A stretch of DNA of 64,000 bases from the human T2T-CHM13v2.0 reference genome, Homo sapiens. The position numbers and the translations under genes are program-made. The first letter of the stretch is position 1. The number at the start of each line of letters is the position of its first letter. Shown here piece after piece: positions 1 to 64,000 of this stretch. The notes beneath the pieces were generated by a model. The model was not told where the DNA came from. It saw only the letters and a program-made list of their open reading frames with translations, and did not search any database. Location: NCBI RefSeq assembly GCF_009914755.1, contig NC_060930.1; one strand, written 5' to 3'.

Positions 1-902
1 TAAGCATTCTTTGGAAACAACCAACCTGAGGATTCTATTAAGAGCAGCATGGTTTTTATTTCCTTTCACTATTGCTGTTTACCTAGATGACAGGCAATTA
101 GTTTCACCTCCTTCAACCTAGATGAAAAGTTGAAGAGCGAATAATACATCCAGATTGTCATGATGCCCTTATTCAAAGACAGGATTTGCTTTTTAGTGCA
201 ATTATAGAGACTGTGTGTTCTTAGCCTTGGATAATCCTGCCAGAAGGGGTTTAGACTTCTGTTCTTAGGATAGTCCTTCCCGGTTTTGTGACTGAGTGAT
301 TCTCTCATTCATCAGGCAACTTTCCTCCAGCCATTAAAGGTGAGAAGGACGGGTAATATTATGAATTGTTTATCAGGCTTATGGACATTATGAGAATGAA
401 TTGCTTTTGGTTTGTCCCTTTTGGAAAAAAGATACACCGTAAAATATGGATTTGTAGACTTACCATTTTCCCAAATTGGATCCTGTTCCTATTTCCTTTA
501 TTTCTAGCAATAGAAGCATTTTCTACTTGACAACCTTCCAGAGGCAGCCAGTCGACTCTTAACTAAGTCTTCCTTTTCAAAGTCTGTGCATCTGTCCTTT
601 TTTATGTACCTCATTTAGTCACCTAGTGACTACTACAGAGCACGAGTGAAATGCAAGCCATTGTATTGGTTGCAAGGGATAGAAATAAGAATAACACTTG
701 GTCTCCCAATTAGGAAGCTTGCAAAGCTCCGTCAGTGTCACAATTATCAGCTATATTCTCAAAATTTTTCCTCACACCCGGGAAAGTGAAGTTTCAAGTG
801 TCATCTCCCTCCTGCAATCTCTTATTAATTTTCTCTATCAAGCATTCTACTGACAAACTAATATTCTTAAGCAAACATTTTAATCATGTCATTTCATGGA
901 TT

Positions 903-1471
<569 letters not shown>

Positions 1472-1651
1472 AAGATCAATCTCTTAACCTGAATGTTCAA
1501 GAGTTTCTAAAATCTAAGATAACCTTATTTCCTGAATTTACTTCCCATAACTCCTCATTATACATTTTCTGCCTGGACAAATTGGTCAGATTACTACACT
1601 AAAAATATACCTCCATTTTTTTTTACTCCAGTCTATTCATCCATATATTTA

Positions 1652-1955
<304 letters not shown>

Positions 1956-2357
1956 GAATGTATTGGATGCCTTCTATGTGGTGGTGCTGTGAAAAAATAT
2001 GGTGCATGGTTTCTGCACTCAAAGAGCTTATTGTTTACTCAAGGATGCAGACAAGTGACTTGAGCATGGCAATGATAGAAGGAACACTGGATGTAATGAA
2101 GCACTGGATGTGATAGGAGCCCACAGAACTGCACCTAATCCAGCCTTGGAGAAGTTAGAGAACACTACTTAGAGAAAGTGATATCTCATGTGAGACACAC
2201 AGATTGAGTACGGGTTAGACAAGAAGCTGAGGAAAATGTACCAGAGCAAAAAACCAGTGTATTTAATGGCCTGATGATTAGAATCCAATGGATTGGAATA
2301 ACTGAGAGAATTTGAATCAGAATGGAATGTGGAATACGAGAGAGACAGAGAGACAGC

Positions 2358-2387
2358 GTGTGTGTGTGCGCACGTGTGTGTGTGTGT
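2358..2387. repeat. interrupted (TG)n microsatellite
   Basis: gtgtgtgtgtgcgcacgtgtgtgtgtgtgt. Confidence 0.9.
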
Positions 2388-2810
2388 AGGGTATAGGTAG
2401 GGCAATTTCAGGAGGAGCGGCTGAAGAGAAAAGCAAGGCCACATCATTCAAGGTCTCATAAGCAAGGCTAAGAGGTTTAGGCTGGCAGGTTTGGAGCAGC
2501 AGAGTGTCATGACCACATTTGGCTGTCATCTGACAAATACCACACACTGGTCCTGTAAATCAGTGCTGTACCTGTCAATCTTTTTTATTTTCTCATTATT
2601 TATACAAATCTTTCCCACTTGTCAAGCTCCAGATCAAGCCTCTTTTAACCATTTCAGCATACAGTCATCAATTTTTGTTTTTTCATAACACCATCTAACT
2701 ATTAATCATATGTAGGCTTGTATTGACATCCAACTTTGTGTGCATGACTTATATCTGCAACAAAATTGTAAATCATGTTAAGATAGAAGCCATCTCCATA
2801 CATCTTTTTA

Positions 2811-2995
2811 CAGGAGTCAGCAAACTTTTTCTGTAAAAGGCCAGAGAGTAAATGTTAAATTTAAATTTTGTAAGCCACATACGGTCTCTGTCATAGCCAT
2901 AGGAAATAGATAAACAAATGGGCATATTCTGATAAAACTTATTTACAAAAAGAGGCAGCGGCCAGATCTAACCCACAGGCAGTAGTTTGCTAACA
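2811..2995 (+). mobile_element. MER58-type hAT-Charlie MITE
   Basis: caggagtcagcaaactttttctgtaaaaggccagagagtaaat...ggccagatctaacccacaggcagtagtttgc resembles the MER58 consensus. Confidence 0.75.
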
Positions 2996-4636
2996 CATGC
3001 CTCATAACATCCACACAGTACCTAACATAGAATATGTGTTTAATAAATATTTGTCAGATAAATGAAGAGGCAAGGAATTGATGTTTTGGAGAATTAAGTA
3101 AGGCCTTGCTTTTCAGGATCATTATTAATGATCTTCTTAAGATGTCTGCAGTTTCCCTGCATTAGTCTTGAAAGTATGAGAAATGCAACTGAATCATTCT
3201 TTGAGAATTCAGGCCTTTGTAGGGTCTTAGAAGAATGATATGGAAGATTTGCCTAAATCAACACATGACAAATATATCCCCTGGTGGCATTTCATACCAA
3301 ATTCTTGCCTTAAAGATAATAGGTACCACTTGGTTGAGTGCTCACTACATGCTCTTATATTAACTTATGTGAGGTATGTATTAGTATACCCATTCAATAG
3401 ACTTGAAAACCCATTCTCAAACAGTTATGTGATTGGCTTGAGGTCTTGCTCATTATGAACAAGTAAAGCTGAGACTTAAGCCTAGATCTGCTTGATTTCA
3501 AAGTACAAGTAATTTTAAGGTCTTATTTAGTTAAAATTTTTTCTATATTAATCAAAGGTATTTTAGGATCTTTCCCTTCCATCATAATTTCTCCTAACTC
3601 CAGATGTAGAGGCTACTGTACTGTGTCTGGGGTGGGAGATATAAATAAATACACATAGCACTGGATAAAGAAATAAATTAAGGAGGGATACTCCAGGGGA
3701 GATGGTGAGGGGTATTTTAGGGCGATTCATACTGCTGAGACATTGGAGAGCAGAATTTAAACTATGCAAAATAAGTAGGACTAATGCTTCTCTCACTAAC
3801 TTCAACTTCAATTCAAGCCCTATGGTAATAACTAGTGGGTTGGAGTGAAATTGCTTCTTTCCTACGGCCCATTTGAGAGGTATAATGAATGGTTCCTTAC
3901 ATAAGGCTCCCTTGTATGGTGTGATCAAGTACACAAAACTGAGTCCTCCAAAAACAGAGGCCCGTGTCCAGGTTTTAAAACCACCAACCAACCTGCATCC
4001 AGAAACAGTCATTTATTTAGATTTGCAGGAACTGAACAACTTCAGAAATGTTCCAAGACAAACGGCACAGGGTAAAAAACAAACAGCAACAGCTTGCTCG
4101 CATGATGTTTCCAGGAATCACCCTGCCCAATAAAGAAAACAACTGCCCAGATCTGCATGTTAACCCATTCACATCTGAGACTGTAACTCTGGGTTTCAAT
4201 ACTATTTTAAAGTGCAAAAAATAATAAAGATCTCACGTCTAAGACCTTGAAAATAGGTTAGGAACTCAATGAAAAATCAGAATTTCTGTTCTATCACCCT
4301 ACTGCCTACTCTAGGGAGCAAATATGCAAATGTTTACTATAACATCGCATGGGGCCAGAAAAAAATTGGAAACAACCTCAATATCCATTAATGGGGAATG
4401 GCTAATAAACTAGTGTAGTCGTATTTGTAGAATATCATGCAACAAGAAAAAGGAAGTACTAATGAGTACTAATAAGTACTCAAATGGACAGTTCTTATCA
4501 TCCAGTTGAGTAAAAAAAGTAAATTGCAGGACATTATGTAGTTTGACAATATCAAAAAATCAAAATATCAAAAAAGTACCCAAAAATAGAAAGTAAAGCT
4601 AAATTTCAGCAACTCTATGTCTTTTCTGAGAGTTAA

Positions 4637-5064
<428 letters not shown>

Positions 5065-5989
5065 AATATTTTATTTTTTTACAAGGAGATGTATTCATGC
5101 ATTAGTTATATAATTATAAATTAGTAATAATTATCAAATTGATAGTAGTAACAACTTGAAAAAACGAGGCTTCTTGGTTACTAATATGAGGATCCCACCT
5201 AGATATATGCCAAATTCATGTAAGAAAAAACAAATCTCGAAGAAGAAATTTAGACTTCTCAAGGAAGAACTTCCATTATTAGTGTTTTGAGACTATAAAA
5301 CAGATAACCAAATGAAACTGTGAAGACTTTCCTATGAAAAGCTTTGTTATTAGGAAATACTTAAGGAGTATAATTGAAGAGTAAATAAGGGGCCACCCCT
5401 CAAATGAAGTGGAGTAAAATACCCGAAGTTATGCTCAGTTTTCCAATATCCAAGCAATTATTGATTAGAAGACTCTGATGAAAACGATTATGTGTATAAT
5501 AGCACTGGAAAAACATAAAACATCCTAGAAAGTACAGGATCTATATGGCCACAACTTTATTAAGAAATATAAAAGAAGATTGAGATTAATGGAGAGAGAA
5601 TGTTCCTTGGTGAGAAAATGAATTGTAGTAAAGGATAAACAAATCATTTCCAAATTAATTTACAAAATTAAGTCCATCTCAATAAAAAATCCCAGTGAAA
5701 TTTTATTTTATTATTAGAATTTGAGAACATGATTCTAATTCACTTGGAAGAATAGACTGAAGAGAAACATCAAGATTTTTTTTCTTGTTCTACTATATGT
5801 TAAAATGAACTATTATACGTAAAATTGTAGCACAGAGCTTCAATTTTAAAAATTTTGTGGTATCAATACAATAGTCAAAATAGGAATTAATGTAAAAGAA
5901 TAAGTCTAAAACAGATAATCTATATACCTCTCTCTATATATGTGAATGAAATATCACAATCCAATGATGGAAGAAAGGATTATCAGTAG

Positions 5990-6490
<501 letters not shown>

Positions 6491-6934
6491 AATAGATGAT
6501 ATTTTTAAACAAAAGATTATATGAAAACAACAACTAAGCCAAACTTAATTTCAGTGTTTTGACTTCACAATTTCCATACATCTTTGTATCCATTGAAGTT
6601 CAGAAAAAAATTTCTGTATAAACATAAGATATATATTTTTATTTGAAAATGTAGATTAAGATATTAATATTTATAGAGAGGAATATTCTAAGCATAAACA
6701 AAGAAAGAGGTCATGAAAGAAAATATTATATTTCGAGCATGGAAAAAAGTAAAACTGATTCACGGGGCTTCTGAGTTCTACAATTGCAGGGGAAGGATGG
6801 GAACTCCTGGAGCCTCCATACGTCTTGCTTCTGTAGATCAAAACCCAGCATCATCCCAATTAAATAGAGGCACTTCCTCAACATACATGACAAAGAGATT
6901 TAGACAGAGTGGTTACTTATCACACAGCAGATCA

Positions 6935-7415
6935 CCTCCCTCCTCTATTCAGATCCTTTCAGTAGCTTTCATCACACTCCAAGTAGAAGCCGAAGTCTTT
7001 CCAGTGGCCTCAAAGCCCTATGGCCACCTCTTGGACCTTGTCTCTTTCTACACTTTTCCTTAATGACTCCACTCCAGCCACACTGACCATTGTACCTGCA
7101 ACCCATCAGGCACACTCCTGTTCCTGGGCCTTTGTTTTTGCTGCTCCTTCTGCCTTAAGGCCCTCTCCACTTTCTTCAACCCTCTCTGTTTCTTTTTCAG
7201 CAGGGCTGCCTCTTCCCTGGCACTTGCTTTATTTTCCTCCATACTACTAATCCCCACTGACACTATATGTTTACTCATTCCTCTGTTTTTTGTCTCCCTG
7301 CCTCTGGAATGTAAGTTTGAGACAGAGTCTACTTTGATCACTCCTATATTTCCAGCATCTAGGGCAATGTCTGCATATGGTATTCAGTATTTATTGTTAA
7401 ATGATTGAATAAATA
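6935..7415 (+). mobile_element. L2 3' fragment
   Basis: ctccagccacactgacc...gggcctttg...gaatgtaagtt...tattgttaaatgattgaataaat, typical of the L2 3' end. Confidence 0.7.
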
Positions 7416-8028
7416 TACTTATTAATTAGTACTTTGATTTCCAAGTAACAGAGAACCATTTGAACTAAAGTTGAAATTAGCTAAGGGTGGAGAGGGAGCT
7501 GGACCATAGAACCAGGGACTGGAGTGTTATAAGCATCTGAGGTTATTCTCTTTCTCTGTTTTCCACTTCATACTTGCCTCTCTCCATAGAACCCCATCTC
7601 TGTTTCTCAGAGCACATGGTGAACAAAGGGCCCCAGCAGCACTCAAGTTTTACCACAACTGGTCCAGTTACCTGGGGAAGAAATAACCTAATTCTGTTGA
7701 TTCTCATTTCAAGTCCCTGGGGAGGCTGTGAATGACAGTCTGGACTGATGCCCATCCAGGAGCAATTGACTGTGGTCAGGGTGAAGGTAGGGGTGGGAAT
7801 TTCATTGTGATCCTATGGCTGCCCCTCTGCAACCATGCATAGAGGGGAGGGCAATTCCTAACAAGGGGTATTAGGCAGGCAAGCCAATAGGCATCTACTA
7901 TAACATAAAATTAACTCTTTCAGTTCAATTATAAAAAAATGCCAAAACCTAACTTAAAATTGGAAAAGATAAGAACAGATAGTTTGCCAAAAAGGAAATA
8001 CAAATTGTTCAATACATTTTAAAAAGTA

Positions 8029-8332
8029 GGTTGGGCATGGTGGCTCATGCCTGCAATCTCAGAACTTTGGGAAGCCACTCAGGAAGATTGTTTGAGGCAA
8101 GGAGTTCTCCAACTATAACAGCCTAGGTGATATAGTGAGATCCTGTCTCAAAAATTAAAAAAAAAAATAGCTTGGCATGTTGGTGTGTGTCTGTAATCCT
8201 AGCTACTCCGGAGGCCAAGGCTGGAGGACTGCTTGTGCCCAGGAGTCTGAGGCTGCAGTGAACTATAATAGTGCCATTGCATTCCAGCCTGGGTGACAGG
8301 GTGAGACACTGTCTCTAAAAATAAAAAAAATA
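8029..8332 (+). mobile_element. AluJ
   Basis: Diverged Alu with J-type ggaggactgcttgtgcccaggag and ggctgcagtgaactat. Confidence 0.9.
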
Positions 8333-8384
8333 AAGTGTTTGATCTTATTTATCATTCAAAAATACTTTATGAGGTGGTGGTGTA

Positions 8385-9860
8385 CTATAAAGTATTGTGA
8401 TACTGGCATAAACACAGACATGTAGACCAACAGAACAGAATAGAGAGCCTAGATATAAGACTTCATGAATATGAGATGAAGTGATCTTTGATAAGGGTGC
8501 CAAGGTCACACAATTGGGAAAGGACAGGCTCTTCAACTAATGGTGCTGGGAAAATTGGATATCAACATGAAAAAGAATAAAATTGGACCCTTACCTTATA
8601 CCATATACAAAAATTAACTCAAAATTGATCAAAGGCTTAAAACTGTAAAACTCTTAGAAAACATAAGGGCAAAGCTTAATGACAGTAAATTTGGCAACGA
8701 TTTCTTGAATATGTTGCCAAAAACACAGGCAACAAAAACAAAAATAGACAAATGGGACTATATTAAAATGAAAACTTTTGTGCATCAAAAGAAACTATCA
8801 ACATAGTGAAAAAGCAACCTACAGAATAGAAGAAAACATTTGTAAATCATATATCTGATAAAGGGTTAATATCCAGAAAATATAAAGAACTCCTACAACT
8901 CAACACAACAAAATAAATAATCCAGTTTTTTTTAAATGGGCAAAGTACTTGAGTAGATATTTCTGCAAAGAAGATATACAAATGGCCAAGAAACATGACA
9001 AGATAATCAACATCACTAACCATTAGAGAAATGCAAATCAAAACCATGTGAAATATTATTAAGTTGCTGCAAAAGTAATTGCAGTTTTTGCCATTAAAAG
9101 TAATAGTAAAAACTGCAATTAATTTTGTATCAACTTAATATCTGACATCCACTAGGATGGCCACTATCAAACAAAACAAAACAAAATAACAAGTGTTTGT
9201 GAGGATATGGAGAAGTTGGAACCTTTGTGCCCTGTTGGTGAGAATGTAAATTGGGTAGCTGCTGTAGAAAACACCATGGAGGTTCCTCAAAAAATTCAAA
9301 ATAGAATTACCGCCTGATCCAGCAATCCTACTTTTGTGTATATACCCAAAAGAATTGAAAGGAGGATTTCAAAGAAATATTTGCACACCCATGTTCATTG
9401 CAGCATTATTCACAATAGCCTAGAAGTAGAAGCAGCTCAAATATCCATCAAAGGGTGAATGGATAAACAAAATGTGATCTATACAAACAACGGAAAATTA
9501 TTCAGCCTTTCAAAAGAAGGAAATCCTTTCTCATGCTACAATATGAATGGAACTTGAGGACACTAGACTAAGTGAAATAAGCCAGTCACGAAAAGACGAA
9601 TACTATATGATTCCACTTATATAAGGTACCTGGAGTTGTCAAATCCATAGAAACAGAAAGTAGAATGGTGGTTGCCAGGAGTTGGGGGAAGGGAAAATAT
9701 AGAGTTGTTGTTCAATGGGTATAGAAGTTTAGTTTTGCAAGATGAAAAAGTTCTAGTGATATGTTGCACAACACTGTAAATGTATTTAATACCACTGAAC
9801 TATACTCATAAAAATGATTAAGATGGTAACTTTTATGTCATGTGTTTTTTACCACACAGA
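8385..9860 (+). mobile_element. L1MA/L1MB-type LINE-1 ORF2 3' part and 3' UTR
   Basis: Recognisable ORF2 C-terminal segments (atatatctgataagggttaatatccag; gaaatgcaaatcaaaacc) and L1MA-type 3' UTR (acagaaagtagaatggtggttgccagg). Confidence 0.85.
9059..9138. mobile_element. MADE1 (Hsmar1 MITE)
   Basis: 80 bp palindromic ttaagttgctgcaaaagtaattgcagtttttgccatta...aaaactgcaattaattttgtatcaacttaa flanked by a TA TSD (9057-58, 9139-40), inside the L1. Confidence 0.92.
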
Positions 9861-10342
9861 GGAAAGAACCCTATGAGGATTTGTACATGCATTGAGGTTT
9901 GAGATGCTAATAACTTTGATACTTAGAATTTCAGAGCTTATAAACTCTTAAAAATTATTTTATATACATTATCTGGAGAATATAACAAAACGTGAACAAA
10001 GCAATGAATAAGATGGGAGGAGATAAGTTATACCTTTCAAAAATAGTGTCCACCAAGGAGATTTAATGTTGTTTTACAGATACAGAACAAGTAAGGCCTT
10101 CCCTCATTGACCAGAGTGCAAAATTCCAATTGTTAAAAAAATTGTATGGATGGTCAGATAAAGAAATTTGGTGATCTCTGTCTTAGGCATAGCAACCCAC
10201 TTGGTAAGAAGAAAGGAAAAAAAAAGATATACTAATCCCATCTATCAAATTGGTAAATATAAATATTAAAATATAAAAATATTGAGAAATAATATGCATA
10301 CGGTAAAGGACAAAAATAGTACATGTAATAGTCAATAAATTT

Positions 10343-10344
10343 TC

Positions 10345-10399
<55 letters not shown>
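10343..10399. repeat. (CA)n microsatellite
   Basis: About 28 CA units with one interruption. Confidence 0.95.
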
Positions 10400-10401
<2 letters not shown>

Positions 10402-10770
10402 GAAACCAAACTTCTAACAGTCTAGAATCCTTTCTCATTCCCCTTTTCAGTCAACCTCTCTTGAGAATGTTTTAAAGATAAATACTAAGTATTTGTTGTT
10501 TGACATGCACTTTTCATACATCATTAATAGAAGTGTAATTAGTGGAAGCTTTCAATAAAGCAACTTTATAATATTTTTAAGAGTATTAATTATACAGAAA
10601 TTCTTTACTAAGGAATTAAGCTTCTTGGAATATATCCTAAACAAATAATCGGAGATGCAATAAAACATATACATATAAGGATGCCTACCACCACAAAAAT
10701 AGTATCAAAAAATTGGAAATAGCCTAAGTACCCATCATGAGGGAATCCTAAGATTAAAATATATTCACTT

Positions 10771-11097
<327 letters not shown>

Positions 11098-11563
11098 TTA
11101 AAAATTAGGCTTTTGCTGAAAACAAGCAATGGAGAAAGGACTCCCTATTCAATAAATGGTGTTGGGATAACTGGCTAGCCATAAGCAGAAGATTGAAACT
11201 GGATCCCTTCCTTATACCACATGCAAAAATTAACTCAAGATGGATTAAAGACTTAAATGTAAAACCCAAAACTATAAAAACCCTGGAAGGCAATACTATT
11301 CTAGACACAGGAATGGGCAAAGATTTCATGACAAAGATGCCAAAAGCAATTACAATGAAAGCAAAAATTGACCAATGGGATTAATTAAACTAAAGAGATT
11401 CTGCAGAGCAAAAGAAACTATCAAGAACAAAATGATGACCTACAGAATGGAAGAAAATATTTGCATACTATGCATCTGACAAAGGTCTAATATCCTGCAT
11501 CTATAAGTAACTTAAACAAATTTACAGAAAAAAACAAACAACCCCCTTAAAAAATGGGTAAAG

Positions 11564-12102
<539 letters not shown>

Positions 12103-12445
12103 TTAGTTCAGCCATTGTGGAAAGCAGTGTGGCAATTTCTCAAAGACCTAAAAACAGAACTACCTACCATTTAACCCAGCAATCCCATTACCAGATATAT
12201 ACCCAAAGGAATATAAATTGTTCTATCATAAAGACACATGCATGCATATGTTCACTGAAGCACTATTTATAATAGCAAAGACGTGGAATCAACCTAAATG
12301 CCCATTAATGGTAAACTGGATAAAGAAAATGTCATACATATATACACTGTGGAATACTATGCAGCCATAAAAAAGAACACGATCATGTCCTTTTCAAGAA
12401 CATGGATGGAGCTGGAGGCCATTGTCCTTAAAAAGCTAACACAGA

Positions 12446-12760
<315 letters not shown>

Positions 12761-14045
12761 TCAAATACTGTATGTTCTCACTTAAGTGGGAGCTAAATGA
12801 TGAGAACATATGGACACATAGAGAAGAAAAACAAATGCTGGGGTCTACTTGAGAGCAGAAGGTGGGAGAAGGGAGAGGATCAGGAAAAATAACTAATGGG
12901 TACTAGTCTTAATACCTGGGTGACAAAATAATCTGTACAACAAACTCCCATCACAGAAGTTTATGTATATAACAAACTTGCACATGTACCCCTGAACTTA
13001 AAATAAAAATGAAATAAATAATTAGGCTTTTGAAAAATTTGTGACAGGAAAAAAAACTCATTATGATTAGATATTAATAAATAATGAAGAAATAAAATAG
13101 TAAATTCAATGTGATCCAAATTTTGAAAAACATTATTTTTCATAGAAAAATTTACTATCTTGGTATTATCTTAAATTAATGGCATTATAGATAACTTTAA
13201 TTTTGTTCTTTTGTTTTTTGTATTTTTCAAAAATTTTAAGAGTCACATGTATTTCTTTTATAATCAGAAGAAAACAGTTTTTTTGAAAAAAAACAAGGAA
13301 GGAAAAAGTAAATGAATCACAATTGGTTCAGTTCCTTTGATAATGAAATAAATGCCTTTCCATGGTTGATCGCAATTTCCATACAATTTACTCTGGAGAC
13401 TAAAATAAAGGAAACAACAAAATACAGAAGAGATCAAAAGTCAAATGGGTACTTCTATGAAGAATCTCATGACACACCTTTTTTTATAGACAATTCATAA
13501 AGGCTCATCACTGTGATGTTTTGTCAAAAGGAAAAGACCATGAAAGTTGCATAAAGTTCTGTACTATTTCTTCCATGGAAAGAGAGTGGGGAGATAAAAG
13601 AAAAAGCCAAACCCTCTGTAACAGCTCATTTTTATCTTCTTTCTGGAGTTCATAGGAGAGGTCAAAATTAATCCAATCTGGGATCTTCTGGAGGGAACCC
13701 AAAATCCTTCTAACACCCACATAACATAGATTACATGCACAAGCAAACATTTAACCTGCTCTTTAATAGTTTTGAGTTCCTTACCAAAGAGCAAAATATG
13801 AGACCAGAAACTTTGTATTCCCTGGTGGACCTTGAAACAACTCCCTGCTTCATTTTTGCTGGAAGTTAGAGGGGGAAAAAATAAATTTACCAGCCTCTGT
13901 ACAACACAATCCATATGGATGGAACAAGATTTTAGAGTTTAATTTATATTTATTTTTATGTCACCCTTTAATGTTTTCTATTCTTTCTGTGTACAGAATA
14001 TATAAGCACAATGGTACATCTACATACTTTAAAAATAACTCTCTC

Positions 14046-14057
14046 TATATATATATG

Positions 14058-14099
<42 letters not shown>
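14046..14099. repeat. compound (TA)n(CA)n microsatellite
   Basis: Directly visible. Confidence 0.95.
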
Positions 14100-14101
<2 letters not shown>

Positions 14102-15207
14102 GGGGTGTGTATGCTTGCATTTTTTTTAAATGATGGGGGCACATAAAAAGCAAATTGGAGACCCTCAGTCTATACCAGAGGATCTCAGCCTCAGCCTTCA
14201 ACTGTGAAACACGTTGTAATTAATATTTTATTGATAATAGGGAAACACTGTATCAGTTTAGGATCTTAAACAATCAGAGCAGATCCAAGATTATCCCTTT
14301 CATAGAATCACTGTCACTTCTTACATAGTTTGTATGCTTTCTTCAGTGGAAAAGATAAGCATACATCTTGCCCAATTTTCTCCAAAGCCCCAAATAAGAC
14401 CTCACTTCTGAGGTACTATTAATAATTAAGAAAACTGAAAATCATTGTAATGCATTGTAGTTTCTCATTTCTTTTAAATGAGAAATGTAGATAGATGTAT
14501 AACAGGAATAAAGGAATAGGCAAAAGATACATAAGTGGTTAATTAACAAGAATGATGCCATGAACACTTATATTAATAATAACACTTATCATTACTAAAC
14601 CAAAGCAATGATATGAATGAAATTTGCATTAATGCTAATTAAATTAATGCTATTACTTAAAAATTCAACAGATGGCACATTAAAATAATTAAATAACTTT
14701 TGCCTAAACTTATTCTTCAATCATAATACTTCCTTGCCTGATTAATATACCTGTAGAGAAATGTACTGAAAAACAACTAGTCATGATTTTTAAAGTTTAA
14801 AAATTAGACTGGTCCTGTGTTTTACCATGTTTTTGTAGTTTTTGAAATTCTAAATGACTGACAGATATGATGGATAAAATGCTTTTATGAACACCAAATC
14901 AAGAGAAAAGATCTGGGGTACTATTTTCTTATTTTTTCTATAAAACATTTCTAGATTTTTTCAGTATTTGGATAGACCATGAAAGAGTGTCATGCTTGTG
15001 GCATCATCCATCATTTGCATTGCAGGAGGAAAAAGACAAGAATCTCAGGCCTATTTTTCAGTCCCATCTGAAGAGGTAATTTCTCCATCAGTATTCAGGA
15101 AATCCAAATTGCTTCTCCAGCTCTAGGTAGTTTATGTGGACTAGAATTACACAGATGCTGATGGTGTCAGAACCTAGAGAGGCCCAGAGGTCAAGAATGG
15201 AAAGGGA

Positions 15208-15568
<361 letters not shown>

Positions 15569-16398
15569 TTATTCAAAGCTTATTCAAAGACAGACTGGCA
15601 GTTGGTCAGAATAGCATCCTAAGTCAACACCTCCAGCTACTCATGGTCTACCTTTGCCATTAATGGGATCATAAAACATGGTATTAAGGTGACAGGTCAT
15701 TTCATTCCATTTAGATCTCATAGTGGTTTTGCCAAACCTAGAAAATAGTATGTGTCAGAAAGGCAAAAATCAAGAACCAGAGGAAAAAAATCAATCTAAA
15801 CCAAATCAAACCCACCAACCAAACAACAACGAAACAAATAACAGGAGCTTTCTAGTCTTTGTACTCAAAATGGTGAACAGATGTTCCTCAGATCTACTGA
15901 GAAATGGCCTGAAGTTATAATAATGGGAATTTAGACAGATCATAAATTTGGTACAGATGGAATGAAGAACCCAGGGGGTTAAAAATCTCATTATAAATAG
16001 GAAAGCAGAGGTAGTGGGTTGGGGAAGGTGGGTGAAGATGTTTTCAGAGGAGAGTTAGTTAACATGGGAATGGGTTACTGATGGAGATTGTTCAAAGAAC
16101 ATTTGCTCTTAGCAGACATTAAAATAAGATGGACTCTCACCTCTCTGGAGCAGCATAAATAAATTCTTAGGCCTCTCAAGATTTTGCAACTCTAGGATTA
16201 TCTGTAGGGTGTAATTAAATATTAGTACCAGAGTTCTTTTTATGAAATGTTATGAAATGGACATCTCTCGGAAGTAGGTCTTCCTGGTCAAGATAAACCC
16301 TATTTCCCTGTCCTTAGCAGGACCACATATGGACAGATTACCTAAGATTTGTGATTTTGGGGACAATGAGAAATGCTCCTCATCTTTGGGAACTTAAG

Positions 16399-17510
16399 CA
16401 ATGGTCCTCAACAATGGCTGCATATGGTAATCGCCTGAAAAGCTTGAAAAAAAAATTGATGCTGCAAGACTTATACACTGAAAACTATAAAATGTCACTG
16501 AGAGAAAATAAAGAAGGCCTAAATAAATGGAAACATGTCATGTTAATGAATTGGAAGGCTTAATATTGTTAAAATTGCAATACTCTCCAAACTGATATAC
16601 AGATTCAGCACAACTCTGTACAAATCCAGGCTGGCTTTTTTTTTTTTCGGTAGAAATTGACGTGATCCTAAAATTCATAGGGAAATACAGGGACCCAGAA
16701 TAATCAAAATAATCTTGAAAAAGAACAACAGGTAGGGCGCGGTGTCTCATGCCTGTAATCCCAGCACTTTGGGAGACCGTGGCGGGTGGATCACCAGAGG
16801 TCAGGAGTTCAAGACCGGCATGGCCAACATGGTGAAATCCCTTCTCTACTCAAAATACAAAAATTAGCAAGGCATGGTGGCCTGTGCCTGTAATCCCGGC
16901 TACTTAGGAGGCTGAGGCAGGAGAATCACTTGAACCTGGGAGTTGGAGGTTGCAGTGAGCCGAGATCACACCAGCCTGGGTGACAGGGTGAGACTCCTTT
17001 CAAAAAAAAAGCAAAGTTGTAAGTCTCACACTTCTCAATTTGGAGCTTAGTACAAAGCTACACTACTCTAGACTGTGTGGTACTGGCATAAGGATAGAGA
17101 TAGATCAATGGAATAGAATCAACAGTCCAGAAATAAGCCCATGTGTCTATGTGGCCAACTGATTTTTGACAAGGCTCCTTAGACAATTCAACAGGGAAAG
17201 AATAGCCTTTTTAGCAAATAGTATTGGAGCAGTTAGAGAATCCACATGCAAAAGAATAAAGTTGGACCCCGACCTCATACCATATATAAAAATTATCCCA
17301 AAATACACCAAAGACATAAATTTAAGTGGTAAAACTATAAAACTGTGAAAAAGAAAACATAACAGGATTCTATGAAATTAAAAAAAATTCTATGAAAAAA
17401 TATTGATGCCTAGTCTCCACTCAGATTAATCAAATTCAGATGTCTAGGAATGAGGGTTGGGCATTTAAATTTTTTATCGCTTCCTGGTGATTTAGAAACA
17501 CCACGGGCTT
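16399..17510 (+). mobile_element. MER5-type hAT MITE split by an L1M fragment (16464-17394) that contains an AluS (16731-17010)
   Basis: MER5-like halves (caatggtcctcaac...; ctagtctccactcag...cttcctggtgatt); L1 flanked by aaaaa(t)attgatgc repeats; Alu inside. Confidence 0.75.
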
Positions 17511-19210
17511 GCAATAAACCATCAACCTGTTTTGATTGTGTATTCGTTGGCAGAGATTAACATGATTTTTGACTCCTATTGCACTAGTAGTTAATTTTGA
17601 CTGGGGACAGACAGCCAGAAAAGGACTGAAGCAATCCTAGCTAAATGCCAGAATTCACCAGTACCGTTAACAGAGGAATATGTTGTTACATTATATCCTA
17701 ATGTACTTTTTACAAATAAGTTTTCCCTAGAGCTAGCTATTCAGTTGGCGTGTTCCCTCATTCTCCGTATTCCCTCATATTCTCCATATGGTAAGGTTTT
17801 TCAAAGGATGTAACATTAATGTCACATTATCCTTAATGACAGTGTCAATATAACAATATGTAAGTTCCTTCTTTTAAAATTTACTCCTGCTTCAAATTTC
17901 CCACTGGTATAGCATGGTAGACCCTAGCTGTCACCCCTAGCTCTTCGGACCCAGGAGTAGGATGCAGCCTTCAGACCGTAAGTGGTCCAAATGGTGAGGT
18001 GGGAGTACTTTAAGTAGTAGAGCCTAAACTCTTTCACTTAAGTGAAGGCAAGAACTACAACTGTCCAGTGGTTTTAAATTTTAGTTTATCATTTGTTTAA
18101 TATTCCCACTTAATTCCAAAAAGGAAGTTGAAGCAATCTATTTCATTGTTTGAGAAAGCAGATTTAGGCTCAGAGGAGGCCTGATAAGCAAAATATTAGG
18201 TTTCCAGCATGGTTCCTTATGCAGAGAGACTTGAGTCTAATAATTCCCCCTAACCTGGATATTATATATCATTTTGGAAAGTGATTGTTTTCTACAGGGT
18301 CTAATCCTATGACGAGAAGCAGCAGGGACAAAGCCATGCAGAAGATACAAACATAATTGCAAAGTTCTAGTGCACGCCTACTGGGAAACACCTTTTTTTC
18401 TGATAAAATGCCGGAATCATACACACATATGTTTTTTGTTAGAAAAGTTTTGTATATTTAAATGATAATCTTTCTGAAACATGTAAGTCTCTAAATAATG
18501 GGTTTCAAATGTTTAATCTGTTGTTAATAAGCATAGTGAATGAGATGCAAAACATACTCCTGGGGCATGTCAGAGTTACATAAAATAACTCTATCTGTAA
18601 CTTTACTACTTTTTATTCCATATAAAAAAGTATATTAAAATTGAAGTAAAAGTAATGTTATTTATTAATACTTGAATCTAGGTAGTAGGTATAAGACTAT
18701 TGTTCATTGTACTAGTCTTTGCTAATACTGAATTGTATAGTTATATGAATATTTAATTTGGGGGTGGATTCAATAGAAATGCAATTAGTATAAACTATTG
18801 AGGTAGTTTCAATATTGGGATAATATTGAATCTGTTGAATCTAAAATTACCCTAATAATAATATCAACTTAAACAAACATTTTACTAGAGACTTCTGGCC
18901 TAGTCATGATGGAGTAACTAGTACCAGACATCCCTCCACTCTCAGCAACCACAAAACCACACACAATATATAAAATAACTATGATAAGACACTGGACGGC
19001 ATTCAGGGAGGACTGTGATTCCTTAAAGAAGGGAAATAGGTAATCTATACATACAAAATGGCTTCACTGATAAATTATCTCAAACATTTAAGGAAAAAAT
19101 AATAATTCTACAACATTCATTTTAGAAACACTTAAAAGCTTAAAAAAAAATTGAGACAGAGTCTCACTTGATCACACAGCCTGGAGTGCAGTGGCACAAT
19201 CATAGCTCAC

Positions 19211-19303
19211 TGTAACCTCCAATTCCTGGGCTAAAGCAATCTTCCAAATAGCAATCCTAGCAAGTAGCTAGGACTACAGGCAGGCGCCACTACACCTGGC
19301 TAA

Positions 19304-19340
<37 letters not shown>

Positions 19341-19453
19341 ATAGGGTCTCACTATGTTGCCCAAACTGGTCTTAAACTCGTGGCCTTAAGTGATCCTCCT
19401 GTCTCAGCCTCCCAAAGTGTTGAGATTATAGGGACGAGCTGTTGCATCCAGCC
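19211..19453 (-). mobile_element. AluJ with (TG)n in the middle linker
   Basis: Reverse diverged Alu; (TG)n at ~19306-19336. Confidence 0.88.
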
Positions 19454-19454
19454 A

Positions 19455-21480
19455 ACAACTCATTTTATGAGTCCAAAACTATTCTGATATCAAAACCAGA
19501 AAAAGACATTACAGAAAACTGACTAATATCGTCATGAACATAGACGCAAAAGTCCTTAAAATTTTAGCAAATTGAACCCAATGACATAGAAAAAGAATAA
19601 TGCATCATGATCAAATGGAGGTTATACTAGGAATGCAATGTTAGTTTAATGTTTGAATATAAACTGATGCCATTTAATAGAATAAAGAAGAAAAAGCATA
19701 TGATCATCTCAATAGATGTAGAAAAGCATTTGACAAAATTCAACAACCATTCATGATAAAACCTGTCAACAAACACAGAAGAAAACTTCCTCAACCTGAT
19801 AAAGCAGTGGTCCCAACCTTTTTGGCACCAGGAACTGGTTTCATGGAAAACAGTCTTTCCACGGACATGTGAGGTGGGCGGGGTGGGGGGTGGGGAGTGG
19901 TGGTTTCATCAGGGCATTAGTAGATTCTCATAAAGAGCATGCAACCTAGATCCCTCTCATGCGCAGTTCACAAAAGGGTTCACAGTCCTATGAGAATCTA
20001 ATGCCACCGCTGATCTGACAGGAGGTGGAGTTCAGCTGGTAATCCTTGCTTGCCTGCCGCTCACTGCCTGCTGTGTGGCCCGGTTCCTAACAGGCCATGG
20101 ACCAATACTGGTCCACGGCCCAGGGGTTGGACCCCTGTGATAAAAGACACCAATGAAAACTTTATAGCTGACAACCTATTAATGGTGACAGATTAAAACA
20201 TTTTCCCCCTAAGTACTGGCCTTGATCAGGGCCAGTATTTCTACTTTCACCACTTCTATTAGAGGTCTTAGACACCTCTATTAGATGTCTTCAACAGCAC
20301 AAAAAGACAAAAATAAAGAAGAGGCACAAAACCATAAAAGAAAGAGTAAAACTGTCTTTATTTGCAGATGATATGATTACACAGAAAATTCTAAATAACT
20401 TAACATAAGCTACTGGAGCTAATTAGTAAATTTAGGAAGATTGCAGGATATAAAGTTAATATATAAAGTTCAGTTGTATTTCTATATGTTAGCAAATGAA
20501 CATTTGAAGACTGAAACTTAATACCATTTAGAATAACACCAAAAACTCAAAATATTTAGGAATGCACTTAATAAAATTTGTGTAAGACATACACCTTGAA
20601 AAATTATAAAATATTGCTAACAATCAAAGAAGAAAAACAAATGGAAAGACACTATCACTTATCGTTAAGATGTCAATTCTCCCAAAATTGGCCTGTAGAT
20701 TCAACACAAGCCCGATCAGAATCACAGAAGCCTTTTCTGTAGAAACTGGCAAATGGACTATAACATTTTTCTAGAAATTTGAAGGCCTTAAAAGAGGTAA
20801 AGCAATTCTTAAAAAGCACCAAAAAAAAAAAAAAAACAAAAAAAAAAAACAAAATCAAAAGCAAAAAACCAAAGTTGGAGGATGTATACTATCATTAATT
20901 TCAAAATTGCTATAATGCCATGGTAATCAAGACAATGTGGTATTGACATAAAGACAACCAAATAGATCACTGGATAAGAATACAATATAAGAATAGTCCC
21001 ATATATATTGATTTTTGACCAAGATAGCAAAGAAACTAAAAGGGGAAAGGAAACACTTTCATCAAACGGTGTTGGAACAACAAGCTATCTATGCAGAAAA
21101 AAACACTTGAAATTCATACCTCACGCTAAACACAAAAATTGATTTGAGATGAATCATATTGCTAAACACGAAAGCTAGAACCATAAAGCTTCTAGAAAAA
21201 AAACACAGGAGGTTATTTTTACAACTTACAGATAGGCAAATATTTCTTTTTCAGCACACACAAAGCACTAATTGTACAAGAAACAAATTGAAGAAATGAA
21301 CTTTCATCAACATTTAAAACTTCTGTTCATCAAAAGACACTGTTAAAAATTGAATAAACAAGCTGCAGATGGGAAAAATATTCACAGCATATATATTTGA
21401 CAAAGGACTTGTATCCAGAATAAAAAATAGCTCCTGTGACTCAATAATGAAAAAGACAAACAATCTAATTTTTAAAAAGC
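19455..21480 (+). mobile_element. old L1M ORF2 (RT region) fragment
   Basis: catatgatcatctcaatagatgtagaaaagcatttgacaaaattcaac (HMIISIDxEKAFDKIQ) and tttgcagatgatatg (FADDM). Confidence 0.85.
19805..20137 (+). mobile_element. MER1B-type hAT-Charlie element
   Basis: cagtggtcccaacctttttggcaccagg...ggcccaggggttggacccctg; 8-bp TSD tgataaag/tgataaaa. Confidence 0.88.
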
Positions 21481-21484
21481 CATC

Positions 21485-22030
21485 AAGGAAATTTCTGCTT
21501 CCAGAAAAATTGAGTAGACGTACTTTTCTCTTATACTTTCTGCCAAGGACAGCTAAAAAAACCCTGTACATTTTATATAAAACAAAGAAAAGAAGACTCT
21601 GAAAGGTGGAAAGAAGGCAGACCAGCAGTTGACCTCGGGATCACAGAAACAAGTGGGTGAGCTCCCTGGGCTTTGTTTTTGCTTCATATACATATATCCC
21701 AGACTAGTTGCTTGAGAAGCCAGCAACCTGGAAATATCAATGGAAACACACACACACACACACACACACTCACACAATCACCTAGAAAAAGCCTGCTCAC
21801 TCTTGCCAAAGGATCAGAAAGGGACAGCTTAGGGAGACAGAAAACTATTAGACAATAATGACTCTACTCCAGCTAAACACCACAGAAAAATCTGTGATCT
21901 CACCCCCGTCCCTGCCTGCTAAGACCAACTGGGGACCGTACCCTTGTGAGGTTATAATGAGGCACCCTACGCATCCTTCCTTCCTGCTTCCCCGCTTAAG
22001 GTGGTGTTAGAAATCAGAGAGCTGGAAAAA
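21485..22030 (+). mobile_element. old L1M 5'-region fragment with (CA)n
   Basis: cttccagaaaaattgagtagacgtacttttc...gactctgaaaggtggaaagaaggcagacc resembles L1MD-type 5' ends. Confidence 0.5.
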
Positions 22031-22474
22031 AAGTCCTGGCTTCACTCCACTCTGATTTCAGTTGTTCAACTTTTTAAAAAAAACCTGCTATGAGTTGATG
22101 AATCACCATTTTAGCCTAAATAACTTTAACTAGATTTAACTGAGAGCTCTAATTCAACTTAAAACTCTTTTTGCTAAGATCTAAACTCTACGTACTCTCT
22201 TATCTCAACTTTCCATCCTTTCATGCTTCTGACTACTTGATTCTTGTTTTGTCTTTAATTGCATCAGCCATGCTTGCCCCACTTCCTTTAGTGCCCAGTC
22301 TATATCCTATACTGCATCTCCTCAATGATGCTTTTTGTTTAAATGACTTTTATTGAGCTATAATTTGCCTGCATTATTCAGCCCCTTAAAATGTATAATT
22401 TGTTCAAATGTCTTATCATAAAAAATGATAGGTAAGCAAGGTGAGGGATCTATATATAAATATATATATGATAC

Positions 22475-22799
<325 letters not shown>

Positions 22800-23549
22800 T
22801 AATCATTCCACATTGCATACACACATCAAAACATCACATTGTACTCTGTAAGTGTATACAATTATGTACTCTGCAAGTGTATACAATTATGATTTGTCAA
22901 TCAAAAGTAATATTAGTAATACATTTTTAAAAATGTAAAACGCCAAACACAACAAAATATACAATTTCATGAGTTCTAAGGCATGCAAATACAAGTGAAA
23001 CTACAGCTACAACCAATATATGAGTATTTTCATCACCCTCAAAAGTATTATCTTGCCTGTCATCAGTCCATCCGTCCCTCCACCCTCAACCCCAAGTTTT
23101 TGTGACTGTATTTGCATTCTTACTATAGTTCGTATTTACATTTTTATGTCTGGCTTCTTTCACTCGTCAGAATGGTTTTGCATGCATGTTGCATTTATCA
23201 GTAGTTTGTCTCCTTTTCATTGCTAAGTAGCATTCCATTGTACAGCTAGACAGTACATTTTGTTTATCCACTCACCAAGTGAAAGGCATTTGGGTAGTTT
23301 CCAGTTTGGGTAATTGTGAATAAAGCTACAATGAACACTCATGTTTTTAAAAATGATGGCACAGAAGAATATTTAGTGATAGGGAAAGATGTTCATGACC
23401 AATTGAATTGTTAAATGAAAAAGGTTACAAAATGAACCCTTTTTTGTAATAAATATATTGGCATAAATAAGTAAATACACAGAAAAAGTCCAAGACGTTA
23501 ATGAAGGTTATGGCTGGGTGTTGAGATTATATGATTTTTAAGTTAAAAA

Positions 23550-24460
23550 ACGAAGTGGGCAAAAGAGTTGAACATGCACTTCACAAAGGAAGATGTGCCA
23601 ATAAGCACATGAAAAAGCACTCAAAATCACTAGGCATCAACGAAATGAAAATTAAAGCACAATGAGATACCACTACTCATAGCAACAAATATGGGCAAGG
23701 ATGTGGAGCAATGAGCACTCTCATCCATTACCGGTGGGGATGTAGAATTGTGCAAGCACTTTGAAAACTGGCCTGGCAGTTTTTCATAAAGTTAAACATG
23801 CACCTACTCTATGACCTGGCAAATGCACTTCTAGGTATTTACTCAGGAGAAATGAAAACATCTGGAAACAGAGAAGACTTGTACATGAATGTCCATAGCA
23901 GCTTTATTCATAATACTGAATACTCCAAGAAGAAAATTAGATTTCAAAAAATGTTTTTCTTTTCTCTTTTCTCTTTTCCCAGCCTTGGCCTCAACAAAAA
24001 TAGCAACAAACTAGAAACAACCCAAATGTCCATCAGCAGGGGAATGAATAAACAACATGGATATTTACATACAGCAGAGTTCTGCTCGGAGATAACAAAA
24101 ACACAATAGCTCCTGATACATACGACACATGGATAGGCCTCAGTATTGCTATACCGAGTGAAAGGAAGTCAGGCACAAAAGGGTACATATTGTAAGATTC
24201 CATTTATATGAAGTTCTGAAACAGGCAAATGCAATCTATTGCAAAAGAAATCAGGACAGTGGTTTCAAGTGGGGCAGGGAGTGGACAGAGATTGACTGGG
24301 ATGGCATGATGGAAATTTTGGGAGTTATGGCAATATTCTATATCTTAATGGGATGTGGGTTATACAGATGTATGCAACTGTTGAAACTTGTCCAACTGTA
24401 TATTTAAGACCTGTCGTTTCACTATATAAAAATTATACTTCAACAAAAATAAGGAAAATT
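23550..24460 (+). mobile_element. L1ME-type 3' fragment
   Basis: Degenerate ORF2 end and 3' UTR motifs (gaaacaacccaaatgtccatca; gattccatttatatgaagttc). Confidence 0.7.
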
Positions 24461-25047
24461 AAAAAGAAACAAAATCTAAATCTTTTTATTATGAAAGTTT
24501 TCAAGCACACAAAAAAGTAGAACGTATACTGTACTGAGCACTCAGTCATATTTGAGTAATCACTTGCTAGCTTCAGTTATTGGTAATAAATTGCTTAAGA
24601 CATAGGTCCCAACAGTTCCCTACATGTTTGTGAGCCAAGAATGATTGAATGTTCACTTTCTAATGAAAGGCCTTTCTTCTCCCCTTGACAGGTCTCATGA
24701 TTTGGTAGCATTTTCTTGCCTTCTCAGGGATTTCAATGGAATATCAGAATTTGACTCATTGAGATCTATTGAATAAATTTGGTCATTTTTAAATATCAGC
24801 GGGGCGTCATCTTTTAGGGCTTTTCCACTAGTAAACATTGCCTTTTAGAAGAAGATACCCAGGACTAATTATTTATTCTAAAATAATCTCAATATTTTTG
24901 CTATTTCACCAAGCAAAGAATTACAGCGATAGTTTATACTAATACTTCTCTGCATCATGTTTTAGAAGATAAATGAATAGAGAGAACGAGGCAGATTTAG
25001 GTTAGAATACTGTTTTTACCAATTGTTTTCTATGTGACTCTGAATAA

Positions 25048-25203
<156 letters not shown>

Positions 25204-25344
25204 TAGCTGGGATTACAGGCATGTGCCACCATGGCCGGCTAGTTTTGTATTTTTAGTAGAGGCGGGGTTTCTCCATGTTGGTCAGGCTGGTCTTGAACTC
25301 CCAATCTCAGGTGATCTGCCCGCCTCGGCCTCCCAAAGTGCTAG

Positions 25345-26108
<764 letters not shown>

Positions 26109-26249
26109 CTGGGACTATAGGCATGACTACTGTGCATGGCCATGAATAAGTTTCTTAATCTTTCTGACCCTCAGTTTCCACATCGATAGGCATAAGAATA
26201 CCTATCTCAAAGTGTCATAAAAAGGATTAAATACTGTCTGTGAAAATGT

Positions 26250-26547
26250 CTCATGTCTGTAATCCCAGCACTTTGGGATGCCAAGTCTGGAGGATCCTTT
26301 GAGGCCAGGAGTTCAAGAGCAGCCTGGGCAACTGTCTCTACCAAGAAAAAAAAAAAATTAGCTGGGCGTGGTGATCCACCTGTAGTCCCAGCTGCGTGGG
26401 AGGCTGAGGCAGGAGGATCACTTGAGCCTAGGAGTTGTAGGCTGCAATGAGCTATGATTGCATCACAGCACTCCAGGCTGGGTGACAGAGGGAGACCTGT
26501 CTCAAAAAACAAAAAACAAAAACAAACAAACAAAAAACAGAAAAAAA
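26250..26547 (+). mobile_element. AluJ, 5'-truncated
   Basis: TSD gaaaatgtct at 26242 and 26548. Confidence 0.88.
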
Positions 26548-28104
26548 GAAAATGTCTTGGTATATGCCAGGAACTTAGTAAATAGTACTACCTTCTCTTA
26601 ACTCCTTAACAGAAGGTAAGAATGAAGAACATTCCTTCCTCTGTATTTCAGAAGTAGGTACACTCTTTGGGGGAATTTATACAAGTCCAATTTGAACTCT
26701 TTTACAGGTGAGGTTGGGAAGGATGGGTCAAGGTAGGTGGGGATGGGTGAGGGGTGAGATATCCTTACCTTTTATCTCCCTAGAACATCATGAATATTTT
26801 ATAACTACTAATGATGAAAATATTGTTTGTACTCTCTATTTTTCTCTGTGAAAGGGTGTTTGGAAAGTCATTTCTTGTTGTTATGTTTGGTTTCTAGTGC
26901 TCCCTGGGAAGCACTGATCTTGGATTTGGCTGCTGTGTGGGAGACCAGTGTTCCTCTTAGCTGATGGTGGAGACTCACGTCAGTGCAGGCTGCAGCGATG
27001 ACTCTCAAACTGTGAACAATGCTCCCCAGTGTGTGCACGGGAGGGCCAGCATATGGAGACCTCGCGGAGAGCCAAACGCGGGCTCTCTGCACTTCCTTCA
27101 GTTTTGTTTAAATACAGGATCCGGTTTGCCTTTGTCACCCGCTGTAGCACCACCAGGCTTCATTCACTGTGAAGCCTTGCCAGATCTCTGTAATAAATTA
27201 CCTGGGAGGCCAAGGCGGGAAAAGAGGAAAGAACAAGGTAAAGCGCTTTGAAATCTGACTTTCTCCCTGGAGTGTTCAGTGTTGCCTATTTAGAAGGTGC
27301 AGGGTTGTGCTAAGGTGTGTGCTGGGAGCTTTGTAGGCTAAAGTTTGTAGAAAAAGTTTGGTTCATTTCAGTCATCACTTACAAATTTTTTCTATTAAGT
27401 GTTTAAGATTTCCAAACTTAAAAAAAAAAAAAAACAGGTTCAGAGTATTTTTAAAAAGGCATTGGTCATTTGTACAGCTTACATTTCACTAAATCTTTAC
27501 AACAATTTTGAGAGGTAGGTAATACTAGTATCCCTCATTTTATACTGAGGAAACTAAGGCTCAAAGAGGCTCAATGCTTGTCTGGTATCATATAGTCAGT
27601 AAGGAATAAAACCAAATCTTGAACCCTGGCTTCCTGGCTCTGTGTCTTTTCCTAGCAGACTGACCATCAAGGCTGGACATCCCTTTCAGTTCTTTTGAGA
27701 ACAGACTAGTTGGCTAGATGTGAAGAAAACAAGCTTTGGAGTAATCTTCCCTCTGCACAGCCTGTGATATTGGGATCCAGTGAGTGACGGTGAGAGGTGG
27801 AGATGTATGAACGAGACCTGAGACGTTGGACCTGAACATCACAGCAATCACTTGCAGGGCTAAGATTCAGGGCCAGCTGTCCATGGATTCTCCCGAGTTG
27901 GATCGTCTTTCACACACCTGCTTCCTGAGGTTACATCTCTTTTCCAGCCTAGGAGCAACCAATAAAGAGCAGAGAGCAAAGAAAAGCAGACACACAAATC
28001 ATCTCTAGACTATGTCAAGGGTATCCCCAAAATGGGAAAGAAATTCATGAATGTACACACAAAATGTCACGTATTTTTGTTTTACATTAAAAACACTGTG
28101 TCCC

Positions 28105-28455
28105 AGAAGTAAGGAGTAGAATGGTGGTTGCCAGGAGCTGAGGGGTTGGGGACATGGAGATGCTGGTCAAAGGGTACAAAATTTCAATATGCAGAATGAA
28201 TGAGTTCTGGAGAGCTAATGTACAGCATGGTGACCATAGGTAATCATGTGGTATTATATTGTGACATTTGCTGAGAGTAGGTTTCAAATGGTCTCACCAC
28301 AAAAAGGAAAATGGTAACCATGTGAGGTGATGTTTATGCTAATTAGCTTGATTGTGGTAATCATTTCACAACATGTATGTATATCAAAACATCTCATTGT
28401 ACACCTAAATATATACAATTTGATTTGTCAATTGTACATCAATAAAGCTGGAAAA
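28105..28455 (+). mobile_element. L1MA/MB 3' UTR
   Basis: gagtagaatggtggttgccagg...ttgtcaattgtacatcaataaagctgg. Confidence 0.8.
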
Positions 28456-29248
28456 ATGTATTCAATCCTATATAATAGATTGGGAAATTACATAGCCATA
28501 TCTGATTATGAATTCAGCAAAGCTTTTAAATATGTTTTTATTTTACTATTCACAAGAGCACCTTGGTGCATTTGAAATTAAATCCTTCAATGTGGAGAAA
28601 ACAAAACACTGTCTCACTGAGCACAAAGCTTGTTCAATATTTTTGTCAGCGCGATGTATTTTTGTTAGCAATGTTGACCACTGAAATGATTTCCTTAGCA
28701 GATAATTTTCCAGTAAACCTCCCACATCATTGCAAACTTCCTGTTCCCAGCTGCTCTTCCTCTTCTTAAGCCCCTCATTATAGGCAGTAGGAGAGCTGAT
28801 AATCAGCAGAAAATTAAGCTGGCAGGGTGTGTGCTTAAAGGCGTCAATTTCCAAGGGAAGGAAGTGTTCATTTTGTTTTGTTTTATTTTGTTTTTATGAA
28901 GCATTGCTTTTTACTTGTGTTGTGCCTTTTGAACTTAAGCATTATTTTTTGACAATGGAGACTTTTGGTTTAGTGCAGTTCTCTGTAACTGGACAGTACT
29001 CAATAGAAATTGTTGAATTGAATGTTTAACATATGCTTCTCTTTGACCAAATAAGGAATATTTTATGGGCCATTTTTCATTTTAGATGAGCTTATAGGAA
29101 TAGGCACTCTTTGGAAATTGGAGAAATTAATTCTTAGGGAGTGTAGTCCAAGTTTAATTCTGGGTCTTTGAGTGATACTTTTAAAACAAGTGCCTTTGAC
29201 CCTTGATTAAGTACAAAATAAGCACATAGCTAATGTAAACCTCTTAAA

Positions 29249-29445
29249 TCAGTGGTTATCAGGCTTGGCTGCACAGTGGAATAACCTCAAGTGGGATGTG
29301 TGGGAGAATTAAAAAAAAATACTGCTGCCCGGGTCTCAGACTCAGAAATCCTTATGTAATTGGTCTAATCTACAGCCTGTCTTCAGGGTTTTTAAAAGCT
29401 TCCCAGGAGATGCTAATGGATAGCCAAAGCTGACAACCATTGTCT
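29249..29445 (+). mobile_element. MER5A-type MITE
   Basis: cagtggttatcaggcttggctgcac...tttttaaaagcttcccaggagatgctaat. Confidence 0.7.
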
Positions 29446-31134
29446 TTAATGAATGAACACATTTAATCAGCCTGTACTAAGTACTAGGCACTGACGCTAG
29501 GCACCTGTTTCTGTTATCTTTTATTAATGTGGAAATTGGCACTCATAGAAGTTGATTTGTTTACCATCACAGAGCAGAAAACTGTTGAAGATGGAAAGCA
29601 AACAACAACAACAAAACCTAACAGTCCTATGGCCTCCCCACATTCTTTGCCATTTACATCATAGTAGTTAAAAAATATGCTGGTGACTGCAAAAGCCAAT
29701 GTATCAACCTTTAAAATGAAGAAATAATGAAATGAAAACTAACTTTGTTGAAGATTAGGACAGTCCTTGGGATGGTATGTGATATAAGTTTTAAACTCTG
29801 TGTAAAAATAAAACCTGAGTGCAAAGCCTGTTGGATATATGTCTACTTCTGCCACATTCTATTTTCCAAAACCCAGCAATATCTTCTATTGAATTGGAAA
29901 TTGTAGACTAATGTTAAGAAGGGCCTAATGTCAGCCCTCACTGCATTGGGCACCAGAGATGTGTTTAGTCACTGAGAAGCAGGACCTGGATAACTGCCAC
30001 AGAGAAAACAGGGGCTGAGCTGTCCACACAGTGAAACTCACAAGGCACACAATGGCAAAGTCAGTTCATCCAAAGGACCTGTTGTAAACTGCTAGGCTGC
30101 GGCACTGAGATTGTGTGTCAGTTACAGATATCCAAGCTGCTTTGAAATCCAGGGAGCAGCTAATCAGTTAAAAAGCGTTCAACTGAGAAAAAACAAAACT
30201 TCAACCATACCCAACTGTGACTGTGATGGAGAAGATTAGCGCCTATCTGAAGGTGGTTTGTGACATTAATGTGTGTGTGTGCTGTGTAGGTTTGGTCTGA
30301 ATAACCCCTTATTCACAGCACCATGATTCAGGTGCCCTGTCAATGCTTCCTTCTTCTCTCTAAATTCTCCTCCTTCAAGGTCTTGCCTCCATCCTCAAAC
30401 AGTGTTGGTCCATCTGCTGATAAACATATGGAATAAGCAGGACTTGTAGACATTTTTAGACCCTATCTGGAGCAGTGAGAACTGTCTATTTCAGAAAAAG
30501 ATAGAGACAAAAGCAGATGCAGAAAGGGAGGCAGACACAAAGAATGAAAGTGCCAAGTAAAGAAAGTGACAGGCAGGTTCTTGGAGACTGAGGTAGAGAA
30601 GCACAGACAGGATAAGACAGAGAAAAAATAAGGCAGAGACAGGGAGAACCCCAAAAAGAGAGAGAATAGAAAGAAACAGAGGTAGAAACTCTTGAGAAAG
30701 CTAGGCAGACAGTAATGACAGCTTCAACCGGTCAGTATTGGAGGGAGAGAGGAATAGAGAGAGGTAGCAGAGGAAGTCAGATAGGAGACAGCGGTAGTCC
30801 AAGAGAGACACATTCCGAGCAGAGGCAGACAGGGTGAAAGGGAGATGGAGGTCAGCAGAGAGCTAATGCCAGGCAGGAGTATGGAAAGTTTTGTGTGCAT
30901 TTCTCCTAGAGAAATGAGAAATGGGACTGGTTTGCCAGGAGAGACAGCCTTTCCAGTCAGGACTCTTGAAGTGTATGATTGTAGTCATCCTAAATGGAAA
31001 TGGGATTCCTTCCTCCCCAAGCCCATTCCTGCTCCATCTGGAGGGCAGTCTGGTGAATGTGGTTTTCTATGCTGGTATTCTGGGCCGTAGGAGGGCCTCA
31101 CAGAACTGCAGAATGTTGGAACTGAGATCTGCAT

Positions 31135-31702
31135 GGTAGATGTGTGTGGTTTCTTGGCCAGCCCCTCTTCACTTACCCTGTTTCCAGGAACGGCCTCCAA
31201 TGTTTGTGGGGGATCCACCCTTCCCCACTTTCCATCCCTGTGGTTTTTGTGGAGTTGACAGTCCCTCCCTACCACCTCGCATTCCAGGGATGGTGTCCGA
31301 CCCAGGACTGGCATATGATCCAGAGTGTCAGTTTCTCCTGTGGTCAGTGATTGGTTCAGGGATAAGAACATAACTCAGTCTCATTTTGGAGGGTCTGTTT
31401 GGGCTTCTGAGTTTGCCCTCAAATCCACATTTGAACCATGGAGACATGTTGGCTGGTACTGGGGCTGCCATCTTGCCGCCATGCATGGTCTGAAATGAAG
31501 CCAAACACATGGAGCAGTAGAGAGTAAAATAAAGAACAACTTGGTTCATGTGGCCTCTTTGGAACACTGTTCAAACTGTTTCTGAAGTTAGAACTATCTC
31601 TAGATTTTATTTGCAAGAGCCAATAGAGTAACTTTTTGCTTAACAGTTTAAACCAGTTTCAGTTGGATTTTCTGTCACTTGCAACTAAATCCTAACTGAT
31701 GT
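31135..31702 (+). mobile_element. old ERVL LTR (LTR16/LTR33-like)
   Basis: gctgccatcttgcc and terminal ggattttctgtcacttgcaactaaatcctaactgat motifs. Confidence 0.55.
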
Positions 31703-31953
31703 AACGTCTTAGATACCATGCATCACCACATTTTATAGAAACTGAGTTTAAGTAATTCATCTAAGACTATGGCTAGTTAGTGGCAGGATATGAACTAGGT
31801 TTTTTCTACTATGTACCCCCTTAAACCCACTCTTTCATTCTCTCCACTTTATTTTATTTTTAAATTAAGATATAGGGCTCATTTCAAATATATGTTTTTA
31901 CTCCAGTGACTTCATAAGTTCTAGAAATGCTAGCCCTAAGCAAAATTGCCACC

Positions 31954-32260
31954 TGATATGGTTTGGCTGTGTCCCCACCCAAATCTCATCTTGAATTGTG
32001 GCTCCCACAATTCCCATGTGTTGTAGGAGGGACCTTCATGGGGTGGGTCTTCCCCATGCTATTCTCATGATAGTGAATATGTCTCATGAGATCTGATGGT
32101 TTTATAAAGGGGAGTTTCCCTGCATGAGTTCTCTTCTCTTGTCTGCCACCATGTGAGACATGCCTTTCACCTTCCACCATGATTGTGAGGCCTCCCCAGC
32201 CAGGTGGAACTGTGAGTCCACTAAGCCTCTTTCTTTTGTAAATTGCCCAGTCTCAGCTAT
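31954..32260 (+). mobile_element. THE1-type MaLR LTR
   Basis: tgatatggtttggctgtgtccccacccaaatctcatcttgaattgt...ccatgattgtgaggcctccccagcc. Confidence 0.9.
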
Positions 32261-32588
32261 TTCCCCTTTCTGTGTGTCCTCTCTCCCTTCCTAAGCCATG
32301 GTAAGCAGAATATGACAGATATCATTGATACTTTTATGTGAGCTTACCATACAGAACATTTACCTTTTAAAAAAGAACAATAAAAAGATGCCAAATAAAT
32401 AAATTTCTAATGCAGGAATTCCAAATATTGTAGCATGTGGTTAGAAGACATGCTTTGGAGTTGCCGAAACTTCTTGGAATTCTTTGAACTGTCAGCTCTG
32501 AGCACTAGGTCCAATATTTATTTATAAGATTATGAGAGAAATTACTGAAGAATCCTGAAATGTGTCTCTCATATAACAAAGTTTAGAG

Positions 32589-33070
<482 letters not shown>

Positions 33071-33519
33071 TTATATGTAAGAATAAACTGAGAAAGGTCG
33101 ACTATGTGATGTAAAATCTCAATACTGCTTTGCTACAGTCCCAGAAGTTAAGCCTCACTCAGCAAAGATATGGGCTAGGGCTTCTTGAGACACAGCCTGG
33201 GCAATGGAGGGTGGGGGCTGGTGTCCTGCAGGTGAACCCACTTGTGAATCAGAAGCCAGAATATAGCCAGGAGTCCATGAGTGCTCAGATCGGCTGATGC
33301 TTGGGTGGTAGGAAAACTTTTTGAAATACAAATTTAGGGTTTCCCCCTTTCCCATAATTCCTATTAGTCTAGAAGCTGCCCTACCTGTGCTTCTCTTCCC
33401 CAACTCTCTCCATTCCAGGCCACAGCTAGAATAGCTCTATTCTCATTGCATCAGGGAAGGGATGATGTAGTACAAGTAAAAGAAGAAGTCTGTTCCCTGG
33501 CTTTCCTATATCTAAGTAT

Positions 33520-34080
33520 GCAGGCAAGTCAGTTCATGAGTGTATGGACAGGGCACTACACTCAGAAGGGCTCTGAACCTGGGGTTTAATGCTCCTTGAT
33601 GACTGTCTGGATATTTTTAATACTTTAATCTTTGATTTTGTGTCTTGTAAAATCCAATGGGACAATGGCATGTGCTCCAGGGGCTTGGAGCCTTGGCTTT
33701 CCTTCAGTCCTGCCTTCCACTTCCTCCAGGAATGGGTTGTCTGCCACTCACTGCCCTGTTTCTGGGTGCCACAGGCCCTACCTGCTTGGCCTTCCTCTCC
33801 TTGAGTCCTGCTGTCTGTCTCCTTCCATGCCTGTCAGTGGCCTTTTGGCCCCAGGCTGCTGGTGCCACAGCAATTTGGTAGACAATTCTGCAGAGTCTCT
33901 TGCCATTTCCAACCCAGGAGCTAAGTGTGTGCAAGCAGGAAGTTTGCAATCCCTTGGTGTTGCCTGCCTGTCCTGGGTTGGTGCTGTGGGTCCATGGGAA
34001 GGGGAGACTGATTTTGTAATCTCCAACCTGAAATTTTCATTGTTCACCAGTTTCAGAAATGCCATAGCTGGCCTGAAACA
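33520..34080 (+). mobile_element. MER45-family hAT-Tip100 element
   Basis: cagggcactacactcagaagggctctgaacctggggtttaatgctc resembles the MER45 5' portion. Confidence 0.55.
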
Positions 34081-34391
34081 GCCTCAGGAAACCTCTGCAT
34101 TTTAGAGTGGCAGTGATGCAACAATGTGTCAGCAATAGCTCGACTGAGATTTTTCACTCTTCCTAGCATTGCATGGGAACAGAAGACTCATCCTTTTCAC
34201 CTCAAAGAAGTAAAGAAATGAGCAGAGAGAGAGCTGGAACTAGGGAGCCTTGGGTCAGAGATGACTTAGGCAGACCAAAGGCAAAATAGAAAGAGGGATG
34301 CCTCAGGGGATGCCAGCGTGGATAGATAGTGACCCAGACTAGGCGAACCCCACAAGTGTGTGCACGGTATAAATTCCATCTTGACAGATTA

Positions 34392-34760
<369 letters not shown>

Positions 34761-37700
34761 TAATTTCTTGCCTCCTTTTACATAGATTAAGGTTTGCAGC
34801 TGCCACGCTTGCCCACAAAATGGGAAGAGGAGTTTGCATGTGTTAACAGCATGCAAGAAAAGGAAACCTCTTATAGGCATGAGAGCTGGGAGAGATTGGT
34901 CAGACCTGGCAAGAAACCACTTTTCAGGGGACTTAAAAGAGAGCTCTAAAAGTCAGCCACAAAGGCCAAATTACCCTAGGGGTCAAGAAACATAAAGACT
35001 GAGGCTGGTCAGAGGAAGCCTACCAAAGAAGCAGTAAGTATGGATGCACAGCTTTCTTATAAGAGAGCTGTTTAAATTGCTCTTTAAAATATTTTGTTCT
35101 ATTACAGACATATGTTCCTTTTGTACTTTATCTGGGAGAAAACTTTCCTTAAAGCCACGTAGATAAACGGTTTGGAAAAAAAAAAAATGCTGGTTGCTAA
35201 GGGCAATGCCAGGACGCAGGGGAAAAACACTTGATGAAAATTAACAAGAACTGAGTCTCAGAAAGACTGAAAAGAGTGAAGTGACCAAGAAGCCTGATTT
35301 TTATTGGAGAAAATTTTGTTTGATTTTTTTCTTTTAATCAATATCTTCTAATTTTTTCTTTTTATTGACATCTTCTAATTTTTCTACAACAAACATGTTT
35401 TAGTCGTGCAATTTTTACAAGCAGAGAGACCTCTACAGTGCAAGGGGACTCATAGTGCTTGTGGTAAAGAGGCATTTATGATTCTAATCTCCCTTTCTCT
35501 GCATTTGAGAGAAGAGGAGGAAAGAAAGGAGGAAAAAAAAAAGAGAGACAAAAAAAACCATAGTTTCATTTTCTTCCCCATTAGCTGAATCCAGACATAA
35601 ATGAAAGAACAAATATTTCCAGTGAGGAACCAGGAAGAAAGCAGAGGCAGGGAGGTCCTAAAGGGGACCAGGTCTTTAGAGGCCCAAAGCCTACCCTTAG
35701 GAGTCCTCTCAAGGAGTTACTATAGACTCAATAACAGCCTACCTGCAGGATGAACCACAGCAGTTTACTGTGCTTTTGGGATTATACTGGTGGTGACAGG
35801 AGGTGGATTTTGTGTCCAGACTAATTCCATGCCAATACAAATTCTCATATAACCAAATATGTTCCAGATTGCAGTAAATAATACAAAGCTCAGATAAAAC
35901 AGAAACCACTGCATTGAAAGTGCGGGAATAGTTCCCTGGAGCTCCCTGGAACTGGATTTGACTTATGGAAGGTTTTAACTTCTCCATTGGGTGCCAAACC
36001 AGCCATAAGAGAGAATTCCTGATATGAATGCAATGCATACCTGTGATAGACCAAAACAGAATAAGCCATTCCAAAAGCCGAAGCACCCAAGGAAAACCAA
36101 AAGAGAGAAGAGAAATACAGACTCAGGAAAAAAAAAAAAAAAGGCACTTGATGACTGAGAGTAGATAACTGATTTGTTCTAAGGAATCAGGTAGGGTAAA
36201 AAGAGGTTCTTCAGAAGGGGGTCAAATCCTGACTCATTTGAGAGTGTACGCCCTGCTTGGCCAGGTGCCCTTCTGTATTGGGGTGGCCTCTATGCAAAAA
36301 GAACTGGATTCTGGCTCTCAGAAGCTCATGTTTCCTCTCTGTCAGGGATCTTGTTTAGCTCATGATGGAAATTTTGTCCTCATCAGCATCAGTTTTCAAA
36401 ATTCTACACACTGATACAAAATCAAGAGGGAGGGAAGAGTCCCTTTGGGATGTTTCATATCATGAATCATCAGTCCCTTCCTAACTTTCCTGGGAATTTC
36501 ATCCACATACAGAGGTCCCATTGACTTCTGTGGTTCTTGTCAAAGCCAAATTCAAGAATGGAAAAGATGAGCTGGAGTCAATTTCATGTTTTGGACTCAT
36601 CAGCTAAGTTCTGTTGCAGTCGGGGGTCAGAGCAGCTTAGCTTTAAAGAGGCAGAAATAAAAGAGCTTGCTATTCAAGTAGCTGGGGGTTTCTAGCCCTC
36701 TGATTGTAAATGGATTCAATGATTTATATGCAGATCATTGAGCAGGGGATGAATGAACAGCAGAGCTCTGCAGTGTCCTTTTTAAACATGCAGTTCAGCC
36801 TGTTTTGGTGGTAAATGTAAACATGTGCAACTAAAGGAAGTGCTGGTGTCAAAAAGCCTCGCCAATTTTATTTTATTTTAATTCTACAGCACACAAGGGA
36901 GGAACAGAGTTTAAGAAAGTTCACTCAAACCTGTGCAATCCAAATGCTTTCTAGAGACATAAAACATTGGGATTTTGAAAGACTTCTCTGACTTAAAGAT
37001 CCAATAAGAAAAGTTACAGTTTTTTACTCACTTAGGCTAAAGCCTCTCTATATAATATTGCTCACTCTTCCAGGAAGAGAATGGAGGAAAATTGACCATG
37101 TCATAGTTATTAGAAATTCGTTCCTTGGAGGCATGAGTTGTTCTGTGTTATCTGTAAATAAGTCATAAGACTTTGCTTCATTCACTCATTCATTCATGGA
37201 TTCACTTTGTTCATTCAAAGAACATCTATTAAGTCCCTTCCCTGTACCAGGCACTGTGCTAGGCACAGGACATAAAAAATTAAATAAGATGGATTCAGTT
37301 TCATGTAAGGTAGAGTAAATAATATCTCTCCCACCAAATGCAGCTATAAAACCTGGATACATTAAGCAGGTATTTAAATACCATGAGAAGTAAATATTAA
37401 CAGGTAGATTGACGAAAAGACCATAATTTGAAGTACCACTAAACTGATGGTGAGCTTATGATTTTTTTTCTTCTGGTACTCCCCGGCCTAGATTTAAGGC
37501 AGACTAAAACCTAGATGTGAGCATTGCCAAGAACAGAGAGAGAGCTGCAGGAAAACCTTTTAGTCCTGACATGAGGAGTGCAAAAGGAGTCTCCTAAATT
37601 TTCCATTTTCTTTTGTCCTTCTTTTTCTTTTTTCTAATCTTTCACATCACCCAGCCTGTGATGGCCCGTAGGCACCTAAAACTCAGGGAGAGGAACTTCC

Positions 37701-37789
37701 TTTCTGATTGGAAGAACTGTGGTTCCCAAAGGGTGGCGCAAATGCCTGTTGTTTTTTTCTCTATCCTCCCACCACTTGGCGCCTGTATT

Positions 37790-38200
37790 AAAGAGTCTGA
37801 TTCTATTTTTGATGTTTGACTGCTGACAGCTTTCAAACCTCACCACTCCCCCATACCCTTTGGCCCCACATCTGGGCAGGCTGATGTAAGAGCTCAGATG
37901 CTCCCTTGGCACTGGATGGAAGTTCAAACCATGTAAGCTCCAGCCCACATGCAGAAACTCTCACCCCAGCCTCACCCGCTAGCCATCATAAAAACAAGCC
38001 AGTACCCTTTGTTGGCTCTCTCAAGCCATTTTCAGATCAACTTGGGGACTCTTTCTGCTTTCCCCAGAAAGCTTCATCATGTGAGTGATAAGCCTCTTCT
38101 TCCCCTCTTGTTGCATGTGTGGCATCATTGATCTCAATATCCAAACTAAATTTTGTTTTGGGGAGGGGCCCATTTCATTTTGGTTGAGTGACCACAACAA
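37790..38200 (+). mobile_element. ERVL LTR (MER54/MER74-like)
   Basis: gtttgactgctgacagctttcaa...ccccacatctgggcaggctga...ggaagttcaaaccatgtaagc. Confidence 0.6.
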
Positions 38201-38349
38201 CCCCAGACAAGGGCCCAGTTATGGGAAATGCAGAGCAGATTAGGCTCAAAAAGGGACTTTTAGGCTTTAGGGAACCAGAATGTACCAGGGAGATCTCAGA
38301 GAGGAGAGAGCTGGGAAAGTGACCCCATGAAGTTGTTTTAAAAACTTGA

Positions 38350-38929
<580 letters not shown>

Positions 38930-38961
38930 CTATGGGAGAGACCATTACCCATGTGCCAGAC

Positions 38962-38978
38962 TGGCCACTAGGTGGCAT
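38962..38978 (+). promoter_or_regulatory. CTCF motif candidate
   Basis: TGGCCACTAGGTGGCAT matches the CTCF core consensus. Confidence 0.55.
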
Positions 38979-41357
38979 ATACATCAGCTGGATCTGCATT
39001 GCACTGCAAAGCCTTTGCAAACAGAACTGACATTGAAGCTGCAACCCACAGAAGGTTGGTCGGAACTTGGAGCTTGAAATCAACTGGTTTGACTGATGGC
39101 TAAAGCAAAAATGTCAACATTCCATCTGATTTAAATAACACCAAGAGTCTCACAAGCTAATATTCAAAATGTCCAGGATATGATCCAAAGTTATTCAGCA
39201 TACAAAGAACCAAGAAAATATCAATTTACATGTGTTAAAATTCACAAACTGTATACCAAAAAAGTCAGTTTTACTGTATGTTAATTTAAAAAATGATGCC
39301 ATTTCCTTGCAGTGAGTACACAATCTAGTTAGGGAGATAGAATCATAAATGAATAACGACATGATGTTAAATACCCTATGATGATTTAAAACAAAAACAT
39401 GGATAGGATAATGCGGGAGCACAGAGGGATACCTAGCCCAGTCTGGGGAGTGGAGATCAGGAGGTTGAGATTAGTTTTCAAGAAGAACAGATGTTTTAAT
39501 TGATTCTGAAAGAACAAGTAGAAGAAGCTAGGTAAAGTGGCAGAAGGTATTCACTCCTAAATAAGGGGCAGTCTGAGCAAAGATATCAAGAAAAGTAGAG
39601 GTGGGAAGTATAAACGGTTCTATTTTATTGGGGTATTAGCTGACAGGCAGAGAGTGGCAGAAAAGATGGTGGATTTCCCAGGACCAGGTCATGGAAGGCT
39701 TCAAATACCATCTTATACCACATTTAACCCTATTAGAAATCCTATTGGGAATAAATTCTTAGTTTTGTCAACATTAACACGATGGTCACAGCAAAATCAT
39801 GGCATCCCTGTGGGCCTTGATCTCTTGTGGCAGAAACTATTGGTATACACCAGGGTCTGTTTGGTCTTCCCTGTTTTGCAGCTTCCCTTGCAATGAGGTT
39901 GGCTGTGTGATCAATCCTGCTTATGGATGTGAGGGAAAGTGCTGCATGCCATGCTCTGGGTTTGGATGTTAAGTATCCAGGGTGCCTTTCCAAAAATCTG
40001 TTTCCCTTTCACATTGACCTTAGAGGCCATGTGTTGAAGAGCCATCAGACAAGATGGAAGGAACCTGGATCACTGAGTCATCACTTGACTGACCAGGAAC
40101 ATCTATGTGCAATTGCACAAGTGAGCAATAAACTATCCTCCTGTTAAACCACTGAGATTTCATACTTTGTTTTTTAATACATTATAGCCCAGCTTATTTG
40201 ACTAACAGTTTCTCCATCTCTTTATCAAGAGCATGAATAGCCTTCCTCCAAAGTCTTTCCCAGCTCCATAAATCCAACTTATTCTAAGGAGGCCCTCTCC
40301 AGTCAGCTGGCTCCTTCCTGGTGCCTTGCTCAGGCTTCTTGGGATCTGTCCTGCCTATGTTCTTCCTCTCCAGGATAGTTCTATATCTTACCTTGGAGAA
40401 GGATCATGACACCAGAGGCACTCAGGATTGGATAGATCCTCAAAGCTCACCTAGTCTACCTTACTTTGTAGTGCCTGAGTCACCTCTGCAACATCCCTGC
40501 CAAGTGGTGGTCCAGGGTCTGGTTATTGAAAACCTCCAGTACCCGGAAACTCATTGCTTCGCCATATAAAAGTTCCTTCTTTCTCTACATTCTAAAAAGC
40601 ACACTGCACTGCCCATAATGACTAACCCCCGTGGACTGCACCTAAGTTCTCCCTATTTTATTTTTTAAATGAATAAGTAGGGACTCCATTTAAATGAATG
40701 AATAGTAATTGCACTTGAGATATCTGAGCCTTTTTCTGACCTCTTCCTATTATGGTGACATTTTTTTTTCTTTACACAATGGCTGTGTCTTTGATGAATT
40801 TGTGTAGCCTGTATATGAGTTCAGAAATTATCCTTATGTCCATCAACTCCATGTGCCCTCTAGCAGAGAGCCCTTTCTTTGAGAAGATCTTGTCTGTAAT
40901 GTCAAGGACAAAGTCTGATAATAAGTCATAGCTGTCCTGCAGTTCAAATCTTTGGAATCTTTAAGTCTCTATATGTCCACAGGGAATCTCTAAAACCACA
41001 AACATCTTTAAAAGGTCAATACAATGAAAGAAGAAAACAAAAATGAATATCCTTATCTGGCTGGAAAGTTTTAACGTGAAAGCTTTTTGTAGTGAGGGAC
41101 TCTCTGATATAGAGGCTATTCAGTTCATAATGCTGGATAATCAAACCCAAAACTACAAAAGGAAAAATTGACCAATTTGACACATCAAAATTTCAAATTT
41201 TACCTTGCAAAAGACTGCTGAGAGCATGAAAATACAGACTGGAAGAAAACATTTGCAAACCACATATGACAAAGGACTAGTGTTTAGAATATATAAAGAA
41301 CTCCCAAAACTAAACAGTAAGAGAAAAAATTCCAGTTAGAAAATGGGCAAAAGACAT

Positions 41358-43953
41358 TAATATAGTTTGGATATTTTCTTCCACGCAAATCCCATGTTGA
41401 AATGTAATTCCCAATGCTGGAAGTGGGGTCTGGTAGGAGGTGTTTGGGTCATGGGGGCACATCCCTCATGGCTTGGTGCTGTCTTCATGACAGTAAGTTC
41501 CCATGAGATCTGGTCATTTAAAAGGTATGTTGCACCTCCCCCACCTTGCTCCTGCTTTTGCCATGTGAAGCGGCTGCTCCTGCTTTGCCTTCCACCATGA
41601 ATGTAAGCTTCCTGAGGCCTCGCTAGAAGCTGATGCCAGAGCTATGCTTCCTGTACAGCCTGTAGAACCGTGAGCCAATTAAACCTCTAAATTACCCAGT
41701 CTCAGGTATTTCTTTCTTTTTTTTTTTTTTTAATTTTCATTTTTATTTTTATTGATCATTCTTGGGTGTTTCTCACAGAGGGGGATTTGGCAGGGTCATA
41801 GGACTATAGTGGAGGGAAGGTCAGCAGATAAACAAGTGAACAAAGGTCTCTGGTTTTCCTAGGCAGAGGACCCTGAGGCCTTCCGCAGTGTTTGTGTCCC
41901 TGGGTACTTGAGATTAGGGAGTGGTGATGACTCTTAACGAGCATGCTGCCTTCAAGCATCTGTTTAACAAAGCACATCTTGCACCGCCCTTAATCCATTT
42001 AACCCTGAGTGGACACAGCACATGTTTCAGAGAGCACAGGGTTGGGGGGTAAGGTCACAGATCAACAGGATAAGAATTTTTCTTAGTACAGAACAAAGTG
42101 AAAAGTCTCCCATGTCTACTTCTTTCCACACAGACACCGCAACCATCCGATTTCTCAATCTTTTCCCCACCTTTCCGCCCTTTCTATTCCACAAAACCGC
42201 CATTGTCATCATGGCCCGTTCTCAATGAGCTGTTGGGTACACCTCCCAGACGGGGTGGTGGCCGGGCAGAGGCGCTCCTCACTTCCCAGTAGGGGCGGCC
42301 GGGCAGAGGCGCCCCTCACATCCCGGACGGGACGGCTGGCCGGGCAGGGGGCTGACCCCCCCCACCTCCCTCCCGGACGGGGCGGCTGGCCGGGCGGGGG
42401 GCTGACCCCCCCACCTCCCTCCCGGACGGGGCGGCTGGCCGGGCGGGGGGGCTGACCCCCTCACCTCCCTCCCGGATGGGGCGGCTGGCGGGGCAGGGGG
42501 CTGACCCCCCCCACCTCCCTCCCGGACGGGGTGGCTGGCCGGGCAGAGGGGCTCCTCACTTCCCAGTAGGGGCGGCCGGGCAGAGGCGCCCCTCACCTCC
42601 CGGACGAGGCGGCTGGCCGGGCGGGGGGCTGACCCCCCCACTTCCCTCCCGGACGGGGCGGCTGGCCGGGCAGAGGGGCTCCTCACTTCCCAGTAGGGGC
42701 GGCCGGGCAGAGGCGCCCCTCACCTCCCGGACGGGGCGGCTGGCCTGGCGGGGGGCTGACCCCCACCTCCCTCCCGGACGGGGCAGCTGGCCTGGCGGGG
42801 GCTGACCCCCACCTCCCTCCCGGACAGGGCGGCTGCCGGGCGGAGACGCTCCTCACTTCCTAGACGGGGTGGCTGCCGGGCAGAGGGGCTCCTCACTTCT
42901 CAGACAGGGCGGTTGCCGGGCGGAGGGTCTCCTCCCTTCTCAGATGGGGCGGCTGGGCAGAGACGCTCCTCACCTCCCAGACGGGGTCGCGGCCAGGCAG
43001 AGGCGCTCCTCACATCCCAGACGGGGCGGCGGGGCAAAGGCGCTCCCCACATCTCAGAGGATGGGCGGCCGGGCAGAGACGCTCCTCACTTCCTAGATGG
43101 GATGGCGGCCGAGAAGAGGCGCTCCTCACTTCCTAGATGGGATGGCGGCCGGGCAGAGACGCTCCTCACTTTCCAGACTGGGCAGCCAGGCAGAGGGGCT
43201 CCTCACATCCCAGACGATGGGTGGCCAGGCAGAGACGCTCCTCACTTCCTAGACGGGGTGGCGGCCGGGCAGAGGCTGCACTCTGGGCACTTTGGGAGGC
43301 CAAGGCAGGCGGCTGGGAGGTGGAGGTTGTAGCGAGCCGAGATCACGCCACTGCACTCCAGCCTGGGCACCATTGAGCACTGAGTGAACCAGACACCATC
43401 TGCAATCCCGGCACCTCCGGAGGCCAAGGCTGGCGGATCACTCGCGGTTAGGAGCTGGAGACCAGCCCGGCCAACACAGCAAAACCCCGTCTCCACCAAA
43501 AAAATACGAAAACCAGTCAGGCGTGGCGGCGTGCGCCTGCAATCGCAGGCACTCGGCAGGCTGAGGCAGGAGAATCAGGCAGGGAGGTTGCAGTGAGCCG
43601 AGATGGCAGCAGTACAGGCCAGCTTCGGCTCGGCATCAGAGGGAGACCGTGGAAAGAGACGGAGAGGGAGACCGTGGGGAGAGGGAGACCATGGGGAGGG
43701 GGAGAGGGAGACGGAGACCGTGGGGAGAGGGAGACCATGGGGAGAGGGAGAGGGAGAGGGAGAGGGAGAGGGAGAGGGAGACTGAGACAGAGTCTTGCTC
43801 TGTTGCCCAGGATGGAGTGCAGTGGCGCGATTTTGGCTCACTGTAACCTCTGCCCCACCCCGGTTCAAGCGATTCTCCTGCCTCAACCTCCCGAATAGCT
43901 GGGACTACAGGCTCAGGTATTTCTTTAAAGCAATGCAAGAACGGCCTAATGCA
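41358..43953 (+). mobile_element. MSTB-type MaLR LTR split by SVA
   Basis: taatatagtttggat...ctcaggtatttcttt[SVA]...aaagcaatgcaagaacggcctaatgca; 5-bp TSD gacat at 41353 and 43954. Confidence 0.88.
41716..43911 (-). mobile_element. full-length SVA retrotransposon (SVA_D-like) with an extra 5' Alu arm
   Basis: Poly(T) 41716-41731, SINE-R ~41745-42240, GC-rich VNTR ~42240-43275, Alu-like domain ~43280-43645, (CCCTCT)n ~43740-43780; 15-bp TSD ctcaggtatttcttt at 41701-41715 and 43912-43926. Confidence 0.97.
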
Positions 43954-44045
43954 GACATAAAGAGACATTTCACCTAATAGTGGCAAATAAGCCCATGAAA
44001 ATCTCATCGTTAGCCATTAGAGAAATGCAAATTAAAACCGCGATG

Positions 44046-44734
44046 AAGTCTCCTCATAGTGCAGCTGCCATTACCGCTGCCCTCTGCCCTCCGGCCTGTC
44101 AATCTACCTGCAGCATGAGCAGCCTGCACCTCTACAGCACATCGGTCACTGGCTCCCACAAAATCAAGTCCCAGCAGAGTGAGGTGACCTGAATCCTGGA
44201 TAGGAAGCGCATCTAATACCAACTAGTGGACATCTCCCAGGACAACGCCCTGAGGGATGAGATGCGAGTCTTGGTGGGCAACTCCAAGGCTGCCCCACCC
44301 CGGATTGTCAATGGGGACCACTACCGTGGAGGCTTTGAGCTCTTCATGGAGGCTGTGGAACAAAACATGCTGCAGGAGTTCCTGAAACCGGCCTGAGTCA
44401 AGCTGGCCCACAGTTCCCCTGCTGGACTCCATCACCACACTCTACTTACAGCTCTCACCTGGCCAAGAAAGACCTTGTGACCAACTCCCTGTCATTCCTA
44501 ACTTGACCTTAGAGTCCCTCTCCACAACACAAACCACTTCTCCCCCTTTCTAAATGTAGTCTCCTCTTCTCTATTCAAAGGCAACATTCCTTACCCACTA
44601 GTCTCAGAAATTGTCTTAAGCGACAGCTCCAAATGCTGGCATCTCTGTTGCTTCCATCGGCCAGAGCTTTGCCAAAGGCCCCACAATCCCTCTCCAGGAG
44701 GACCCTAAGGACAATTAAATGTGCTGTTCCATTG

Positions 44735-44768
<34 letters not shown>

Positions 44769-44776
44769 CAAAAGAG
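44046..44776 (+). pseudogene. SH3BGRL3 processed pseudogene
   Basis: Intronless 44115-44396 reads MSSLHLYSTSVTGSHKIKSQQSEVT*ILDRKRI*YQLVDISQDNALRDEMRVLVGNSKAAPPRIVNGDHYRGGFELFMEAVEQNMLQEFLKPA*, colinear with the 93-aa SH3BGRL3; two nonsense codons; ATTAAA 44714; A/(CA)n tail; TSD aaaacc(gc/at)gatg at 44034 and 44777. Confidence 0.95.
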
Positions 44777-45575
44777 AAAACCATGATGCAATATCACTAC
44801 ACACCTAGCAGAAGGGCTAACGTATAAAATAGTGACACCACCAAATCTGGCAAGAATGTGGAGAAACTGGATCACTCATTCATTGCTAGTAGGAATATAA
44901 AATGGTACAGCTTACTCTGGAAAACAGTTTGGCAGTGTCTTAAAAAACTAAATATGTACGTGTTATATAATTCCACTCAGAGACATTTATCTCAGGGAAA
45001 TAAAAATGTATCTTCACAAAAATGATCTGTATACAAATGTTTATAGCAGGTTTATTCTTAATAGCCCAAACCTGGAAACAATTCAGATGGTTAAACAAAC
45101 TGTGGCATATCCATACCGTGGAATACTGGTTAGCAATAAAAAGGAATGAACTACTGATACGTGCAACGACCTGGATGAATCTCCAGAAAATTATGCTGAG
45201 TGAACAAAGCTAATCCCTAAAGGTTGCTCATGGTATGATTATATTTATATAACATTCTTGAAATGACAAAATTATAGAAATGGAGAACAGATGAGAGCTT
45301 ACCAGAGGATAAAGAGAAAGTTGCAGTGGGTGGGGAAGTGGGTGTGGTTATAAAAGACCCACGGGAGGAAAGGATATTTGTGGTGATGAAAATGTTCTGT
45401 ATCTTGACGGTATCAAAGTCAATGTCCTGTTTGTGATATTGTATTATTAGAATTTTGGAAGATATTAACATTGGGGGAAACACCATTGAGGGAAACTGTT
45501 TGTGTTATTTCTTACAACTGCATGTAATTCTGCAACTATCTCAATATAAAAAAATTAATTTTAAAAACACTCCCC

Positions 45576-45878
<303 letters not shown>

Positions 45879-46065
45879 ACACTTCTCATACCTAGGTTGC
45901 AGCCCATAGCAATTAAATTACAATGTCGGGAGAAGGAGCCAGACATCAGTATTTTTAAAAGATGTCCAGGTGATCCAACAGGCAGCAAATTTGGGAACCA
46001 CTGAATTAAGCATCTCAGAAGCCTCTGAGATGTTTAAGAAGAGAAGGAAACAAAAGTTTTCCTAA

Positions 46066-46571
<506 letters not shown>

Positions 46572-46638
46572 CCAAAAATGTCTTAAAAAGCCATTTCATG
46601 AATAATGCAATTCCTTCCCCTTCATCTTCATCCCAATA

Positions 46639-46979
46639 CAGTAGATTTATAGTTTCACTTTCTGCGGTTTTAGCCAATGGTTGTCCAAAAATATTAAATG
46701 GAAAAATTCCAGAAATAATTAATAAGTTTTAAATTGTGCACCATTCTGAGTAGCATGATAAAATCTCACACCAACTGCTCCAGCCCACTTGAGATGAAAA
46801 TCATCCCTTTGTCCAGCATATCCATGCTGTCTATGCTACCTTTTGTTTAGTCACTTAGTAGCCCTCTTGGTTATCAGATCAAAAAAACATAGTAGACTGT
46901 AATACGGTTCAGTACTATTCAGTTTCAGGCATCCACCAGGGGTCCTGGAATGTACTCTCCATGGATAAGAGGGCTACTG
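46639..46979 (+). mobile_element. MER44-type (Tigger7-derived) TcMar MITE
   Basis: cagtag...ctactg termini with TA TSDs; internal ttaaattgtgcaccattctgagtagcatgataaaatctc. Confidence 0.8.
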
Positions 46980-47084
46980 TAATCTTTATGAAATGAACCC
47001 TGAGAGGAGAGCTATAAAAATGCTCCTAGGTGTTCCACAGTCTGCGTAAGGTGTTACAGGTGTGTTGTTCTGTTTCAAAAGTAA

Positions 47085-47458
<374 letters not shown>

Positions 47459-48788
47459 TTTCTATGAAATTTCTTAGAGATCCCGCTTAAACTTGTTATA
47501 ACGAGCAGCCCTCTTAGAACAAACTATAAAAGAAAGGAGGGAGAAAGGGACTGAACCGTTTCTCTCATTAAACTTGTACCCAATTTGACCTTAACAGTGA
47601 GCGTGTCCCATTGCATTGTTGAGAGGATTTTAGAAGGTTCCTGAGTTGCATATTTTCAAGTATTATCATGCCCTATTTTTCAGTCTAAGCCTTCTCTTGG
47701 GACTTTTTCTTTTAAATTAAAAACATTGTTTAAAATGTGTTATCAGAGTAACATTAATGTAATGAGAAGAGGCAACCTTATCAGATAAGATAATCTGTTT
47801 TTCCTGAAGGATGCCATTTTCATTGCATTAGGTTGTTTGCTCACAGAGACCTGTAGACACATAGATTAGCCCTGCACATCAAGTCTTCTTTCTCACCAAG
47901 CCAATTTCCTGTTTGATTTTTACACTCCAAGAATCACAAGTACAGTAGCAGCTCCATGGGGACAAACAGAATAGGAAAGATTGAGTTATCTTTAATATTT
48001 GTTTTTGTTTTTTATTTCCAAGAAAATCTCTTTTAGAAAAGATGAAGTTGTCTTGTCCATATATGCCAGTGAATGCATGTAAATCCATTTACCATAGAGA
48101 AGAACACAGTTCTTTTACTGTTAAAGCCAAATAGAAGAGTCAGTAGTCATGTCATCCAAGACAGAGGCTCTTCTGGCCTTCAATGTACAGAGACATGTTG
48201 CATTAAATTCAGTTAAGGGCAACCAATGAAAAACAAGCTACACACAAAGATTACCTCTCACCCCATCATGCAAAGTTTCCATTCAGCAACATCTGGAGAC
48301 TGCACAGCCCATTTGATTTAAATAGAAGACTCAGAGGCAGAAACCATATTCAGCCCAGATTCTTTGTGAACATAGCTTGTTGCTGAACCAATTCACTCTG
48401 CTTCTAATTCACAAATCTTCAGCCCTAAGCGGCATCATTTGGTTCTTATGAGGCACAGAGCCCTTTCCCCACCCAGGGCCTTTGCTTGGTCCATTCTCGC
48501 TGCCCGCATTGTGGCTCCCCTGGCTCTTGGCCTGCTGGCTCCCTCTCAGACTTCAGGTTTCAATTAAAATAACAGCCCTTCCCACTCTCCTTACTTCAGA
48601 GTTAGTCTCTGACATGGCAGTCTGTTGATTTCTAAGTCCTATTCCAGGGCTTGACATCTCATAGTTGCTTGTTGAATTAATAAATGTTAACTCCAAAAAA
48701 TAATAATAAATGCTTTCTCCAGTTAAAAAAGTAGATATTACACCGTTTTTTAACAGAATAGTAGTGACAAATAACAATTGATCGCCTT

Positions 48789-48931
48789 AGCTGGGTGTGG
48801 CAGTTACAGCTACTTGGGAGGCTAAGATGAGAGGATCACTTGAGCCCAGGAATTTGAGGCCACAGTGAATTATAATCTTGCCACTGCATTCCAGCCTGGG
48901 CAACAGCGTGAGATCCTGTCTCTTAAAAAAA
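48789..48931 (+). mobile_element. Alu right monomer (FRAM/AluJ)
   Basis: gaggatcacttgagcccaggaatttgaggccacagtga...cagcctgggcaacag. Confidence 0.8.
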
Positions 48932-49295
48932 GCCCAGAAGAGTATATTTTAGTTAAACATACACATGCCTGTGATCATCAAATACCAAGACTGTAATGAT
49001 TAGCTCAAGCTGTTGAGAAGCAGAAGCTGCCTTCTAATGGTGACATGCAGGATGCTCAGGCAGAATTTTAAATGGGTGCCACATTGAATACCTGACCACT
49101 CTATTTCAGAACTGTTCCTCCTCTGGATGCTTATATGCATTTATTATCTATTCCATTCACCCATCCAATAAGCACTACTACTGCTTTAAGACTCTTATGA
49201 ACCTCTTCCACTAAAGTTTAAGCTTCTGGATACCAGGGACAACTCTTTTTAATAATAATGGCAAATACTATTGAGTATCTCTTACGTGCTAGTCA

Positions 49296-49720
<425 letters not shown>

Positions 49721-49939
49721 GCCTGGATCTGACACTTCTTAGCTGTTTGCATGACCTTTGGTGAGTTGCCTCAGTTTCCACCTCTGTAAGGTAGGGAGGA
49801 TAGAGTATCTACCTCAAGGGTTGTTGTGAAGATTAAGAGTTGATACTTGTAAAATGCTTAGAATAGTTCCTGGCACACAATAGGTACTCATTAAGTGTTT
49901 GTTGTTTGTTGTTGTTGTTATTGTAACCATTATTGCTTA

Positions 49940-50025
49940 TAGGAAAGTCCCTTGTCTGGGAAACCCTCGGTCCTGGTTTTAGCATGGAAAGTCCCATGGC
50001 CTTGGTAAAAGTTCAAAACGGGTCC
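49940..50025. mobile_element. MER81-like (hAT-Blackjack) fragment with two perfect kB sites
   Basis: ggttttagcatggaaagtccc unit shared with 52909-53070; GGAAAGTCCC at 49942 and 49986. Confidence 0.65.
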
Positions 50026-50228
50026 ATATGGCAGGCTGAGGACAGAGAGTCAGCCTGGCGCCCTGGTGGTCACTCTCCACTGTCCTGCATCTTTTTCAGA
50101 GCTCACCTCTGAAAAACTGCCCCTTACTCTTTGTAATTGCCACCCTCCCAGTATTTCAGGACACTGTACTACTTAGCCAACAGGGTGTACAGAAATCATA
50201 TACCTTTTTCGCACATTCTTCTATGTAC

Positions 50229-50428
50229 TAAGCTTGTCCAACCCGCCTTATTCTGTTGTCGTTGTTGTTCTGTTTTGTTTTGTTTTAGGCTTTTAGCAGC
50301 CTGAAGCCGTGGTTTTTAGTTTCTGTCTCTAATGAAGCTGAAAAGAGGGATGAGGAAGGGGCTTTACTGGCCCAGCCAGAAACAGAAACTAAGAACCTGT
50401 GACTGTATTCAGTCTCTTTAACATCCCA
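50229..50428 (-). mobile_element. MER30B-like hAT-Charlie MITE
   Basis: aagcttgtccaacccgcc...gcttttagcagcctgaagcc...gaaacagaaactaagaac. Confidence 0.7.
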
Positions 50429-50564
50429 GATTGTAGACCATCACTCTAGTTTCCCCACTTCCTGTTAACTTTTATAACTATCTCTGAACTTTAACAGAAC
50501 ACTATTTTGTGTTTGCAAATAACGTGCTAAAACGCCTTTCCTAGCCGAATCAAACCCTAGCATC

Positions 50565-50580
50565 TAGTGCCCCCTGCTGC
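50565..50580 (-). promoter_or_regulatory. CTCF motif candidate
   Basis: Minus strand GCAGCAGGGGGCACTA. Confidence 0.55.
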
Positions 50581-50879
50581 CCTTTCATAGGAAAGGCAAG
50601 AAGGATGAAAGTTTGATTCACTGACAGTAAAATTTTTACTTGTCGAGATTTCAATAGGAATCGGTATAAATATCCTAAATTATATTCACGTTTCATCTTT
50701 TCTTTGAACCTACTCCTTGACTTGGTTTTTTGTCTTGCCTTTGCGAACATTCATTTTTGCTTAATTATATTTTTCTCATTTATATTTGCTTTCCTTGAAT
50801 TTCCTTTTGGTTGTTTTGCTATTGCTATTTGAACTTGTTTTGTCTTGGCTCTTTCTCACTTTGGCCATGCCTTGACACA

Positions 50880-51600
50880 GACGCGCGGGGTCGAGAGGCT
50901 GCGGGCTCGGCGGGCGGAGGGCGCATGGGAGCCTCTTGGCCCTGGACCTGCCCCTGCAATCCTTCCGCGGGATCTCTTGGACCCTCTCCAGGGTCCTGGC
51001 TCTGAGACGTTGCTAGAGGACAAATCCGCGGGATTTAGAGCGCGGCCAATGGGACAGCGGTGCCTGGCTGAGTGTCAGGCAAAACTAGCCAATAAACATG
51101 TAGTTTGGGCAAGGTGGGTCCGTCCCCTAACTCGGACCTTATAAAGCGCGCCCGCTGCTCCCACAAAGCCGGGCTGTCCCAGGCTGAGGCGGTTGCTCCC
51201 CTGCCGGGTGTGTTAGAAGCAAGTTAGAGGAAGAAGGTCTTGGGGACTACGGGCGCCACCGAGAACCCATACGAGGCAGCCGCCGACGGCGGGTCGCCGG
51301 GGCGGGGCCAGAACGGCGCCAAGGCCAACCAGAACGGCGGCAAGAACTAGGGGGACGCGGGGCAGGTGCTGTGGGAGTTGGCTGGACCTGTGGGATCGAC
51401 GTCTGCGCCGTCCAGGAGCCGCCCAGGGGAGAGAGCGGAGACTCGGGAGGAGGATGTGCGCTCCGACCCGGGCAAGGCTTCCCATCCCTCCCTTCCTCTT
51501 CTCTCCTTCCCTCCACCTGGGCTCGGAGTCAGGATCTGACCGCGGGCTCTGCCCAGGAAGACCGAGTTCCTTGAGAGCGACACCTAAGCGCCGGGGAAGA
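50880..51600 (+). promoter_or_regulatory. CpG-island promoter with two CCAAT boxes and a TATA box
   Basis: Dense CpGs; CCAAT 51046 and 51089; TATAAAG 51140-51146; inferred TSS ~51170. Confidence 0.85.
51210..51361 (+). pseudogene. HNRNPAB-like unprocessed pseudogene, first coding exon homolog
   Basis: VLEAS*RKKVLGTTGATENPYEAAADGGSPGRGQNGAKANQNGGKN*GDAG vs hnRNP A/B MSEAGEEQPMETTGATENGHEA...NQNGAEGDQINASKNEEDAG; ATG>GTG, two TAG stops, phase-2 donor now gcaggt. Confidence 0.85.
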
Positions 51601-51994
51601 CAGGGATAGAAGAGACGACAGCCCTTTGATAAGAGGGTTTTTAGACTAACTTCCACCTGTGACGAGTGCATGGGGCCTGCGCCCTGAGAGGTTGCCTTTC
51701 CTTTTCCTCTCCCACCCTGGGGGTTTGTGGTGATGTTAAGTTCTGTTAGGACCAAGGTGGATCTCAGTAAGGAGGTAGAGTAGATTTGTGAACAGCTGTC
51801 GGAGGTAGAATCTTTGCAGACCCAGAGTGGGTGGGTGTAGACACTTTGCCATGGGTGGTAGCTTTATTTGTAATCCTCCCAGTGAAAGCTTTGGGAAATC
51901 CAGCCCTCCCAAACTCTTGCCTTTCTTGTAAGACTTTCTAAGCGCATGGCTTTGTCGTAAGACTTCTCGTGGCCATGTGTCTCACCCTACCGTT

Positions 51995-52159
51995 CGTCTC
52001 ACCAATGAACCAGAGCTGGGATACCAGCAAAAAGGACCCAAAAGACTGTTTCACCACAATTGAAGAGGTCGTGGACCATCCCCCAAAATGAATCCCAACA
52101 CTGGAAGACCAAGAGGGTTGACGTTTGCTATCTTGAAAGCTGCAGCCCCCGTAGAGAAG
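51995..52159 (+). pseudogene. HNRNPAB-like pseudogene, RRM1 exon homolog
   Basis: [49 protein letters not shown]|gtaagc vs [50 protein letters not shown]; -1 frameshift near 52083; 5' edge eroded. Confidence 0.9.
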
Positions 52160-52899
52160 GTAAGCTGTGTATTCCATCAAAGGTCTGTGTGTGCAGGATT
52201 GCATTTCCAAGAGAAGGCATTCCTGGATCATGATCATTTTGTCTGAGCTGCATGTGGCCAAGTGCACTGGGGGAAGCAGAGTTTAGGAACTTGTTCCTGT
52301 ATGGATTAAGTGGGAAGTGAAAAGTATTAAATATATGGGCGGGAGTGGTCCAGGAAGGGGAGAGTGGACATTTAGTACCTGTTTGGGCCCCTGCACTAAA
52401 TGCTTCACATATAAGGATTAGAAAAACACCCAAAGATTCTTAGATAGGCATTTCAGTGCCATTTTACAGAAGGAAAAACTAAGATGCAGAGAGGATTAAG
52501 CAACTAGAAGAGACCACATAGTGAGTAAAGCGTGGAACAGCAAGGATTCCAACCCTGTAGCGCAGCTTTATGTCTGGAGGAAGCAAGTCTTAGACTGGGA
52601 CTGTCAGGCCAGGAAGAAAACTCAGAGCATGGACAAAAGGTTCAGAGGGAGTGAGGACCGATTTATATGTGTTGAGGTAAACCAGGTGGATTTCTGTTTT
52701 GGAGAAAATTGGGAAGTCAGGCTTAGGTAGAGGGTGGTGTGTTTGGAGGGGATAAAATATTTTGTGCACCTGTAGTTTGTGTATTCCACCTGTGGTAGAA
52801 TCTTGTGGCTCAGAAAGAAAGAACCTGCCTCGGGTAATGCTACTAAGAAATGCCAAACAGAATTAGAACCAGAGTCTACTTAACCCCCTTCTCAGAAGA

Positions 52900-53110
52900 A
52901 ATTGTCCAGGTTTTAGCACTGAAAGTCTTACATCTTGGGAAACTGAACCGTCCCAGTTTTAATGCTAAAAGTCCCTCATCCTGGGAAATCCCTTAGCTGT
53001 GGTTTTAGCACTGACAGTCCTGCTTCCTAGGAAACTCCTTACTTCTGGTTTTAGCCCTGAAAGTCCCCAAACCCCTTAGTCCTTGGCAAATCTGGATGAT
53101 TGATCCACTT
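52900..53110. repeat. 4 x 46-bp tandem array of a MER81/Blackjack subterminal unit
   Basis: (g/a)gtttta(g/a)..ct(g/a)a(a/c)agtc starts at 52909, 52955, 53001, 53047. Confidence 0.8.
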
Positions 53111-53128
53111 ACCCTTCTGTTGGAACAG

Positions 53129-53288
53129 ATCCTAGAGCAGAAGGAGCACAGGCTGGGCTGCCATAGCATGGACCCCCAAAAAGCCACTGTCATGAAGAAA
53201 TATCCTGTGAAGAAAATCTTTGCAGGGCACCTGAACTCCCAAAGCCACTGAGGAGAAGGTAAGGGAGTACTTTGGTGAGTTTGGGGAG
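53129..53288 (+). pseudogene. HNRNPAB-like pseudogene, RRM1/RRM2 junction exon homolog
   Basis: aacag|[53 protein letters not shown]|gtgaat vs [53 protein letters not shown]; 160 nt vs 159 expected (+1 frameshift). Confidence 0.92.
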
Positions 53289-53488
53289 GTGAATTTCTCC
53301 CCAGGATATGGTTTATGCTCCCCACCAGCCACCAGTGGATGCTTTTTTCTGTTTTCCTTGGCTGGTGGAGTTGTCAGTGGAGCTGCTCTCACCTCCTTTC
53401 TTGCCTTTGGAGGGCCGCCTTTTCTGAGTTCCCTTTAGGGCCTGAGCCAGGGGAAGGCATTGGCCCTGAGCTTTGCCTGTGTTTCCAG

Positions 53489-53618
53489 ATGGAGGCCATT
53501 GAACTTTCAGTGGATCCAAAGTCTAACAAAAGACAATGTCTTGTTTTCGTCACCCCCCAAAGAAGAGGAACCTGTGAGAAATATTCTGGAGAAATTTAAC
53601 ACCATCAGTGGAAGCAAG
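53489..53618 (+). pseudogene. HNRNPAB-like pseudogene, RRM2 exon homolog
   Basis: ttccag|MEAIELSVDPKSNKRQCLVFVTP/KEEEPVRNILEKFNTISGSK|gtgagg vs [44 protein letters not shown]. Confidence 0.92.
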
Positions 53619-53692
53619 GTGAGGAGTCTCTACCTCCATGTGCCTCCCCTCCTGCCTCTGGAGAGGTAGCCCTTTGGTTAATGGCAACCCAA

Positions 53693-55230
53693 TAGGGTAA
53701 CCAACCATCCCATTTTAGCATTGAGAGCATTGTGTCCTGGGAGACCCTTCCCTGGAATGTAAATAATCCTGGTTTTAGCAACAAAGTGTGGAAGGTTGGA
53801 GGAAATGCACAAAACCCGTAAGTTTTAGAGGGTCTGAAAGCAACATTGTCTATCAAATGGATACGGCACAGATTATTCATCTTTACTTGTTGTCACCCAT
53901 TTGACCACTGATACTGGCAACCATAATTTGTAGTTCAGAATGGTCATCCATCCATCGTTGCATCATTCAAAGTGATGTGGCTTAAGTGTATATAATGATT
54001 ATTAATAGTTCATCTTCGACTTTGCCTGTGGATTAATTGGTGTGCTTTGTAACAAGATAGTGCTAGTTTAATTTTTTAACATTGTGAATATTGTGACCAT
54101 GTTTTCTAAGAGGTCAGATAATGAGAATGGTTATAATACCAATGCAACCATGACCCCATCACTGAAGAAGAAGGCTAAACGACTATGTAATTTTGATGAT
54201 GGATGGAAGGACACATACTACTGAACTAGGAAGGTAAATAACCAAAACAGAGCATACTACATAATATACAGAAAAAAATTTGAGATTGGACATGGTGGAG
54301 AAGGGGATGTGCAAGCACATATGGAGGGCAAATCTCACAAGTAAGATGGGACAGGTGAATGCTTCTAAACCAATCAAAAATACCTTTGTTTCCCCAAAAG
54401 ACACCAATGCTCAGTCAAAAATAGCAGCTGCTGAATTAGCATGGGCATACCAGGCAAATAAGCCTGCATTGTCATAGCGTTCCCTTGATTGCTCTATGAA
54501 ACTGAGTAAAGTTTCATTTCCTGATTCAAGAATTGCAGCTAAAATATCCTCTGGACAAAGAAGAAGGGAAATTTTTTGATAACAGATGTGTTGGCTCCTT
54601 ACAGTATAAAGCCAATTTCTGTCATATCTCACCAACAATCCTGGTTTCTACAGTACATCAATTTTAAGTAATATGCCAAATCATGGCAGCAAAAATATGT
54701 TCCCTCTAGCTGTTAGGTACTTTGACTTGAAAACAGGAGTTTCAAATCATCTTCTTCATTTCTGTGAGGATTTTAATGAAACTGCTGAAATCATAAAATA
54801 TTGTTGATATTTTGTCTAAATACAAACTAGACTTAGCTCATCTATCTGTGTATTCGTCAGACAGTATAGATGTAAAATTTTGGCAAATTGCATTCAGTCT
54901 ACAAACTTCTTACCAAAGAAAATGAAAAGATCTTATCCATTCAATGCCTTGTACATCTTATATACAACACTGCTAAAAAGGGATGTGAGTTGCTTAAATG
55001 TGACATTGAGACTTTCATAATGAAAGCTTTTGGTTACTTTTCAATTTCCTCAAAAAGTGCAAAAGCACTTATGGAGATTTTTGACTTCACAGAAATGGAA
55101 GGTAACCTCTTTAGACGTGTGCCTGCAAGATGGCTGTCATTGTAAGTGAGCCATAGAAACGATGCTAAAATGTTGGCCTGCCATAAGATCATATTTTCAA
55201 AGGACAAGAATAATGTCCTTTGACATTGTT
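53693..55230 (+). mobile_element. hAT (Blackjack-type) DNA transposon with a degenerate transposase
   Basis: TIR-like tagggtaaccaaccatccc at 53693; ATG 54099 MFSKRS...KRLCNFDDGW; degenerate Zn finger AYYIIYRKKFEIGHGGEGDVQAHMEGKSH; SNMPNHGSKNMFPLAVRYFD (first catalytic D region); CLVHLIYNTAK (CxxH); ARWLSL and CWPAIRSYF; many stops and frameshifts; no C-terminus seen. Confidence 0.85.
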
Positions 55231-55529
55231 TGAAATCTGAAAGGAGAAAAAAATCAAGAATCTGAAGTGGGCCTTAAAAAAATCAGTAAGTCCCTTGTGA
55301 CTCTGATTTTTATGAATCTGTCTCTCAAAAGCCAGGGTGCCCCCAGAAGAACTGAGACAAACTGAGTTTCTGAACATTTGAAAATGAGGAGCAGGCTCAG
55401 GATCCACAGGGTGTAACCATCCCGTGAGGCCCTGCCTGAGCAGCCAGCCAGTCAGTGAGGCTCTTCACCTTACTTCCATTTCTCTGATTCCATCTATGTA
55501 CAACTTACGAAAACTTGCATTATTATAGA

Positions 55530-55972
55530 CTGGGAGTTCTTAAATTGGAATCTGTGAATCTAAAGGGGCCAGAGGATAGAAATCAGGAAATCTGAAAACT
55601 TCGATGGAAAAAAGTTTTTATTTATTTCCATCAGGAAAATAGGCAACAAACCACAGCAGTATTAGTACCTGTGTCTCTGTCATCACTAGGAATCACAGAT
55701 ATCCACGTTACAGATATCTTAAAATATTTATGTACAGCACCACTCTGAAATTATGGTAATAATTAGATCCACCCCCTAGGTCTTGTAATCTTTAATATGT
55801 TAATAAAGAAGCACATCTATTATGTGACAGATTTAAATGTTTAAGAATTTGATTTCAATGAAATTGCATTTCAATAAAATTGGCTTCCTTTGCAATCCTG
55901 TGTATTTTATTTTGTGCATTTCTCCAGACTGCCAAAGAGGTTGGTGACACATTGAAAGTTAAGAGTCTCTGC
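55530..55972. mobile_element. old hAT-Charlie-like fragment
   Basis: gggagttcttaaattggaatc...ccagactgccaaagaggttggtgacacattgaaagttaagagtctctg terminal motifs. Confidence 0.5.
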
Positions 55973-56894
55973 TGTGGATCATGCATAGAAAGCTTTACAA
56001 AACAGTTGAGGGGAATAGGCTTTCCTGCATCCTTACCTTGGGCTGCAGCCTTTCCATTAGCTGGAGAAGGCAGCAGCTGGTGCCTATGAGTTGAGAGGGC
56101 AGTGGTCCCTTTGCCTAAGAACCATCCTGTTCCCACATATTCAAGGGTATGGAATTCCCATAATATTCAAAGAGTTTTTCTTTAGTTTTAGGTGATACGC
56201 CTTGAGTAGGAATATCATGAGGCTGTTTCCAGCTTCGAGTATGTTGGTGATAGGGTGTAAGGGATCTCAGAGCATCTAGTCTTGTCCATATCTTAAATCC
56301 AGGCACTGAGGTCCAGAGGGGAGTTATTTACCCAGGTCACATCAGATGAAGATAATGAAGTATTCCAAGAGGATTTTAGTTTTATTCCAAATAGGGTAAG
56401 TGTTCTGAGAGTGTGAGGAGAGAAGGTGAGGAGGCTGGGGTAAGGATGGGCATAGAAGGGGATGGAAAGGAGGGCTGAGAGAACTCAGAACCAAATTTCA
56501 GGCTATCACTTTCTCCACGCCACATTCCAGTGCCTTGCCATCAACTCTTCTGTGAATCTTCAGGAATTTTATTAATTCCCCAGGACCAACTTAGACTTTC
56601 ATAAGTTAGATGTAGTTATATTACTTCCCTGAAGCACTTTTATGCACAAAGAATAGATGTAGCAAACAAACTTCACAAGATTTAATTTTTGAGTTTCCTT
56701 TTTTATTCTGAGGAATTCCGCTGTAATTCTCAGTGACACAGAACCTCTAGAGCTACTTCACTATGACAACCTTCTTCAAATCTCCAAAGGGCTGTTACAT
56801 AAGGAAGAGGGTCGGAGTTCTGTATTCAATCAAGAAGGCAGAAGATTGAGATGATAAGTTGCTACAGGGAGGCATAATTTAAAGTCAATTTAAA

Positions 56895-57170
56895 CTGTAA
56901 TCCCAGCACTTTGGGAGGCAGAGGCGGGAGGATTGCTTTGAGCTCAGGAATTCAAGACCATCCTGGGCAACACAGTGAAACCCCGTCTCTACAAAAAAAA
57001 AATAGTCGGGTGAGGTGGCACACACCTGTAATCCCAGCTACTTGGGAGGTTGAGGCTGGAGAATCGCTTGAACCCAGGAGGCAGGAGGCAGAGGTTGCAG
57101 TGAGACGGGATGGTGCCACTGCACTCCAGCCTGGGCGACCGACTGAGATCCTGTATTTAAAAAAAAAATA
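56895..57170 (+). mobile_element. 5'-truncated Alu
   Basis: Starts at ctgtaatcccagc; TSD-like a(a/g)gtca(a/g)tttaa. Confidence 0.88.
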
Positions 57171-57589
57171 AGGTCAGTTTAAGTTTCGTTCCTGGGATTG
57201 AGCGGATTGCCTTGCATTAGGCAAGGTTTTAAGTGCTTTCCAACTCTGGAATTCTATACCTTTCCCAGTAGATATCTAAACCCAGCAAATCCTGGGCCTG
57301 AAGTTTAAAACTAGGATCCTCGTCTCCCAACCACATCTAGATGATCCCATAGTGTAATGAAGGGTGCTTGGGCTTTGACACCAGGCAAACTTGGATTTTG
57401 ACCTGGGACAACTAAGTCACTTGACCTCACTGAACCTTAGCTCCCTCCACTGACAGTGGGGACAGTCTGCTGGAGGGTGTGTAGAAGACCTCGGGTTGCC
57501 TTTTGGAGGTTCTGGAAATGTCCCTTGAAAGATGAATGGAGTTAATTTAAAAATCTTCGCCTTCTGTAATTTTGGCTTCTTGCAAACAC

Positions 57590-58100
57590 GCTTCCTGCCA
57601 GTCCTGCTCCGTCAGGCGGGAGGCAGCAAACCCCAGCCCTGGCTCCAGGACAGGGCCGAAGGCAGGATAGACGGAGCAACGGGTCCGGCTGCCGCCGGGA
57701 TGTTGCAGCACAGGGCCTCCTGGCTGCCTGGCCTACAGGCCGCCCGGATTCAGCCGGAGGGCATGGACCGGGTGGAGTCCTGCAAGGCGAGAAGGGACAC
57801 AGCGCATGCGCGCGGCAGGGAGGGCGTTTCCAGGAGGGAGCGGCCTTTGCTCAGCGCGAGACGGCTGGGCGCCGAGTGGGACAGCGCTGGTGCGGAGACT
57901 GCTTCCGGACTCCAGGTACCGCGCTTGGCGGCAGCTGGCCCCAGACTTCTGTCTTTTCAGCTGCAGTGAAGGCTCGGGGCTGCAGGTGAGCTGTGCATCC
58001 CGCAATGGAGACCTTCCTGCTCTGAATTTTCTTACAAAACTGCAGAAATATAAGGGGCGTTGCTTAGCGGGCATCCCCTCCCCCGCGCCAAACCTGTACA
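57590..58100 (+). promoter_or_regulatory. TMEM14A: TMEM14A CpG-island promoter
   Basis: CpG-rich; NRF1 palindrome GCGCATGCGC 57802-57811; ETS-like CTTCCGG 57902. Confidence 0.85.
57850..57985 (+). other. TMEM14A: TMEM14A non-coding exon 1 (5' UTR; start approximate)
   Basis: Ends at donor ctgcag|gtgagc; splices to ctttag|aattgc at 63827, 16 nt before the ATG. Confidence 0.8.
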
Positions 58101-59881
58101 GCAAACGATGATGCAGAGGACCTTGAGGGGATTTTGCAGGGCATCGGTCTTACCTCCGCGGTATCATTTTTCTCCTCCTCCCGAGTTTCTGCCTTCTGGT
58201 ATCCCTAAATATCCCACCTATCCTGCCTCCTACCTTCCTGGATCTGGGGTGGTGGGGTGGGCTCATGGACCATTGCAAAATGCTTGGCAGGATTTTAACC
58301 TTCTCAGCACCACCCAGACCCCACTCGAAAATGTGCCTTTTGTGCCCTCCAAGAGCTCAAGGGTAGGTAATTGTTATATCTTTAGCATGTGAAAATGCTT
58401 TTTATGTAACAGTTCACCGAAAATCTCTTAATTCTCCGAATTTTGGAGGATTTGGGGCGGGCAGCGAGGCTGTCCCCTGTCACCTTGTTTTGTACCTGGT
58501 ATGGTAAATCGTTTTGCTGCATTGCATCCAAGATGCGTTTTAGTCCTTCCAAGGCTTGAGCATCACATTTGTGATGAGAGCGTGTGATGTGCTGTGCACA
58601 TCCTCTCCCACCTTATCCCTTCCATGTTAACACAGCCTCTGGCTTTAATGTGTGCTTCTGGCCTGGCCACATGGCTCCGTCATGGAATAGGTGATTCTTT
58701 TGTCTGAATATTCTCTGTGAGAACAGAATCTTCTTGCAAGCATTGGGAGTAGATTTATTTTGCCTCTTTAGAACAACAGTCAGTTCGCTAAGGAGATTAA
58801 GGGGCTACCTGTTTCCTGGCAATAAAGCTGTATTGGGTAGGTCAGTTACAGAATGTCTTCAGGCAGAAGCTGTTCCTTTGGTTCACTCACTCATTTATTC
58901 ATTTAACAAGTATTTTAAGTACCTGCCTTGTGCATGGCAGGGTTCTTGGTGCTGTGAGGAGGACAAAGATAAACTGAACCTTGGTTTGCCCTCAAGGAGC
59001 TTGGCTGGCTGAGAGTTGAGAGAATCCCAACCAAGTAAAAGGGTATGGGTCCTCAAGAGAAGATCGCAGGAAGAGCTGGGGGGCTCAGGATGGAGTGGAA
59101 TTAATCTTTCACAACAGCTACTTAGCTTTAGGAGAAAATTAGGTCTAGAAGTTACACCTGATAATGAAAGAACTCTCATAAGCTTCAGATCTGTATGTAA
59201 GGGTGTTTTCCGGACTGTGTGTTGGGCGTCTCAGACTGAATACATTCTAAACAGGTCCCATCATTCCTAGCCACCTCCCTCTTCCCACCGCCACACACCT
59301 GCTGCTGTTCCCATGTTCTCTGTCTCAGGGAATAGCATGAGGCTCCCCGACTCCCTACTTCTCCTAATGGTCTAAGCCAGATACCTAGGGGTGAGTCATC
59401 TCTGATTCACCCCTGACTTTCCCTTCCCGCCTCAAATTCAATTCTGATTCTACCTCCTGAACTTCTGAAATCTGTCCACCTTCTCTCCATTCTCATTGCC
59501 ATTTCTCTAGATAAGCCTACCGTTATCAACTAAGCTCTTGCTTACTTTACTGCAACAGCTTCCCGATTTATCTCCCTGCCTCACTTCACAACCCATCTTC
59601 ACTACTGCAACTGGGAAGTGCTTGCTGGAATTTAAATCTGATTGTGAGGCTCCCTTCAGTGATCCTTCATTGCCCTTAGGACGGAACCAGACTCCCTTTA
59701 CGGGGCTTATGTGGGTGTACAGCCCTGTCTTTCTCACCAGCACCCTCTCTTTTCACAAGCCCCTTGCACTTTTCATTTTGAGAACATGCTTTCTTGTGCC
59801 ATTAGGGCCTTGCACATGCGCTCCCTTCTGCCAGGAACACCCTTCCCTGCACCCTCTTCACTTGACTTATTCATGCTCCCC

Positions 59882-60302
59882 TGTAGGGTAAATGCACCTG
59901 ACAGCAATAATTAAAGCATACCCTTAGAATGACCCTGTGTGGCAGATGAACCTGAATGTGTTTTCTGAACTAGGGAACCCAGGCCTGCCCAACCCAGAGA
60001 TTTATTTCTTGTCTATGAAGAACATCTGAGCCCCTGCCCCACCTGTCCCATAGAACAGGGGCCATACGGGGAATTGAGGCCTTGAATTTTGAGTTAAATC
60101 AAGTTGCCAGGTAGAGGTCATTGAGGGGAGGGTGTTAAGTGAAAATGCTGCATAAATTGCATGATGTTTGCAAGCGGTTGTTTTCCTGCCCAGCTCACCA
60201 CCACTGGACTCCCTCCTCTGTTTGTAAGCCCCTAATGGGTCTCTTTTGGCCTCTTGAACCTGTTGCCTTCCTTATTGAGGTTAATAGGGGTTTGGCACAA
60301 CA
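59882..60302 (+). mobile_element. ERV solo LTR (LTR47-like) within L2, TMEM14A intron 1
   Basis: tgtagggtaaatgcacctgacagcaataa...agaatgaccctgtgtggcagat...ggcacaaca with TG..CA termini. Confidence 0.65.
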
Positions 60303-61620
60303 TCTCTCCAAGGTCCCAGCTGGGACCCTGTTTGATCTGGGCATCCTTAGGCTCCCAGTCCTTGCTGGGTGCCACTCCTTGTTATGGTACCCACACCTCT
60401 CCTCTTAGGGCTCATTCACACATCTGCCTCCTACAGCTGTGTTGTACTATAGTTCCTGGAGGACCAAGGCCATGTCTTAGCACTTACCATTGCTTCCTGC
60501 TGCCTTGCCTAAAGAAAATGCTAAATAAATAGCTGTTAAGTCGAATTGACTACAAATATATGTTATAATACTATGGTATGATTCATTAACTAAATTACAA
60601 ATTCACCCTACCTCAGTTTTCTCAGTGTGCTGAAATAGTAATAGCCTTACACATGTCAAGCTTAAAATAGGTGTAAGGGTGAATGAGAAGAGTAATCATT
60701 GGAGCAGCTAATATTTGTTGAGTGCTCAGTATGTGCAGGCACTGTTCTAAGTGCTTTACAGTATTAAATCATTTAATTCTCAGAACAATCCTATAAGGTA
60801 GATATTTTTGTTATCCCTATTTTAAAGATGGAGAAACTGAGTTATTGAGGTTCCACAGCTAGTAAGTGGTGGTATCAGGTTTGAAGATAAGCATACTTTA
60901 TAGCATATGGTTAGCTCCTTTAGAAAGATAATAAGTAGGATCAAACATGAGAAGTTCATGGGGCTGAACATTGTAAGTTACCAGATGGAACACAGTGCCC
61001 TGTGGTCACAACTTTAAGCTATGAAGAGCATGTGATTGATCCAGAATTGAAAACTCTGAAGAACATGTTTGGTTTACATGTTCGCTTTTTTTCAGCAGCT
61101 AACTCAGTTATCAGAGGTGATGTTGCATAGAGGTTAGGACTGAGACTTCCCTAAGTCAGAGATCTTTGTTTTGCTGTATAACCTTCAGGCATTGCTTGCA
61201 TTCTCTGTGTGCCACTTTCCTCATCTGGAAAATGAGGATAATCATGACAGTACATACCATAGGGTGTGGTCATGATTACATGAGTTGATACACATAAGGC
61301 ACCTAGAATGCCTTAGAATGGCACCTAGCACATAGTAATTGCTCAAAAACATTATAACCTCTTTATTATTATTATTTGTTTAGCCATCATTCAGTCAGCA
61401 AATGGTTTTTGGACCCAGGTTCTCCCTACATGCTACATCCTACTGTACCACTTCTCGGCCACAGATGAGCTCTCCTGTTTTAATTCTCCTTCCTGCAGAT
61501 GCTGAGCATTTTTCAGTGTTGCCTCCTTTTTGGTGCTGTCATCTCCTGTGCCTCAGCTTCCCTCCCCCATACCCTTCCTCATAGTAAGTTCTAGTGGATG
61601 ACTCTGAGATCAGCTCAAAA

Positions 61621-61922
61621 TTCTTCTTCTTTTTTTTTTTTTTTTTTTTTGAGACGCCCAGGCTGGAGTGCAGTGGCACGATCACAGTTGATTGCAACCT
61701 CTGCCTCGCAGGTTCAAGGGATTTTCCGGTCTCAGCCTCCTGAGTAGCTGGGATTACAGACATGCACCACCATGCCACGTCCGGGTAATTTGTTGTATAT
61801 TTAGTAGAGAAGGGGTTTCACCATGTTGACTGGGCTGGTCTCAAACTCCTGACCTGAAGTGATCCACCAGCCTCTGCCTTCCAAAGTGCTGGGATTACAG
61901 GCGTGAGCTACCTCGCCTGGCC
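61621..61922 (-). mobile_element. AluS
   Basis: Reverse Alu with a poly(T) head. Confidence 0.9.
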
Positions 61923-62999
61923 CCTTTTTATGTTCTACATTAATTTATTACCAATTGATAATGGGAGATAAAAGGCCCATTAACCTAAATGATAAGCAAT
62001 GAGAAAATTGTAAAAATATGCAAGGAATCTCACTTACCATTCCTCACATTTACAAAGATAATTACCTTCCCTGTGGAAGAAATATAGACGTGAGAAAGCT
62101 CAGAAATAAAGGCACCACTAGGGGTCTTAGAACTTAAAAAGCTGTAAAGAACTCCAGAACTCTTTTCATCTATTCTCCTAACTTGCAGGGAGAGTTGAGG
62201 GTGAGGGAGGGGCATGGTCTGAGGCCCAGTGGCCACATCTCTAGCCTGTGGCTGGCACGCTATCTACTGCATCTGAGAGAATTGTGGGCAGGGTTTCAGT
62301 GGAACTTCTCACCACTGGGTATGTTTCAGCTGCTGCTATGATGCACAGTAGGATGTCATTGTCATCCATTTAACTTCATGCTGGGGCTATATTGTATTCT
62401 TTAGTGATTTGCCATTGATTAAGTGTGGATGTCTCTGCTACCACAGAAGAGCTATCTTGCAAGGAAACTAATGACAAAGCCATTGTTTAAACTGAATTAG
62501 TCAATCTCCAAGAAGACATCCATCTGTAAAGAATGAGAGGACTAATATCTGTACAGACATGAAAGAATTATAAGATGGAATTGTGGAAGTTAAGGAATTT
62601 AGAGGAGGAAGAAGGCATTTGCTCCAGATCACTTTGATAGTACAGACTAGAGTCAAGGAAATTAGGAGGTAATTAATAAGGGTAGAAGTCAGGGGAGAAG
62701 GTTTAAAGGGAGGTGGCATACAGGGGATAGTCGGGCTTTTGGAGGTGGACAGGGAGGGAGGACATTTCAGGCATGGAAGTGAAAAGTGAAGATTGTAGTG
62801 TCACAGTTCAGTGAAGAGACCTGGCTGACCAGAGCAGAAGTTTTATTTGGGTAAGTGGAAAGAATTGAACAGCTGAGAGTATGGCAGATCTTGAAGACAG
62901 GCAGAGGAGAATCAGCTTGAGGTACCCCCCAGAGTGTGCTTAACAGTGATGAGGATGAAGGGGAAAGTAGAGGGTTGGGAGAGGTGAAGTTTGAACCTC

Positions 63000-63293
63000 T
63001 TTTTTCCCTTGAGACAGGGTGTCACTCTGTCATCCAGGCTGGAGTGCAGTGGCACAATCACGGCTCATTGCAACCTCAACCTCCAGGGCTCAAGCAATCC
63101 TCCCAACTCAGCATCCTGAGTAGCTGGGATCACACGTGCATGCCATCACACCCAGCTAATTTTTTGTATTTTTACTAGAGATGGGGTTTTGCCATGTTGA
63201 TCAGGTTGGTCTCAAATTCCTGGGTTTAAGCCATCTACCTGCCTTGGTCTTCCCAAGTACTAGGATTACAGGCGTGAGCACCATGCCTGGCCG
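63000..63293 (-). mobile_element. AluJ
   Basis: Reverse diverged Alu. Confidence 0.88.
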
Positions 63294-63352
63294 AACTTCC
63301 CTTTCTTTAGTAGACTAGAGAAATTAATTTCTGTAATTCTGTGGAATGTCTT

Positions 63353-63750
63353 TGTATTAGTCATTCTCACACTGCTCTAAATAACTACCTGAGACTCGGT
63401 AATTTATGAAGAAAAGAGGTTTAATCAACTCAACTTCCGCAGGCTGTACAGGAGGCGTGGCTGGAGAAGCCTCAGGAAACTTATAATCATGGTGGAAGGC
63501 AAAGGGGAAGCAAGCATGTCTTCACATGGCGACAGGAGGGGGAGAGCACGTGAAGGGGGAAGTGCTACACGCTTTCAAACATCCAGATCTTGTGAGAACT
63601 TTAGATCATGGAACAGCACTAGGGGGATGTTGCTAAACCATTAGCAGCCACCCCCGTGATCCAGTCACCTCCCACCAGGCCCCACCTCCAACACTCAGGA
63701 TCACAATTCAACATGAAATTTGGGTGGGGACACACAGCCAAACCATATAA
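63353..63750 (-). mobile_element. MSTA-type MaLR LTR
   Basis: tgtattagtcattctcacactgct...gaagaaaagaggtttaat...gacacacagccaaaccatat. Confidence 0.85.
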
Positions 63751-63842
63751 GCGTATCATTTTTAGATACATTCCCTCCCCAAAACTTTTTTATTTTGTAT
63801 AATTTGTCCTTTCCCCCTTGCTTTAGAATTGCAACCTTGCCA

Positions 63843-63912
63843 ATGGACCTGATCGGTTTTGGTTATGCAGCCCTCGTGACATTTGGAAGCATTTTTGGAT
63901 ATAAGCGGAGAG
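63843..63912 (+). CDS. TMEM14A: transmembrane protein 14A, first coding exon (partial CDS)
   Basis: MDLIGFGYAALVTFGSIFGYKRR(G) is the TMEM14A N-terminus; acceptor ctttag|63827, donor gag|gtaagc after 63912. Confidence 0.96.
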
Positions 63913-64000
63913 GTAAGCCTAACCCAAATTTTCATGAAAGGGAATTAGTGGGGGTTTGGAGGTTGTGCTAGGTCATGTGAGGCTCTGTAAGTAGGATGAG

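What the first reader, a model, noticed from the sequence alone, without database searches (positions are those of the whole stretch)
53489..55230. Candidate fossil RRM-hAT transposase fusion gene
Seen: hnRNP A/B homology stops at the phase-0 donor after GSK (53618), and I found no Gly-rich C-terminal exons downstream. A same-strand Blackjack-type element starts at 53693. An AG at 54109-54110 (gttttctaag|AGG TCA GAT) would join in phase 0 to the transposase frame (RSDNENG...KKKAKRLCNFDDGW), followed by Zn-finger, catalytic-D, CxxH and RW motifs. Known: host-transposase fusions by exon capture exist (SETMAR, CSB-PGBD3, KRAB/SCAN fusions), but I know of none with RRMs. Inference: either an extinct RNA-binding/DNA-binding chimera, or a gene-trap insertion that truncated the paralog. 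Caveats: the AAG acceptor is weak, lies four codons after the transposase's own ATG (54099), and would be in frame one time in three by chance.
Basis: partly seen in the sequence, partly recalled or inferred. Interest (0 to 1): 0.8.

Follow-up and report, generated by a model that had tools for sequence, protein, structure and literature searches.

The report
Dead HNRNPAB copy abutting hAT transposon
A broken partial copy of the RNA-binding gene HNRNPAB lies directly in front of a broken hAT transposon on human chromosome 6; the two could once have been spliced into one protein, but in the human line both halves look as if they simply decayed.

Summary
lncRNA LOC730101 is an unprocessed partial duplicate of HNRNPAB: promoter, exons 1-4, homologous introns. 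Homology with HNRNPAB stops at 53674, 19 nt before the 5' end (53693) of a same-strand Blackjack-type hAT element. No downstream HNRNPAB exon exists.

- The AAG acceptor (54109-10) is ancestral to the transposon.
- By inference it is the site used in an independent, conserved RSRP1-transposase fusion protein (P0002/P0003).
- One unnamed database protein (P0047) joins this paralog's RRMs to this transposase, through different splice sites.
- Another ortholog (P0015) keeps both RRMs open.

Against a selected fusion on the human line:
- RRM exons carry at least 3 frameshifts, a lost ATG and stops. One stop is shared with a leaf monkey.
- The transposase has 6 frameshifts and 5 stops, both zinc-finger Cys are Tyr, and its last third is missing.
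- Paralog dN (0.187) equals the neutral estimate (half of intron K, about 0.18).
- The transposon copy (K 0.186, dN/dS 0.50) falls within, at the low edge of, 23 genomic copies.
- No GSK|RSD junction was found.

Verdict: a decayed truncated duplicate whose terminal exon runs through a transposon. A short-lived or non-primate fusion remains possible, at about 15%.

The parts
51042..51370 (+). Duplicated HNRNPAB promoter end and pseudo-exon 1 (N-terminal region). The initiator position reads GTG (51210-12) and there is an in-frame TAG at 51225-27.
   Evidence: blastn to human HNRNPAB locus: 51042-51107 (70%), 51241-51369 (78-79%). Alignment to P0013. Sequence read.
51993..52159 (+). Pseudo-exon 2 (RRM1). 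It has a scrambled start and a 1-nt deletion near 52083 that gives TGA at 52089. The donor at 52159 is still used by the lncRNA.
   Evidence: (75.5% identity to HNRNPAB exon 2). RefSeq exon end 52159 comes from the hub table.
52832..53117 (+). Non-autonomous Blackjack-type element (MITE) in intron 2, with four 46-nt subterminal-type repeats at 52909-53082. The 5' limit is approximate.
   Evidence: (family D1/D2, copies also at 53711-53779). Intron 2 is 969 nt here against 719 nt in HNRNPAB. The limits were read by eye.
53129..53291 (+). Pseudo-exon 3 (end of RRM1, start of RRM2). A 1-nt insertion near 53237 gives TGA at 53249, shared with a leaf-monkey protein.
   Evidence: (79.9%). P0008 ends at the same stop.
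53492..53618 (+). Pseudo-exon 4 (RRM2). It has a 1-nt insertion near 53551 and a 3-nt deletion, and ends in the phase-0 donor AAG|GTGAGG. A cryptic donor CCT|GTGAGA lies at 53573|53574.
   Evidence: (79.4%).
53619..53692 (+). Remnant of HNRNPAB intron 4. Detectable homology ends at 53674.
   Evidence: 70.8% over 65 aligned nt.
53693..55413 (+). Blackjack-type hAT transposon, 5' end intact and 3' part missing. TIR at 53693-53711, subterminal repeats at 53711-53790, ATG at 54099, transposase remains from 54099 to 55314 or beyond (possibly 55413).
   Evidence: terminus. (68.5% identity to P0004, 67% to P0002 aa 80-445; 6 frameshifts and 3 stops, plus 2 more stops at 55231 and 55363). (DNA homology to the other copies ends near 55220). 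(no 3' TIR, no repeat of the 8 nt before the TIR, no C-terminal homology downstream).
54102..54112 (+). Candidate acceptor TTTTCTAAG|AGG (AG at 54109-10; exon start 54111 is phase 0 in the transposase frame). A second AG lies at 54111-12.
   Evidence: Ancestral in the family...TCTAAGAG... in 4 of 9 human copies that reach the start, the others differing by 1-2 bases.
55530..55970 (+). Short element with terminal inverted repeats. It resembles a hAT-Charlie-type MITE, a resemblance that is recalled and not tested. It supplies the AATAAA (55873-55878) in front of the lncRNA 3' end at 55893.
   Evidence: arms 55538-55555 and 55947-55964, 78% complementary. Sequence. The RefSeq end comes from the hub table.

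Best explanation
The locus is a dead, truncated DNA-level duplicate of HNRNPAB. It holds the CpG-island promoter, exons 1-4 encoding both RRMs, and homologous introns. It ends, within 19 nt of the last alignable base, at the 5' terminus of a same-strand Blackjack-type hAT transposon, which has itself lost its 3' third.

Today (shown or annotated): the duplicated promoter drives lncRNA LOC730101. The RNA is spliced at old HNRNPAB sites (donor 52159, acceptors 53129 and 53489). It does not splice at the old exon-4 donor (53618). It runs through the transposon to a poly(A) signal in a further small element. No protein can be read: every RRM exon and the transposase are broken.

History (inferred): the duplication and the transposon insertion are about equally old, at or before the split from the lineages of P0015 and P0047. 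At that time the RRM frames were open, and the transposon carried a real acceptor in phase with the GSK donor. Chimeric RRM-transposase mRNAs were therefore probably made.

On the lineage to humans neither half was held by selection for any measurable time. Both drifted at the neutral rate.

I cannot tell whether the missing 3' exons were never copied or were lost in one deletion together with the transposon's 3' part.
For: RRM side:
- DNA homology to HNRNPAB covers exons and introns, with matching intron sizes (203 against 200 nt; 719 against 969 nt including a roughly 285-nt MITE).
- Homology ends at 53674, with none in 30 kb of the HNRNPAB locus for anything downstream. tblastn finds no C-terminal exon.
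- Lesions: ATG to GTG, TAG at 51225, and 1-nt frameshifts near 52083, 53237 and 53551. The TGA at 53249 is shared with Trachypithecus P0008.

Neutrality of the RRM exons:
- Paralog against HNRNPAB: dN 0.187 over 147 codons (6 skipped).
- Intron K2P is 0.31-0.46, weighted about 0.35, hence about 0.18 per lineage.
- The paralog differs at 38 of 113 positions that are invariant in four HNRNPAB-type proteins.

Transposon side:
- 6 frameshifts and 5 stops. There is no hAT dimerisation region, no 3' TIR and no target-site repeat.
- dN/dS to a leave-one-out consensus is 0.50, fourth lowest of 23 copies (range 0.39-0.89).
- K2P is 0.186, about equal to the per-lineage neutral distance since the duplication.

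No GSK|RSD junction:
- 3 of 3 proteins found with the N-terminal ORF begin at the transposon's own Met.
- Both RefSeq transcripts in the hub table read through 53618.
Against: - The window copy is the best preserved of the 23 human copies compared. Its K2P of 0.186 is the lowest (others 0.205-0.403), and its lesion density is 8.2 per kb against a median of about 13.5. A pre-specified copy ranks first by chance 1 time in 23.
- P0015 keeps about 212 codons of the paralog open and colinear with HNRNPAB. P0015 and P0047 differ from invariant HNRNPAB positions less than the human copy does (26/114 and 26/105 against 38/113).
- P0047 is a single ORF that joins this paralog's RRMs to this transposase.
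- In a tree, the non-human transposase ORFs that group with the window copy have paths of 0.13-0.19, against 0.30 for the window copy and 0.33-0.69 for other human fossils. This could mean constraint outside primates, though ORF-based sampling biases it.
- dN/dS against dS alone is 0.30. With dS as the neutral yardstick the paralog branch would be about 0.6, not 1.
Confidence: 0.65

Rival explanations
1. Fossil of a once-functional host-transposase fusion gene. After the truncated HNRNPAB duplicate arose, its exon-4 donor spliced to the transposon's own acceptor. This gave an RRM-RRM-transposase protein (or RRM-RRM-zinc-finger protein) that was kept by selection in the common ancestor, and perhaps still is in some non-primate mammals. 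It died in primates.
For: - The donor and the ancestral acceptor are both phase 0.
- The same acceptor position is, by inference, used in the conserved RSRP1-transposase proteins P0002 and P0003. These are 88.7% identical, and both are intact at 732-733 aa.
- P0047 is an RRM-transposase chimera of the orthologous locus with an intact C-x2-C...H...H pattern.
- P0015 has open RRMs.
- The window copy is the least diverged of 23.
- Related non-human ORFs have short branches.
Against: - P0047 does not use the GSK donor or the AAG acceptor. It reads the end of exon 4 in a shifted frame, drops 3 residues at one junction, skips 61 nt-equivalents inside the transposase, and ends at residue 155 of the transposase. 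This is typical of a model patched over a pseudogene. Its source is unknown.
- P0015 continues after GSK into an unrelated tail, not into the transposase.
- Only 1 of 113 RRM relatives holds transposase sequence. No RRM+hAT cluster appeared in the Atlas.
- The first aromatic residue of RNP1 is already lost in both RRMs of all three orthologs.
- The human-line rates are neutral.
Confidence: 0.15
2. Gene trap of a complete, functional paralog. A full HNRNPAB duplicate existed. The transposon landed 74 nt into intron 4 and truncated its transcripts, which killed the gene. A later deletion removed the transposon's 3' part together with intron 4 and exons 5-8.
For: - Intron-4 homology continues up to the insertion point, as expected of a simple insertion.
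- The transposon's 3' third, its 3' TIR and any target-site repeat are missing, which fits one deletion.
Against: - No trace of exons 5-8, the 3' UTR or flanks is found anywhere in the window.
- Neutral dN since about the time of duplication leaves little room for a functional complete paralog on the human line.
- P0015 shows that the RRM frames stayed open after the time at which the transposon was, by inference from P0047, already present. The insertion itself did not end the open frame.
Confidence: 0.15

Closest known systems
Host-transposase fusion genes born by exon capture (SETMAR, CSB-PGBD3, KRABINER), as described in Cosby et al., bioRxiv 10.1101/2020.05.07.082677 (passages seen)
   Same: The transposon lies on the same strand behind host exons. 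The acceptor sits at the start of the transposase ORF and is inherited from the ancestral transposon, matching their '8/9 cases' rule. The phases are compatible.
   Different: In human there is no supported junction, no open frame and no sign of selection. The host part would be an RNA-binding module.
RSRP1-transposase proteins P0002 (named by its source as an uncharacterized protein of Diceros bicornis minor) and P0003 (Microcebus murinus)
   Same: They hold the same transposase family.
   Different: They are intact at 732-733 aa, 88.7% identical to each other, and carry the hAT dimerisation domain. The host part is RSRP (PF17069), not RRM. No intact human counterpart was found.
Unprocessed (duplicated) pseudogene transcribed as a lncRNA
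   Same: Introns and promoter were copied. Frameshifts and stops are present. It is transcribed and spliced at inherited sites.
   Different: It is truncated exactly at a transposon terminus. Orthologs with open frames exist in other species' records (P0015).

Membership tests
hAT superfamily DNA transposon (Blackjack-type) | Terminal inverted repeat at a terminus shared by other copies, with unrelated flanks | tested here: met
   The 5' terminus TAGGGT(A/G)ACCAAC... at 53693 aligns with the termini of L020, L010 and L012. It is unique in the window. The 3' TIR is absent.
hAT superfamily DNA transposon (Blackjack-type) | 8-bp target-site duplication | tested here: inconclusive
   The 8 nt before the TIR (CAACCCAA) do not recur downstream, but the 3' end of the element is missing.
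hAT superfamily DNA transposon (Blackjack-type) | Transposase homologous to hAT transposases, with CxxH and RW motifs | tested here: met
   67% identity to P0002 aa 80-445 and 68.5% to P0004. CLVH and RW are present. Pfam and PDB searches with single fragments found nothing.
hAT superfamily DNA transposon (Blackjack-type) | hAT C-terminal dimerisation domain (PF05699) | tested here: not met
   It is present in relatives: P0002 (24.3 bits, above the cut-off) and P0003 (20.3 bits, just under). The window copy ends near residue 450-500 of 733.
hAT superfamily DNA transposon (Blackjack-type) | Match to the curated Blackjack consensus | not testable with these tools
No Dfam or Repbase library is on hand.
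hnRNP A/B-D subfamily (HNRNPAB paralog) | Two RRM domains homologous to HNRNPAB exons 2-4, with the same intron positions | tested here: met
   DNA identity is 75.5-79.9% in exons, and the introns align. Five shared derived residues unite the human copy with P0015 and P0047. Orthologs P0015 and P0047 pass RRM_1. Human fragments alone give only E 0.098.
hnRNP A/B-D subfamily (HNRNPAB paralog) | Gly-rich C-terminal region (exons 5 onward) | tested here: not met
   No protein or DNA homology lies downstream of 53674.
hnRNP A/B-D subfamily (HNRNPAB paralog) | Open reading frame | tested here: not met
   The start codon is lost, there is a TAG at 51225, and there are at least three 1-nt frameshifts.
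Host-transposase fusion gene | Spliced junction between host exon and transposase | tested here: inconclusive
   No GSK|RSD junction was found (RefSeq table). P0047 joins the two through other sites, and its provenance is unknown. No RNA-seq tool is available.
Host-transposase fusion gene | Acceptor derived from the ancestral transposon | tested here: met
   The 9 human copies that reach the start centre on ATG TTT TCT AAG AGT TCA GAT. The phase-0 exon end of RSRP1 implies that this AG is used in P0002 and P0003 (inference).
Host-transposase fusion gene | Single ORF under purifying selection | tested here: not met
   This holds for the human line only. There are many lesions. dN 0.187 is about half of intron K. 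The transposon's dN/dS lies within the family range. Other lineages could not be tested.

The most novel reading that the evidence does not exclude
The truncated HNRNPAB duplicate was completed by capture of the Blackjack transposase N-terminus, which holds the zinc-finger region. This produced, in the ancestor of primates and of the lineages behind P0015 and P0047, and possibly still in some non-primate mammals, a selected RRM-RRM-transposase protein. It would be the first host-transposase fusion whose host module binds RNA. LOC730101 would be its human fossil.
Probability: 0.15. Interest if true: 0.8.

Novelty: new member of a known kind. Interest (0 to 1): 0.45.

Why it matters
LOC730101 is studied as a cancer lncRNA: 72 papers hold the name (listing). 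None of the 15 listed titles and abstract starts concerns its origin, and the only paper that also holds 'HNRNPAB' is a transcriptome study (listing). Knowing that it is a truncated HNRNPAB duplicate ending in a transposon explains three things: its CpG-island promoter, its splice sites, and its repeat-built terminal exon.

For transposon biology, the locus shows the raw state from which host-transposase fusions arise. The pieces are a host donor, an ancestral in-phase transposon acceptor, and a truncated gene in need of a 3' end. The same transposon family shows a successful capture elsewhere (RSRP1).

If the fusion was ever functional, it would widen the known host partners from chromatin and transcription domains to RNA-binding domains.

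Tried and rejected
- Pfam on single open fragments of the window (one search failed on my coordinates and was corrected). The fragments were too short: only RRM_1 at E 0.098.
- PDB sequence search. The RRM fragment hit hnRNP D-like at E 0.005. The transposase fragment hit nothing.
- P0001, a 247-aa 'open' ORF orthologous to the window copy (23 of 40 private states shared), at first looked like evidence of long ORF maintenance. I rejected this. 3 of its 5 Trp fall on human TGA codons, all 4 stops in that human stretch are TGA, and P0007 is the window itself read with TGA as Trp. P0001 is therefore probably a TGA=W translation. It also carries a frameshift with a compensating shift.
- Search for a 3' TIR, a target-site repeat or subterminal repeats downstream: none found.
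- DNA search of the genome with 53640-53900 found only the query itself.
- Human RSRP1: no transposase lies within 10 kb after the junction exon.
- Viral and prokaryote contig collections searched for the non-human loci: nothing.
- Atlas search with P0047: only RRM clusters.
- The two papers (RRM + domesticated transposase + hAT) are a meeting report and a review by title.
- One search found no RRM term in the F-box preprint.
- The listing on hAT-Blackjack was not used.
Full report
OBSERVATION

The coordinates hold. After the codons for GSK comes AAG|GTGAGG (53618|53619). The transposase ATG is at 54099 and the AG at 54109-10. The intervening 492 nt are a multiple of three, so a join at 54111 is in frame.

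The terminus TAGGGTAACCAACCATCCC at 53693 occurs once in the window. It lines up with the termini of three other coding copies of the family in the human genome, whose flanks are unrelated.

Two more AGs follow at once (54111-12, 54116-17). Between the in-frame stop upstream of the ATG and the first stop of the ORF, 6 of 8 AGs are in phase 0.

THE RRM SIDE

The window's own genome can be searched, so the parent gene could be compared directly. Human HNRNPAB has coding exons separated by introns of 795, 719, 203 and 2101 nt.

The window holds homologues of:
- the promoter end and exon 1 (51042-51369),
- exon 2 with intron flanks (51959-52256),
- part of intron 2 (52595-52774),
- one unbroken stretch of exon 3, intron 3, exon 4 and 55 nt of intron 4 (53112-53674).

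Intron 3 is 200 nt, against 203 in HNRNPAB. Intron 2 is 969 nt against 719, the excess being a Blackjack-type MITE with four 46-nt repeats. This is therefore an unprocessed, DNA-level duplicate.

Nothing downstream of 53674 matches 30 kb around HNRNPAB. Nothing downstream matches the C-terminal halves of HNRNPAB-type proteins either.

The copy is broken:
- the initiator position reads GTG,
- TAG follows at 51225,
- exons 2, 3 and 4 each carry a 1-nt frameshift (near 52083, 53237 and 53551), giving TGA at 52089 and 53249.

The TGA at 53249 also ends the leaf-monkey protein P0008. That lesion is therefore older than the split of apes and Old World monkeys.

THE TRANSPOSON SIDE

The longest open fragment (89 aa) found two intact 732-733-aa proteins, P0002 and P0003. 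They are named by their sources as uncharacterized proteins of a rhinoceros and a mouse lemur. It also found shorter unnamed ORFs.

P0002 and P0003 carry an RSRP domain at the N-terminus. A hAT dimerisation domain follows near the C-terminus: above Pfam's cut-off in P0002, just under it in P0003. This places the family in hAT.

A frameshift-aware alignment shows the window copy from its own Met (54099) to about residue 445-500 of 733. It is 68.5% identical to P0004. It has 6 frameshifts and 3 stops, plus two more TGA at 55231 and 55363. Both zinc-finger Cys are Tyr.

DNA homology to the other copies stops near 55220. Protein homology to P0004 reaches 55314. No 3' TIR, target-site repeat or C-terminal homology follows.

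The lncRNA ends at a poly(A) signal (55873-78) inside a further small element with inverted ends.

THE ACCEPTOR

Nine human copies that reach the N-terminus centre on ATG TTT TCT AAG AGT TCA GAT. Four of the nine have TCTAAGAG exactly. The pyrimidine run plus AG is therefore ancestral, not a chance product of decay.

In P0002 and P0003 the host part ends ...KFE and the transposase part begins S(L/S)DNE. The homologous exon of human RSRP1 ends ...CCT GAA|GTAAGT, which is phase 0. A phase-0 donor needs an acceptor at a codon boundary just before the Ser codon.

This is an inference from proteins and from the human exon, not from the DNA of those species. If it is right, it shows the weak-looking AAG acceptor working in a conserved gene. 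P0002 and P0003 are 88.7% identical.

No intact counterpart exists in the human genome. There is no transposase within 10 kb after that RSRP1 exon.

ORTHOLOGUES IN THE PROTEIN LIBRARIES

The single exhaustive search, with P0008 as query, gave 112 proteins. Three matter here.

P0015 (280 aa) has both RRMs open and colinear with HNRNPAB for about 212 codons. After GSK it continues into an unrelated tail, which looks repeat-derived; that resemblance is recalled, not tested.

P0047 (310 aa) has the same RRMs and then transposase residues about 38-155 in one ORF. It is the only one of 113 RRM relatives with transposase sequence.

The human copy, P0015 and P0047 share five derived residues at positions that are invariant in four HNRNPAB-type proteins. 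They are therefore orthologues of one paralog.

- it leaves exon 4 at the position of a cryptic donor (human CCT|GTGAGA, 53573|53574),
- it reads the last residues in a shifted frame,
- it enters the transposase where the family consensus has ...CAG|ATGG (the human copy has GGA there),
- it drops three residues at the exon 2/3 junction,
- it skips the equivalent of 61 nt after the zinc finger,
- it ends at transposase residue 155.

This is what a gene predictor does on a decaying locus. I could not learn where P0047 comes from.

With the transposon's N-terminal ORF as query, 3 of 3 hits begin at the transposon's own Met. The Atlas shows no RRM+hAT cluster.

P0067 joins paralog exon 2 to TMEM14A exons. 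In different records the orphan donors of this truncated gene pair with whatever acceptor lies downstream.

ORDER OF EVENTS (INFERRED)

P0015 has open frames, so the frameshifts of the human RRM exons arose after the lineages split. P0047 carries the transposon behind the same paralog, so the insertion most simply predates that split.

The RRM frames were therefore still open when the transposon was in place.

Relaxation had nevertheless begun. The first aromatic residue of RNP1 is lost in both RRMs of all three orthologues.

TESTS OF SELECTION ON THE HUMAN LINE

RRM exons:
- Introns differ from those of HNRNPAB by K2P 0.31-0.46, weighted about 0.35, hence about 0.18 per lineage.
- Nonsynonymous divergence of the RRM exons is 0.187 over 147 codons.
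- HNRNPAB itself hardly changes (93.5% identity between P0013 and P0014). Nearly all of that divergence lies on the paralog branch, which has thus run at the neutral rate.
- dS is 0.62, giving a pairwise dN/dS of 0.30. If dS rather than intron K is taken as neutral, the paralog branch is about 0.6. Some early constraint cannot be excluded.

Transposon, compared with 22 other human copies on a codon-anchored alignment:
- K2P to a leave-one-out consensus is 0.186, the lowest of 23 (others 0.205-0.403).
- Lesion density is 8.2 per kb, against a median of about 13.5.
- dN/dS is 0.50, fourth lowest of 23 (range 0.39-0.89, median 0.66).

The copy sits at the well-preserved edge of its family but is not set apart from it. 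Its age matches that of the duplication.

In a tree, the window copy groups with P0001, P0004, P0005/6, P0010, P0011 and P0047, and with one other human copy (SH-aLRT 98). The non-human members have shorter paths (0.13-0.19, against 0.30). This may reflect constraint outside primates. It may also reflect a younger subfamily or the bias of sampling only long ORFs. I cannot separate these.

SYNTHESIS

Most likely (0.65), the locus is a truncated HNRNPAB duplicate that ends at a hAT transposon. Chimeric mRNAs were probably made early on, because the donor and the ancestral acceptor fit. On the line to humans nothing was kept by selection.

What survives is a promoter and a few splice sites. Together they yield a lncRNA whose last exon is mostly transposon.

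A selected fusion in the ancestor or in other mammals keeps about 0.15. A gene trap of a complete paralog followed by a deletion also keeps about 0.15.

COMPARISON AND NOVELTY

The mechanism considered is that of SETMAR, CSB-PGBD3 and KRABINER. In the Cosby et al. preprint I saw seven passages. They state that in 8 of 9 cases examined the acceptor lies just upstream of the transposase ORF and comes from the ancestral transposon. The terms RRM, RNA-binding, RSRP1 and Blackjack do not occur in its main text.

Paper searches gave the following:
- 'RSRP1' with 'transposase': 4 papers, none about a fusion by title or abstract start.
- 'LOC730101' with 'HNRNPAB': 1 paper, a transcriptome study.

Within that library, neither the origin of LOC730101 nor the RSRP1-transposase gene seems to be described.

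LIMITS

- No RNA-seq, no non-human genomes and no repeat library were available.
- The provenance of P0015, P0047, P0004 and P0010/11 is unknown.
- Rate estimates rest on 100-1100 sites and on my own alignments.

Noticed in passing
proteins P0002, P0003 (not in the window); human RSRP1 exon at G000:C1:25081411 (locus L042): Intact 732-733-aa proteins of a rhinoceros and a mouse lemur join the RSRP domain of RSRP1 to a full Blackjack-type hAT transposase. They are 88.7% identical, far better kept than any of 23 human fossil copies. No intact human counterpart was found. I found no paper on it. This is a candidate undescribed domesticated transposase.
   Followed up: partly
window 52088-52159, 57589-57660, 57960-57983, 63825-63914: Protein P0067 reads from paralog exon 2 into an exon upstream of the TMEM14A start and then into TMEM14A coding exons. 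In a related primate's record, the duplicated HNRNPAB promoter thus appears as an upstream alternative promoter of TMEM14A.
   Followed up: partly
window 52832-53117 and 49975-49993: Two more pieces of the same transposon family lie within 4 kb. One is a MITE with four 46-nt repeats in intron 2, ending about 11 nt before the exon-3 acceptor. The other is a repeat-unit match inside the RefSeq 'enhancer' 49900-49999. The clustering may reflect local hopping or a preferred target.
   Followed up: no
window 55530-55970: A small element with inverted ends supplies the poly(A) signal (55873-78) of LOC730101.
   Followed up: partly
protein P0018; window 53507-53640 and 51194-51571: A library ORF reads exon 4 through the GSK donor into the intron and then jumps to exon 1 sequence. 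It is either a back-splice or circular product, or an assembly artefact at a shared C-rich word.
   Followed up: no
G000:C12:9998457-9998924 (locus L001): An intronless HNRNPAB copy on chromosome 12, 79% identical over 211 residues, with two stops and no frameshift. It is an ordinary processed pseudogene.
   Followed up: yes
proteins P0007, P0009, probably P0001: The protein libraries hold translations of this human locus in which TGA is read as Trp. Such entries can mimic conserved open frames.
   Followed up: yes
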